Assembly (NCBI GenBank): GCA_000004985.1
Contig: GG738916.1
Length of the DNA stretch: 64,000 nucleotides
Strand: one strand, 5' to 3'
From: Naegleria gruberi
Lineage: Eukaryota
Part shown: one piece after another, positions 1-64,000 of the stretch
Layout of the letters: every line of letters starts with the position of its first letter
Numbering within the stretch: the stretch's first letter is position 1
Notes under the pieces: model-generated
What the model was told of the DNA's origin: nothing
Seen by the model: only the letters and a program-made list of their open reading frames with translations
Databases searched by the model: none
Made by a program: the position numbers and the translations under genes

Positions 1-311
1 GAACCCAAACCCAAACCCAAACCCAAACCCAAACCCAAACCCAAACCCAAACCCAAACCCAAACCCAAACCCAAACCCAAACCCAAACCCAAACCCAAAC
101 CCAAACCCAAACCCAAACCCAAACCCAAACCCAAACCCAACCCAAACCCAAACCCAAACCCAAACCCAAACCCAAACCCAAACCCAAACCCAAACCCAAA
201 CCCAAACCCAAACCCAAACCCAAACCCAAAACCAACCAAACCCAAACCCAAACCCAAACCCAAACCCAAACCCAAACCCAAACCCAAACCCAAACCCAAA
301 CCCAAACCCAA
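1..311 (+). repeat. Telomere-type hexamer array (CCCAAA)n on top strand = (TTTGGG)n, about 50 units with a few variant units (CCCAA near 137-150, CCAAAACCAACCAAA near 225-240). Runs off the window start.
   Basis: Perfect 6-nt periodicity read directly. The C-rich strand is 5'-3' at the left edge, as expected for a left chromosome end. Confidence 0.9.
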
Positions 312-861
312 CTCAACTTTGAAATTTCAGACCCAACAGGGTAAAAATCTTTATGTTTTAAGCAGTGCCTTATAACTTTTTCTAGACTTTATATTTTTCA
401 AATATTTTTATGATTATAGTCAACTCATATGTGTATCTATCATATTTGAAATGATTGTGTTCCAAGTCATACTTATTACTAAGAAATGAAAAATAAAAGT
501 TAAACACTAGTTTTCAGAGTTGATTTTCTGAATAAGTACAGTGAATTAAAATTCCATTTCTTTTTTATTATATAGTGCACAACGTCTAGTATGATATTGG
601 TAAAAGTCAATTTTCAACAATTGGACAACTAAATTTGGGTAATGGATTTACCCTACAGTCTCCCAAACCCAAACCCATTTCATATCATAAGAATCAGAAA
701 TGGTACCATGGGAATGTAAATATTGATTTTACAAAGAGGTATTTAAAGATGGACAGGTCAGACAAAGTCTATCAAAAACATCACTTCAATCAACAAATTA
801 TACATGTAAATGCTCCATTCGATGTGTAGAGATTGAATATCAAGTTTATTTTAACTTTCAT

Positions 862-3800
862 NNNNNNNNNNNNNNNNNNNNNNNNNNNNNNNNNNNNNNN
901 NNNNNNNNNNNNNNNNNNNNNNNNNNNNNNNNNNNNNNNNNNNNNNNNNNNNNNNNNNNNNNNNNNNNNNNNNNNNNNNNNNNNNNNNNNNNNNNNNNNN
1001 NNNNNNNNNNNNNNNNNNNNNNNNNNNNNNNNNNNNNNNNNNNNNNNNNNNNNNNNNNNNNNNNNNNNNNNNNNNNNNNNNNNNNNNNNNNNNNNNNNNN
1101 NNNNNNNNNNNNNNNNNNNNNNNNNNNNNNNNNNNNNNNNNNNNNNNNNNNNNNNNNNNNNNNNNNNNNNNNNNNNNNNNNNNNNNNNNNNNNNNNNNNN
1201 NNNNNNNNNNNNNNNNNNNNNNNNNNNNNNNNNNNNNNNNNNNNNNNNNNNNNNNNNNNNNNNNNNNNNNNNNNNNNNNNNNNNNNNNNNNNNNNNNNNN
1301 NNNNNNNNNNNNNNNNNNNNNNNNNNNNNNNNNNNNNNNNNNNNNNNNNNNNNNNNNNNNNNNNNNNNNNNNNNNNNNNNNNNNNNNNNNNNNNNNNNNN
1401 NNNNNNNNNNNNNNNNNNNNNNNNNNNNNNNNNNNNNNNNNNNNNNNNNNNNNNNNNNNNNNNNNNNNNNNNNNNNNNNNNNNNNNNNNNNNNNNNNNNN
1501 NNNNNNNNNNNNNNNNNNNNNNNNNNNNNNNNNNNNNNNNNNNNNNNNNNNNNNNNNNNNNNNNNNNNNNNNNNNNNNNNNNNNNNNNNNNNNNNNNNNN
1601 NNNNNNNNNNNNNNNNNNNNNNNNNNNNNNNNNNNNNNNNNNNNNNNNNNNNNNNNNNNNNNNNNNNNNNNNNNNNNNNNNNNNNNNNNNNNNNNNNNNN
1701 NNNNNNNNNNNNNNNNNNNNNNNNNNNNNNNNNNNNNNNNNNNNNNNNNNNNNNNNNNNNNNNNNNNNNNNNNNNNNNNNNNNNNNNNNNNNNNNNNNNN
1801 NNNNNNNNNNNNNNNNNNNNNNNNNNNNNNNNNNNNNNNNNNNNNNNNNNNNNNNNNNNNNNNNNNNNNNNNNNNNNNNNNNNNNNNNNNNNNNNNNNNN
1901 NNNNNNNNNNNNNNNNNNNNNNNNNNNNNNNNNNNNNNNNNNNNNNNNNNNNNNNNNNNNNNNNNNNNNNNNNNNNNNNNNNNNNNNNNNNNNNNNNNNN
2001 NNNNNNNNNNNNNNNNNNNNNNNNNNNNNNNNNNNNNNNNNNNNNNNNNNNNNNNNNNNNNNNNNNNNNNNNNNNNNNNNNNNNNNNNNNNNNNNNNNNN
2101 NNNNNNNNNNNNNNNNNNNNNNNNNNNNNNNNNNNNNNNNNNNNNNNNNNNNNNNNNNNNNNNNNNNNNNNNNNNNNNNNNNNNNNNNNNNNNNNNNNNN
2201 NNNNNNNNNNNNNNNNNNNNNNNNNNNNNNNNNNNNNNNNNNNNNNNNNNNNNNNNNNNNNNNNNNNNNNNNNNNNNNNNNNNNNNNNNNNNNNNNNNNN
2301 NNNNNNNNNNNNNNNNNNNNNNNNNNNNNNNNNNNNNNNNNNNNNNNNNNNNNNNNNNNNNNNNNNNNNNNNNNNNNNNNNNNNNNNNNNNNNNNNNNNN
2401 NNNNNNNNNNNNNNNNNNNNNNNNNNNNNNNNNNNNNNNNNNNNNNNNNNNNNNNNNNNNNNNNNNNNNNNNNNNNNNNNNNNNNNNNNNNNNNNNNNNN
2501 NNNNNNNNNNNNNNNNNNNNNNNNNNNNNNNNNNNNNNNNNNNNNNNNNNNNNNNNNNNNNNNNNNNNNNNNNNNNNNNNNNNNNNNNNNNNNNNNNNNN
2601 NNNNNNNNNNNNNNNNNNNNNNNNNNNNNNNNNNNNNNNNNNNNNNNNNNNNNNNNNNNNNNNNNNNNNNNNNNNNNNNNNNNNNNNNNNNNNNNNNNNN
2701 NNNNNNNNNNNNNNNNNNNNNNNNNNNNNNNNNNNNNNNNNNNNNNNNNNNNNNNNNNNNNNNNNNNNNNNNNNNNNNNNNNNNNNNNNNNNNNNNNNNN
2801 NNNNNNNNNNNNNNNNNNNNNNNNNNNNNNNNNNNNNNNNNNNNNNNNNNNNNNNNNNNNNNNNNNNNNNNNNNNNNNNNNNNNNNNNNNNNNNNNNNNN
2901 NNNNNNNNNNNNNNNNNNNNNNNNNNNNNNNNNNNNNNNNNNNNNNNNNNNNNNNNNNNNNNNNNNNNNNNNNNNNNNNNNNNNNNNNNNNNNNNNNNNN
3001 NNNNNNNNNNNNNNNNNNNNNNNNNNNNNNNNNNNNNNNNNNNNNNNNNNNNNNNNNNNNNNNNNNNNNNNNNNNNNNNNNNNNNNNNNNNNNNNNNNNN
3101 NNNNNNNNNNNNNNNNNNNNNNNNNNNNNNNNNNNNNNNNNNNNNNNNNNNNNNNNNNNNNNNNNNNNNNNNNNNNNNNNNNNNNNNNNNNNNNNNNNNN
3201 NNNNNNNNNNNNNNNNNNNNNNNNNNNNNNNNNNNNNNNNNNNNNNNNNNNNNNNNNNNNNNNNNNNNNNNNNNNNNNNNNNNNNNNNNNNNNNNNNNNN
3301 NNNNNNNNNNNNNNNNNNNNNNNNNNNNNNNNNNNNNNNNNNNNNNNNNNNNNNNNNNNNNNNNNNNNNNNNNNNNNNNNNNNNNNNNNNNNNNNNNNNN
3401 NNNNNNNNNNNNNNNNNNNNNNNNNNNNNNNNNNNNNNNNNNNNNNNNNNNNNNNNNNNNNNNNNNNNNNNNNNNNNNNNNNNNNNNNNNNNNNNNNNNN
3501 NNNNNNNNNNNNNNNNNNNNNNNNNNNNNNNNNNNNNNNNNNNNNNNNNNNNNNNNNNNNNNNNNNNNNNNNNNNNNNNNNNNNNNNNNNNNNNNNNNNN
3601 NNNNNNNNNNNNNNNNNNNNNNNNNNNNNNNNNNNNNNNNNNNNNNNNNNNNNNNNNNNNNNNNNNNNNNNNNNNNNNNNNNNNNNNNNNNNNNNNNNNN
3701 NNNNNNNNNNNNNNNNNNNNNNNNNNNNNNNNNNNNNNNNNNNNNNNNNNNNNNNNNNNNNNNNNNNNNNNNNNNNNNNNNNNNNNNNNNNNNNNNNNNN

Positions 3801-4885
3801 NNNNNNNNNNNNNNNNNNNNNNNNNNNNNNNNNNNNNNNNNNNNNNNNNNNNNNNNNNNNNNNNNNNNNNNNNNNNNNNNNNNNNNNNNNNNNNNNNNNN
3901 NNNNNNNNNNNNNNNNNNNNNNNNNNNNNNNNNNNNNNNNNNNNNNNNNNNNNNNNNNNNNNNNNNNNNNNNNNNNNNNNNNNNNNNNNNNNNNNNNNNN
4001 NNNNNNNNNNNNNNNNNNNNNNNNNNNNNNNNNNNNNNNNNNNNNNNNNNNNNNNNNNNNNNNNNNNNNNNNNNNNNNNNNNNNNNNNNNNNNNNNNNNN
4101 NNNNNNNNNNNNNNNNNNNNNNNNNNNNNNNNNNNNNNNNNNNNNNNNNNNNNNNNNNNNNNNNNNNNNNNNNNNNNNNNNNNNNNNNNNNNNNNNNNNN
4201 NNNNNNNNNNNNNNNNNNNNNNNNNNNNNNNNNNNNNNNNNNNNNNNNNNNNNNNNNNNNNNNNNNNNNNNNNNNNNNNNNNNNNNNNNNNNNNNNNNNN
4301 NNNNNNNNNNNNNNNNNNNNNNNNNNNNNNNNNNNNNNNNNNNNNNNNNNNNNNNNNNNNNNNNNNNNNNNNNNNNNNNNNNNNNNNNNNNNNNNNNNNN
4401 NNNNNNNNNNNNNNNNNNNNNNNNNNNNNNNNNNNNNNNNNNNNNNNNNNNNNNNNNNNNNNNNNNNNNNNNNNNNNNNNNNNNNNNNNNNNNNNNNNNN
4501 NNNNNNNNNNNNNNNNNNNNNNNNNNNNNNNNNNNNNNNNNNNNNNNNNNNNNNNNNNNNNNNNNNNNNNNNNNNNNNNNNNNNNNNNNNNNNNNNNNNN
4601 NNNNNNNNNNNNNNNNNNNNNNNNNNNNNNNNNNNNNNNNNNNNNNNNNNNNNNNNNNNNNNNNNNNNNNNNNNNNNNNNNNNNNNNNNNNNNNNNNNNN
4701 NNNNNNNNNNNNNNNNNNNNNNNNNNNNNNNNNNNNNNNNNNNNNNNNNNNNNNNNNNNNNNNNNNNNNNNNNNNNNNNNNNNNNNNNNNNNNNNNNNNN
4801 NNNNNNNNNNNNNNNNNNNNNNNNNNNNNNNNNNNNNNNNNNNNNNNNNNNNNNNNNNNNNNNNNNNNNNNNNNNNNNNNNNNNN
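862..4885. other. N-run (4024 nt): assembly gap or masked sequence
   Basis: Continuous n characters. ORF-track 'proteins' consisting of X across it are artefacts. Confidence 0.95.
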
Positions 4886-6186
4886 TTGAGTTTGCTTCCT
4901 GTTTGATTTTCAGGAAACTTCTAGCTGCTCTCAAATCCAACACTAAAATTCCAGTATCTCCAATGATATTATAATATGCTTCATGCTTTTTGAATAGTTC
5001 TTCCTTATTAGAAACGTCACATCTCAAACTTCTTTGATATTCCCAATAAACTTCTCTAGCCAATGAACCAATGTAATAAGGAATACTGCCTGGAGTTTGA
5101 TCTTCCAAATTAGATCCCCAATCATCTCTAATTTCATGATCATCAAGAATCATTTGATTACTGACTTGACTCAAAATATTTCTAGTTGCAATATGATTCC
5201 AATTGAATCTGTGATACTTTCTGAACTCTTCCTTAATGAGTTCTTCTTCCTCTTCACTAACCTTATTTCTTGAATTGCAAATTTTCACTGCTTCATCAAA
5301 TGCATTATGTCCATAATCTAATAAATCATTAAATATGAATTTTGTCAATTAAGGAGTAAAATAACATACCAGCATATATTTGATCTCCAATATGAAGAAG
5401 AACATCTGTGTTATCAATTTGTTCATTCATTCTTTCCCAAGTATCTTTTTCAGGTTCTCTCTTTTCAATAAAATTGCAACTCACACAATTAATGGTCAAC
5501 TTGTGAGATGAATCTGGAATTTGAGCTAATTTTTCTTCATCAATCATTGTCTTGATAATTCCAACACGAGTTTCACTATTACAAATGTTAGTAAACTCAA
5601 CTCTATAAACAGTGTCAGGTTTCAATCCATCTAACTGAAATACGAAAGGAATATTCGATTTTTCAATGGAAACTGTTTTTTGGAAACAAATGCCTTGTTT
5701 CTTCATTTTCATGAGTGAATTATTCAATACTTTCGAATGAGCACTGTTAGATTTCTTCTTGAAAAACGAATCCTCAACACTGAAATGACTTCTCTCACAA
5801 ACTCCAAAAACTTCCATGTTTAAATGAATAGGTTTCGAACACTCGACCAAAATTCTTGCACTTCTACTTGTAACTGTACCAATTACAGGACCAACTGTCA
5901 TGAATGCATTGTCATGTAATTCAGAAATTGCTCTATTTTGATTTGTGGCAATATCATTAAATGGTTGACTTGGGATGGCTTCAAGAATAAGTTCAATACT
6001 TCCTGATTTAGCATCGATCAAAGGAAATGTTCTTCTTAATGACTTTCCAACCTTTAAATTTAATCCAAAAAATTGAAGCATTACAAATCCAAGAACTGTT
6101 GCAAATTAAAAATGTAAAATATGTAAATATTTAAAAACTTTACCTTCATCTTTCATGATGGAATTCTTATCCACTACTCTCACCAT
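4886..6186 (-). CDS. PhoD-like metallophosphatase (alkaline phosphatase D family), partial; both ends run into N-runs. Visible exons 4886..5317 and 5370..6095; a possible 5' exon 6144..6186 behind a 48-nt intron.
   Basis: Translation contains HIGDQIYA..DYGHNAFDE and ..MILDDHEIRDDWGS (GDxIY and DDHE motifs of PhoD-type phosphatases). One GT-AG intron (gtatgtt...ttattag, 52 nt, 5318-5369) restores the frame between the two ORF-track pieces. Confidence 0.7.
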
Positions 6187-9100
6187 NNNNNNNNNNNNNN
6201 NNNNNNNNNNNNNNNNNNNNNNNNNNNNNNNNNNNNNNNNNNNNNNNNNNNNNNNNNNNNNNNNNNNNNNNNNNNNNNNNNNNNNNNNNNNNNNNNNNNN
6301 NNNNNNNNNNNNNNNNNNNNNNNNNNNNNNNNNNNNNNNNNNNNNNNNNNNNNNNNNNNNNNNNNNNNNNNNNNNNNNNNNNNNNNNNNNNNNNNNNNNN
6401 NNNNNNNNNNNNNNNNNNNNNNNNNNNNNNNNNNNNNNNNNNNNNNNNNNNNNNNNNNNNNNNNNNNNNNNNNNNNNNNNNNNNNNNNNNNNNNNNNNNN
6501 NNNNNNNNNNNNNNNNNNNNNNNNNNNNNNNNNNNNNNNNNNNNNNNNNNNNNNNNNNNNNNNNNNNNNNNNNNNNNNNNNNNNNNNNNNNNNNNNNNNN
6601 NNNNNNNNNNNNNNNNNNNNNNNNNNNNNNNNNNNNNNNNNNNNNNNNNNNNNNNNNNNNNNNNNNNNNNNNNNNNNNNNNNNNNNNNNNNNNNNNNNNN
6701 NNNNNNNNNNNNNNNNNNNNNNNNNNNNNNNNNNNNNNNNNNNNNNNNNNNNNNNNNNNNNNNNNNNNNNNNNNNNNNNNNNNNNNNNNNNNNNNNNNNN
6801 NNNNNNNNNNNNNNNNNNNNNNNNNNNNNNNNNNNNNNNNNNNNNNNNNNNNNNNNNNNNNNNNNNNNNNNNNNNNNNNNNNNNNNNNNNNNNNNNNNNN
6901 NNNNNNNNNNNNNNNNNNNNNNNNNNNNNNNNNNNNNNNNNNNNNNNNNNNNNNNNNNNNNNNNNNNNNNNNNNNNNNNNNNNNNNNNNNNNNNNNNNNN
7001 NNNNNNNNNNNNNNNNNNNNNNNNNNNNNNNNNNNNNNNNNNNNNNNNNNNNNNNNNNNNNNNNNNNNNNNNNNNNNNNNNNNNNNNNNNNNNNNNNNNN
7101 NNNNNNNNNNNNNNNNNNNNNNNNNNNNNNNNNNNNNNNNNNNNNNNNNNNNNNNNNNNNNNNNNNNNNNNNNNNNNNNNNNNNNNNNNNNNNNNNNNNN
7201 NNNNNNNNNNNNNNNNNNNNNNNNNNNNNNNNNNNNNNNNNNNNNNNNNNNNNNNNNNNNNNNNNNNNNNNNNNNNNNNNNNNNNNNNNNNNNNNNNNNN
7301 NNNNNNNNNNNNNNNNNNNNNNNNNNNNNNNNNNNNNNNNNNNNNNNNNNNNNNNNNNNNNNNNNNNNNNNNNNNNNNNNNNNNNNNNNNNNNNNNNNNN
7401 NNNNNNNNNNNNNNNNNNNNNNNNNNNNNNNNNNNNNNNNNNNNNNNNNNNNNNNNNNNNNNNNNNNNNNNNNNNNNNNNNNNNNNNNNNNNNNNNNNNN
7501 NNNNNNNNNNNNNNNNNNNNNNNNNNNNNNNNNNNNNNNNNNNNNNNNNNNNNNNNNNNNNNNNNNNNNNNNNNNNNNNNNNNNNNNNNNNNNNNNNNNN
7601 NNNNNNNNNNNNNNNNNNNNNNNNNNNNNNNNNNNNNNNNNNNNNNNNNNNNNNNNNNNNNNNNNNNNNNNNNNNNNNNNNNNNNNNNNNNNNNNNNNNN
7701 NNNNNNNNNNNNNNNNNNNNNNNNNNNNNNNNNNNNNNNNNNNNNNNNNNNNNNNNNNNNNNNNNNNNNNNNNNNNNNNNNNNNNNNNNNNNNNNNNNNN
7801 NNNNNNNNNNNNNNNNNNNNNNNNNNNNNNNNNNNNNNNNNNNNNNNNNNNNNNNNNNNNNNNNNNNNNNNNNNNNNNNNNNNNNNNNNNNNNNNNNNNN
7901 NNNNNNNNNNNNNNNNNNNNNNNNNNNNNNNNNNNNNNNNNNNNNNNNNNNNNNNNNNNNNNNNNNNNNNNNNNNNNNNNNNNNNNNNNNNNNNNNNNNN
8001 NNNNNNNNNNNNNNNNNNNNNNNNNNNNNNNNNNNNNNNNNNNNNNNNNNNNNNNNNNNNNNNNNNNNNNNNNNNNNNNNNNNNNNNNNNNNNNNNNNNN
8101 NNNNNNNNNNNNNNNNNNNNNNNNNNNNNNNNNNNNNNNNNNNNNNNNNNNNNNNNNNNNNNNNNNNNNNNNNNNNNNNNNNNNNNNNNNNNNNNNNNNN
8201 NNNNNNNNNNNNNNNNNNNNNNNNNNNNNNNNNNNNNNNNNNNNNNNNNNNNNNNNNNNNNNNNNNNNNNNNNNNNNNNNNNNNNNNNNNNNNNNNNNNN
8301 NNNNNNNNNNNNNNNNNNNNNNNNNNNNNNNNNNNNNNNNNNNNNNNNNNNNNNNNNNNNNNNNNNNNNNNNNNNNNNNNNNNNNNNNNNNNNNNNNNNN
8401 NNNNNNNNNNNNNNNNNNNNNNNNNNNNNNNNNNNNNNNNNNNNNNNNNNNNNNNNNNNNNNNNNNNNNNNNNNNNNNNNNNNNNNNNNNNNNNNNNNNN
8501 NNNNNNNNNNNNNNNNNNNNNNNNNNNNNNNNNNNNNNNNNNNNNNNNNNNNNNNNNNNNNNNNNNNNNNNNNNNNNNNNNNNNNNNNNNNNNNNNNNNN
8601 NNNNNNNNNNNNNNNNNNNNNNNNNNNNNNNNNNNNNNNNNNNNNNNNNNNNNNNNNNNNNNNNNNNNNNNNNNNNNNNNNNNNNNNNNNNNNNNNNNNN
8701 NNNNNNNNNNNNNNNNNNNNNNNNNNNNNNNNNNNNNNNNNNNNNNNNNNNNNNNNNNNNNNNNNNNNNNNNNNNNNNNNNNNNNNNNNNNNNNNNNNNN
8801 NNNNNNNNNNNNNNNNNNNNNNNNNNNNNNNNNNNNNNNNNNNNNNNNNNNNNNNNNNNNNNNNNNNNNNNNNNNNNNNNNNNNNNNNNNNNNNNNNNNN
8901 NNNNNNNNNNNNNNNNNNNNNNNNNNNNNNNNNNNNNNNNNNNNNNNNNNNNNNNNNNNNNNNNNNNNNNNNNNNNNNNNNNNNNNNNNNNNNNNNNNNN
9001 NNNNNNNNNNNNNNNNNNNNNNNNNNNNNNNNNNNNNNNNNNNNNNNNNNNNNNNNNNNNNNNNNNNNNNNNNNNNNNNNNNNNNNNNNNNNNNNNNNNN

Positions 9101-9990
9101 NNNNNNNNNNNNNNNNNNNNNNNNNNNNNNNNNNNNNNNNNNNNNNNNNNNNNNNNNNNNNNNNNNNNNNNNNNNNNNNNNNNNNNNNNNNNNNNNNNNN
9201 NNNNNNNNNNNNNNNNNNNNNNNNNNNNNNNNNNNNNNNNNNNNNNNNNNNNNNNNNNNNNNNNNNNNNNNNNNNNNNNNNNNNNNNNNNNNNNNNNNNN
9301 NNNNNNNNNNNNNNNNNNNNNNNNNNNNNNNNNNNNNNNNNNNNNNNNNNNNNNNNNNNNNNNNNNNNNNNNNNNNNNNNNNNNNNNNNNNNNNNNNNNN
9401 NNNNNNNNNNNNNNNNNNNNNNNNNNNNNNNNNNNNNNNNNNNNNNNNNNNNNNNNNNNNNNNNNNNNNNNNNNNNNNNNNNNNNNNNNNNNNNNNNNNN
9501 NNNNNNNNNNNNNNNNNNNNNNNNNNNNNNNNNNNNNNNNNNNNNNNNNNNNNNNNNNNNNNNNNNNNNNNNNNNNNNNNNNNNNNNNNNNNNNNNNNNN
9601 NNNNNNNNNNNNNNNNNNNNNNNNNNNNNNNNNNNNNNNNNNNNNNNNNNNNNNNNNNNNNNNNNNNNNNNNNNNNNNNNNNNNNNNNNNNNNNNNNNNN
9701 NNNNNNNNNNNNNNNNNNNNNNNNNNNNNNNNNNNNNNNNNNNNNNNNNNNNNNNNNNNNNNNNNNNNNNNNNNNNNNNNNNNNNNNNNNNNNNNNNNNN
9801 NNNNNNNNNNNNNNNNNNNNNNNNNNNNNNNNNNNNNNNNNNNNNNNNNNNNNNNNNNNNNNNNNNNNNNNNNNNNNNNNNNNNNNNNNNNNNNNNNNNN
9901 NNNNNNNNNNNNNNNNNNNNNNNNNNNNNNNNNNNNNNNNNNNNNNNNNNNNNNNNNNNNNNNNNNNNNNNNNNNNNNNNNNNNNNNNNN
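6187..9990. other. N-run (3804 nt): assembly gap or masked sequence
   Basis: Continuous n characters. Confidence 0.95.
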
Positions 9991-10495
9991 TATTTTTCAA
10001 GCAAGGACGTACAGTAAATGAAAATTAAGGTCAATTCGGATAGATTTCGCATCGCTAAGAAAACCGTACATGTTTATGACTGTAGAGCTAATGGAGATGG
10101 ATTAATTTAGAAATTGGCGCCAACTTTTGAAATAATTTAAACATTGCAGGTATTACAGTTTAATTTTAACGGTCATCAATAGGTGTAAAACATATCCTTG
10201 TCGTGAAGCTGGAAGACTAGCGTCTTGTTAGCCAAGGAAATATTAAAGAATAAGTAGTTCAGTAGCCAGTTGTAAATTCTATTCGATTTTGTATTAATTC
10301 TTTACACTTGTCTGAAATTGCAACATTTCTGTTGATTTTATTGTGAACATGGAGCCCTTAAGAGGAATTTGGGAAATACCTTGATTTCTTTCATGTCACA
10401 TTTCAACACAATATGGCATCAAACAGTGAGGCATGAAATCCAGATTTTAAGCTGGTTGGACTCAATCCACACACCAACTAAAAAAACTTCAAAAC

Positions 10496-12739
10496 ATGCC
10501 AACAACATCAACTCCTCACAAACGATATTCCACCTCCTTGATTTCTACTGAACTATTTCTTCTAACGATTGCTTGTTTCATTATTCTTCTTTGCTTCACA
10601 TGCAATACAATTGCCAACACAACCAAGAGCTCTTCACAATATTCTTCCCGCCTTTTAACCAAGCAACACATCAGCAACAAGAATAAAAAATTACATCAAC
10701 AACAAGATATTGCACCACATGCTTCCTCCATCACACCACAGGAAGCGCTAGACCTTTCAGCACCACCACTCAAATGTTTNNNNNNNNNNNNNNNNNNNNN
10801 NNNNNNNNNNNNNNNNNNNNNNNNNNNNNGTGTTTACGTGTATGGAAGATTGGTATTTTCTACTTCGTCCAAAGTTGTTGTCTTCAATTCAGCCCAAGCA
10901 ATTCTTCTCACCCAACAAGAACTCGAGGAGTTTACCATTGTGAATGTTCGAGATTTGCTGCTGAATATTGTTTCATTGGATAAGAGTCAGGTATTATCTG
11001 CCGTTCAATCACTAAAGAAGAAATTGAACAAGGCAGATGTGGACGATTATGTCCATCTATCCAGTTCCTACTTGGCAACCTCTCGTAGACAACAACCCAA
11101 GCGACCAACATCATTGGAAGAGGATGATTTGGTTGTATCCATCTCTGAAGGTTTATTGAACATGTCCATTCCTCTCTTGGACCAAGTTAGAACCAATACA
11201 ATCAATGATACCAATGTGTTGAGAGGTGTTGCTAGTGATATTCTCAACTGTTCATCCATATTGTTGGGTTCTGGTTTGAGTGTGAATGCTAGTGCAATAA
11301 GAAGAAATTCACACAACTCTAATATTAGGAATACCATCTATTCATCAGCATCATTGCTCTCACTTATTAGAGCACTCGAATCAACAACAACAACAATCAA
11401 GGTAGAAAATAGTGCTTTCAATTTAATTGTTTCTCATCAGCCAGACATGCAACTTGGTGAGACTCAAGTCCAAGTGCCATCATCTCTTCTCTCCAGTGAC
11501 AATATTGATTTCACACTCGTTACCTATTCTAGTGGGATCGACTTTGAATTGCTACCAGATAGTAATACCACTGGTTTACGTTCTGCTGCCAATATTGTAG
11601 AGCTGAGAAGATTAGTTGATGGTGAATATGATCCTCTTAGTGAGTTACAAAATCCAATAATACTCTCCTTTCCATTTTTCAACAACCTTACAATATTTAA
11701 CAGCAATTTTACACAAAATTTCACTTGCCGATACTATAATACAACAACCAGTGGATGGAGGACAAATGGATGTAAATTGGTCGGCAAGGATGACAAGTTT
11801 ATTACTTGCTCTTGTGATCATACAACAAGCTTTTCAGCATTTGTGGAATATTATCCAATAACAACAGATCCAACAACAGATCCCAACAATCCTACAAACT
11901 CAACAAGTCCTACCAACAAGAACACTGCTCTCAAGGCATTGGATAGTGGTCTGGTCATTTTCAAGATTGTCATTTCTGGTATTCTACTTTTGCTGATAGT
12001 ATCTGTAATGGTTGGTCTTATCATTTTCAGAAAGATGCAACCTGTGAAAAGCAGATACATCTTCCCATTTGTTGGATTGATTGCCCTGTTTGTTGATTTG
12101 GCATTTACTGGTATTGCTTCTAAAGCAGCTACTATTAATGTGCCACTCGATGAGCTAGTCTCTAGCAATAACACTCCAAACATTATCAATAGTATTAGCT
12201 TGGTTGTAACAACAAGTTTGACTGCTGTGGCTATTTGCTCTTACATGGTAGTGTGTATTAGATATATAATGTACAGATACTACTATCAGTGGATGTCGGC
12301 AGTAATTTCTCAAAAGTTAGAAAAGGCAACTAGTAGAGGAATTCGTCTTTTCAAGAATAATACCATCCTATTGGTGTCTGTATTTGCATTGGGTATTTCT
12401 ATTATTGCTTACTTTGTTATGCTTGTTATTTTGAGAAGAACTGACCAAATGAATGCAAAACAATTCTCCTATTCCTCATCAATTTCTCACTTTTTGATCA
12501 TGATAAGCTTCTTGATAGTGATTGGTATTGTTTATATGATTGATTTGATAATGGATTTCAGAACCAGACAAATTTCTGATGAGTTGCACGACATTTCCAA
12601 TGAAATTAATTCTACACAACAAAACACTAAAGGAACAATGGTGACCACTTTTAAGAAGGAAAATACTGCTTTTGTTGCATCTGCCAAATTGAAGCAATTA
12701 TTTGGAAAGAATAGTGCTCCATCTAAAATCTATCACTAA
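10496..12739 (+). CDS. GPS-motif (GAIN-type) multipass membrane receptor, adhesion-GPCR-like; contains a 50-nt N gap at 10780-10829.
   Basis: CRYYNTTTSGWRTNGCKLVGKDDKFITCSCDHTTSFSAFV fits the GPS pattern C-x-C-x-H-x-T-x-F-A-V. It is followed immediately by several long hydrophobic helices (LVIFKIVISGILLLLIVSVMVGLIIF, IFPFVGLIALFVDLAFTGIA, ...). N-terminal signal/anchor, with an N/S/T-rich ectodomain. Confidence 0.6.
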   Translation: MPTTSTPHKRYSTSLISTELFLLTIACFIILLCFTCNTIANTTKSSSQYSSRLLTKQHISNKNKKLHQQQDIAPHASSITPQEALDLSAPPLKCXXXXXXXXXXXXXXXXXXVYVYGRLVFSTSSKVVVFNSAQAILLTQQELEEFTIVNVRDLLLNIVSLDKSQVLSAVQSLKKKLNKADVDDYVHLSSSYLATSRRQQPKRPTSLEEDDLVVSISEGLLNMSIPLLDQVRTNTINDTNVLRGVASDILNCSSILLGSGLSVNASAIRRNSHNSNIRNTIYSSASLLSLIRALESTTTTIKVENSAFNLIVSHQPDMQLGETQVQVPSSLLSSDNIDFTLVTYSSGIDFELLPDSNTTGLRSAANIVELRRLVDGEYDPLSELQNPIILSFPFFNNLTIFNSNFTQNFTCRYYNTTTSGWRTNGCKLVGKDDKFITCSCDHTTSFSAFVEYYPITTDPTTDPNNPTNSTSPTNKNTALKALDSGLVIFKIVISGILLLLIVSVMVGLIIFRKMQPVKSRYIFPFVGLIALFVDLAFTGIASKAATINVPLDELVSSNNTPNIINSISLVVTTSLTAVAICSYMVVCIRYIMYRYYYQWMSAVISQKLEKATSRGIRLFKNNTILLVSVFALGISIIAYFVMLVILRRTDQMNAKQFSYSSSISHFLIMISFLIVIGIVYMIDLIMDFRTRQISDELHDISNEINSTQQNTKGTMVTTFKKENTAFVASAKLKQLFGKNSAPSKIYH

Positions 12740-13210
12740 ATTATTCAATTCAAAATATTTTTTTAACAAGCCTTGTTTCTTCAACATCAGTTTATTTTTC
12801 ACCATATTAACTCAAGAATGTTAGATAACCACTCGATTGGAAATTAATCGAGGAATCCAATTTAATGCTCATGTTCATCAAATTATTTCAAATTTTTTAA
12901 CAAGCCTTTGAAAATTATTGTTCACTCATAATTATCACCAAATCAGAAAATTGATCAATTAGTTCTTTCACAATCTCCATTTTTGAGTGACTACATACTC
13001 ATTTGGATAAGGATGTACGATTTGCTTACATTTTACAGACAGCAAACCTTCTATTTGTGAACAACATGAACAATTAAAATCGAATAAATAGTAGTAGCGC
13101 TCAACAACAGAGTTTCTTCCACTGATACAAAAAAAACAAACAATAACATGATTCACCTTAATGAATCTAACAATCATCAATACATTCATTGTATGAATTT
13201 CATTGAATAA

Positions 13211-15718
13211 NNNNNNNNNNNNNNNNNNNNNNNNNNNNNNNNNNNNNNNNNNNNNNNNNNNNNNNNNNNNNNNNNNNNNNNNNNNNNNNNNNNNNNNNNN
13301 NNNNNNNNNNNNNNNNNNNNNNNNNNNNNNNNNNNNNNNNNNNNNNNNNNNNNNNNNNNNNNNNNNNNNNNNNNNNNNNNNNNNNNNNNNNNNNNNNNNN
13401 NNNNNNNNNNNNNNNNNNNNNNNNNNNNNNNNNNNNNNNNNNNNNNNNNNNNNNNNNNNNNNNNNNNNNNNNNNNNNNNNNNNNNNNNNNNNNNNNNNNN
13501 NNNNNNNNNNNNNNNNNNNNNNNNNNNNNNNNNNNNNNNNNNNNNNNNNNNNNNNNNNNNNNNNNNNNNNNNNNNNNNNNNNNNNNNNNNNNNNNNNNNN
13601 NNNNNNNNNNNNNNNNNNNNNNNNNNNNNNNNNNNNNNNNNNNNNNNNNNNNNNNNNNNNNNNNNNNNNNNNNNNNNNNNNNNNNNNNNNNNNNNNNNNN
13701 NNNNNNNNNNNNNNNNNNNNNNNNNNNNNNNNNNNNNNNNNNNNNNNNNNNNNNNNNNNNNNNNNNNNNNNNNNNNNNNNNNNNNNNNNNNNNNNNNNNN
13801 NNNNNNNNNNNNNNNNNNNNNNNNNNNNNNNNNNNNNNNNNNNNNNNNNNNNNNNNNNNNNNNNNNNNNNNNNNNNNNNNNNNNNNNNNNNNNNNNNNNN
13901 NNNNNNNNNNNNNNNNNNNNNNNNNNNNNNNNNNNNNNNNNNNNNNNNNNNNNNNNNNNNNNNNNNNNNNNNNNNNNNNNNNNNNNNNNNNNNNNNNNNN
14001 NNNNNNNNNNNNNNNNNNNNNNNNNNNNNNNNNNNNNNNNNNNNNNNNNNNNNNNNNNNNNNNNNNNNNNNNNNNNNNNNNNNNNNNNNNNNNNNNNNNN
14101 NNNNNNNNNNNNNNNNNNNNNNNNNNNNNNNNNNNNNNNNNNNNNNNNNNNNNNNNNNNNNNNNNNNNNNNNNNNNNNNNNNNNNNNNNNNNNNNNNNNN
14201 NNNNNNNNNNNNNNNNNNNNNNNNNNNNNNNNNNNNNNNNNNNNNNNNNNNNNNNNNNNNNNNNNNNNNNNNNNNNNNNNNNNNNNNNNNNNNNNNNNNN
14301 NNNNNNNNNNNNNNNNNNNNNNNNNNNNNNNNNNNNNNNNNNNNNNNNNNNNNNNNNNNNNNNNNNNNNNNNNNNNNNNNNNNNNNNNNNNNNNNNNNNN
14401 NNNNNNNNNNNNNNNNNNNNNNNNNNNNNNNNNNNNNNNNNNNNNNNNNNNNNNNNNNNNNNNNNNNNNNNNNNNNNNNNNNNNNNNNNNNNNNNNNNNN
14501 NNNNNNNNNNNNNNNNNNNNNNNNNNNNNNNNNNNNNNNNNNNNNNNNNNNNNNNNNNNNNNNNNNNNNNNNNNNNNNNNNNNNNNNNNNNNNNNNNNNN
14601 NNNNNNNNNNNNNNNNNNNNNNNNNNNNNNNNNNNNNNNNNNNNNNNNNNNNNNNNNNNNNNNNNNNNNNNNNNNNNNNNNNNNNNNNNNNNNNNNNNNN
14701 NNNNNNNNNNNNNNNNNNNNNNNNNNNNNNNNNNNNNNNNNNNNNNNNNNNNNNNNNNNNNNNNNNNNNNNNNNNNNNNNNNNNNNNNNNNNNNNNNNNN
14801 NNNNNNNNNNNNNNNNNNNNNNNNNNNNNNNNNNNNNNNNNNNNNNNNNNNNNNNNNNNNNNNNNNNNNNNNNNNNNNNNNNNNNNNNNNNNNNNNNNNN
14901 NNNNNNNNNNNNNNNNNNNNNNNNNNNNNNNNNNNNNNNNNNNNNNNNNNNNNNNNNNNNNNNNNNNNNNNNNNNNNNNNNNNNNNNNNNNNNNNNNNNN
15001 NNNNNNNNNNNNNNNNNNNNNNNNNNNNNNNNNNNNNNNNNNNNNNNNNNNNNNNNNNNNNNNNNNNNNNNNNNNNNNNNNNNNNNNNNNNNNNNNNNNN
15101 NNNNNNNNNNNNNNNNNNNNNNNNNNNNNNNNNNNNNNNNNNNNNNNNNNNNNNNNNNNNNNNNNNNNNNNNNNNNNNNNNNNNNNNNNNNNNNNNNNNN
15201 NNNNNNNNNNNNNNNNNNNNNNNNNNNNNNNNNNNNNNNNNNNNNNNNNNNNNNNNNNNNNNNNNNNNNNNNNNNNNNNNNNNNNNNNNNNNNNNNNNNN
15301 NNNNNNNNNNNNNNNNNNNNNNNNNNNNNNNNNNNNNNNNNNNNNNNNNNNNNNNNNNNNNNNNNNNNNNNNNNNNNNNNNNNNNNNNNNNNNNNNNNNN
15401 NNNNNNNNNNNNNNNNNNNNNNNNNNNNNNNNNNNNNNNNNNNNNNNNNNNNNNNNNNNNNNNNNNNNNNNNNNNNNNNNNNNNNNNNNNNNNNNNNNNN
15501 NNNNNNNNNNNNNNNNNNNNNNNNNNNNNNNNNNNNNNNNNNNNNNNNNNNNNNNNNNNNNNNNNNNNNNNNNNNNNNNNNNNNNNNNNNNNNNNNNNNN
15601 NNNNNNNNNNNNNNNNNNNNNNNNNNNNNNNNNNNNNNNNNNNNNNNNNNNNNNNNNNNNNNNNNNNNNNNNNNNNNNNNNNNNNNNNNNNNNNNNNNNN
15701 NNNNNNNNNNNNNNNNNN
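13211..15718. other. N-run (2508 nt): gap immediately upstream of the internal telomere-type array
   Basis: Continuous n characters. Confidence 0.95.
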
Positions 15719-16190
15719 CCCAAACCCAAACCCAAACCCAAACCCAAACCCAAACCCAAACCCAAACCCAAACCCAAACCCAAACCCAAACCCAAACCCA
15801 AACCCAAACCCAAACCCAAACCCAAACCCAAACCCAAACCCAAACCCAAACCCAAACCCAAACCCAAACCCAAACCCAAACCCAAACCCAAACCCAAACC
15901 CAACCCCAACCCAAACCCAAACCCAAACCCAAACCCAAACCCAAACCCAACCCAAACCCAAACCCAAACCCAAACCCAAACCCAAACCCAAACCCAAACC
16001 CAAACCCAAACCCAAACCCAAACCCAAACCCAAACCCAAACCCAAACCCAAACCCAAACCCAAACCCAAACCCAAACCCAAACCCAAACCCAAACCCAAA
16101 CCCAAACCCAAACCCAAACCCAAACCCAAACCCAAACCCAAACCCAAACCCAAACCCAAACCCAAACCCAAACCCAAACCCAAACCCAAA
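15719..16190 (+). repeat. Interstitial telomere-type array (CCCAAA)n, about 78 units, same orientation as the terminal array; unit irregularities at ~15901 and ~15950.
   Basis: Direct read. The irregular units cause the PN/QT/PK and GL/VW/GF phase changes seen in the ORF track. Confidence 0.9.
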
Positions 16191-16197
16191 CCTGATA

Positions 16198-17043
16198 ATG
16201 ATTGGATCAAATCAAACGTATTTTTATTTCATTTTCAAGGATATGACTATTGTAGTGTATAATCATGAGAGAAATCTTGTGCAAGTAATTGATTTTTGTA
16301 AGGAAAGCGAGAAGGAAATTATTGACATATCTCGAGGTTGTACTGGAGATTGTGCCTATATTCTCACTAGGAAGCAAGATGAGTATGAACTATTGGTGGA
16401 GAAGGATGGTTGTATTGGTAAAGCAGAGATCGGCGATTTGGTAGGTCAACTGAATAATGTGAGATTTCTATCAAAATATGCTGTAGTCACAAATGATAAT
16501 AAGATTTACATTTTGGCCATGATTATTTCTCACAACCAAGGATTTAAATATAGGGAAACAACCTTTGAAAACAAATCACAAATCATACAATTGGAAAGCG
16601 GATTTGATCACTGTGTCGTTCTCACACAAGATGGAAAAGTTTATGCAATGGGAATCAATCAATATTCTCAATGTGGAATGCTTCCAGATCAATCGAATAT
16701 TGTTAGACAATTTGTTGAAATTATTCCACCAACAATGTATCATTCAAGAGTGTTGCGGATTGGATGTGGATCTACTTATACTGCTCTTCTTACAGAAAGT
16801 CATATTCTTATAGTTGGTAGATTTACTGGAAGTACAGGAACTGTGTGTAAGAATAGAATAGTCCATGCAGGTAATGGAACGCCATGGCTTGTTTCTAAAA
16901 ACTTATTTGGAATTAATGATATTTATTGTGCTGGATGGCATTTATGTGCTATTCAAACAACAGAAATCAATAAGGAAAGACTTTTTGCAAGATTGTTAAA
17001 TAATTCTCAATGGTTTTCAGATGTAGAAATTTTACTAACTTGA
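16198..17043 (+). CDS. RCC1-repeat (regulator of chromosome condensation-like) beta-propeller protein. The start may instead be the Met at 16244.
   Basis: Repeated motifs [26 protein letters not shown] and [19 protein letters not shown] are typical of RCC1 blades. The ORF begins 8 bp after the repeat array. Confidence 0.5.
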
Positions 17044-17280
17044 TGATATACTAATTTTAGAAGAAACACATGGATTTTTACCAAATATTGGTTAATGTTT
17101 AGTGTAATGAACTAATTAACCAAACCTGTGAATAATATTGAAATTTGGAAGTTCTATACATCAGTCAACTTAAACAATTGACTGATCTAAATATTAATGG
17201 AAATAATATTGGACATGAATGATAATCAGTGAAATTGGTGATGAAGGAGTTTTGAGTATTTCAGAAAAATACCACAATAA

Positions 17281-18379
17281 TTACATTATAAAACACCTTT
17301 TGCTTGGTTTAATTTCTTGCAGAAGTGCTGAATCTTTGGAAATTACGTTTTGTAAAATTGGCAAACTATCAACTCTATAAAATCTCTCCATTCTTACACC
17401 TTCCTCAAATATCAAATTAATATTTTCTCCTTTTTTGGCACTACTTTCCACAATACTTGTATTCAACAGTGAAAATTCCTTAATAATTAAATTAATTTCC
17501 TTTTTGAACTCGTTCAAAGTTTCGTCTCTATTTGTTTCCAATAAATCAACCTTATTAATTACAAATACAATAGGTGTATCATTCACTGGTCTTTCCTTAA
17601 TCTTGATGATGTATTCCACTCTGTGTCTGAGTGCCTTCACTGTTTCCAAATTATCCACAGAACAAACAGCAACAAAACAGTTTCCAAATGTTGTATAATT
17701 CTGTTTAAAAGCCTCAAAATCTTGATTACCAGCTAATGATTTCACAATTTCAAATCAATCATCTCATTAAATACCTACCTGTATCCATAATTTCCAATAA
17801 AGCAACTCGGTTATCCACCTGTGCTACTTTCCTATACGAATCTTCTATCGTAGGATCATATCTGAATCCAATTTAATCTATCAATGTGTAAATAACAACA
17901 TACAGATCCACAAAGATATTCACAACATAAAAAATAGTGAGAGCTGATTTTCCAACTCCCTCCTCTCCAATCACCACCATTCTATATTCCTCAGCTGCAC
18001 CATTCTTTGCATTCTTTAAAGTACCTTTCACCGTTTGAAATTTAATAAATCTGGCAAGGATAACTTTTCTCCGCAATTCTCCTCTCTTCATCAAATCAAT
18101 TTTAATTAATTCCAAATCATGAAGTGATTTCCTAGATATTGACCCCTGACATTCGTAAACTCTCCACCAAAAATCATTGAAATAATCTTGCATTTCCTTC
18201 GAGTGAGAAATCTTTTTGGAAAGTGATTGAAAATTGGCTATAAAAACAATATCGGAATGAGTTTCATGTTTTGATCGGAATAGTTTTGGATCAATTGCAA
18301 AGGAGAGAATGTGCTGATAAATTTCTGGAGGTAATGATGAAAAATTGGCCAAGAAATTAAACGGTTGTTTGATTGACAT
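17281..18379 (-). CDS. Ras-family small GTPase with an N-terminal ~130-aa F-box-like extension. Three exons: 18379..17904, 17861..17779, 17732..17281; introns of 42 and 46 nt.
   Basis: G-domain reconstructed across two GT-AG introns: ..[28 protein letters not shown]|[27 protein letters not shown]|[27 protein letters not shown]. This aligns residue-for-residue with Ras ([38 protein letters not shown], NKxD, SAK, CaaX). N-terminal [19 protein letters not shown] matches the F-box consensus. True start is the ATG at 18379; the ORF-track start is a TTG. Confidence 0.75.
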
Positions 18380-18495
18380 TTTTTTTGAAATAAAATAAAA
18401 ACAAAAATAATTCAAAATAATTCAAAATAAATTGAAATAGGAATTGAGGAACAATATTTGCAAAATATATGTTTTACCAAAATATAAAATGGAAC

Positions 18496-18567
18496 GGGGA
18501 CCAGTGGGAATCGAACCCACGGCCTCTCGCACCCAAAGCGAGAATCATACCACTAGACCATGGTCCC
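18496..18567 (-). tRNA. tRNA-Pro (anticodon UGG)
   Basis: Reverse-complement gives GGGACCATGGTCTAGTGGTATGATTCTCGCTTTGGGTGCGAGAGGCCGTGGGTTCGATTCCCACTGGTCCCC. Anticodon stem CTCGC/GCGAG with loop TTTGGGT (anticodon TGG, G37). T-arm GTGGGTTCGATTCCCAC. Acceptor GGGACCA/TGGTCCC. C73 discriminator as expected for Pro. Confidence 0.85.
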
Positions 18568-18638
18568 TTACATTAAAATAACTTAACATCTGTTGGTGGT
18601 GAGCTAGAACTCAAATTGGCTCTTATTTCTGCAGTCTT

Positions 18639-20549
18639 TTACAACATTTTTGAAACATGATAACCCAGTGCAAATAAACCCCATACCAGTATCACTATTT
18701 GAGACCACAACTGTATTTCCAAATACAGTGTCATTGTAATTGTTGATAACAAACTCAACAAGCAACCAACTAAGGGAGCATCCTTATATTTCCTCTTTTT
18801 TATCAGCATAAATGGCATGATAATGAACAAGAATGAAAGAAGGAGAAGAAGATATNNNNNNNNNNNNNNNNNNNNNNNNNNNNNNNNNNNNNNNNNNNNN
18901 NNNNNNNNNNNNNNNNNNNNNNNNNNNNNNNNNNNNNNNNNNNNNNNNNNNNNNNNNNNNNNNNNNNNNNNNNNNNNNNNNNNNNNNNNNNNNNNNNNNN
19001 NNNNNNNNNNNNNNNNNNNNNNNNNNNNNNNNNNNNNNNNNNNNNNNNNNNNNNNNNNNNNNNNNNNNNNNNNNNNNNNNNNNNNNNNNNNNNNNNNNNN
19101 NNNNNNNNNNNNNNNNNNNNNNNNNNNNNNNNNNNNNNNNNNNNNNNNNNNNNNNNNNNNNNNNNNNNNNNNNNNNNNNNNNNNNNNNNNNNNNNNNNNN
19201 NNNNNNNNNNNNNNNNNNNNNNNNNNNNNNNNNNNNNNNNNNNNNNNNNNNNNNNNNNNNNNNNNNNNNNNNNNNNNNNNNNNNNNNNNNNNNNNNNNNN
19301 NNNNNNNNNNNNNNNNNNNNNNNNNNNNNNNNNNNNNNNNNNNNNNNNNNNNNNNNNNNNNNNNNNNNNNNNNNNNNNNNNNNNNNNNNNNNNNNNNNNN
19401 NNNNNNNNNNNNNNNNNNNNNNNNNNNNNNNNNNNNNNNNNNNNNNNNNNNNNNNNNNNNNNNNNNNNNNNNNNNNNNNNNNNNNNNNNNNNNNNNNNNN
19501 NNNNNNNNNNNNNNNNNNNNNNNNNNNNNNNNNNNNNNNNNNNNNNNNNNNNNNNNNNNNNNNNNNNNNNNNNNNNNNNNNNNNNNNNNNNNNNNNNNNN
19601 NNNNNNNNNNNNNNNNNNNNNNNNNNNNNNNNNNNNNNNNNNNNNNNNNNNNNNNNNNNNNNNNNNNNNNNNNNNNNNNNNNNNNNNNNNNNNNNNNNNN
19701 NNNNNNNNNNNNNNNNNNNNNNNNNNNNNNNNNNNNNNNNNNNNNNNNNNNNNNNNNNNNNNNNNNNNNNNNNNNNNNNNNNNNNNNNNNNNNNNNNNNN
19801 NNNNNNNNNNNNNNNNNNNNNNNNNNNNNNNNNNNNNNNNNNNNNNNNNNNNNNNNNNNNNNNNNNNNNNNNNNNNNNNNNNNNNNNNNNNNNNNNNNNN
19901 NNNNNNNNNNNNNNNNNNNNNNNNNNNNNNNNNNNNNNNNNNNNNNNNNNNNNNNNNNNNNNNNNNNNNNNNNNNNNNNNNNNNNNNNNNNNNNNNNNNN
20001 NNNNNNNNNNNNNNNNNNNNNNNNNNNNNNNNNNNNNNNNNNNNNNNNNNNNNNNNNNNNNNNNNNNNNNNNNNNNNNNNNNNNNNNNNNNNNNNNNNNN
20101 NNNNNNNNNNNNNNNNNNNNNNNNNNNNNNNNNNNNNNNNNNNNNNNNNNNNNNNNNNNNNNNNNNNNNNNNNNNNNNNNNNNNNNNNNNNNNNNNNNNN
20201 NNNNNNNNNNNNNNNNNNNNNNNNNNNNNNNNNNNNNNNNNNNNNNNNNNNNNNNNNNNNNNNNNNNNNNNNNNNNNNNNNNNNNNNNNNNNNNNNNNNN
20301 NNNNNNNNNNNNNNNNNNNNNNNNNNNNNNNNNNNNNNNNNNNNNNNNNNNNNNNNNNNNNNNNNNNNNNNNNNNNNNNNNNNNNNNNNNNNNNNNNNNN
20401 NNNNNNNNNTGATCGGCAGTTTTTGAAATTTCTTCTAATTGTTCATTGAAAATATATCCCATTAGATACAAGAGTTGACCTAAAAGTGTTGATTTACCAC
20501 TGCCTGATTGCCCGATCAGTGAAATGGTGTGGGTTGGCTTATCGAGCAT
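18639..20549 (-). CDS. Probable ABCG-type half transporter (N-terminal nucleotide-binding domain, C-terminal membrane domain); middle hidden by the 1564-nt N-run at 18846-20409.
   Basis: The N-terminal visible part has Walker A LIGQSGSGKSTLLGQ. The C-terminal visible part ends in a hydrophobic helix (VILVWGLFALGYHV). Whether the two pieces are one gene cannot be verified through the gap. Confidence 0.4.
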   Translation of the reverse strand: MLDKPTHTISLIGQSGSGKSTLLGQLLYLMGYIFNEQLEEISKTADXXXXXXXXXXXXXXXXXXXXXXXXXXXXXXXXXXXXXXXXXXXXXXXXXXXXXXXXXXXXXXXXXXXXXXXXXXXXXXXXXXXXXXXXXXXXXXXXXXXXXXXXXXXXXXXXXXXXXXXXXXXXXXXXXXXXXXXXXXXXXXXXXXXXXXXXXXXXXXXXXXXXXXXXXXXXXXXXXXXXXXXXXXXXXXXXXXXXXXXXXXXXXXXXXXXXXXXXXXXXXXXXXXXXXXXXXXXXXXXXXXXXXXXXXXXXXXXXXXXXXXXXXXXXXXXXXXXXXXXXXXXXXXXXXXXXXXXXXXXXXXXXXXXXXXXXXXXXXXXXXXXXXXXXXXXXXXXXXXXXXXXXXXXXXXXXXXXXXXXXXXXXXXXXXXXXXXXXXXXXXXXXXXXXXXXXXXXXXXXXXXXXXXXXXXXXXXXXXXXXXXXXXXXXXXXXXXXXXXXXXXXXXXXXXXXXXXXXXXXXXXXXXXXXXXXXXXXXXXXXXXXXXXXXXXXXXXXXXXXXXXXXXXXXXXXXXXXXXXXYLLLLLSFLFIIMPFMLIKKRKYKDAPLVGCLLSLLSTITMTLYLEIQLWSQIVILVWGLFALGYHVSKML

Positions 20550-20956
20550 TTTTTTTTGATTTTGTAAAATACGAAAACGAACTAAACTATATTGAAAAAT
20601 CTTGAATCTGCATTGTTACAATTGTAACTTCATTCTTGAGATTACACGATGCTATATAGTAATTTTTGAGAATTTACTCTACCTTTCATGATGAATTGAA
20701 GTCCTATTTTGGCTTTGGATTTATTTTCTTACATTCCCTGCTGAGGTTAATTTCTCGACAGATTGGAAAGATGACTCTTTTTAAATTGAGAAATGGGTAG
20801 ATTAGATAGTAAACTTCTTGTAATTGGTGCAAAATCGCCTACCAAACAACACTAACCAAACAAACCAGTCAACCAGTCAACCATTGCAAACGTTCAAAGC
20901 CGTATCATTATTATTTACATTTATTTACATTGAATTTTCAGATTTTTCAATTTCCT

Positions 20957-21409
20957 TCATTTCATAAAAGTTAAACATTTTTCAATCATTGACCTTTCAT
21001 CAATTTCACTCTTGGTTGAACAATGAATAGTTGCACTCAAACCATTTAATTTTTGTTTAACTGTTTTGACAGTGGCAGCAACTTGAAACTTTTCCTTAAC
21101 ATTGGTTTCGTTTGGACACCAAGTGAGAAACATCATTTTGGTTCTGGTTCCTTCTCTGATTTGACAAGTTTCGTTTTGGGATGGCATTTCGAAACTTAAA
21201 TGATAGCAAATGAAACGAGAATTCTTTGGTGGGAGATTGGCAGTCAATTCATCCAATGAAGAGAGTTGAGACAATTCTTGATCGATTTGAATTGAACTTT
21301 CTTGCATTTTCAATACGAGAAACTTTTTATCCTTATTCGAACCCTTTCCCATTCTCATTTCTTCATAGGTTTTGAGAATTTCATCACTGAATTGACAATT
21401 AAGCATCAT
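20957..21409 (-). CDS. ADF-H domain protein (glia-maturation-factor / cofilin-like actin regulator)
   Basis: PPKNSRFICYHLSF..MMFLTWCPNETNVKEKFQVAATVKT parallels GMF [35 protein letters not shown]. Length of 150 aa is typical. Confidence 0.55.
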   Translation of the reverse strand: MMLNCQFSDEILKTYEEMRMGKGSNKDKKFLVLKMQESSIQIDQELSQLSSLDELTANLPPKNSRFICYHLSFEMPSQNETCQIREGTRTKMMFLTWCPNETNVKEKFQVAATVKTVKQKLNGLSATIHCSTKSEIDERSMIEKCLTFMK

Positions 21410-21802
21410 TTTGATTAGTTTTGAGTTTAGTTGTTTAGATATTTGTTTTGTTGTTGTTTTTCTAAAGTTTCGAATAGTGCATATTTATAACTATTTTAAA
21501 GTTCAAACTTGTTGCAAATTGGGAGTGGAAAGGAGACAATTTTGAAAGATTGGAGGTGTATCAACCAATAGAATTGTTTCGAGTTTGATTGATAAGCGGA
21601 AATAATTTGAAAGATAGGCAAGGAACTTGGAACAGCTTGTTATATTTTTAAGGAAAATGAGAGTGTCAAATCTTTGATTGTTTTCTCGGTGGTTTTAAGA
21701 AGGGAAGCTTTGAAAATTGATATTTAGCTAGTGTACATATCATTCCTCCTATTCTGAAAAAATTAAAACTCAAATATTGTATAAACGAATCAAAAATTAT
21801 TA

Positions 21803-21873
21803 CTCGAGTGCCGGGAATTGAACCCGGGTCGCCAGAGTGACAGTCTGGAATGCTACCACTATACCACACCCGA
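21803..21873 (-). tRNA. tRNA-Asp (anticodon GUC)
   Basis: Reverse-complement TCGGGTGTGGTATAGTGGTAGCATTCCAGACTGTCACTCTGGCGACCCGGGTTCAATTCCCGGCACTCGAG. Anticodon stem CCAGA/TCTGG with loop CTGTCAC (GTC). T-arm CCGGGTTCAATTCCCGG. Closely parallels animal tRNA-Asp. A T5 run follows the 3' end (Pol III terminator). Confidence 0.85.
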
Positions 21874-22074
21874 TTACATATTATTTTCTAAAAATATCTA
21901 ATGTTCAATATTGGCATCCATATTCCTCTTTTAGAAATTGTCTTATCCTCTTCAAATCTATGACAAATACACGGGCATTGCATTTATTAACACTCGCAGC
22001 CTATTTGCAAGAAAGTTCTCCAATTCCAAATTGATCTTTCATTTTGTAAAAATTGAAAATTCAAATTTTAAAAA

Positions 22075-23115
22075 ATGGCAAAACTCGTACAACACAAACT
22101 AATGATCTCTGAAATGAGTCAAACTTTTGATTCAGTGTTTGGATCATCATCGGGTTCGATTCATCACAGCAACAAAAATAAAAATTCATCATCTTCATCA
22201 TCACTATCGAATAGAAAACAACAAGTTGAACTGGAATTCGAAACTGAAGGTGATGAAAATGCTGTTCAAGTCAAGTTTGAAAAATTGAAAGGAGGAAAGT
22301 CTGAGAAACGATACAAATTGATAATTAATTATCCTAAAGAACGCAGTGGTGAAATTAAATTTTCCATCAGCAAGTATTGCATTGAAAAGAAGCAAGTGAT
22401 TGTCTTGATTGAGGATTTTAAATTGGAGAAGAGTGTTTCATTATTTGTTGGACGAATTGCTGCAGAGAGTAAAATTTTCATGATTGAATTGAAAGAGGAA
22501 TATATTGGAATGCCAATTGCAAAGGTGGCTGAGAAATTGTTTGCTCCACATTGCATTGATAAGAGTGTGACTAGTGAGGGATGTATGATAATTAATCCTA
22601 ATTTGTTCTTTGTGGATGAACCCTCCCAAATGATCAAAACGACATGTGATATGGCAATGGGAATGTTCGATCCAAGTGGGAATCATTCACATATTGAACC
22701 AGTTCTACATCAATTGAGCATTGGATACAGAAAGTATAATCAGATTTGGGTGAAAGGCTTTTCATTCATGAATGGATTTTCTCCATTCAAAGCAGTTCTA
22801 AATGCCGCTAATAGAGATACTATTGGAGAACATTCTTTCGGTTTTTGTTTCAAGAATGGAACTTACAAATTCAATAGTGGATATTATTTTGAGAATGTGG
22901 AAAGATATGAATTTGAGGAATGTGTTGAATTTTCTTTAGGATACATGGGAAAGTCAACCAAATTCCAGAAGGGAAACTTTCTAGACTTTGTCTATGTGAG
23001 AGGGAAAGTAAAGAAGGGAACAAAGAGTGTTTGCACATTGACAAGTTGGAAGAGATTATGTATCCTTAATTCCTATTATTCAACTTGGATCACAACAATT
23101 ACTTTGAAAAAATGA
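22075..23115 (+). CDS. Hypothetical protein (346 aa), no domain recognised
   Basis: Long ORF with ATG start and a Ser-rich N-terminus; codon usage matches neighbouring genes. Confidence 0.4.
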   Translation: MAKLVQHKLMISEMSQTFDSVFGSSSGSIHHSNKNKNSSSSSSLSNRKQQVELEFETEGDENAVQVKFEKLKGGKSEKRYKLIINYPKERSGEIKFSISKYCIEKKQVIVLIEDFKLEKSVSLFVGRIAAESKIFMIELKEEYIGMPIAKVAEKLFAPHCIDKSVTSEGCMIINPNLFFVDEPSQMIKTTCDMAMGMFDPSGNHSHIEPVLHQLSIGYRKYNQIWVKGFSFMNGFSPFKAVLNAANRDTIGEHSFGFCFKNGTYKFNSGYYFENVERYEFEECVEFSLGYMGKSTKFQKGNFLDFVYVRGKVKKGTKSVCTLTSWKRLCILNSYYSTWITTITLKK

Positions 23116-23242
23116 AAACTCTGAATTTCAAATTGGAGCTTAATTCCTTTGTAAAACGAGTGTACATATGATTAATATTACAAAATATCAACATTTCAAT
23201 GTCAATACAATAGTTCTTTAAAAATTTTAATAACAAAAAAAA

Positions 23243-25464
23243 ATGATTCAACAACAAGACGTTGATTTTATGAATCCCAAGATTGAACTTTTTCGGATCA
23301 ATGAGTTGGTTCAATCTTCAAACAATGATCGGAATCAACATGATAAAGAAGAAGAATTAAATAATAGCAATATTAATATGAATAATAATACTGATACATC
23401 GTTGTATACAAAACAAGGAAGAATTATTAGAGCAAGAGAGGATATTGATGAAGGAGAAATTCTGGTGATTGAAAAGGCCTATGCAAGTGTATTGCATCAG
23501 TCAAATATTAATTTTAATTCTCATAGTTTTTGTGTAGTTTGTCAAAAGAAGAAAATTATGAAAAATATTGCTAATGCTGATTTAATCAATTCCTCATCGG
23601 CATGTTGTGATAAATCAACAAGTAATTGCAACAATGAATGGATGTTGTGTGGAGATGAAGGTTGTGAATTTTTGAGGAATACAGTGTACAAGGAGAATGA
23701 ATTAATGGATGGACAATCAATGTATGATTACTTGTTGAGGATGGCTGAGGAGTGTGGAATTGAATTTTCACTCCTCTTGTTAGTTTACAGAATTTGTAGG
23801 AAATTTGAGTTTGATTTTAATTCGAGTAATGAGCTTGCTTCTAAGTATTTTGATAGAAACAAGATGGATAATCTATTATCATTAGAAACTCATAGGGATG
23901 AAATTTATCCAGAGCACTTGTTTCTATTCAAGAAAGCCTCATCATGTCTCAAGGAGAGAATCTTTCTCGATAATGTCATTGGTGAGGAATTAATTATTGA
24001 CACATTTTGTAGAATATTTGTAAATGCACACAGTATCACTCATACCAGATGGTGGTGGCATCAATCGGATAACATTATTGAAGTGGAGAAACAAAATGCT
24101 GATACAGCAGAAAAGGAAATGGAGGAAATTTCCCAATTTTTCAAACATGAATCGTTGAAAAGCAAATGTCTCGATTCTCCCTTTTTCATTCCTGCATGCT
24201 CATCTGATAGGGAGGATCATACTGAGAATAGTTGTGCTGATTTTAGAGATATTGGAACAGGACTATTTCCAATGGTTTCCATGTTTGATCATTCATGCTC
24301 TCCAAATTGCTCCTTCCAGACCTTTGATGATATGAAATCGAGAAATTCCTACTCTGGCAATGTCATTCTCGTTCAAACTGTGAAAAAGGTCAAGAAGGGA
24401 GAAGAATTGTGCATTAGTTATATTGACATTATGAATCCAACATGTATACGGAGAAGAGAGTTGTGGTACTCGAAATATTTCGTCTGTCGTTGTTCCAGAT
24501 GCATGAGTGAAACAGAGGAGAATCGAATGGTGAGAGCCTATTCTTGTGGAGAGTCTGAATGCACTGAGGGTTATCTTGTACCCATCTATCATTGCAATGT
24601 GAGTGAGGAACCAAAGGCAGATTTGAGACATGTCAATTTGAATGACTCGGGCGTGCAACCATTTGATTCAGAGAATGATTTTAACCTTGAGGATTTTGAT
24701 GAGGAAGATTATGATAAGGCACTCTCCATGTTTGAGGATATCTATGAGAATGATGAATCTAGAGAATTCAATCACGACCAGAGAGAAATCGATGAAGCTT
24801 ACATTCAAAGGATTTCATATTGGAAATGCACACACTGTGAAAGGAGTATTGAAGGGGAGGCACCTGAAAGTGAGCTCATGCAAAACATGGAGAGACATCT
24901 GAATCAAGAGTTGATTTCTGTTGGACAACAAGTTTCGGAAGACAATTTAAAACTGAATGAGTTGCCAAGAGAGGAGTACTGTTGTGTCCTGTTGGAAATT
25001 GTCGACCAGTTGTGCCAATCCATTGTACATGTTGAGAGTGGTTCCTATCCTGGTTTTGAATCACTCAAGGTACATCCTAACCATTACTTGTTGTTCCAAA
25101 TGAAGGGAAAGTTTGTCACGATGCTCATCAAGCTATTCGAAAGAGGTTGGTGGAAGTACCGTAAGGATGTTACTTCTGCATCGCAGTTGTGGGAGATGCC
25201 ACTTCTACGAATGCTTGTTGTTGTAATGATGCAAGACATTACCTCAACCTTGGATTAAAGTACTTGGGTGAGATGGCAGCAAGTACCAAGCAAATATTTC
25301 CAACTTTCCACACAGAAATTATGCTCTTCCATTGCAAGCTGCTCAAGTACAAATATTGGATGGAAGAGAATCACTTGTTGGATGGACAAGTTTCTTCCAA
25401 CTTACCAAGTGAAGAAGAATTACTATCAAGTCTCTTGGAACAATATCGAGTCATAATCAAATAA
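23243..25464 (+). CDS. SET and MYND domain (SMYD-type) protein lysine methyltransferase. The main ORF 23243..25258 probably continues in a second frame to 25464.
   Basis: MYND-like Cys cluster (CVVCQKKK...C..C). SET core motifs FPMVSMFDHSCSPNC and post-SET ELCISYID. The C-terminal ORF 25189..25464 overlaps in another frame; a 26-nt GT-AG segment (gtaaggatgttacttctgcatcgcag) or a frameshift would join them. Confidence 0.7.
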
Positions 25465-25520
25465 ACAATATCAACTCTTACCATTATGAATTTTGATTAT
25501 AAAGGTTTTATTAAAGAGAT

Positions 25521-25817
25521 TTACAAAGTCTTCTTCTTGGCACCGAGTTCGAAGTGCTTACATCTCTTGATTCCTCTTTGGTTGATTCTCTTACATTCCT
25601 TACATTGGAGTCTGAGAACGATCTTCTTGGTAGTCTTAGCCTTCTTGTGGAAAATTGGTTTGGTTTGACCACCATAACCCTTTTGCTTACGATCGTAACG
25701 TCTCTTACCTTGAGCCCAGAGAGAGGCCTTACCAGCCTTGTATTGGGTAACCTTGTGTTCCTTGTGAGTAGCACACTTTTGACAGTAGGCCTTCAATTGC
25801 TTTGGGAAGTTCACCAT
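25521..25817 (-). CDS. RPL36A: 60S ribosomal protein eL42 (L36a/L44e)
   Basis: [85 protein letters not shown] is near-identical in pattern to eukaryotic L36a/L44e. Confidence 0.9.
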
Positions 25818-27125
25818 TTTTTGGCTCTATTGTGATGAATGTAGAGGAATATTATGATATTAGTAACAACATGATAATATGTTGTAGAGTGAATAGTTGG
25901 TTGTGGAAGGTTAAAGAATATGGTAGAAGTAAGTTTTTGCTTGATGAATAAAATGACTACGTACAGTGTTGACTTTGAGGTATTTTTTTCGAACAAATCT
26001 TTAAGTTGGTTTTGCCTAGCTGTGTTTTACAATGAAAATTTTAGCTGAAAAATATTGCAGCCACAACATCAACCAAAGAAAAACCTTCATGATGACGCTA
26101 ACAAAGACTTGAAAGAGGCTGCTACTTCTTCATCATCAATAATTACTACTCTATCATCCACTTCAAAGCACGAATTGAACATCAATTTGGGAGTCTACTC
26201 TATACATTCAACCAATCGTTTGTTCTTCATCAGCGGATGAAACGAATTCATTGGTGGATTTATTTACAAATACACCATTATTTACACAAATAGTTCTATG
26301 AACAGGAGTCCTGTTCCAAAAAGGCTGTTGGAAAAGGCTTTCTTTTATTTTCCTTTTTGTTTTTGAATTATTCAATTTAAATAATGTTGAACCATGACTA
26401 GCTATTCAAATAGCACATGGTTGATGGAGGAATTCAAATCAAGTACCTCTTCTCATCTGCTTTGGATTTTAGAAAATTTAGGAAGAGCACTTGTTTTATA
26501 TAACGTAATCTTGATATCAGAACATCATGTGTAACACACAATAACAATATTTGCCAATTCGCTCTAATATATTGGACATAATATTCCATCATTGTGAGCC
26601 AATAAGAGTGGTTTAAAACTAGCCGTTACAACAAAGTATCAACATTGTGAAATTCACAAGTGGAGCATGTGTATTTGATGTTCACCCAGCATCACTAACA
26701 TCCTTCCAATAACTGAGAATCAACTTTCACATCTCTTGGAAAATATCCAAGAGCCATAACACCTCCTCTTTAAATTGAACAAGTTGTCAAAAGGTGTTAA
26801 GAATATTCTTCATCTATTGGACTTCTATCTTCGTATGTCTAATGCCAGCTTGTGGTTCAACAAATTTCTTATATAATGGGAACATCCAAATCACCTTATT
26901 CAATTCTGTTGGATTGAATAAATTTCAATTTGATTTAAAAGAATCTCATATATTTTCTACATGAAACTTCATTAACGAACCTTCTAGTGCATTATCCACT
27001 CGAAAATGTCAGTTAATTACAAAACAGGTCTATGAGAAAGGAACTAGTGATCACGTTTTGTGGACTTTTCCTCATTGTCACGCTTGGATTTTCATAAGTC
27101 AACAGAAACAAACGCCTCTACAAGA

Positions 27126-29312
27126 ATGACACATACTCTGAGTTTTGTTATCACTCTTCTGTTAGTGCTAACCTACGGTTCATCTATTACTTTCCAACAA
27201 GATACACTTTCAACCAAGTGCTTTACTGATGTTAGTTACAGTTCTCTCAAGAGTAATGATCTTATTGTTGGAGTGAAGAGCTACTTTACTCTATTTGTTT
27301 GGAGATCAAAATTTGGAAATACAGCAACACAACAAGACGAGAATGTAGCAACTGCCAGTGACAACAAGAATCAATTCATAAGAGAATGGATTGATAAATT
27401 GGAGAAACCTCTTATGGTAGGAGTTGAATACAAATACTTCAACTTGTTTGAAACTCTGATTAGCACTCTTCACATGGATCATTCCAAATTGACCATCAAG
27501 AAAATATATTTAACTGATGAGTTGTGCAGAGTGTCAAACTTGTACGAAGAATTCGATGCTCTCTTTCTTGAACCATACAAATTCACATATTTTGTTAGGA
27601 TTTACAGAGAGCACGACATGAAGAGGACATCAGCCAAGTACATCAATCCGAGTGACTTTTATCCATTCCAAATGTTAGCTTCGAATTTGACAATAATTGA
27701 TAGAAAATCATGCCCCTCAGATGTTGATATTCAATCAGACATTTCAAAACACTATTTAAATTATGAAGAGTTTATGTATTCTCTTGGTAATTATTCGTGC
27801 GAGCATCGACCTGATTATTATGACAATCAACATTTGAGATTATTGAGCGGAATTTCAAATTTTACAGAGAATGATATTATTCTCCTTCAGAACGTTACAG
27901 GAACAAGTCTGTCATTCACAACACAATATTTGAATGAATTTTCGAGCGGCTCAAGCGTTCATTCCATTCATTCATTTAACTCTAGTGTACTAAATCAGAT
28001 TCTTCTTCCCTCTTCATGCCACTTTTGCTCGGCTACTCTGTGTCCAGAGTATCATATCAATAATGATGAGTTGTGGTCGATAGGACAAGTTGGAGTTATT
28101 TTGATTTACTTTTTTGCCTTCTTCATCAGTGGAAGTTTCAAGTCAATGGTTTTCACACAACGTCTGGCACTTCCATATGCTCCAATCCTCTCTTTTATTG
28201 TAATGATATTCTTCTCAAAGAATGTTGCTTCCTACTGCTTTGTTGCTTTTCATATTGTTTCATTACAGTTGAGCTTGTGGTACTTATTATTGTTCACCTT
28301 CACTGTTGCAAGATTAGTCTACATGAGAAACATGTACAAAATTGTAAAGAATAGTACAAACATTAAGATTCACAAAATTGTTGCAAGTCCCTCATTTGGA
28401 TTGATTATTTCACTTGTTGTACTTCCATCAATTTCAACTTTCATTACTTTTTATGGAGCTGCCATGTTTTTCATTAATAATAATCAATTAGATTTATTCA
28501 GAAATATATTCCTCATGGTATTCCTATTTGGAGGATGTTTATTAGGACTAATTTCAATATCATTTGATATGTTTTACAACCGTAGAAATATTAAGGAGAA
28601 GGGATTCTTGAAATTCCTCTTCTTTGATGACCCATATTTGGTGAGATTGGAACTTATATTGTTAGTAATGTTATTACTAATCGGAATATGGACTGTCATT
28701 ATTTCATTGCTGCCTTCAAGTTTAGTAGATATTAGTGGACGATATATCAACTTTCTTGTTTCACTCTTCACAACACTGGCATGTGGAGGAAATGCACTGA
28801 TTGCAGAATTGATCAAAAAGCTAATCTACCGTAAGAAATTCAACACTGAAAAGGATAGATTGGATCATTTACTATTGACAAATCAGGATCTTTACGAATT
28901 ATTCAAGGATTATTGTTCTAAGGAATTCTCTTTGGAGAATATCTTGTTTTTCGAAAAGTTGAAACAAGCAAGTTCTAATTTTACTAGAGCCGATTCAAAA
29001 CTGAGTAAGGAATTGATTGAAGAGATGGAGAAGGATTTCTTTACACCATACGGAAAATACGAATTGAATATTCCAGGCAATGTTCGAAAGCAAATTATTG
29101 AACTATTTCAAAAATCCAAATCAAAGGGAAATTCCACTGAGGAACTTCTTAAAGAGGAAGAAACCATTCTAGTTTCCCAATTAATGGACTTGATATATAT
29201 CGATTTGTTGTTAAATCTAAATGACACTTTCACTCGGTTACAAAGAACAAGAGAATTCCAACGATGGAAAGAAGTTTACACTCTCCAATCCAAAATGAGT
29301 GTTTCCGAATAA
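27126..29312 (+). CDS. 7TM receptor with C-terminal RGS domain (7TM-RGS), paralog 1. Large N-terminal ectodomain, about 7 hydrophobic helices, then an RGS-like domain.
   Basis: Signal-like MTHTLSFVITLLLVLTYG. Helices VGVILIYFFAFFISGSF ... INFLVSLFTTLACGGNALIAELI. C-terminal DLYELFKDYCSKEFSLENILFFEKLKQ matches the RGS core (EFSEENLxFW). Start taken at the ATG at 27126; the ORF-track start is a GTG. Confidence 0.65.
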   Translation: MTHTLSFVITLLLVLTYGSSITFQQDTLSTKCFTDVSYSSLKSNDLIVGVKSYFTLFVWRSKFGNTATQQDENVATASDNKNQFIREWIDKLEKPLMVGVEYKYFNLFETLISTLHMDHSKLTIKKIYLTDELCRVSNLYEEFDALFLEPYKFTYFVRIYREHDMKRTSAKYINPSDFYPFQMLASNLTIIDRKSCPSDVDIQSDISKHYLNYEEFMYSLGNYSCEHRPDYYDNQHLRLLSGISNFTENDIILLQNVTGTSLSFTTQYLNEFSSGSSVHSIHSFNSSVLNQILLPSSCHFCSATLCPEYHINNDELWSIGQVGVILIYFFAFFISGSFKSMVFTQRLALPYAPILSFIVMIFFSKNVASYCFVAFHIVSLQLSLWYLLLFTFTVARLVYMRNMYKIVKNSTNIKIHKIVASPSFGLIISLVVLPSISTFITFYGAAMFFINNNQLDLFRNIFLMVFLFGGCLLGLISISFDMFYNRRNIKEKGFLKFLFFDDPYLVRLELILLVMLLLIGIWTVIISLLPSSLVDISGRYINFLVSLFTTLACGGNALIAELIKKLIYRKKFNTEKDRLDHLLLTNQDLYELFKDYCSKEFSLENILFFEKLKQASSNFTRADSKLSKELIEEMEKDFFTPYGKYELNIPGNVRKQIIELFQKSKSKGNSTEELLKEEETILVSQLMDLIYIDLLLNLNDTFTRLQRTREFQRWKEVYTLQSKMSVSE

Positions 29313-29585
29313 CAGACTTTATTTCAATTAACCATTCCAATTAACCTAATTTTCGAATCAGCTTAAATGATGAAGTTTGTTTTTCCCACCAACTGATATT
29401 CAATCCAACTCGGAACTCACACGAAAAAATACGTTGCATGATGGTGAACCTTGTAATTCAATCTCATCATGAATTAATTAATAAATTAGAGATGAAGATT
29501 TTAGAGAATTTCATAAACAAAAAGAAAGCAATAACTAATATATTGTTAAATATACAACTTGTTGAATAACACATCCCGATAACAA

Positions 29586-30725
29586 ATGACCAAGAATAAT
29601 TCTTCCGAAGATATTACTGAATATTATGATGATCCAACTATTTTGAATGAAAAATTGGATGAATTGGCCCAATTGCTCCAATCATCAAAACATGTTGTCT
29701 TTTATACAGGTGCTGGTATTAGTACTTCTGCAGGTATTTCTGATTTTAGAGGACCTAATGGTATTTGGACAATGAAAGAGAAGGGAATGAAGGCAAAAGC
29801 TTCTTCATCAACTATTAAGCTCCCAACTCCAACTCACATGGCCATTGCAACATTGTATCAGAGAGGAATGATCAAGTATGTGACTAGTCAGAATGTGGAT
29901 GGTTTGCATGTGAAATCTGGATTTAGTAGAAAGGATATTTCAGAATTGCACGGAAATACCAATGTTGAGCTATGTAAAAATTGTAATTGTGAATATTTGA
30001 GAACTTTTAGATGTAGAAATGCAGAACATGTGCATGATCACAAGACTGGAAGAATGTGTGAACATTGTGGACATGAATTGGAGGATAGTATTATCAATTT
30101 TGGAGAAAATTTACCTGAAGATCAATTGGATAGAGCAGAATTGAATGCCAAGAAGGCAGATTTGGCCATCGTTTTGGGAACCTCATTGAGAGTGAGCCCA
30201 GCATGTGACTTGCCTGAAATGTGTTTAAAGAAGGGAGGTAAAATGGTGATTGTAAACTTGCAAAAGACTCCAAAGGATAAAAAGTCATCACTGAGAATTT
30301 TTGCCAAGACTGACGATGTCATTAATGGAATAATGGAAAGATTATCACTCTCCATTCCATCCTATGTATTGAAATCAGAATTTACTCTTGGAGCTACTGA
30401 AAAGGAAGAAAAATCAATATTTGGAAATATTAGAAGAAAGATTGGAGTTTCATTGACCTCACCAATTAAGGGTGCTAGAATATTGTCAGAACTGGAAATG
30501 AGATTGGTATGTGAAAAGAAGATTTTAAAGTATACCACTCCAACTATTGATGAAATTCCACAAGATTGTAAAAAGGTAGTAGCCAGATTGAGCTTTAATT
30601 TAGATCCAAAATTTGGCAAGGAAGCTGAATGTGAATTGGTGTTGGACAATCCACATTCATCAAAGACATTCTTCATCAATGTCGATACTTCTGATAATTC
30701 AGTGCAAGTAACTGAAGCTTTGTAA
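29586..30725 (+). CDS. NAD-dependent protein deacylase, sirtuin class IV (SIRT6/7-like)
   Basis: VVFYTGAGISTSAGISDFRGPNGIWT and HGNTNVELCKNCN..C (zinc ribbon) and GTSLRVSPA are sirtuin catalytic-core motifs. Confidence 0.85.
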   Translation: MTKNNSSEDITEYYDDPTILNEKLDELAQLLQSSKHVVFYTGAGISTSAGISDFRGPNGIWTMKEKGMKAKASSSTIKLPTPTHMAIATLYQRGMIKYVTSQNVDGLHVKSGFSRKDISELHGNTNVELCKNCNCEYLRTFRCRNAEHVHDHKTGRMCEHCGHELEDSIINFGENLPEDQLDRAELNAKKADLAIVLGTSLRVSPACDLPEMCLKKGGKMVIVNLQKTPKDKKSSLRIFAKTDDVINGIMERLSLSIPSYVLKSEFTLGATEKEEKSIFGNIRRKIGVSLTSPIKGARILSELEMRLVCEKKILKYTTPTIDEIPQDCKKVVARLSFNLDPKFGKEAECELVLDNPHSSKTFFINVDTSDNSVQVTEAL

Positions 30726-31051
30726 ATATAAAATTTTGTAAATAATTCATTTCAATCTAAAAGAAAATCTTTTCAATTTTCCTTGCAAAACAAATTAGGA
30801 AAGAAGTGAAACAACTTTTCATTCAAATTGCTTTCAAAAATTTGGGCAAAAGTTGGAAACATATACAGTGTTTCGGCAAGAGTTGAACGCAATAAATGGT
30901 TTCTTCCAAGTTGTACTTTGACTAGGTTACAATCATTCGAATATTTTTAATTGGTCTCCTCTAAATAACAACAAAAATTGGTTAAATGAACGAATATAGT
31001 TCCAAATTCATCTTTCTCATATCACCATCCCACCTCTGACAGCCGAAAAAA

Positions 31052-32449
31052 ATGTCCACACAATATTTCACACTCACAATCGTCTTGTTGCTAGTCTTCT
31101 TTACTTTGCAATCCTTCCAACAAAATTGCACCAGTTCATTGTTTTCAGAAACCGAAACTCCAGCCACCTTGGATGACAGCTGTCCAATTTCTTATGTCAA
31201 TTTTGGTAAAGCATGTCTTCCCTTCTCTACCATTTACAAGCAAAAGAAAGAAATTTCATGTACATCCACTTCTGATTGTCTTTTTACATCCTTGGAATGT
31301 GTTAATCATAAATGTCTGCCAAAAATCAGATTGTCAGGTGATTCTTGTGTAGATGACATGCAATGTATAAGTAATGTTCCTCTAACCATTTCAAGTAGTG
31401 TGGCTGATATTATTGGACCAAAATGTATCAATAATAGATGTCAAAATTTGAAAGTTGAAAGAAAAAATGATGGAGAAGAATGTTTTATTGACAGGTACTC
31501 GAAAATTATTTACGATTGTAAAGTTGGATCGATTTGTTCAACGTATGGTACTGGGAGTAAATGTGTTCCAAAATTGAGTGTAAGAAAGGGTGAAAGTTGC
31601 TTTAATCCAACTACTGACGACAAGTCAACTATTTTCAATTACAAATATTGTGAAAGTGGATCTTATTGTAAAAGTTTGAGTGATGGAAGTCAGATTTGTG
31701 TTGAACCACTTATTAAGGGTTCAATATGTGCAAATTCAACAACCAGATGTCAAGATGGTACTGTTTGTCGTCAAAATTCACCAACTGATTCAACCTTCAC
31801 TTGTCAAAATATTGCAACTTATGGAGAGAGTTGTGTTTTGGATTCTGATTGTGCATATGGTACAACCCAATTTGTAAAGTGTTACAACAACAAATGTCAA
31901 AGAATTTTCGGTACTGTAACTAATGGAATTTGTAAGCAAGACGATGAGTGTTACACCAGATATTGTTCACCTGAAGGGAGATGTGCAGAACGATCGAATA
32001 ATATTCCATGTTCAACAAGTAATGATTGTCCATTTAGAGAAGGTTGTGCCTGTGGAGGTAAAGGTAATTATTCAAATAGTTTTGGAAGATGTGCAAGCAA
32101 TTTACAATGTTATGGACCCTATACTGATATGCTGTCTTGTGTGTTCAATTTGGGGATTACATTTAAAGAGTACTATTTTTTTGGTGGTTTTGGTTACAGT
32201 CAATTTGTAGATGAAGAAAGTTCAGTATTTACCAGATGTAGAAATGCCTATTCGAGATTTTATTCTTGTTTCAGAAAAGTATTTATTTCTACTGGAATTC
32301 CTACTAAGGGGGAAATGGAAGGAGTTGATTTGGATGCTTATTCAGTTTATGCTTCTCCAATTCTTCCAGGTAGAAGTGGAGCAAGTCAAAATCAATTAGT
32401 TTTTGGATTAGCTTTGAGTATTATGATGTTGGTAACTTTGATTTTGTAA
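31052..32449 (+). CDS. Secreted cysteine-rich repeat protein with a C-terminal hydrophobic tail (GPI-anchor-like)
   Basis: N-terminal signal peptide (FTLTIVLLLVFFTLQSF). About 10 repeats of a Cys-spaced module (..C....G..C....C..). Ends in GASQNQLVFGLALSIMMLVTLIL, typical of a GPI attachment signal. Confidence 0.5.
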   Translation: MSTQYFTLTIVLLLVFFTLQSFQQNCTSSLFSETETPATLDDSCPISYVNFGKACLPFSTIYKQKKEISCTSTSDCLFTSLECVNHKCLPKIRLSGDSCVDDMQCISNVPLTISSSVADIIGPKCINNRCQNLKVERKNDGEECFIDRYSKIIYDCKVGSICSTYGTGSKCVPKLSVRKGESCFNPTTDDKSTIFNYKYCESGSYCKSLSDGSQICVEPLIKGSICANSTTRCQDGTVCRQNSPTDSTFTCQNIATYGESCVLDSDCAYGTTQFVKCYNNKCQRIFGTVTNGICKQDDECYTRYCSPEGRCAERSNNIPCSTSNDCPFREGCACGGKGNYSNSFGRCASNLQCYGPYTDMLSCVFNLGITFKEYYFFGGFGYSQFVDEESSVFTRCRNAYSRFYSCFRKVFISTGIPTKGEMEGVDLDAYSVYASPILPGRSGASQNQLVFGLALSIMMLVTLIL

Positions 32450-32564
32450 AATTTATTTCTTCTAATAGTTGAATTTTGTTGAAAATCAATTATTTTTACT
32501 ATTTCTAAAAATGCTAAATTGGATTGATAATATTGATTTTGTAAATTTTTATTAATATTGTAAA

Positions 32565-32930
32565 TCGGGTGTGGTATAGTGGTAGCATTCCAGACTGTCA
32601 CTCTGGCGACCCGGGTTCAATTTGTTTTGTTAGTGTGTGGGTAATAGTTGAATGATATCGGTCATTCCTTATTTGGAAATTTCATTCCCGGTACCCATGG
32701 TATGAACGAGAGTTTTGGTTGTTAATCATTTCTCGAGTGGTTTGGATGAAGTTACAGTTATGAATAATTATCAAGGAATTGGAGACACAATACTACAATA
32801 ATAATGTGTTTATTAAATGTTAATTTAGCGTCACGGTGATTACTCTGTGTTTTTATAATTTAATNNNNNNNNNNNNNNNNNNNNNNNNNNNNNNNNNNNN
32901 NNNNNNNNNNNNNNTATTCCGGCACTCGAG
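32565..32930 (+). pseudogene. Second tRNA-Asp(GUC) copy split in the T-loop. 5' portion 32565-32622 (through GGGTTCAATT). 3' portion 32917-32930 (TTCCGGCACTCGAG plus T5 terminator). About 294 bp of unrelated sequence including a 50-N gap lies between.
   Basis: 58/58 identity to the intact tRNA-Asp at 21803-21873 up to the T-loop. After the N-run, the T-stem 3' strand and acceptor 3' strand reappear with the same T-rich 3' flank. Confidence 0.7.
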
Positions 32931-33195
32931 AAGCAATTTTTATATTTTCTAGTTCAATATTCCTTATTTTTCGTTCAATTTTCATATAATGGTAGTTTAG
33001 ATATCCTGCTTGAATATAGCATTTTTTATTTTTTTAAAATTTTATGTATTTCCTTTTTTAGAAGCCTCAGTTTGAGCCCTATTTTTTTCTCCTTCAAAAA
33101 TGTCCTAAAGATATAATGCTTCTTCCTAGAATGAACAACATCATTCGAGCAATTTTGTGTCACATATTGAATGTGGACTTTCATCAGAAAGTGTT

Positions 33196-35100
33196 TTATT
33201 TCTTTTTCATGTTTTCAATCTTAATTCTTCCAAAACAACATCTGAAAGTTAGGAAAAGAAGTGAAAGAGCAATTGAGCTAACGAAAATCAATGGAATATT
33301 AAGTTGAATATACCAAGAAAGTTTGGTGGAAACATCTCTCAAATGTTCATCCAAATGATCAAAAGCAACATCAATGATAATTTCACCAGCAGTCAGCACA
33401 TTATTCGAAACTATTTCAGTGACATTCTTGAATGATTCTCCAAAACTTTGAATTGTTGAAATGCTCAACTTGGCAGCATTTTGATTAATTCTCATAATTT
33501 CTCTCATTCTCTTCTTAATTTCCATTCTATCTCTCAAAACTGTTTTCATGCTCTTGACAAATGACTTTTCATCTCGATTGTAAATATCTTCAGAAATGTC
33601 AAATCCAAATCCTAAATCTTCTGAACGAACAGAGTTGGAAAATTGATCGGCAAATATTGGGAATGTCAAAATTGGAACCTGATTATCAACTGCTTCAAAT
33701 AGTGAGTGAGCTCCTGCATGTGTTACAAAAACTGAAGTAGCCGAATGTGAAAGAATTAACTCCTGATTGACCCATGTTTGGAACAGAATCTTACTAGAAA
33801 CTGATTCAGACAAATTTAACTTGGCATGTCCTTCATGAACACAAATAACTCGAATATTCTCATCAGATTTTACAATAAAATTCAAAATTGTTGTAATGTG
33901 TTCATGAGAAATTTCCAATTTAGTTCCAAAGGCCACATAAACAATTGAGAATTTTCTTTCCAATTGATCATCCAACCATGCCACCATCTCATCATCCATT
34001 AAATTATCATTCTTCTCATTGAACATTGTAAAATTAGATTCTCCCAAATTGTCGAATAATTTTGGTTTTCCAACAAGTTTGTGATCCTTCTTTGATTTTG
34101 CCTTATAACCAACAAATCGATTATTATGTGAAATTGCATAACTATAATCCAAAACTCCAGGAGCTGTAAAGTGAATGAAAGTTTTTTCTGAGGTTGTGAA
34201 TAAAATTTCATTCTTTTCTGTCATGTTGTTTGCTCGCCTGTCAGAATTCAATTCTTGAATCGATTTAATTCCCTGGAGAATAATTTGACCTTGGATGTAA
34301 ACTTCTTCATAGAGACGTGTCAGTAAATATTTGAAAATTCCTTCTTCTCTGTAAATTCTTTCAAGTTTTGCAAGACTTGTTGTGGTGAAGGGAAATCTGC
34401 CAATATATTGAGGAGTGTGGTGATTGAAAATGACAGATGGCATAATGTTTACAATGACAAAATTAAAACCTTCTCTTTGGACGTAATCAACTGCTGAATG
34501 AGCTGTCATGTCAATCACAAATAAAATATCTTCTGGACGTTCTTCCTTAATTGACCTCATTTCAGAATCTTGTTCAAACATGTTATCAATTGTTTGAATG
34601 ATAGTTGAATAGGCAACTGACAAGATATCGATACCCATGACATATCTTTTCATTTTGGAAGTTTCACTCTTTCTAAAACCATCCATTTCTTTCAATTTAG
34701 CTTTAACTTTCGAATCCTTAATATCATACATCAAAGTTGGAGTGAAATATTGCTCATGTGGGAAATATTCACTCATTGAATTATTGGCAATTTCTTCCAA
34801 CACACTCTTCCATATAAAAACTGTCAAAACTTTAACTTGGGAAATATTAAATCCTTTACATTTGGCATTTAAAATCAAACTTGTAGCTTTTGCAACATCT
34901 GACATATCTCTAACATGAGAACTATCAGGTGTAGGTATAAAAACGAATTGTTTCCTAGTACAATCTTGTTCCGTGGTTGTTCTTGCTAAATTCTTCACAT
35001 CAAATTCCTTGGCGTGAATGTGAACAAAAATTAGCACGAGCGAAAAAGCAAGAAGGGCAAGAAGCGGGAGATAAATTCCAGACTTGTGGCGATGGAACAT
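33196..35100 (-). CDS. UDP-glycosyltransferase (GT1/UGT family), type I membrane protein with signal peptide, C-terminal TM and K-rich tail
   Basis: UGT signature WVNQELILSHSATSVFVTHAGAHSLFEAVDNQVPILTFPIFADQFSN. N-terminal signal LPLLALLAFSLVLIFV. C-terminal helix plus KIENMKKK dilysine-like ER retention tail. Confidence 0.85.
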   Translation of the reverse strand: MFHRHKSGIYLPLLALLAFSLVLIFVHIHAKEFDVKNLARTTTEQDCTRKQFVFIPTPDSSHVRDMSDVAKATSLILNAKCKGFNISQVKVLTVFIWKSVLEEIANNSMSEYFPHEQYFTPTLMYDIKDSKVKAKLKEMDGFRKSETSKMKRYVMGIDILSVAYSTIIQTIDNMFEQDSEMRSIKEERPEDILFVIDMTAHSAVDYVQREGFNFVIVNIMPSVIFNHHTPQYIGRFPFTTTSLAKLERIYREEGIFKYLLTRLYEEVYIQGQIILQGIKSIQELNSDRRANNMTEKNEILFTTSEKTFIHFTAPGVLDYSYAISHNNRFVGYKAKSKKDHKLVGKPKLFDNLGESNFTMFNEKNDNLMDDEMVAWLDDQLERKFSIVYVAFGTKLEISHEHITTILNFIVKSDENIRVICVHEGHAKLNLSESVSSKILFQTWVNQELILSHSATSVFVTHAGAHSLFEAVDNQVPILTFPIFADQFSNSVRSEDLGFGFDISEDIYNRDEKSFVKSMKTVLRDRMEIKKRMREIMRINQNAAKLSISTIQSFGESFKNVTEIVSNNVLTAGEIIIDVAFDHLDEHLRDVSTKLSWYIQLNIPLIFVSSIALSLLFLTFRCCFGRIKIENMKKK

Positions 35101-35389
35101 CTTGTTGGGGATGTGATTTGTTTTTTTTCTTCAATCATTTCAATGTAAAAGTTGAAATGTGGAAAGTTAAAGTTCCAGATTAGAATAACCGTACATTGCG
35201 GCCTTAGAAAACCGCTCCAAATTAGTAAGATTCAATGATTGAACATGATTGAATGGCTTAGCACAGCATGTGTCTCCGCCAAGTTTTTAACTTGAGGAAA
35301 ACTAAGGAAGTCTTTGAATTTCAATGCTATTAAAAATAGCAGTGTTAAGAGAGAGCAGTACTTCAAAGAAAGAGATTAAAATGCTAAAA

Positions 35390-35477
35390 GGCGACTGAGG
35401 GAATTGAACCCTCGACCCTCAGTTATCTCAGCATTTCTGCCTACAAGACTGATGCACTGCCACTGTGCTAAGCCGCC
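35390..35477 (-). tRNA. tRNA-Thr (anticodon UGU) with a 17-nt intron at the canonical 37/38 position
   Basis: Reverse-complement GGCGGCTTAGCACAGTGGCAGTGCATCAGTCTTGTA[GGCAGAAATGCTGAGAT]AACTGAGGGTCGAGGGTTCAATTCCCTCAGTCGCC. Acceptor GGCGGCT/AGTCGCC. D-arm GCAC..GTGC. Anticodon stem TCAGT/ACTGA with loop CTTGTA|A. T-arm GAGGGTTCAATTCCCTC. Confidence 0.7.
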
Positions 35478-35610
35478 TTACGAAGATTTTATATACAACA
35501 TTTTATGTCGATGTTATGTTCTTTAGAAAATCTACAACCACCTTCATCAATCCACCAATAATTATTTTCAAATGTTGGTTGTAGTGGAATGACTTGTTGG
35601 ATAAAATTTA

Positions 35611-38600
35611 TTATTCATAAACCTCAGCAAATTCAGTAGCACTTCTTCCAAATATTTCAGGAGTGTACATTTCCTCTGCCTTTACACTAGGAATCACAAA
35701 TGAACCAATGGATGTTGCTCTGGCAATATATGTGAATTGATGAGTGCCTTCCCATAATAGTGAAGTAAATGCTTCGACTCTTTCATCTCTAATGTTGTGA
35801 TGTTCGTACCAGATTGGATTAATCCACCAACACCAAGAATTTGGTTTGTTGGTTTTACTTCCATTGAGAGAGGAAATCTCTGGAGTTCCTTTCAATTCTG
35901 GATTGATTGGTTCGAGACCAGCTGGTAAATAGTCAACTAAGGCAACATGATATCTACGACTGGTATTTGTCATGGTCAACTTGACACGAATCAATTCTCC
36001 AGCTTTAAATCTCCAAGTATTCTTTTCCTTATCAAATGAAACATGAGAAGAATCAGTAACATGTTCATAGGTTCTTTGAACTTCAAATCCATAATCCAAT
36101 GCATCAACAAGTAAATTCTTTGGTGCATATTCCATTCCAATTCTGTAATATAATCTTCCAGGACCTTGCTTTGAGATGGCAAGAGTCTTTTTTTCATATT
36201 CCAACAAACTCATTGGAATATTTAATTGATTTTCATCCTTGGATCTTCCCTTGAACACTTGTTCTCCACAATAATCTTCACCCAACCACATGTTGGCCAC
36301 AAAATCTGGTGTCACACCTTCGAAAACATTAAAATAGGTATTGAGAGCAAGAAGAATGAAAACGTTTTCTTGAGTATTTCCCCAACGACCCTTCTTTTTG
36401 TGAGCTAGCAATCCCTTAACAATCTTTGGAATGAGATAATTGTTAGGAGTAATATTAATAAGAGCTTCTAAACAAATTCCGTCAGTTCTTCTGTCACTAT
36501 GTAACATGACATGTTTAGTTGACAGTACATCACCATAACTTGTAATAAAGTTGGCAGTTTGTGCAGTTTCATTAACATGCTTATTCAAATGTTCAATGAT
36601 TTGATTGGCTGAGGCGGTAGCTCTATTATTATTAGATAAATACATGGCAGTGGCCAACCAAGCTAAATGTTCAAAGTTTCCATTCAATTTGTAGGTTTGG
36701 TAATGTTTTTCAGCTAAATTCTTGACCTGAGAATCACCCAACAAAGCCAAAGCATAATATGCATAAGCCTTGGTAGATTTAATAGATTCCTCAGAATAAT
36801 CAAGTTCAATACAATAATTTTCAATACTTCTCAATACTGGAATTAATTTTGAGAGGGTTCCTTCATTCACTGAATATCCTGCAATCTTGGCACGTCCAAG
36901 CATGTGGCCAACATGGCAGGTCACATATGGACTGATACGATAATTATTATTATAGGACCAGTATCCAAATCCACCATTTGGAAATTGTCTTGCTTCTAAG
37001 GCAGTAAGAGCATGTTTGATATTATTATCGATTGCTTCCTTACTAGGAATTTGTTGTGAATTGAATGCAAGAAGAATGTCTTTCAAAGAAATAATGGAAA
37101 GTAATCTGCTGGAAATTTGTTCACTGCATTCGTATGGATAATTGTACAAGTATAAGAAACTGTCAGTGAGTGAAGAAAGTGCAGTAGAGCTAGTAGAAAT
37201 CTTTAAGCCTCCAAATTGAGTGAAAACATTTGGAGGAGCCTTAACAGGTTGGAAAACAGAAGAATCTCCATCCATTTCACCATAAGTGGCAAATGCTTCA
37301 GTAGTGGCAGGTGTAAATACTCTAATTTCCTTTTCAATGGCATCAGAAAAGTTAATTCCGATTGTGGCAATCGACACACCAATTTGGAATCGTGCAATAC
37401 CAACTCTATCGGTTGACATTGGGAATCTCAATTCAGTTCTTCCTAAAGCTGGAATCCTAATCTTGAGGCCCTTCTTTGACTCATCCAACAAGTTCAAATT
37501 GGTAAAATTGATAGCTGCATTTACCTCCAAATTCAATTGAGTTTGATTTTGTAAAACACATGTAAATTCTACTCTATCACCAAAGTTCAAGAATCGAGGA
37601 AGAGATGGCCTAATTGACAATGGAAGTTGAGCTATCATGGAAGATTCATGAATTCCAAAATTCCAATCACCCTTAACAGCAACTGCTGTGATTCTATATT
37701 TTGTAAGATTGTCAGGTATCTTGAATTTTACACTTGTGAATCCTTCTGCATTTGTCTTACTAGATGGACTAAAGATTGCCAATGGATTGAAATTTGATCT
37801 CACTGCAATCATTGGTTGTTCAGGTACTGGCATACCAGCAAATGCTGCACTACCAAACGCAAAGCCACCATACGATTGGACTGAAGGAGAAAATGGATCA
37901 GATGCTGGCATTTGTTGCATTTGCATTTGCATCGGATAACTATGATGATTATGAGAAAATGAAAAACCTGAGTTAGTAAGAGAAGTTCCAAACAGGGAAT
38001 TGGTGGTGGTATAAGTTTGCTCCTCTTGGAATATTATTCCCTGATAGCTCTTTACAAATACATTATTTCTGAGAGAGTAAGGTTGATAAGTAGTGTTGTA
38101 TGGTGTAACAAAGGTATCTAGTGGATTACTGATGGAGTAGTTGGTGAGAGAGAGTACAGCTTCGTCCACAGCAATGATACACACTTCACATCCTTCTTGT
38201 GGAGCTCCAGTCATTGGATCCTTAACTAGTACACTGATACTGGTTTCACTTCCAGGTGTCAAATATTCTCTTTCAGGTTTAGATTCCACAGATAAGCTTC
38301 TTGAATTTTTTGAAACCTCAATATCACAAGAACCTGATGAAAAAGCAGGTTGCTTTGGTAAATCTAAAACAGTGCCCGTGGCATCTACTCTTGATTCAGA
38401 ACCTGAGAGTTCAACACTTACTTTAACATTTGGAATGTGATCTAGAGTAATTCCAAGCTCAAATTCTGTATAACCAAGATCAGCATCAATTTGAATTGGA
38501 TATTGACGATGAATTCCATGAAGTTGTGTAAACAGTACGCCTTCAGCTTTGGAATCAAATGGAGATTGAATCAGAATCTTGGCCTTTTCTCCAACTTGAT

Positions 38601-41511
38601 ATTCTTTCTTATCTGTAAGAAGAGTGAGTTGTTTCTTCCCTATCAAAACTTCTCTTGCAGAAAATCCAGTGATAAATAAACTTGTTGATGCTTTGTTTGT
38701 TTGTCCTGTAGCAGAATCAACAATACCAATAGAAAATGAATAGTTGCCACCTTTTTCAAATTTGACAGAATATTCAATTGGTTCATTTTCCGATATGAAA
38801 ACCTTATCAATAACTTCAACAGTTTCAGAAGCATATTTGTATCCTTTCTTGACATTCACTTGAGTAGTGACTTTCAATTGGATTGGTATTCCTGAAACCA
38901 AATTTCCGTCAATATCTGTAACAATCAAAGAGGCAGTTATAGGAACATTTTGTTTTGCAAATTCTCGACTCAACTTGATTCCACAATAATATTTGCAAGG
39001 GTGAACGAGGAAGGATGCTGATGATGTCATTGTTTGTCTATTGATATCTTGAACTGTAGATTCTACAGAAATGGTGATTGGAGCCTTCTTTACACGATTA
39101 CTCTCCTCAAATGCAATTGCAATTTGGTGTTCTCCATCACCATCTGTTGTACCTTCAAAGGTTGTAACACCAACATTTGAGTTGGCCGAGAAAAGTTGCT
39201 TTACAAAGTCGTTTCCAAAGAAATTGAGAGACGTTCCAAAAGTGTATGAGGATTGATTTGGAGGAGTGTAGCTGCTGGTAGTTTGTTTGATAGTGTATCT
39301 GCATTTGGCTCCTGAAATTCCACCTCCACTATAGTAATCTGCATTGGTTGTGCAGATGGCAGATCCACCAACAATGTAATTTCCAGGTGATACTGAAGAT
39401 TTTGATTTGAACTCTGGAGTTCTAAATTCTTGAACCTTGAATGCGTGATTTGATGAAAAATCAGAGAACATAATTGTGTGACTTCCCAAGTTGGCATTAT
39501 CTGGAACTTTGAATTGAATATTAAATGTACCATCAGAGCTTAATTGTACTTTGCCTGATTCGTATCGTTGTTGTCTGGCATCTAAAATTGTGTAAGTGGA
39601 AGAATTTGTTGGAATATCAATGCTAAAAACATTTCCTTTCAAATTAAATCTTCTTACGTAACCCTTAATAGAGACAGTCTCACCTGGCTTGTACAATCCT
39701 CTATCATTGAAAATATGGGCAGTTATTTGAGGAGTAAACGCATTTCTGGCATAATATACATCTGGAATGAAACATGTGTCATGTCCATGAGTTGCTATGG
39801 CATTCAAAGAGCAGGAACCATAACTATTTCCAGAAATATTTTTAATACAACCAATTCCAGTTTTTGCATCTGGTGAACTTGTTGTATGATTATTAAAGTG
39901 GAAGGTCACATTGTCCTTAATAATACTGCCATCAATTAAGGAATTTACCCAATAGTAGGCAATTGAAGAGTTATTATCAATAACGCAATCAACTGCAATC
40001 TTCGTTGTTTGAATCCATGAAACATAACCAGGTCGAGTGTTCCATGAAGCTTTCCAGCTATTCATTTCAGCTTCAACAACCACCAACAATTGGCCAATGC
40101 TCTCAGATGGATACTGAAGATATTCTTGAAGATTAATTTCAGTTTCGACTGGTTCGTCAACTTCTCCCTTTGTTGATATGATTCCATCATAAACTAGAGT
40201 GCCAGGATATTTAATGGTAGCGTCTGTTTGGAATCTGAGTACTGAATGATTGAACATCGTGGATGGATTGACCTGGTAAACCCTGCAACGTACAGCATCC
40301 AAATTTACAGTTACAATAGGATAAGATGGACTTGGATTCAATGTTGGATCCATAACAATAACACCGGTTTTGAATGCTTGGATTGATTGGCGTGCACCTT
40401 TAACTTGAAATTCTACAGTAAGGTCTTTAAGCACTTGCCCCCAAACATCGACAAGATTCTTTACGAAAACCTTGTATGTTGTTCTTCCTTTGATTTTACC
40501 TGAGATGCTAATACTATTTCCAAATGGATTTAATGACATCCGTTCAATTGGTGGTGAAACAGTGAACATATTTTCTGTCAATTTTTCCAAATCAATGCCA
40601 GTTGTGAATTGCAAACTAAAAGCTTGCATTGGGAGCTCTCCTCCATACTTTTTGATAAACTCGAACGCAGGATAATTATTTACAGTGGTGATATGAGAAT
40701 GTAGTGTTGGCAATGGTCCTTCTGTTCCTGTAACTCCGCTCATGATACTCACCTTTACAGAGTTTCCAAAAAGATAATTACTAACATGGAACCACAAATG
40801 TCGTTTCTCTGGAGCATTTTTGAGTTTTCGTTTGTAAGCTTCATAAGTATGATAATCCCTCTTCTCCAAGTCGAAATCTTTGAGTGCTTTGAGGATGAAC
40901 TCCTGTACGAGAGGATTTGAACTCTTGCCGTCATGAATTAAGGTGGCTAAATTACTATTCTCATTAATTGAAATGAATTTGATAACTTCACTTGGATCAA
41001 TGTCTTGATCGAATTCTAAATAGTAAATTGGAACTTCATTCAGAGGATGAATAGTGTGATCAGAAGGAAGGGAGCTGATTAAAGATAATCTTGGAGTTTC
41101 AAAACTAAATGTCAAATCTTCTTTCAAAATTCCTCCAATTTCTGATTTGGTTCCCTTCTTAACAGTGACTGTATACTTGGTGGACATGTCAAATCTGTAT
41201 TTGGCTGCGTAAACTAGAGTTTTTGTGCCCAACCATTTGAATTGACCTCCTTTTTTTGGAAGAGGAGAAACATCCACTGGAACTGTATCCATTACTTCAT
41301 CAATACTGCTGACAGGAACCATCGGTTGAGAGAAGGTAATAGTGATCGATGGCACTGAACGATCCAACACACCTTCAGGCGAATAACGAATCACACTCAA
41401 CTCTGATCCTAAAATCTTTTCCTCCTCTTCAATCAATTCTTTTGGTTTCTCCAAATTCATTTCCGGTGGAAAGGGTACATTATTGATCTCTGCAGTAATT
41501 GGTGCTTTCAA
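35611..41511 (-). CDS. Alpha-2-macroglobulin / thioester-containing-protein family, long (1966 aa) intronless form with a CxEQ-type motif. The true N-terminus is uncertain (first in-frame ATG gives MNLEKPKEL at ~41460).
   Basis: LYLYNYPYECSEQISSRLLSIISL resembles the A2M thioester region (GCGEQ in animal forms; CSEQ here). Size and the ..NGGFGYWS.. region fit the family. No N-terminal signal peptide visible. The ORF-track start is a TTG. Confidence 0.6.
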   Translation of the reverse strand: MKAPITAEINNVPFPPEMNLEKPKELIEEEEKILGSELSVIRYSPEGVLDRSVPSITITFSQPMVPVSSIDEVMDTVPVDVSPLPKKGGQFKWLGTKTLVYAAKYRFDMSTKYTVTVKKGTKSEIGGILKEDLTFSFETPRLSLISSLPSDHTIHPLNEVPIYYLEFDQDIDPSEVIKFISINENSNLATLIHDGKSSNPLVQEFILKALKDFDLEKRDYHTYEAYKRKLKNAPEKRHLWFHVSNYLFGNSVKVSIMSGVTGTEGPLPTLHSHITTVNNYPAFEFIKKYGGELPMQAFSLQFTTGIDLEKLTENMFTVSPPIERMSLNPFGNSISISGKIKGRTTYKVFVKNLVDVWGQVLKDLTVEFQVKGARQSIQAFKTGVIVMDPTLNPSPSYPIVTVNLDAVRCRVYQVNPSTMFNHSVLRFQTDATIKYPGTLVYDGIISTKGEVDEPVETEINLQEYLQYPSESIGQLLVVVEAEMNSWKASWNTRPGYVSWIQTTKIAVDCVIDNNSSIAYYWVNSLIDGSIIKDNVTFHFNNHTTSSPDAKTGIGCIKNISGNSYGSCSLNAIATHGHDTCFIPDVYYARNAFTPQITAHIFNDRGLYKPGETVSIKGYVRRFNLKGNVFSIDIPTNSSTYTILDARQQRYESGKVQLSSDGTFNIQFKVPDNANLGSHTIMFSDFSSNHAFKVQEFRTPEFKSKSSVSPGNYIVGGSAICTTNADYYSGGGISGAKCRYTIKQTTSSYTPPNQSSYTFGTSLNFFGNDFVKQLFSANSNVGVTTFEGTTDGDGEHQIAIAFEESNRVKKAPITISVESTVQDINRQTMTSSASFLVHPCKYYCGIKLSREFAKQNVPITASLIVTDIDGNLVSGIPIQLKVTTQVNVKKGYKYASETVEVIDKVFISENEPIEYSVKFEKGGNYSFSIGIVDSATGQTNKASTSLFITGFSAREVLIGKKQLTLLTDKKEYQVGEKAKILIQSPFDSKAEGVLFTQLHGIHRQYPIQIDADLGYTEFELGITLDHIPNVKVSVELSGSESRVDATGTVLDLPKQPAFSSGSCDIEVSKNSRSLSVESKPEREYLTPGSETSISVLVKDPMTGAPQEGCEVCIIAVDEAVLSLTNYSISNPLDTFVTPYNTTYQPYSLRNNVFVKSYQGIIFQEEQTYTTTNSLFGTSLTNSGFSFSHNHHSYPMQMQMQQMPASDPFSPSVQSYGGFAFGSAAFAGMPVPEQPMIAVRSNFNPLAIFSPSSKTNAEGFTSVKFKIPDNLTKYRITAVAVKGDWNFGIHESSMIAQLPLSIRPSLPRFLNFGDRVEFTCVLQNQTQLNLEVNAAINFTNLNLLDESKKGLKIRIPALGRTELRFPMSTDRVGIARFQIGVSIATIGINFSDAIEKEIRVFTPATTEAFATYGEMDGDSSVFQPVKAPPNVFTQFGGLKISTSSTALSSLTDSFLYLYNYPYECSEQISSRLLSIISLKDILLAFNSQQIPSKEAIDNNIKHALTALEARQFPNGGFGYWSYNNNYRISPYVTCHVGHMLGRAKIAGYSVNEGTLSKLIPVLRSIENYCIELDYSEESIKSTKAYAYYALALLGDSQVKNLAEKHYQTYKLNGNFEHLAWLATAMYLSNNNRATASANQIIEHLNKHVNETAQTANFITSYGDVLSTKHVMLHSDRRTDGICLEALINITPNNYLIPKIVKGLLAHKKKGRWGNTQENVFILLALNTYFNVFEGVTPDFVANMWLGEDYCGEQVFKGRSKDENQLNIPMSLLEYEKKTLAISKQGPGRLYYRIGMEYAPKNLLVDALDYGFEVQRTYEHVTDSSHVSFDKEKNTWRFKAGELIRVKLTMTNTSRRYHVALVDYLPAGLEPINPELKGTPEISSLNGSKTNKPNSWCWWINPIWYEHHNIRDERVEAFTSLLWEGTHQFTYIARATSIGSFVIPSVKAEEMYTPEIFGRSATEFAEVYE

Positions 41512-41552
41512 CGATTTTTCTCTTTGATTAATTCATAATATAAGATATTAAA

Positions 41553-43301
41553 TTATTTAAATTGTAAATTATTATTGTAAAAGAAAACAAACCTCATGAA
41601 GAAATCCTTGCAATCATCCACTTCAGATGCAATATTCGGAAGTCTATTCAATAATTGGCTAGTTTCATTTGCTGACAAACTTTCAATATTTGATGACACA
41701 TCACCACCACCTGATGATGATCCAATATTTACTTTTTCCATCATCATGATCAATGATCGGGTTGTGTCCTCTGCAGTAGGTTCTCTAACAGTCAACTTTA
41801 AGCCATTATTTATGTTGTTCATCATGGAAGAAGCACCACCAAACAAATTAACACCACCGAAAGGAGGAGTTGTTGGAGATAGTTGTGATGGATAGCCACC
41901 ACCAAATAAAACAGAATTTACAGAGGGTAGTTGTGAAAACATTTTTTTGGTATTTTGTTTTGTGAGATGGTGAACCTTTTGAAGGTAATGGTGAACTTGA
42001 AAGTGTACGAAATAGAAGATTAACAGAACATTTTTAATATCCTCTAACAATTGTTTCAATTCCTCACTGCCATCAAATGGTTCGTCTCTGTAGCCAAGTT
42101 GCAGGTCAAAGTTGCCCATTTTCATCAAGCCATGAAACCAACTGTTTGTGAAAAAGTACAATCTTGGAATAGAATATAAAATATTGAGATAGGTTTGGTG
42201 TCGTGTGAATGTAGTTTCGTCTGGAATGGTAACATTTATACCATTCTTTTCCCAAATTGGGACGATAATTTCTATTACTTTGGATCTGACTTGTTTATCA
42301 TCAAATGATGTTTCCATATCTGAAACGGGCATGTCCTTGTTCAGCATTTCTAAAAGACAGGCCCAATGAGCTAGAGTTTCACACTCCTTTACAACTGAAG
42401 TGAATCTGCTTTGTGGCCAATCAAGAACGGCAGATACCTTTGCTGTATCTAAGGATGCATTGCTTTTGATCATTATATTCGATGCATTCAAATCACAATG
42501 ACAAAATTGATAGACATTAGGATCTTCCACTCCATCATCTGTATGCAACAGTTTGGATTTCAAATCAAGAAGAGGTTCTGAATGAAGAGAAACAAAATCA
42601 AGATAATGAGGATAATGAACTTGTTCTCCAGTATTCGAAATTTGATTCAGAGTGAAATCTATTTGCTCAATGACCATTTCTTTCAAATTCTTGAAAGGTC
42701 CCAATGGAGCACAATCACCAACAATTACTCCAAGAGAACTCTTTTCACTTCCCAACAAGGATCCAACTTGATAATCATCCTTCTTATTCTCGGAATTTGT
42801 GTGTAATTTTCCAACAATAACGATCAACTCCTCAAGAAGCTGAACTTTCTGTTTGATTGAGAGAAATCTCCAAGAGTTTGCCAAAGTTTGTCCTTTTGCC
42901 CTCTCTTGCAAAATATATTCGCAACCAAGAGGGGACTCTTCAGCATTATCTGAATAGGAAACAATTTTAGGTGTTGGTATTCCAGCTTTCTCAGCAAATA
43001 GAATGCATTTGACTTCATTCCGAACAGAAATTCCTTTCCAGAAAGTGTGACAATTGGAAATTCGCAAAACCAGTTCAACACCTTCGAGAGTTCCCTCTCT
43101 AACAGCTCGGATCATGAATATTGAATTGATGACTCCTCCAGATTCTTCAAACTTATAAAATTCTTTGAAAATCAAATGGTGTTGTTGTAAGAGAAGAGGA
43201 AGAGTATGTGTGAAATTCTCCAACAAATTATTCATTATTTGATGGTATTTAGTTTCTTGTTCAGAGAAGGTGGGATGGTGGAGAGTAATGCGAGATGACA
43301 T
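41553..43301 (-). CDS. Protein-kinase-like phosphotransferase (APH / choline-ethanolamine-kinase / CHK-like fold) with a low-complexity C-terminal tail
   Basis: Catalytic-loop-like FCHCDLNASNIMI (HxDxxxxN Brenner motif). Ends 41 bp before the A2M-like ORF on the same strand. Confidence 0.5.
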   Translation of the reverse strand: MSSRITLHHPTFSEQETKYHQIMNNLLENFTHTLPLLLQQHHLIFKEFYKFEESGGVINSIFMIRAVREGTLEGVELVLRISNCHTFWKGISVRNEVKCILFAEKAGIPTPKIVSYSDNAEESPLGCEYILQERAKGQTLANSWRFLSIKQKVQLLEELIVIVGKLHTNSENKKDDYQVGSLLGSEKSSLGVIVGDCAPLGPFKNLKEMVIEQIDFTLNQISNTGEQVHYPHYLDFVSLHSEPLLDLKSKLLHTDDGVEDPNVYQFCHCDLNASNIMIKSNASLDTAKVSAVLDWPQSRFTSVVKECETLAHWACLLEMLNKDMPVSDMETSFDDKQVRSKVIEIIVPIWEKNGINVTIPDETTFTRHQTYLNILYSIPRLYFFTNSWFHGLMKMGNFDLQLGYRDEPFDGSEELKQLLEDIKNVLLIFYFVHFQVHHYLQKVHHLTKQNTKKMFSQLPSVNSVLFGGGYPSQLSPTTPPFGGVNLFGGASSMMNNINNGLKLTVREPTAEDTTRSLIMMMEKVNIGSSSGGGDVSSNIESLSANETSQLLNRLPNIASEVDDCKDFFMRFVFFYNNNLQFK

Positions 43302-43411
43302 TTTTTCTAGTGCAACTATTCAATACCCAAGTACTTTCTGGATTTGAAGGAGATTTTTGAGAATGCAAATATCTTATGCAAAGATGAATCACTTGGCATG
43401 TTGACAACAGT

Positions 43412-46400
43412 CTAATATACATCGAGATCATCATCATCACTAAATTCACTACTGTCATATCCAGCAAGCCTGTTTGTTGAAAACACTGGTTCGAAACCAA
43501 TTAGAGAATCCTCCAAGACAATAACCAAATGAACAGTAAATTGATAATAGGTATTGCCATTTTCTTTGGTGATGATTTTAGGTTTGTAAATACCTTGTTC
43601 GAATATGTTAGATTTGCCTCTTATAGCGATATTTTCATAACCAAATATCAAAAAGTTAAGATCGTGAGTTTCGTATAGTGGTTTGTTAATTTTGGAAATA
43701 GCAATTGATTCCTCATCCAAAGTTTCATTAGCAATGAGGTAACTCAATTTTAAATGTGGAGATGAGCTCAAATACGTTCCAAAGTCAATGTAAAAATATC
43801 CTTCAACATTTGGTCGTATGTATAGAATGTGCTTAGATCCAAATATATCCATTTCTTGGCTGGCAAATGCATGGTCTGATAGATCAGTGGTAGTAATAAC
43901 TCTAACGTTTTTGTACTGAACTAGCCTATTCTTGTGAATTTTTCTTGCAAGCCAAGCAGATTTTGTTATCAACGCTTTCACTTCAGGTTCTTGAATAGTT
44001 TTATCCCCCAATAAAGAGGTAATTTCTTCCACTGTGTAATACTTGCTCTCAACTATTTTCATACAAAGAATGAATGGCTCTTCTGGGAAGGAGACATGGT
44101 TATTGTAAGAATAGTCAGACTGTGGTATGAATTTGTTGGTAAACACATGGAAATTGGTCATTCCACTTGGGAAAATAATACAACAGTGGGCTATGGTATG
44201 ACCAAATAATATTCCAGATTCTAATTTTGGCTTAGAAAGTATTAGTTTGAAGGTAACTGATTCATCAATTGAAAGTAGCCATTCATGCCCTTCAATGGTG
44301 AATTTTTTAGTCTTGAACTCGTTAGGTGAAATGTTAATCCTAGTATATTCACTTTCTGCAAAATGAGGAGAAAATAATCTCACCAATTCATCAATAGATA
44401 ATTCCATTTGTTCAGATGAGGAAGAAGGAATAGCTACTCTTTGAACATAATTATCTACGTAATCATTTTCAATAGCCGGCTGGTGTTGTACTATATTATT
44501 TTGGATTTCATCCAACTTATCCAGGTCGTTAGCATTAGGAAATGAAGGAGTTTTGATCAAGTATGTTTGGACAACTAGTTGGAAGAATGATTCGAGCAAT
44601 CTTACATACTCAACGGATATTCCAGAACGGCAGAAAAGATCCATCACACGTTCGATAATTGATAAACTATAGTAATCCAATAGTCTTAATTTTCCCTCCA
44701 CAAATAACTTCATCACTTCTTGGCAAACAGGATTGAGTCTAATAAGACCAACAAATGGCAGATATTTCAAAACTTGTTCATAACGGTTATGATTCAACAA
44801 TATTATTGCCACATCTGAAAATCTGCTGAAAAATCGATGAAGATTTTTAGAAAGACAGTCCAAAATTTCCTCTCTATGCCCATCCATAAACTCATCTGAA
44901 ATTTGGTGAATAATTCTATCTATAAGATATCTTTGAGTATTTCTTTGAGTACTTCTGTCGTTTTGGTTTTCAGTATAGGTGTTAATAATGTGTTTGTAAA
45001 AGAACCATGTAGTTTTACAATCAGCACCACTCAAATAGCCTCTAGATATAAATTCAACAAGTGTGAAATACAACTCTGTCAGTTTCCCGGAAGATGTTAA
45101 TAATTCAATTTGAGATTTCATCTTTGTTATGATAGTTTCTGGTGTACCATCTAAATTTCCTAAATTATTCTTGACAAATAAATGTAAACGTTCAACTGGA
45201 GGTTGCTCAAACTCAGAATAGATAGATGAAAATACAAATCTCTTTTCATATTCGAGCAATGTAATTTCACCACAATCTCTAATTTTTGGACAGTCATCAA
45301 TAAGAACAGTTGTTAAATTGACCATCTTTCTTTCTAGGGGACCAATAATAGAATTTGTTAAATGCTCTGAATATCTGATGATAAGTGAGCTTATTGGAGG
45401 ATTGTCATCCATATTCTCAATCATTTCTATTAAATCTTCATCCCTAAGATTGTGTATAACTAAATTCAAAGTCTTTAGAAATGGAAGTCTAGCTATTTGT
45501 TTTAAAATATTAGAGGATGAATGAAGATTTTCTATTTTCAAATGTTGCAAAGAATTTGGGAGCTCTATTATCACATCCTCATCATGGTTATTCAATGTCA
45601 TTTTTCTCAAGTTGGAAAATTCTCTCAAATCCAAAGCTTCTACTATATTATTTGACGTTTCCAATTCTTCTACAGTGTGCTTATTGGGACACATATCGAT
45701 TAATTTTTCATCAAATGAATATCCCTTTAGAACTTTCAATTTCACTGTGTTTGATTCTTTGAAAAATTTAAATACGTCTAAAAGGTAACTAGAAGGTAAA
45801 TCTATAACCATTTTTTCAAGTAGTGGACAGTTCTTTAGGCATAATAATGGGCTCGACACTATATCGTCATAAATATATTCATCACATAGGGATATCTCCT
45901 TGAGAGAAGGACTGCATAGAAAGACAATTAAACTCATAATTGCCTTGCTCGATAAACAATTCTTAATTTTCAAAGTGTGTAATTTTGAAAACATTACAGG
46001 GGGAAAAGTCTTTTTAGATTCATAGTTGGTATCTTCGTCGAAAGTGAAATCAATACTCTTCAAGTTGGTCAATCCACTGAGTGCACTGTGCAGCAGATCA
46101 ATATTCTTGTCTCTAGAAAAATTAATAGTCAAGTTTTCTAAATATTTTAAACTTTGCAAAGGCTTCAAGTTGAACCTGCTTGCAGTAAATTGGAGAGTAT
46201 TAACATTTGTTAAAAATTGAGTAGATTCTTGGAGAGGGAAAGTTTGAGCATCTACACCTCTCATTATAATACTATTTAAATCCAAATGCTTTAACAGTTT
46301 TGAAATACTACTCCACGATATTATTTCTGGTAACACAATTTCTTTCAAATTCTTACATTGGCTCAATGGTTCTAATATTTGGTTATTGGCCGTGAATCCA

Positions 46401-46972
46401 AACATGAAATACTCCAATGAAGGTGGAAACTGTATACCAGCAATGCCAACAAAACCTTCATCAACACCCTTCACAAAGGATAATCGTTTCAACTTTTTAA
46501 AAGGGGTAAAGTCTAGATGGATAGGTTTTGCCCAAAATTGTGGCAAAACCAACTCGGTCACTGTGTTGGCCAAATCACCACCTTCTGCCAACTCTTCAAC
46601 AAATGATGGCTTTACCTTGATCAATTTATGACAATCCAAATATTCAATATTATTTAAATAACTCAAGCCTTTGATCAAACCATCACCTTCCAAGTCGTAG
46701 AACCTTTGGTTGGCCTCCTCTAAATTTTGTAGAGTGATGGACCGAAGTTTGGGAAGTTTACTCAGGTAGGTTTGTGCAATCCGAATGAATTGCTGATCAA
46801 ACATTCGGAAATGTATTAAATATGAAGTTTTTGTGCATTTCCAATAATCCCAAATAAAGTGATCAAATTCGGAACACACCAACCTAAGATGAATCAAGGA
46901 ATTGTGAGGAATAAATGCTAGAATACTGTGAGTGAGTACTTCCGGGGGTAAAAGATGAAGTAATCCACTCAT
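43412..46972 (-). CDS. F-box-like / leucine-rich-repeat protein (1186 aa, intronless)
   Basis: N-terminal LLPPEVLTHSILAFIPHNSLIHLRLVC (F-box-like), followed by many L-x-x-L-x-L-x-x-N/C-type repeats (LKTLNLVIHNLRDEDLIEMI etc.). Confidence 0.5.
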   Translation of the reverse strand: MSGLLHLLPPEVLTHSILAFIPHNSLIHLRLVCSEFDHFIWDYWKCTKTSYLIHFRMFDQQFIRIAQTYLSKLPKLRSITLQNLEEANQRFYDLEGDGLIKGLSYLNNIEYLDCHKLIKVKPSFVEELAEGGDLANTVTELVLPQFWAKPIHLDFTPFKKLKRLSFVKGVDEGFVGIAGIQFPPSLEYFMFGFTANNQILEPLSQCKNLKEIVLPEIISWSSISKLLKHLDLNSIIMRGVDAQTFPLQESTQFLTNVNTLQFTASRFNLKPLQSLKYLENLTINFSRDKNIDLLHSALSGLTNLKSIDFTFDEDTNYESKKTFPPVMFSKLHTLKIKNCLSSKAIMSLIVFLCSPSLKEISLCDEYIYDDIVSSPLLCLKNCPLLEKMVIDLPSSYLLDVFKFFKESNTVKLKVLKGYSFDEKLIDMCPNKHTVEELETSNNIVEALDLREFSNLRKMTLNNHDEDVIIELPNSLQHLKIENLHSSSNILKQIARLPFLKTLNLVIHNLRDEDLIEMIENMDDNPPISSLIIRYSEHLTNSIIGPLERKMVNLTTVLIDDCPKIRDCGEITLLEYEKRFVFSSIYSEFEQPPVERLHLFVKNNLGNLDGTPETIITKMKSQIELLTSSGKLTELYFTLVEFISRGYLSGADCKTTWFFYKHIINTYTENQNDRSTQRNTQRYLIDRIIHQISDEFMDGHREEILDCLSKNLHRFFSRFSDVAIILLNHNRYEQVLKYLPFVGLIRLNPVCQEVMKLFVEGKLRLLDYYSLSIIERVMDLFCRSGISVEYVRLLESFFQLVVQTYLIKTPSFPNANDLDKLDEIQNNIVQHQPAIENDYVDNYVQRVAIPSSSSEQMELSIDELVRLFSPHFAESEYTRINISPNEFKTKKFTIEGHEWLLSIDESVTFKLILSKPKLESGILFGHTIAHCCIIFPSGMTNFHVFTNKFIPQSDYSYNNHVSFPEEPFILCMKIVESKYYTVEEITSLLGDKTIQEPEVKALITKSAWLARKIHKNRLVQYKNVRVITTTDLSDHAFASQEMDIFGSKHILYIRPNVEGYFYIDFGTYLSSSPHLKLSYLIANETLDEESIAISKINKPLYETHDLNFLIFGYENIAIRGKSNIFEQGIYKPKIITKENGNTYYQFTVHLVIVLEDSLIGFEPVFSTNRLAGYDSSEFSDDDDLDVY

Positions 46973-47165
46973 TTTTTTAGTGGGTTCCTATTCCGTTCAA
47001 TGGTTTGGAAACTTGAAAGAACTAATTCCGTTCTTTCCTGGTTTTCCAGTTTACAACATGTCATTCATGATGAAGCATTGCAGTGCAAATGTTGTTTTCA
47101 ATTCTATAACAATCTGAAATAAGCAAAAAAACAAAAGTGATGATGATTAGAATCTTTGTAAAATA

Positions 47166-47957
47166 TTATTGAATATCAATTCCAAACTGTTCTTTCAATT
47201 CCTCCTTACTGAGTTTCTTATAATTGGTCAAGTCATGAACAGAATTAACACAATAGAAAGAGCACTTGCTCAATAATAAATCATCTCGTAAAATAACACC
47301 CAAATCCCAATCCGTAAATCCAGGATATAAATCATTAGGGCAATTCATGATTGCTTTTTCTTCCTCCGTCCATTTTGTGTTAAACTTCAAGTGTGGAACG
47401 TGTCTATATCTACCAGATGTATTGTAATTTTTAACAAATTCATATTCTAACCATTTAACATTCTCATCATTTTCCATCAATGAAAAGTATCTATCCTTCA
47501 CTACTTGAATTCTCTCTTTCGAATAACCAGCCAAATTGAAATGGATTCCATCTTCAATACCACCAGTCAAGATCATCCTAGCAATGGCATCAGTCCACCA
47601 AGAAACGAATTTTCTGTAGAGCTCATAATTTTCATTCTCCTTGTTGTGCATTGCTTCAAACAAGATGGTACAATTTGCAAAGAGAGGAGCATTCGGACAA
47701 GGCTCTACAATGCCATATTCCTTTCCCTGAACATACAAATCATGATAACAAACAGCCTGAACACTCCTACAGAATGGAACCAAAAGATCATCAGAGGACC
47801 CAGTGAAGGCTTTGTGCTCTGATGGATGTTCTTTGGAAAAACCAACACTAAAAGGTTGTTGATCAGGTCTCACTAATCTGCCATCACTTTTGTTGTTAGG
47901 ATGATCAAGTTGTTGATCTGATGATGATGTTGTATTATCGGATGATAGTGCAGACAT
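47166..47957 (-). CDS. Hypothetical protein (263 aa)
   Basis: Clean ATG-initiated ORF; no motif recognised. Confidence 0.35.
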   Translation of the reverse strand: MSALSSDNTTSSSDQQLDHPNNKSDGRLVRPDQQPFSVGFSKEHPSEHKAFTGSSDDLLVPFCRSVQAVCYHDLYVQGKEYGIVEPCPNAPLFANCTILFEAMHNKENENYELYRKFVSWWTDAIARMILTGGIEDGIHFNLAGYSKERIQVVKDRYFSLMENDENVKWLEYEFVKNYNTSGRYRHVPHLKFNTKWTEEEKAIMNCPNDLYPGFTDWDLGVILRDDLLLSKCSFYCVNSVHDLTNYKKLSKEELKEQFGIDIQ

Positions 47958-48389
47958 TTTTTGTTTTGATTAATAATTGTAACAAAGAGCAACAGATGCG
48001 ATAGATGATGAAAGTAAACTTTGAGATTGAATCATATGAATTTCGAAGATGTGCAATTACATGTTTGTGTACAATAAAATCTTTAAGGCCATGCGCAACT
48101 ACATGTACGCAGTGGCTTGTTTTTTTAGAGTTTGTTATTTCAAACTTTTAAAAATATTATTTTTATTCAAAAGATTTTTCTGAAGCTGTAACGGTAAGCT
48201 TGAAAAAATGGCGGCAAAAATTAAGATATTCTATCATTTTCATTGTAATCTCACACCAGTCAAACTCAACCTGAAATATCGTCCAAGAGACAATTTGTCC
48301 TTTGCATTACAACTAATTCACTAACCCGACGTCAGAGGAATTATGTGAAAAGTGTACGTCAATAATTGCGACAGATTGACTTGAAAAAA

Positions 48390-49901
48390 ATGTATCCAAA
48401 CCCGACAGGAAATCCTCCTCAATATGGACAACCCATGGATACTATTCAACAAGAGCAATATCCTCTTCAGCAGCCTCCTGTTGGCATGTTTCAACCTCCT
48501 GTGCAAATGGCTCAAGGTCAACCACCAGTGGGAAAACCTCTTCCTCAACCACCAATGATGTTGAATACTATGATGGCTACTACTCAGGTAACTTCTACTA
48601 CTATGGAACAGAAAGGTTCTTTCTATGGAAGTCAACAAAGTGTCGACATTGCTGTCGTTCCTCAACCAATGATGCAAAATCAACCTGTCATGATTAAACC
48701 TCTTCCTCAACCAATGGCTATGAATCCAGTTATGGTTCCTCAACCAATGGTAATTCCCCAACAACCAATTGCCTATCCTTCTATGAATCAACCCATGATG
48801 GTCACCAGCTCTCCAATGATGGTCAACCCAAACGTTGTTTATCCTCAACAAACATTCATTCCTTCAGTCAACCCATGTGATTTAAAAAACATTGACGATT
48901 ATGATCTATTGAACAACAACCTGAAATCATGTCGTTTTGCAGATGGTGAAACAATGCTCATGTTTCTCACCAAATTAATCATTGAATGTGCCTTCTTTCC
49001 AGGAATTGGAACTTTTCTTTGCATTAATTTCAGGAAAAGAAGAGAAGTTAAGGAAATGATGTTTGGGAATCGCATGCTAAGATACAAATCGAGAGGAAAC
49101 TACAAGTTGGCACTCTTGTATTTTGTAGATGCCATTTTGATTGTCTTTACTTTTGGTTTGTGGTATATTTTGGGTAAATCTCATGAATTCTTCTGGTCGC
49201 ACATAGACGAAAGGATTTACTGGGGAAAACCAGTTCAAATGAAGAAGAGAAAGAAGGCCACCTTTCAAGATTTCCTAGTTTGGGAGCCTGTCTGTGAGGG
49301 AAACGGCATGGGAACAATGAAGATCTATAATGTCTATCTGGGAGTAGTAGACGAATTGATCTATCTCATTCTGAAATTTGTTTCCACTTCAACATTTGGT
49401 TTATTCCAACCTTTCGTAGACTCTTTCTACTATCCAAAATACTTTGCCAAAGTTGATTTGGGAGTTGGCAGATTCTGCGTCATTCATCCTCAAATGGTTC
49501 CAGCCATCAATGAACATGCCAAAAAGAAGAAACTCAAAAAGGCACCTCCTCCAGAAGTTCCCCTCGATATCTATCCAAGTCCATATCCAGTTTATGGTTA
49601 TCCACATCGTCCAGAACATGATTTATACAAGTTACGTTTGAATTTCGATACGAAAGGTGGAAAAATGTGTAAATTAATCTCATACCACATGTGTGAAAGA
49701 ACCATTACTTGCATGACATGCACATTATTTCAAGTGACAGGTTTGAATGAACTCTATCAACACCATTTCAGAAATAAGTTTATTAGAATGTATGTTGAAA
49801 AGTGTGTCATTGAACAACAACCACCACCTGTCTATTACACACAGGCAAATGTTGCAACTGTAAACTCAACAACTGTCGTTACCGTCAACTCTCAAATATA
49901 A
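48390..49901 (+). CDS. Pro/Gln/Met-rich N-terminal low-complexity protein with hydrophobic segments (probable membrane protein). The ORF-track start at 48366 is a TTG; first ATG is at 48390.
   Basis: N-terminus ..PPVGMFQPPVQMAQGQPPVGKPLPQPPMM.. repeated. Later helices LIIECAFFPGIGTFLCINF and LALLYFVDAILIVFTFGLWYILG. Confidence 0.4.
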   Translation: MYPNPTGNPPQYGQPMDTIQQEQYPLQQPPVGMFQPPVQMAQGQPPVGKPLPQPPMMLNTMMATTQVTSTTMEQKGSFYGSQQSVDIAVVPQPMMQNQPVMIKPLPQPMAMNPVMVPQPMVIPQQPIAYPSMNQPMMVTSSPMMVNPNVVYPQQTFIPSVNPCDLKNIDDYDLLNNNLKSCRFADGETMLMFLTKLIIECAFFPGIGTFLCINFRKRREVKEMMFGNRMLRYKSRGNYKLALLYFVDAILIVFTFGLWYILGKSHEFFWSHIDERIYWGKPVQMKKRKKATFQDFLVWEPVCEGNGMGTMKIYNVYLGVVDELIYLILKFVSTSTFGLFQPFVDSFYYPKYFAKVDLGVGRFCVIHPQMVPAINEHAKKKKLKKAPPPEVPLDIYPSPYPVYGYPHRPEHDLYKLRLNFDTKGGKMCKLISYHMCERTITCMTCTLFQVTGLNELYQHHFRNKFIRMYVEKCVIEQQPPPVYYTQANVATVNSTTVVTVNSQI

Positions 49902-49911
49902 AACTATTCGA

Positions 49912-51018
49912 ATGATTCATTTATTTACGTTTTCCTTATTTAGCACAGTTCAACCCATTACAGTAGATTACGATTTGGATTATGCTCCCAAAAAAATGTT
50001 TCAACGTTCAACCTTAGTGTTCATCATGGTTGTGATGATGATAATGATGGTCGGTTCATCATTAGCTCTCGACGCATGTCAACTCTTGAAAACTAAACAA
50101 CAACAATATCAAGACCTTAATAACTCTATGGAGGAATTAAACTTGATGATTAAGGCACTCGGAGGATTATCCAAGAACAAGCAATCAAATTTTAGTAACG
50201 TTGCTGTGAATGATCAAATTGATAGCATGAATAGAAATGTTCAAGACCTGTTGGAAATTAAGAAGAATTTGGAAATGCATATTGCTGCATTGCAGTTGTT
50301 ATGTGCTTTTCCTTCATCATCTTCAAAAAGTGGAGAAAGTCAACCAACTGTATCAACAACAACAACCAAGATGAGTCCTTTGAGTACTCCTGTAACTACT
50401 CCAATCATCAATACTCCACCACCACCACCACCATTATCAGATACTAGTAAAATGGAAGAAGCAATTAGTATTGGAGATGGTTTGGCATCATGTCAAGAAT
50501 ATATGAAATCAATGACAAAGGCACCAAGTGGATTGTATTGGATTAAGCCAGATGAAAGTCAATCTAAATATATTGTATATTGTGATCAAGTGACTTCTGG
50601 TGGTGGTTGGATTTTAGTTTCCTCAAGAAAGAATGCACTTTCTCCTAAAGTTGCATCCATAATTGTCAAACCAAGTTTTAATGGCGATTCATTGAGTAAG
50701 GAAAAGTGGACTGTTCTCAGAAATATTGCAAAAGAACTTATGGTAAAGAGTATCGATAATAGAACTGCCATTGCTGATATGAGTGAGCTTAAAGCACCAA
50801 ATATTTGTAAGAGTTTGGCAAGTGACTTGACGGACTCTCTTCTCTACCATCGTGAAAATAGTGGTTGTCAAATGACTGGTCTTGATTATTGTTTATTAGG
50901 TGTTCAAGTGGGTAGAACTGCAGAAATCTATGGTCAATGTTCTCCAAATCCATGGAAAACTTATGGATTCCAAGGAAAATATGAACAATTGCCAGAATCA
51001 AACATTTTTGTTAGATAA
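49912..51018 (+). CDS. Fibrinogen-related-domain (FReD) protein with N-terminal hydrophobic anchor/signal, coiled-coil and Thr/Pro-rich linker
   Basis: C-terminal CQEYMKSMTKAPSGLYWIKPDESQSKYIVYCDQVTSGGGWILVSSRKN matches the FReD core (C..G.Y.I.P......VYCDM...GGGWTV.QRR). Confidence 0.65.
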   Translation: MIHLFTFSLFSTVQPITVDYDLDYAPKKMFQRSTLVFIMVVMMIMMVGSSLALDACQLLKTKQQQYQDLNNSMEELNLMIKALGGLSKNKQSNFSNVAVNDQIDSMNRNVQDLLEIKKNLEMHIAALQLLCAFPSSSSKSGESQPTVSTTTTKMSPLSTPVTTPIINTPPPPPPLSDTSKMEEAISIGDGLASCQEYMKSMTKAPSGLYWIKPDESQSKYIVYCDQVTSGGGWILVSSRKNALSPKVASIIVKPSFNGDSLSKEKWTVLRNIAKELMVKSIDNRTAIADMSELKAPNICKSLASDLTDSLLYHRENSGCQMTGLDYCLLGVQVGRTAEIYGQCSPNPWKTYGFQGKYEQLPESNIFVR

Positions 51019-51301
51019 ACTGTTCAATTTCATAGTGAAACCTTCTTTGCATTCCGATGTATGTTGTTTCTTGATGTTTCGGAATTTTTTTCGTGTTAAA
51101 ATTGAGTGAAAATTCATTAAACACGTGTTATTACCAAAAATGTTTAAAAAGTTAAAAATAGAACTCTATAATTATTTCAAACACGTGTGGAGCTAATTGT
51201 CGAAACATTATAAAATGCAAGATAATTATCCTCAATTCTAAAAACAAGTCAAAAAGAAATTCAAAACATCAAATTATTAGAATAACAAATTACTCCGCAA
51301 A

Positions 51302-52279
51302 ATGTTAAAGTCAAATATCAAAGTATTGCTCATTGCTTGTTTGTTGGCAGCTCTAATGTTAGCAATGAATGTAAAGGCCATTGAAGAGGAAATTATTGTA
51401 GAGAAGGAAGGTGATACAGCATCTACTGATTCCACCACTCCACAAGTTGGGACTAAACCAAAAGAAACTAAACCAGCTCCAACCAAACAACAAAACGAAA
51501 CTCCACAAGCCCCACCACAACTCAAGAGAACACACGGTCGTAGAAACTTACATCAAGATCACTCTGAACAAAGAGCCTTAAGAGACTTGATGAGAGAAAT
51601 GAGAAACTACCAATTCGGTTCAGATTTATTCGATTTCCATCATCCAAGATCCAATTTCTTCCTCAATTCCTTCCTCCCAAGAACATCCCTCTTTGGAAAT
51701 AGCTTACTTGGTGATGATTTCAGTGACATGTTCCTCAATTTTGATAGTTCTTTTGAAATGATGAGAAGAAGAATGAATAACATGTGGAAGAGATCCTTCT
51801 TACCATCATTATTCGATGAAAATCATCAATTTTTGGAAAATTACTTGAATTCCCAAAGAATGAATCAATTGGATCAAGAAAAATCTCAAAAAGTTGAAAC
51901 TCCAATTAAGGAAGAACCAAAGCCAATTGTTGAAAAGAAGAAGAGAGAACCAATTTCATCTCTCATCAAAACTGAAACCTTGGAAGATGGTAAATTACAA
52001 TACGCCTTGGATATCAATAATATTCCAAGAGATGTCTTTGAAAAGAAGGATATTGAAATTAAGGTGAGTGAAAACTCAAATGGTGAGCTAGTCACTGTCA
52101 GAGCTGAAAAGAAAACTGAGAATGGACATTTTGAATTTTCCAAGTCTTTTAGATTTCCAAAGGGCTCTGTTGATTTTGAAAAGGTGAAAGCCTCTCTTTC
52201 AGATGCAGGAACTTTGAGTGTGAAAATTCCAAGAATTGACCCAGTTCCAGAAAGAATCAAATCAATTAATGTTGAATAA
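51302..52279 (+). CDS. Secreted small-heat-shock-protein-like protein (alpha-crystallin/Hsp20 domain at the C-terminus)
   Basis: Signal peptide MLKSNIKVLLIACLLAALMLAMNVKA. C-terminal GELVTVRAEKKTENGHFEFSKSFRFPKGSVDFEKVKASLSDAGTLSVKIPR follows the ACD pattern (G.L.I...K.....F.R.F.LP..VD...V.A...DGVL.V..PK). Confidence 0.5.
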   Translation: MLKSNIKVLLIACLLAALMLAMNVKAIEEEIIVEKEGDTASTDSTTPQVGTKPKETKPAPTKQQNETPQAPPQLKRTHGRRNLHQDHSEQRALRDLMREMRNYQFGSDLFDFHHPRSNFFLNSFLPRTSLFGNSLLGDDFSDMFLNFDSSFEMMRRRMNNMWKRSFLPSLFDENHQFLENYLNSQRMNQLDQEKSQKVETPIKEEPKPIVEKKKREPISSLIKTETLEDGKLQYALDINNIPRDVFEKKDIEIKVSENSNGELVTVRAEKKTENGHFEFSKSFRFPKGSVDFEKVKASLSDAGTLSVKIPRIDPVPERIKSINVE

Positions 52280-52324
52280 ATAATAATTTGATATACTCCT
52301 CGTCGACATGTTGAAAGAATGTTT

Positions 52325-53344
52325 CTACTCTTCAAAATCTACCAATTCTGCTTCAACACTTAATTTCTCTTTGTAGTGTAAATGGGCATACTCGAATACC
52401 AATCTTTCTTCTTCTTCACCTATATCGTCCTTGTTGAAATCTATCAAGTTTGGTGCATCATGTTTGACAACTTCGAAAACAATTTGCTTATCTTTTCTCA
52501 GTTGATTGGGTAAATAATAAAAAACCCTTCTACATTGTTTAACAGCTGCTAGGGCAACCTCTCTATCATTTAATAGTTCTTCAGAAGCAAAAATAATATT
52601 CATTCCATTTGATTTAACATATTCCAAAACTATTTCCTTATCATTTTTAACTAGAAATAAGAATTCTAAATTTGAGTTTTGACGAAGAGCTTCTAATATG
52701 AATTCTCTGTCGTTTTTTAGTTGATCAGAACAATATTGAAGTGCGTTTCCATTAATCTTGACAGCTTTCAGAGCTAGTTCTCTATCATTTCTCAATTCTT
52801 TAGAAGCATATGCGAATACGTTACTTCCATATTTCTCAACAAGTGGCAAAACAAATGATTTCCTTCTCCACAAGTCCAAAAACGTTGGAATTTTGTAAAA
52901 TCTTGAACAAGAGCAAGGATGAAAAATTGAACAGGTAGTGCAGAAATTATTTGGCGTAAATAAATCCATAAATCGTCTTGTAAAGTATTCGCCATCCCTC
53001 TCCCAATTCGAAACTAAACGAGAACTTTCATAATAATTAATCGAACAGTTCACCACCCCGACTACAGGAAAATACAATGTCGGTTGAATTAGTAATTCCC
53101 ACTTGTGTTTTGATGGTAAATCTCTAATTTGACAAATTAATAGATCGGAAGCAAAATTCAAATCCAAATACAACACCACCCCATCTGGTAAACAACAATT
53201 AATTTCATCATTATTCGCACCATCATCATTAGAAGAAGACATAATTTCATGATTGTACAGATGGTGATGATTTAAATTCCTCCGTTTTGAATCTGAATAA
53301 TAACCGGCAGAAGAATAAGAATTTTCAAAACAACTTCTTTTCAT
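52325..53344 (-). CDS. DUF4116-repeat protein
   Basis: Tandem ~30-aa repeats: RELALKAVKINGNALQYCSDQLKNDREFILEALRQN / KEIVLEYVKSNGMNIIFASEELLNDREVALAAVKQ. Confidence 0.6.
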   Translation of the reverse strand: MKRSCFENSYSSAGYYSDSKRRNLNHHHLYNHEIMSSSNDDGANNDEINCCLPDGVVLYLDLNFASDLLICQIRDLPSKHKWELLIQPTLYFPVVGVVNCSINYYESSRLVSNWERDGEYFTRRFMDLFTPNNFCTTCSIFHPCSCSRFYKIPTFLDLWRRKSFVLPLVEKYGSNVFAYASKELRNDRELALKAVKINGNALQYCSDQLKNDREFILEALRQNSNLEFLFLVKNDKEIVLEYVKSNGMNIIFASEELLNDREVALAAVKQCRRVFYYLPNQLRKDKQIVFEVVKHDAPNLIDFNKDDIGEEEERLVFEYAHLHYKEKLSVEAELVDFEE

Positions 53345-53383
53345 TTTTTTGTTATTTGTTACAATAATAAAATTGTGGCCATT
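53171..53383 (+). repeat. Copy A of a ~200-bp direct repeat (spans the start codon and first ~60 codons of the DUF4116 gene plus its 5' flank). Copy B is at 56351-56538.
   Basis: By eye, about 80-85% identity with indels (caacaccacccca..gtaaacaacaattaatttc..catcatcattagaagaag..ataatttcatgattgtac.gatggtgatgatttaaattcctccgtttt..cttcttttcattttttt). Confidence 0.75.
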
Positions 53384-54148
53384 GGACAGAGTATTCTCTC
53401 CAGATGAAATTTGGATGCAAGACTTTACCTGGTTTACTAATCGTGGAACATTTTCTCAATTACCAAATTTCTAGTCCTTTGGTCAACAATATCGAACACA
53501 ACCTCCAAACCAAAAGCAGTTTTGCATACTTACGAAATATTAATTAAGAATACTATTATTAATCATAGCGTGTATGATTTACGTTCCATAATCATGGCAT
53601 GTCTTGAAATCTACTCCGTGTAAAATTTGTAATTCATTCAGCATTTGACTTAGATGTTGTTCAACAGTTTCAGCATCTTTGTGCTTTATTGGATTGACCC
53701 AAAGATACTTTGTGAATGCTTCAATCACCAAAAGGTATCCAACATAACCTTTGATTTTGAAACAAGAGCTATATCCATGGAGAAGCATGGCCTTGTACCA
53801 CATGTCATTTCATATTTAAACTTAATTACAATCTCAAATCAATATATCAATGAAAATTAACGTTGGAATTTAACCGAACTAGATCATGCATGATGGTTGG
53901 CAACAATCAAAAATGTTATGTCCTTAGTTATGTCTTATAAACGTAACCGCAACTGCTTTGGAAATGACAATCATTTAAAGGAGGGCTAAATGGAAGGTAT
54001 GTCAAAATAAGTCAAGTAATCAATCTCTCACTAATTAACCGTGATAAATGATTCTAAAATACTATGAGACACGGCTAAATGGATGAAAAGAAGTCTCGTG
54101 GCAGGTCTTTCAATAAGCACGTATTGTGAAAGATGTGCTACAAAAAAA

Positions 54149-56305
54149 ATGAAATACTTAGTTCATCTATTGTTTCTAATAGTTTTGTTGCTTTCACTTG
54201 TTCGGTCAACTTGTTGTGTGGAAAGTAATGGGACTATGACTTCTATTCAAAGCTATTATAATCAAATAGATCCTTCATATACTGTTGTCTATCCTTCATC
54301 ATTTATCAAGGCAATCATGTGGAAGGATAATCCCAATCTCGTTTCATATAATTTAACAGACAAGAATAGTATTCTAAACATGCTAAAACAACATGCTATT
54401 ACACAAACTCTTCAAATAGGATTTGTTTCCTACGGTTTCGAAGGTAGTAATACCAAACAATTCTTAAAAGACTTCTTAACATTTCATCAACTGGAAAGTG
54501 TTGCTCCATTCATTTCACATAGATACTTTTTCCATGGTACATGTCAACCCAATTTATTTGATCTATTTGATGTCATCTTGATAAGTAGTGAATTATTTCC
54601 TTTGGCAATACGGTCTCATCGAAGTGGAAATAGAAAACATGGACTGTATTCAGCAAGTGACTTTGTGTCAGTTTATTTAGAACCATTTAGAGTATTTCAA
54701 TCTTCCTCTGGTGTTGCTTTGAATTTTCGTAATCATTCCCACGAAATATTCTGTAATGAAACTATTCCTTTAAACAGTATTTTGATAGCATATGAAGGGG
54801 AAATTGAAAGCTACTTTCGAATATTGAATGGTGAAAACAACACACTGTTTTCAGAAAGTGAAGTATTGTTTCTGAATCGTTTCAATTCTTTTGCAGTTCC
54901 ATATTTAATTTCTCAAAATATTTCAAATCAATTGAAAGAGAGCATTGTGAATTTCTATAATATTTCACCAAATTCCACTTATTTGTCTTTCCTTTTTCCT
55001 GAATGTACCGTCTGTCAAAAAGATTTTTGCGAAGATTTTTTTATTGAAGATTATTGGTTTATTCCAGTAGCAGTGCTAACAATCTTTCATTATCTTGTAT
55101 TATTCATTTCTGGAGCGTTTAAAAGTCCAGCTTTGAAAATTAGATTGTTAGTTCCATATTTGTTGCCTTTGGGATCTCTCTATTTTGAAACACAATACAG
55201 TCCTATGATAGCCAATGTTTGTCCATTTGTTAGAATTATATTTGTAGGGTATATAATTACATGGTTCACTATTACATATGGATTTACAATTTTCAGATTT
55301 TACTATTTGAGAAACTTATATCATATTATCTCAATTAAGAATGTGGAATCAACAAATAAGAAAATAGCCTTTCAAAGAAAGATTTCAAGACCCTTTTGGG
55401 GTATTTTATTGACTGTAGGAATGGCTTTGATTGCTACTTTAATTCTGGGTTCTCCTTTTCTTGTTATTGTTGATACTTCAATTTCAGCTGAATTTGGTTT
55501 TTTATCAAATCTATTATATGCAATAGTTATTGGAATAGGTTGTGTAATTGGTGGAATTGCCATCATTATTGACGTGATTTTTAATAGAAAAATATTGAAA
55601 GAGAAGGGACTGAATTATTATCTCTTTTTTGATGATCCATTCTTGATTCGTTTAGAATTATTCACTCTTTCCTTAACAATTATATTCATGGTAATTTGCT
55701 ATTTTGGAAACTATTATATCTTCAAGGTTTCCATATTAATAATCTATTGTTTGGTAATTATGAGCTCTGGCTTTCTAGCAAGTTTCAAACACATATTGAC
55801 CAAGTTCATGAATAGAAAGAAGAAAGAGATCTCAAATTTGGAAATTTATTTGAACAATGATTCTTTTAAACACATGTTAAGAGAATATTGTATTAAGGAA
55901 ATGTCACTTGAAAATTACAAATGTTACATGAGTTTGGAACAATTTAAAATGAAGAAAGACAAAGTGATTGATTTGGAATTAATGAAACAATTCGAAACGG
56001 ATTACATTTCGTTAAATTCAATTTATGAAGTCAATATTCCATCAAATGTGAGAAAATCATTTTATGAATTGATGAAACAAGTGGAAAGTTCGCATTCTCA
56101 ATTGTGTGAAATGGCTGAGGATGGAAATGATTTCCAACAAGCAACAAATTCTCAAAACATGCCAATCTATTCGAATCTTATAGAACTATTGAGTGTTCAT
56201 TTACTTACAAATTTGGGAGATACTCTTTCAAGATTAGAAACAACAAAAGAATATAAAGTTTGGCAACAACTTTATGAGATTCAATCCAAATCTGCTGTTA
56301 TTTAA
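54149..56305 (+). CDS. 7TM receptor with C-terminal RGS domain (7TM-RGS), paralog 2
   Basis: Same architecture as 27126..29312. Shared blocks: CxxCxxxxC before TM1, FISGAFKS, KEKGLNYYLFFDDPFLIRLEL (paralog 1: KEKGFLKFLFFDDPYLVRLEL). C-terminal RGS-like MLREYCIKEMSLENYKCYMSLEQFK. Start taken at the ATG at 54149. Confidence 0.65.
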   Translation: MKYLVHLLFLIVLLLSLVRSTCCVESNGTMTSIQSYYNQIDPSYTVVYPSSFIKAIMWKDNPNLVSYNLTDKNSILNMLKQHAITQTLQIGFVSYGFEGSNTKQFLKDFLTFHQLESVAPFISHRYFFHGTCQPNLFDLFDVILISSELFPLAIRSHRSGNRKHGLYSASDFVSVYLEPFRVFQSSSGVALNFRNHSHEIFCNETIPLNSILIAYEGEIESYFRILNGENNTLFSESEVLFLNRFNSFAVPYLISQNISNQLKESIVNFYNISPNSTYLSFLFPECTVCQKDFCEDFFIEDYWFIPVAVLTIFHYLVLFISGAFKSPALKIRLLVPYLLPLGSLYFETQYSPMIANVCPFVRIIFVGYIITWFTITYGFTIFRFYYLRNLYHIISIKNVESTNKKIAFQRKISRPFWGILLTVGMALIATLILGSPFLVIVDTSISAEFGFLSNLLYAIVIGIGCVIGGIAIIIDVIFNRKILKEKGLNYYLFFDDPFLIRLELFTLSLTIIFMVICYFGNYYIFKVSILIIYCLVIMSSGFLASFKHILTKFMNRKKKEISNLEIYLNNDSFKHMLREYCIKEMSLENYKCYMSLEQFKMKKDKVIDLELMKQFETDYISLNSIYEVNIPSNVRKSFYELMKQVESSHSQLCEMAEDGNDFQQATNSQNMPIYSNLIELLSVHLLTNLGDTLSRLETTKEYKVWQQLYEIQSKSAVI

Positions 56306-56350
56306 TTCAAAATAAACTGTATTATGGCCTTTCACTATATTTATTATATA

Positions 56351-56538
56351 CAACACCACCCCAGCTTGTAAACAACAATTAATTTCGCGTCATCATCATT
56401 AGAAGAAGAAATAATTTCATGATTGTACGGATGGTGATGATTTAAATTCCTCCGTTTTTAATATGAATAATAGACGAATTTTCACAACTGCTTCTTTTCA
56501 TTTTTTTGTAATTTATTACAATAATAAACTGCGGCCAC
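56351..56538 (+). pseudogene. Copy B of the direct repeat: degenerate 5' fragment of the DUF4116 gene (start codon retained, stop after ~19 codons)
   Basis: Minus-strand reading gives MKRSSCENSSIIHIKNGGI*, against MKRSCFENSYSS... in the intact gene. Confidence 0.65.
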
Positions 56539-56647
56539 TATATAAGAATACAATAATATTAATAGATTCCGTGATGAGGAAAATTATATTGATGATGATC
56601 ATCATGAAATTCTAAAAAAAAATATATTAAGGCACAAATATTTTTAT

Positions 56648-57976
56648 ATGAGTAGTTGTACTAAGAGCAGCAACAGCAGCGAGAATCAAATGATTGTCTA
56701 TGCAAAGATTAAAAAGAATAAGCACTTGAATAAGGCATGTACAAGAACAGATCCGGAAAAAGTAGAAGAGGTGATGAAGAATTTTGCCTCAATTCTCTCC
56801 GATCCTCAATTATTGAAAAAGGAGTACTTTCAGACAGATTGGGCACAGAGTGTTATTAATGCCATTCAGGACTATTCAAAGATGTGCCTCTCACCTTGTA
56901 CTAGAGGATCATCGTTGGCTATGAAAAGGAAAAAGGGAATTTTCGAGAGAATGTCATCGAGGAGTACGGAGGAAGATCAGGAACAAAAGGAGTACTACTC
57001 TATTAATTCTGTTAGTTCTATTGAATTAGACTTGGATGATGAAGAAGAGGAAGAAGAGGATGAGTTGAATACAATTGAACATTTGGAAATTCAAAAGTCG
57101 TTAATGAATAGAGACAAGTTGAGAGTCAAGATTATTGTAACAGAAATTACAGATTCTGCAGGAACTAAGGCTATTAGACAAATTCTCAGCCCTCTCTTAT
57201 CAAAAACCAAATTTTTACCTGATATGGGAATGTTTCACTCTGCAATAATGGTAGGTCCGTGGAAATTGGAATGGAACGACTCGGGTCTGTGTATTCCTAA
57301 ACAACTTGTATCAACAAATGCCTTAATTGCGTGCGACCTTACTGAAGACATGACTCTCACTGGATCGAATATAGATGAAATTGCTGGAAATCTTGTTGAT
57401 ATTATTATCAAGTGGAATACCACTGTAGAATATGAGAGTGTTGGAGGAGATGGAGTGAAAAGTGGAAACTGTCAACAATTTGTGGATGCTGTTTTAGAAA
57501 CTATTGGAATTAATAAGAGTAATATTTATAAAGGAGCTATGGGAAGTTATTTTGAAAGATTAAAAAAGAAAGGAAAGGGAAATATGAAATTTGTACTGGA
57601 GGAAGGTAAGTTTATTGAAACAATGAAAGTTTATCTGTGTTGTATCTTCGTTTTAGAATTTAAAAAGAGGTTTAACATTCCAACGACTCAAAAATCTGTT
57701 AAATTTAAAACTCACTGTGAATTGGATCAGTTTGTTTTACAGCTTTTAGATATTGATCCATTGGCAGATAAAAATTACCCAAATGAATTCAAATTACTGA
57801 AATCATTTGATCGTGCCTTTTGGTTGAGACACTTGTCAGGTAAAAAATCAATGGCTGATCCAAGGTGGCAACCCTATCGTGAAGAGGAACCATCTTTTGA
57901 TGGAGTTGCACTGGTATTGAAATGTCATTTTGGAGATCCAAGAGAAAGGTTCTCATTTGTATATGAATCAAAATAA
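56648..57976 (+). CDS. Hypothetical protein (442 aa) with an acidic stretch (DLDDEEEEEEDELN)
   Basis: ATG-initiated ORF; no confident domain. Confidence 0.4.
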   Translation: MSSCTKSSNSSENQMIVYAKIKKNKHLNKACTRTDPEKVEEVMKNFASILSDPQLLKKEYFQTDWAQSVINAIQDYSKMCLSPCTRGSSLAMKRKKGIFERMSSRSTEEDQEQKEYYSINSVSSIELDLDDEEEEEEDELNTIEHLEIQKSLMNRDKLRVKIIVTEITDSAGTKAIRQILSPLLSKTKFLPDMGMFHSAIMVGPWKLEWNDSGLCIPKQLVSTNALIACDLTEDMTLTGSNIDEIAGNLVDIIIKWNTTVEYESVGGDGVKSGNCQQFVDAVLETIGINKSNIYKGAMGSYFERLKKKGKGNMKFVLEEGKFIETMKVYLCCIFVLEFKKRFNIPTTQKSVKFKTHCELDQFVLQLLDIDPLADKNYPNEFKLLKSFDRAFWLRHLSGKKSMADPRWQPYREEEPSFDGVALVLKCHFGDPRERFSFVYESK

Positions 57977-58042
57977 AAACCAAATCTAACCTGGTCAAAA
58001 GAGATACAAATTTTTAGGTTTTTAATAAATTACACTAGCATA

Positions 58043-59040
58043 TTATTCTATTTTTTTCATTTCTCTTAATATTGGAACTTCAGATGTGGGAATGTTGATT
58101 ACTTCTATAAGAGGAAGAGTTGGAACGGCAGGAGCCTTATTCTCTGATCCAAAGCCCATAAATGTGAGAAGAGAGGTAGTATTAGATGCAGTGAAACCGG
58201 CAATACATTTGTTAGTAGAACCCTTGATACAGAAATACTTGGCAATTTGCCACCCAATAATTAAAAGAACCATAGCAATAATTACAATAATAAAGATAAT
58301 GACAACAGCCTTATCACATGCAGTACCTCTCATAAAGGCATTAAGTTCCTTCTTGGCTCTCTTTAAACCATCACCAAGATCATCCAAATCCTTTTGAATT
58401 GCATTCATTCTTTCAGTTTGTTGTCTAAGTTTTTCGGCAGCTGCAGCACCAACTTGAATCATTTCATCACCCATCTTGATCATATTGTTAAGCATGTCAT
58501 TATTCTTATCATAAATATCGAGTACCTCATCAACTCTAGAGTGACCTTTTTGCATTTGTTTTGGTCCTGAACCGCCTCCATTATCATCATCATCAAGATT
58601 GGTAATTTGAATTTCATCATGATCATCATTCCTCTTTGGTTGATTCTTTGTACCAGAACTTTTACCAGCTGATGGAACATCATTAGTTGATCCAGATGTC
58701 TTTGTTGGCTTTCTATTACCTGAAGAACTTGTTGTTGAATTAGCAGGTGAAGCACTTCCAGCAGCAGGTTCTCTATTTTCCTTGATTTGAGTCAAATCAG
58801 CATAATTCTTAGATACGGATTGTTCCAGCTTTTTCAATTCTTGTTGGAAAGTCCTCTTCTTATTTCCTGTATAATCATTCAAATCATCCTTTGCGAAGGA
58901 AATATTTTCCTTTGCTCCTTTATAGGCTGACTCTGCTTTTTTAATTAGAGTATCACGTTGTTCCTTTGATGAAGCCTTGGAAAGATTATAGACGGCATCA
59001 CGTAAGAGTTTGTCCTTCTCTTTGATTTCCTATTATTTTT
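58043..59040 (-). CDS. SNARE-domain protein with C-terminal transmembrane anchor. The ORF 58043..58882 extends in frame upstream to ~59040; a possible first exon with ATG lies at 59352.
   Basis: Heptad SNARE-like segment EKLRQQTERMNAIQKDLDDLGDGLKRAKKELNAF followed by TM VVIIFIIVIIAMVLLIIGWQI. The ORF-track start is a TTG. The upstream in-frame EIKEKDKLLRDAVYNLSKASSKEQRDTLIKKAESAYKGAKENISFAKDDL is preceded by an acceptor-like ataatag. Confidence 0.5.
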
Positions 59041-59537
59041 TTGTTGTTGTATTTTAAATTTTACAAGTATTTGTTGTTGTTGTTGTTTTGTTATTAATGT
59101 TCATCATCAAATGTATCATCACGGAATGAATAATAAAATTCGTATGATGAAAATAAAAAATTAAAAAATCGTGATGAGCGGGAGTTTCAATTACCGAAAA
59201 GCAGTTAGTGATTTTGGCGGCAAAAAGAAATAGTTTGTGGTCGTATTAGAAAGTTTGTTGTTGTTGTTTGTGTGATGATGAAGAAAACCTACATCAAAGT
59301 AAACTTGAATACCATCTTCGGCTTCGTCAATACTCAAGCTGTCGTCACTCATATTTTTTTCTGTTTATTTTTCCATCAGACAACTGACGTTTCTAACGTT
59401 CAATGTTTTAGAAATTGAAAGGAAGCCGAAAACAAGTGCTATCTCCTATTATCGCAATGGATTTTTTACAAATTTAATACAATTTAATACAATTTACAAC
59501 AGTAAATATTTAAAGATTATTTAAATATTTAAAAAAA

Positions 59538-61016
59538 ATGCAAGAAGAAGAATCGGAGGATGGCTTTTCATTGTATGAATTCTACATGAATCACAATAAA
59601 AAATCAAAAATTGCTGTTGAGGGAGTGAATAGAAAACCAAAGGAAGATTTTTGCTTTTGGAATAAACTTTGTTCCGATGTTGAAGATGTTTTTGATGAAG
59701 AAACAGGCTTTGCAACTCAACCCGAGAGGAGAATTGGTCATTCTGCTGTTTATTTGGCTGGAACTGATGGTAGGTTGATCAATTATTGAAAGAATATATT
59801 TGGAAATATTGTAAATATATTATTATTTACTGTAAATATATTGAATGGAAAATGATTTAAAAAAGAAATTTATATTTTTGGCGGAAGAGAATCTGAAGAT
59901 TTGTGTGATATGTGGAGTTTTCATATTCCTACGAGAGAGTGGACTGAATTTTATGCAAAGAGTCGAACAGAATGTTGGCCTTCCCCAATGTTTGATCATA
60001 CTGCAGTTTCGATTAGTTTATCCAGAAAGAGATTTGAAAAATTCTTGATGAGATATCCAGAAATTGGAAAATTGAGTGATTTGCAACAAGATGAAAACTG
60101 CTTTCCTTTTGTCGAAAAATTCTATAATCAAATGTACATATTTGGAGGGTACAATTCGAGCAAACACTTTTCCAATGATTTGTATTGTTATGATTTTACA
60201 TTTAAGAAATTTATCAAGATTGAGTATACTGGGAAGGAATCTGAAATGATTATGGAACGATCCAGACATTGCATGGTTTCAGTTAAGGATCAATATTTGT
60301 ACATTATTGGTGGAATGACTGACAAATCCAAAACATTGATGGATGTTTGGGAGTATGATATTGATAGAAATGTAATGAAATGCCTATCAAAACATTCAGA
60401 TCAATATTCTGAATCATTTCCCAACTCGAGAACTTATCACTCGTGTGTTTATTCAAAACTTAATCATTCCATTTACATGTTCGGAGGAATTAGAAATAAT
60501 GAAGCATTCCAAGATTTGTGGAGATTTGATTTGAGAGCTTTGCAATGGTTTCCCATAGATAACATGAAAGGTTTCGTTCCAGTGGAGAGGTTTAGACATA
60601 ATTGTTTTATTCCCAATGAGGAATCTGGATATTTCTTTGTGTATGGAGGTTACAATTTCAGACATTCATTTCTGGATTACATTTATCAATTTGATTTTTC
60701 AACATTGGAATGGACACGTTTACAGAATAGGAATTATACACAAGGTGGAGATTTTCAAAGTAAGGGATCTTTAATGTTTGTGGATTATGATGAAATTCCC
60801 TGTGCAAGATCAGGCATGACCAGTATCATTACAAAGTCTGGAGATTTGATAATATTTGGAGGCAAATCAGTGACTTGCTTGAATGACATGTTTTCATGTC
60901 GATTGCCAGGTTATTCCAAACTCAGAGCAGGAAGGCACAATTTACTCATGGAAAAGATGTATCAAAAATTGCATTCTGCTGATTCATTTGTGGACATTAC
61001 TTTTCAAATGAATTGA
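59538..61016 (+). CDS. Kelch-repeat beta-propeller protein; 2 exons 59538..59769 and 59866..61016 (96-nt intron)
   Basis: Kelch blades: RIGHSAVYLAGTDG|E-IYIFGG, LYIIGGMTDKSKTLMDVWEYD, IYMFGGIRNNEAFQDLWRFD, FFVYGGYNFRHSFLDYIYQFD. Intron gtaggttg...aaaaag joins the frames (phase 1) exactly within a kelch motif. Confidence 0.7.
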
Positions 61017-61339
61017 AATATAATACAAATAGCTTGCAAGCCATTCAAACTTGCGGAAAACAATCTTGGCAAGATCAATAAGCGAAATCTCCTCATATAT
61101 ATTGAAAAGATGCATTCGGGTTTGATCGAAACGCTCATAAGATTACGGTTATCTAGATTAGTACATCAATACCAAAGTTATTAGATACCGTAGTGTACTG
61201 TAAAAATCCTTTGAGATGCAATCCACGCTCTCTGTGGTATTTAATATCAACAACATCAGCTGATGCCATTATTAAGCAATAAGCAGGCGCACTGCTTGCA
61301 TCTCAACAACAACAACTGTAGTGTGATAGTAACAAAAAA

Positions 61340-62332
61340 ATGTATAGACAACAACCAAGCAGCAGCAAATTAACCTCAATTATTGGACTATTCATTGCGG
61401 TCTTTTCAATCCTTAGCATGCTTGCTACTTCGCCAATTTATGCAGCAGCAACGACATGTACTGATTCGTCTGATTGCACGGTTAGATCATGGCTTGCATC
61501 ACTGCAGGCAGAGGCATCATTATTGGATTGTGCTAGTGTGAAATTGCAAAAATCCATCACTGTGTTGAATGCCACGGCTAATGCCAACACAACTGACATG
61601 TTAACAATAATTAACAAGAGAGTGGTACAACTTAACAAACTCAAGTCAGCAATTTATTCGCTATCACTCGAAATTCAAGCTATCAATTCAACATGTACCA
61701 AGTTTGATGGACCAGATTGTAATCTTACTAAGGCAGCTACTACTACTACTACCACCACAACAACACCAAGTCCATTCTCCACTGCCGCGTTATTAAGCAT
61801 GGGTGATATGGCCAATTCCACAATTTTGAACATGACCCAAGCTGATAGATTTGTCAGGGAAATTGTAAATGGAACTTCATCGACTATTGCATTAAAATTG
61901 ATTTATAGGGGAAGTAGAGATGGCCTGTCAGTGGCTAGCTTCCATGCCAAATGTGATAATAAGGGAGCTACAGTAACTCTTATCAAATCAACTTCAGGAG
62001 CTGTGTTTGGAGGTTATACTTCATTGAGTTGGCGTTCAGAGGCCTCACTCACTGCTAATGCAGATGCTTCTGCCTTTATGTTTAGCGTCATTTCTGCGAC
62101 GAAAGAAGAACGTTTCGTTAAGGTTCTTCAGAATGCCAACAAGGCCTATGCCATGTACAATTATGTGACTTATGGTCCGACTTTTGGAGGAGGACACGAC
62201 ATGTGTGTAAAATTTAATACTTTAAGTTACTTTAATCCTAACACTTATGGTTATGGTATAATTACCAATGATTACTATTCGGGTGGACAATATTTCACAG
62301 AAGCAGAAATTGAAATTTACACAATTCAATAA
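61340..62332 (+). CDS. TLDc-domain protein with N-terminal signal/anchor and Thr-rich linker
   Basis: LIYRGSRDGLSVASFHAKCDNKGATVTLIKSTSGAVFGGYTSLSW resembles the TLDc core (L.YR.SRDG.S...FH..CD..GPT..LIK...G..FG.YT...W). Confidence 0.5.
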   Translation: MYRQQPSSSKLTSIIGLFIAVFSILSMLATSPIYAAATTCTDSSDCTVRSWLASLQAEASLLDCASVKLQKSITVLNATANANTTDMLTIINKRVVQLNKLKSAIYSLSLEIQAINSTCTKFDGPDCNLTKAATTTTTTTTTPSPFSTAALLSMGDMANSTILNMTQADRFVREIVNGTSSTIALKLIYRGSRDGLSVASFHAKCDNKGATVTLIKSTSGAVFGGYTSLSWRSEASLTANADASAFMFSVISATKEERFVKVLQNANKAYAMYNYVTYGPTFGGGHDMCVKFNTLSYFNPNTYGYGIITNDYYSGGQYFTEAEIEIYTIQ

Positions 62333-62570
62333 AATCATAAAATCTGAATTTACAGAAATGAACTATTGAAGCAAAATAAAGGACGTTGTTTATAATGAAC
62401 AAATTTGAAAGGGTTGGTTTATTCGTCATCACGCCATCTCATTCCTTTGTTTTAAACAAGTTGTTAAAAGGAAATACATTCATGGTTACTAACCAATTCA
62501 ATAGATGTATCATTAGGAACTTCACAATATTTATTTTGCTGAATACGCTCACTATATAGAAAATACATGA

Positions 62571-63927
62571 CTATTCCATTTCGGCACTCTTTTTCAATTT
62601 ACCAAGAGCAGTCGAAATTAAATCCAAATTATTTTGAACAGTCTTGGTGAGGGCAATCAATTTGGCTTCACTATCCAAGACGTCAACTGTATTGGTATAT
62701 GGATTATACTTGACAACAAATTCCTTTTCCAAATTATTCATTGTGAAACCCTTAATGAGCTCTTTACAAGATTCTAAACTATCTACAACATAATACATTG
62801 GTTGGTAGTGAGTAATTGGATAGGATCTCTCAGCTGCCTCTGTCGGAACAAAGTTTCTATACTCTGGTGGAGGTACCTTACCATTTCTATCCTTTCCAGT
62901 GCAACTGAATTCCAATTCACCAAAAGAACTCAACAAGCCAGCTCCATAAGCTTTCAATTCATTATTCTCTTTCACCAAGCCAAATTCTAAACAGTACCAA
63001 TACAATCTAACGAGTCTATCAATGTCAGCATCTGAGGCACCCAGAGAGGCAAGACCAATTTGTTGGGAGAATTCAGCAAAATCTGGATCTGCCAACATGA
63101 TTGAATGTCCCAACAATTCATGAACTACATCAGGTTCTGGTGTGTAAAATGGAGAACTGTGATGTCTAATATATTGTGTGCTGTGAAAAACTCTAAAGGC
63201 CAATCCATTCAAGAAATCTCTAGCCGACAACAAGCCAGCAACTGGACGATATCTGAAACCAGTGACTTCTACAAGGAAATCATTGACATCTTGCAATTGA
63301 GGAATATTTTCAGCTCTAAATCCACAATTTTCCTGGAATAACGGAAACAAGTAATTGTACTGTTCACAGGCATACTTTGGATAGAGTTCTGTCAATTTTT
63401 CATAAACTACCTTCCATGTATTATTCTCATTTTGTGTGTATTGGATTCTTGGAATTGGTTCTCCGTGTTTGTAATTAATGGCAATGTCAGAAATCATTTT
63501 TCTACGATCTCTATATTCTTTATCATGGAAACCTGGATGATCACTTTCTAAATCACCTCCAGCTTCAAGTGTTTGTCTATATAATTGGTCAATATTTCCA
63601 AAAAATTCAACAAGAAACAAACCTTGTGAAAAAATCAATATCCGAAATCTTTCTTGGAAACCAAGGCAATTCCTCCCCACCAAGGAATTTCACCTTCTCT
63701 GCCTTTCCATTCTCAATCATATCCTTAATGGCACTATCAACATCCTCTTTACTTGCCTGTTCATCAATATCTACGTGGAAATTAAACACACGTGTGGAAA
63801 TCTTGGAAGGTTTCGACTCAATCTTGGTCAAATTAATATTATGCTTGGAAAAGGTATCGAGGGATGATTTGAGAGCACCAACTCGATGTGGTAAAGTAAT
63901 TAACAAGGAACGATACTTGGAGGACAT
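62571..63927 (-). CDS. Biopterin-dependent aromatic amino-acid hydroxylase (phenylalanine-4-hydroxylase-like) with N-terminal ACT regulatory domain; 2 exons 63927..63623 and 63576..62571 (46-nt intron)
   Basis: Exon 1 carries the ACT-like region (ITLPHRVGALKSSLDTFSKHNINLTKIESKPSK). Exon 2 carries the catalytic motifs PEPDVVHELLGHSIMLADPDFAEFSQQIGLASLGASD and KAYGAGLLSSFGEL. Splicing gtttgt...tatatag gives DIDFFTRQTLEAGGDLESDHPGF, colinear with PAH [23 protein letters not shown]. Confidence 0.85.
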
Positions 63928-64000
63928 GTTTACAAAGTTTCTGCTATAATGAAATCAACTGCTGCTTGTTTTTAAAAGGGTAAAATAATGTAGTGATCGG

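Follow-up and report, generated by a model that had tools for sequence, protein, structure and literature searches.

A bacterial-type thioester A2M gene and its APH-like kinase neighbour in Naegleria gruberi, probably two genes mis-delimited by annotation

As far as we know, every A2M/TEP protein characterised to date works outside the cytosol, whether in plasma, in haemolymph or in the periplasm. Two bacterial members, E. coli ECAM/YfhM and Salmonella SaA2M (PDB 5A42, 4ZIQ, 4U48), are periplasmic lipoproteins of ~1650 aa with the thioester motif CLEQ. Longer A2Ms of ~2000-2100 aa, annotated as "Ig-like domain-containing" or YfaS, are found in Acidobacteria (Pyrinomonadaceae, Blastocatellia) and Myxococcota (e.g. 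Labilithrix AKJ09_05650), and we know of no functional characterisation of this subgroup. Among protists, Dictyostelium has COG2373-like proteins (DdiCPRas2, EAL60755.1) that have been attributed to HGT from prokaryotes (Elias & Novotny 2008, PMC2430557). Literature searches combining Naegleria with A2M or thioester proteins, or asking for ubiquitin baits, yielded nothing specific save that paper.

Layout of the locus and the A2M intron

The window, that is, the whole stretch of N. gruberi DNA that was analysed (64,000 nucleotides of contig GG738916.1), carries on its minus strand an A2M ORF at 35611..41511, with 1966 codons counted from a TTG and the first ATG at codon 18. An ORF for a 582-aa APH-like kinase (41553..43301) ends 41 bp upstream on the same strand. 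A first-pass annotation had pointed out this pair and the CSEQ motif of the A2M, and the ORF list, Pfam and the motif itself bear it out. We propose that these are, in all probability, two same-strand neighbour genes mis-delimited by annotation, a stand-alone-type APH-like kinase and a two-exon A2M of bacterial type, with start site, splicing efficiency and kinase mRNA 3' end all inferred.

A 71-nt spliceosomal intron at 41592..41522 (GTTTGT...AAAG, phase 2) joins the two ORFs in frame as ...DFFM-R(AG|A)-EKSLKAP.... The TAA at 41555..41553 that ends the annotated kinase ORF sits inside this intron, whose GC content is 12.7% against ~36% in the adjoining coding sequence. Read across the splice, DFFMR|EKSLKAP is collinear with its counterparts in eight homologues from eukaryotes and in those from bacteria (DFAKRxGSLPAP). 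An intron interrupts the identical codon in the identical phase in N. lovaniensis (95 nt, GTAAGT..CAG) and in Naegleria sp. L006 (SRR29240419; 272 nt, GTAGGT..ACAG), and the region is contiguous in Willaertia, in the homologue P0009 and in bacteria. On this comparative evidence, which is strong, we regard the intron as real. The PAH (Biopterin_H) gene has a GTTTGT as well, at 63622 after ...CACAAG, where it is a candidate donor. The 71-nt GT-AG intron of the first-pass annotation was thus correctly recognised, although its placement at 41530-41600 was ~8 nt off. The same annotation had called the A2M gene intronless. This holds for exon 2 (35611..41521, minus strand), which codes without interruption for 5.9 kb up to the TAA at 35613..35611, but not for the gene, which has the intron and another exon upstream.

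Because the intron is real and its junction collinear with the homologues, the "kinase ORF" ends in ~130 codons that are in fact A2M exon 1 (41593..41942, minus strand), which runs from a probable start at ATG 41942 (MFSQLPS...) to ...CKDFFM plus the AG of the Arg codon. The stretch from NGLKLTVREPT... to ...NRLPNIASEVDDCKDFFMR aligns to the N-termini of these eight homologues from eukaryotes and, in the bacterial ones, to the region that follows the signal peptide. This exon has been mistaken for a kinase tail because the 84-nt spacer in front of it lacks an in-frame stop and the kinase frame runs on into the intron. Transcript evidence was sought by homology from the kinase ORF and from a 351-aa query spanning the spliced junction, and apart from the genomic model only unrelated fragments came up; nor did JGI metagenome contigs contain an exact copy of the 32-nt exon-exon junction.

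ATG 41942 is most likely the start codon of the A2M gene. It lies in a AAAAAATG context, which occurs at the first ATG of 12-14 long ORFs of the window and deep within an ORF in only 2 of its 22 occurrences. The N-terminus read from it has a homologous counterpart in Naegleria sp. L006, 'MFLPNN..PPIFGQIGLYGS..IKITVREP' (pattern "MF..PPFG.."), and the spliced product would have 2086 aa, compared with 2001-2118 aa in the homologues. Two public N. gruberi gene models would then be wrong: the A2M model (P0001, 100% identical) misses 137 N-terminal residues and bears a misleading "ras GTPase" name, and the kinase model (P0121) wrongly includes A2M exon 1 and leaves out its own N-terminus, starting 22 codons late even though HHPTFSEQE is conserved upstream of its start.

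The kinase and its boundary with A2M

The kinase gene proper occupies 42027..43301 (minus strand), that is, conserved codons 1-425 from ATG 43301. Pfam APH (PF01636) matches the ORF at 48.3 bits, against a cut-off of 23.2 (E=1.4e-12); NCBIfam gave no matches for either the kinase or the A2M protein. By BLASTP, residues 7-425 align to 19-458 of a 461-aa stand-alone Willaertia magna protein (P0126), whose gene has no A2M nearby. The closest kinase relatives are eukaryotic (Willaertia, Gefionella). The catalytic HxDxxxxN and DW motifs are conserved, with H268, D270, N275, D294 and W295 as in 51-53 of 53 relatives, and P296 takes the place of the near-invariant E/D after DW. The K-to-R change in the beta-3 strand was weighed as a mark of a dead kinase and rejected, since R80 is the majority residue among relatives (29 R, 20 K).

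Kinase homology stops at codon 425, 28 codons before the A2M start. The intervening spacer (41943..42026, minus strand; LLIFYFVHFQVHHYLQKVHHLTKQNTKK) has caaaacaaaataccaaaaaaATG at its 3' end and a translation that includes NVLLIFYFVHFQVHHYLQK; it shows no homology to kinase relatives or A2M relatives. It contains 5 G in 84 nt, its GC at codon position 2 is 0.07 compared with 0.30-0.47 in genes, and it is open in all three frames. The chance that such a G-poor 28-codon spacer is open by accident is only ~0.2, and that of a shared frame 1/3, which counts against two separate genes. We nevertheless believe that it is probably an intergenic region or an A2M leader. An extra intron or frameshift that would supply a kinase stop was considered and rejected, as the GT..AG candidates in the spacer span only ~34 nt and are too short. 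A sigma-70 promoter and terminator scan of the junction region gave nothing useful, the method not being applicable to a eukaryote.

The kinase ORF has no stop at all before 41553, which leaves a functional kinase mRNA two routes: to keep the intron, giving the annotated 560/582-aa product, or to run on into A2M. This constraint is awkward for a simple picture of two independent genes. It also leads to the alternative that survives best, a true kinase-A2M fusion in which a single transcript starting upstream of 43301 is spliced at 41592/41522 and encodes a 2539-aa protein, the fusion being recent, specific to N. gruberi and due to stop-codon loss. Once the intron is removed, one open frame does extend from ATG 43301 as far as the stop of A2M, with the kinase domain and its catalytic motifs intact, and the window A2M is a recent duplicate of its 74%-identical paralogue P0002, which would have given an opportunity for rearrangement. 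We nevertheless consider a fusion unlikely. When 1.84 billion representatives were searched exhaustively by HMMER, with the kinase part as query, no fused protein appeared among the 150 listed of 286 matches (all <=945 aa), and PF01636 is absent from all 120 listed A2M homologues. Kinase homology extends exactly as far as the stand-alone orthologue does, the spacer is non-coding in composition, and the A2M has a canonical start context with a homologous N-terminus of its own. The first-pass suggestion that the A2M protein includes the kinase domain thus finds no backing: what the intron joins to exon 2 is A2M's own conserved N-terminal region. Its companion idea, a kinase-A2M module acquired jointly, fares no better, given that none of five other A2M loci has a kinase neighbour and that the kinase is of eukaryotic kinship. 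The kinase is most likely a separate neighbour. The open spacer offers a natural experiment on gene fusion arising through stop-codon loss.

The continuous frame could also be an artefact or a sign of decay, either an assembly base error that removed the kinase stop or a recent stop-loss pseudogene. Several spacer codons are one substitution away from a stop (TTA, TAT, TAC, CAA x4), the E/D after DW has become P, and the scaffold has many gaps. We find this improbable, as 425 codons are intact with conserved motifs at 30-33% identity to the Willaertia orthologue and the surroundings of the locus are free of gaps. At codon 427, level with the end of the orthologue, an out-of-frame TAA has the look of a lost kinase stop but is uninformative, since out-of-frame stops come every ~14 codons.

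Still to be weighed is the public annotation as deposited (P0121, P0001), with an unspliced kinase reaching the TAA at 41553 and an intronless 1949-aa A2M from Met 41460. An intron-retaining or intron-polyadenylated mRNA would indeed be the simplest source of a kinase stop codon. However, the A2M would lose ~137 residues that are conserved between bacteria and Naegleria, among them the 17 in-frame codons immediately 5' of Met 41460 (EKSLKAPITAEINNVPFPPE), a conserved kinase N-terminus would be omitted, and two further Naegleria genomes have an intron at the identical codon and in the identical phase. We regard this reading as very improbable.

Domains, function and origin of the A2M protein

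The A2M ORF is matched in Pfam by bMG10 (E=1.2e-32; 35656..36090, minus strand, a bacterial-type C-terminal MG10 domain), A2M_BRD (8e-20), A2M (3.4e-15), MG2 (1e-14) and Big_5, with the A2M_BRD, A2M and MG2 matches all above the curated cut-offs; Pfam A2M_recep and TED_complement do not match. The thioester motif CSEQ lies within YPYECSEQ (37117..37128, minus strand). CxEQ is present in 118 of 120 listed homologues, most commonly as CSEQ (57), and is kept in all nine eukaryotic ones. Between conserved anchors lies an 81-aa bait region (37801..38043, minus strand), rich in FG, Q and M (..SLFGTSLTNSGFSFSHNHHSYPMQMQMQQMP..GGFAFGSAAFAG..), and this segment is hypervariable, at 64-100 aa, across the nine eukaryotic homologues. 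In a PDB sequence search only bacterial A2M chains reach E<1e-3. An AF2 model of the last 722 aa (residues 1245-1966; mean pLDDT 81.9) is matched best by Foldseek, among PDB entries, to ECAM (7e-34) and SaA2M (1e-33), followed by CD109, A2ML1, C5, TEP1 and C3; global TM is only 0.37-0.60, as the domain arrangement differs. Over the modelled region, identity is 18-19% to ECAM and SaA2M versus 11-15% to animal TEPs.

A hydropathy scan detected no hydrophobic N-terminus or TM-like segment in the A2M. Its maximum is 1.03, compared with -0.11 to 1.57 in the eukaryotic homologues and a bacterial median of 2.59, on an 11-residue Kyte-Doolittle maximum over the first 50 aa that is a crude test and not a dedicated signal-peptide predictor. 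These data support a bacterial-type (bMG10) thioester A2M that lacks a signal peptide, as the first-pass annotation had maintained on both counts. Its homology to E. coli ECAM and Salmonella A2M predicts that the protein works as a protease trap: cleavage of the hypervariable bait (38043..37801) by a protease would release a conformational change that exposes the CSEQ thioester (37128..37117), which would then link covalently to the protease. Given the presumed loss of its signal peptide, the protein probably functions intracellularly or is exported by a non-classical pathway.

After P0002, the next homologues come from N. fowleri, N. lovaniensis, Willaertia (three) and one JGI eukaryote, and orthologues are found in four other heterolobosean assemblies. 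The nearest homologues outside Heterolobosea are bacterial (Acidobacteria and Myxococcota, ~36% identity over the full length), with full-length collinearity to about 110 bacterial proteins. GC3 is 0.274, inside the host range of 0.22-0.36, a host-like composition, and the first-pass idea of an acquired module finds no support. The data point to an old, multi-copy, compositionally ameliorated heterolobosean gene of single origin. An ancestor of Naegleria and Willaertia would have gained a bacterial Big_5/MG/bMG10 A2M of ~2000 aa, which would afterwards have lost its signal peptide, gained an intron within Naegleria, been duplicated and adopted host composition. An animal-type TEP, an ancestral eukaryotic gene or bacterial contamination is hardly credible, for although the fold search also matches CD109, A2ML1, C3, C5 and TEP1 at high probability, the sequence kinship, bMG10 and Big_5 are bacterial, and the spliceosomal intron, host-like GC3, orthologues in other assemblies and eukaryotic neighbours (UDPGT, F-box, SIR2, RGS and SET) speak against contamination.

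In one A2M relative, the bait is a whole ubiquitin ending in LRLRGG. A search for further ubiquitin-bait A2Ms gave only ordinary ubiquitin genes. Speculatively, a ubiquitin bait may serve to trap deubiquitinases that come from intracellular bacteria or giant viruses. A conserved and duplicated clade without signal peptides and with hypervariable baits, spanning free-living and pathogenic amoebae including N. fowleri, would indicate an intracellular or unconventionally exported protease-trapping defence, and the family would be a clean case of bacterial gene domestication through signal-peptide loss, intron gain and paralogue diversification. The most far-reaching version, in which Heterolobosea possess presumably cytosolic, signal-peptide-less thioester traps of bacterial origin whose baits evolve fast against intracellular proteases, together with a 2539-aa kinase fusion at the N. 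gruberi locus, is a speculation that we consider quite unlikely as a whole.

Comparison with known systems

Naegleria A2M shares with ECAM/YfhM and SaA2M the MG array, the bait domain, a CxEQ thioester domain and the C-terminal bMG10. These are its best matches among solved structures in both sequence and fold, and a common mechanism is presumed. Unlike them, the Naegleria protein is predicted to have 2086 aa with an N-terminal Big_5-containing region, CSEQ and a spliced gene, and it has no apparent signal peptide or lipobox. Operon linkage with pbpC (PBP1c), another trait of the bacterial type, has no meaning in a eukaryote; UDPGT and APH/F-box genes are the neighbours at the Naegleria locus.

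The long A2Ms of Acidobacteria and Myxococcota are closer. Identity to them is 35-37% along a collinear full-length alignment and 46-50% within the C-terminal 722 aa, and they share the Pfam set, ECSEQ and the N-terminal NGLxFRLSEG...LLKRIPPIK...DFAKRxGSLPAP. They differ in having a hydrophobic signal peptide (maximum hydropathy at least 2.0 in 85%) and no intron, and the eukaryotic proteins form a clade separate from them (NJ, 100/100 bootstrap). DdiCPRas2 is an earlier example of a bacterial COG2373/A2M-like protein from a protist. It carries an inserted, circularly permuted RAS domain, whereas Pfam detects no Ras/GTPase domain in Naegleria A2M, and the database name "ras GTPase domain-containing protein" of the Naegleria model probably stems from it. 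Animal A2M, C3, TEP and CD109 appear from the modelled region to have the same superfamily fold (Foldseek probability 1.0) and, likewise, the bait and thioester logic; they differ in carrying GCGEQ, in being secreted with signal peptides, and in a sequence similarity that stays short of E<1e-3.

A two-exon model for the A2M gene

The long ORF at 35611..41511 (minus strand) of this Naegleria gruberi window carries the Pfam domains Big_5, MG2, A2M_BRD, A2M and bMG10, has YPYECSEQ as its thioester motif, and is 100% identical to the 1949-aa NCBI/JGI model P0001. The database name of P0001, 'ras GTPase domain-containing protein', is odd. Upstream on the same strand is an ORF with an APH phosphotransferase domain (41553..43301), which contains the public 560-aa 'predicted protein' P0121. 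The first-pass annotation correctly described the two ORFs as closely spaced, with 41 bp between them.

Our main concrete result is a corrected A2M gene model of two exons encoding 2086 aa. A 71-nt GTTTGT...AAAG interval at 41592..41522 allows the in-frame join ...CKDFFM-R-EKSLKAP..., in which an Arg codon is split AG/A. A 71-nt intron joining the two ORFs had been proposed before, and it stands with comparative support, although its earlier coordinates were ~8 nt off. This support comes from eight eukaryotic homologues, namely an N. gruberi paralogue (P0002), proteins from N. fowleri (P0003), a Naegleria-like organism assembled from SRA run SRR29240419 (P0004) and N. lovaniensis (P0005), three Willaertia magna proteins (P0006-8), and one from a JGI eukaryotic metagenome contig (P0009). 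With the exception of P0004, whose ORF call begins within the intron, all carry the N-terminal pattern ...L-x-V-REP...L-x-x-x-E...L-x-RLP......D-x-KDFF-x-REKSLKAP..., a region that corresponds to the final ~80 codons of the 'kinase ORF' plus 17 codons ahead of the annotated A2M Met. The same region is unbroken behind a signal peptide in ~110 bacterial homologues (NGLQFRLSEG...LSxxETxxLLKRIPPIK..DDxxDFAKRxGSLPAPKTG). At the same Arg codon and in the same phase, N. lovaniensis has a 95-nt intron (GTAAGT...CAG) and the SRR29240419 organism one of 272 nt (GTAGGT...ACAG), while the Willaertia and P0009 sequences are contiguous at this position. The GC content of the window intron is 12.7%, compared with ~36% in the flanking coding sequence. 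These sequence comparisons indicate that the intron is real and that exon 1 (41942..41593) is part of the A2M gene. The public A2M model is thus N-terminally truncated, and the junction comparison together with the intron GC indicates an intron gain inside Naegleria, later than the acquisition of the gene.

We place the probable start at ATG 41942 (MFSQLPS...), 47 codons ahead of the conserved NGLKLTVREP motif, with MFSQLPSVNSVLFGGGYPSQLSPTTPPFGGVNLFGGASSMMNNINNGLK as the predicted N-terminal peptide and caaaacaaaataccaaaaaaATG directly ahead of the ATG. Of 22 occurrences of AAAAAATG in the window, 12-14 coincide with a long ORF's first ATG, and a window scan found it deep inside a long ORF at only two sites, 41942 and 45811. 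The SRR29240419 organism has a homologous exon 1 start (MFLPNN..PPIFGQIGLYGS..IKITVREP), and the resulting 2086 aa fall among homologues of 2001-2118 aa. Ahead of the site at 45811 (minus strand), which lies inside a 1186-aa F-box-like ORF (43412..46972), 392 codons are open. This site may be an alternative or internal start, or may mark another instance of two genes within one ORF.

Two further candidate introns were noted. A Biopterin_H gene of phenylalanine-hydroxylase type (E=1e-149; 62571-63927, minus strand) has an apparent first exon from ATG 63927 and reads AAG/GTTTGTTTCTTG at 63622, with a donor hexamer identical to that of the A2M intron. The sole 'intron' of the Willaertia P0006 model (locus L002, 13578-13659) leaves out 82 nt close to the 3' end, with borders that look non-canonical; it is possibly a model artefact reflecting an in-frame stop or sequencing error, because the paralogues code continuously there.

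The upstream kinase and the question of fusion

P0121 starts at the second Met of the kinase ORF. The Willaertia orthologue conserves the 22 codons ahead of that start (43235-43301, minus strand), HHPTFSEQE among them, and we therefore take ATG 43301 as the true kinase start. The first stop in the ORF is a TAA inside the A2M intron. Given no earlier stop, an expressed kinase mRNA has two possible fates: it retains the intron or terminates within it, as the annotated kinase product implies, or it is spliced into the A2M and encodes 2539 aa. Our searches for transcripts of this region found none.

The second outcome corresponds to the kinase-A2M fusion gene that had been suggested earlier. We searched 1.84 billion representative proteins exhaustively with HMMER using kinase residues 1-452. 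Among the 286 relatives found, the 150 listed are all <=945 aa, and no combination with an A2M appears among them; likewise, none of 120 listed A2M relatives is combined with a kinase. The best kinase match, P0126 of Willaertia magna, is a stand-alone, intronless protein of 461 aa whose neighbours are acetyltransferase and RCC1-like genes, with no A2M nearby. Its alignment covers residues 7-425 of the kinase ORF, and the protein stops three residues later. A kinase was also absent beside the A2M at all five other A2M loci examined. The comparative evidence thus says that a kinase-A2M fusion is not an established architecture, and we regard a physiologically meaningful 2539-aa fusion as unlikely. 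In N. lovaniensis an M1-family aminopeptidase gene (Peptidase_M1/ERAP1_C; locus L001, 6988-9730) is the immediate upstream neighbour of the A2M and shares its strand; this adjacency of a protease to a protease trap is probably coincidence.

Between kinase codon 425 and Met454 lie 28 codons (41943..42026; peptide NVLLIFYFVHFQVHHYLQK) with homology to neither the kinase nor the A2M family. G is rare in the segment (5 in 84 nt), GC2 is un-gene-like at 0.07, and all three frames are open. It is most simply read as an intergenic or leader stretch of 84 nt that by chance lacks an in-frame stop, and from its composition the chance of its being open in frame is ~0.2.

Origin of the bacterial-type A2M

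As a second result, we recognise a heterolobosean clade of bacterial-type thioester A2Ms that lack a signal peptide. In a neighbour-joining tree with 37 bacterial sequences the nine eukaryotic A2Ms form one clade (bootstrap 100/100), within which the window A2M is sister to P0002. The bacterial-type assignment of the first-pass annotation is borne out by the bMG10 domain and by structure comparisons. Among solved structures only bacterial A2Ms (YfhM/ECAM and Salmonella A2M, SaA2M) are detectable by sequence search, and an AlphaFold model restricted to the C-terminal 722 residues (pLDDT 81.9) matches ECAM and SaA2M best, followed by CD109, A2ML1, C5, TEP1 and C3.

The A2M has a GC of 0.367 and a GC3 of 0.274, typical of neighbouring host genes, and is flanked by ordinary eukaryotic genes. 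Among the matches listed, the nearest relatives of the kinase are eukaryotic (Willaertia and the malawimonad Gefionella). Clade, composition and neighbours therefore point to an A2M that is bacterial-derived and old in Heterolobosea, and argue against recent transfer, contamination and co-transfer with the kinase; the notion of a jointly acquired kinase-A2M module is not supported. Bacterial COG2373/A2M-like genes in protists have a precedent in Dictyostelium (Elias & Novotny 2008, PMC2430557), and our literature search found no paper on Naegleria A2M genes.

The window itself begins with a telomere-like TTTGGG-type array, (AACCCA)52 at 2-311, and a second such array, (CCCAAA)79 at 15719-16192, abuts a 2.5-kb assembly gap. 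Four large gaps account for ~12 kb of N in the first 20 kb. Arrays and gaps may mark a subtelomere, the end of a scaffold, or a join made in scaffolding.

Bait variety, and proposed location and mechanism

Hypervariability in the family resides in the bait segment (38043..37801 in the window A2M), which measures 64-100 aa. The window A2M and one Willaertia paralogue have baits rich in FG, Q and M, P0002, P0003 and P0004 have extremely Cys-rich ones (e.g. CCRFARACSSCANCCFEDCMNECCCCDDLCCQCACCGDGC), and that of another Willaertia copy is acidic and Met-rich. The baits of the window A2M and Willaertia P0007 have a common FG…P(M/I)QMQMQ(Q)MP motif despite the different subclades of the two proteins. 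In P0009, encoded by a single uninterrupted 6096-nt ORF (locus L004, 8001-14096; JGI metagenome 3300062347, contig Ga0606064_0016), the bait is a complete ubiquitin (…LIYIKTLTGK…LHLVLRLRGG/AP…) exactly between the conserved anchors. This would be a deubiquitinase bait, which points to a trap in the cytosol. When metagenomes were scanned for more ubiquitin-bait A2Ms, ordinary ubiquitin genes were the only hits.

A hydrophobic N-terminus is found in 0 of 9 eukaryotic A2Ms compared with 85% of bacterial homologues, so the missing signal peptide noted at first for the window A2M extends to all nine. This absence and the ubiquitin bait suggest that the eukaryotic A2Ms may act inside the cell.

The structures and biochemistry of ECAM and SaA2M are established. 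By homology with these two proteins, the window A2M would be a suicide protease trap, in which cleavage of the bait would trigger a conformational change, after which the protease would be bound covalently by the Cys-Gln thioester of CSEQ.
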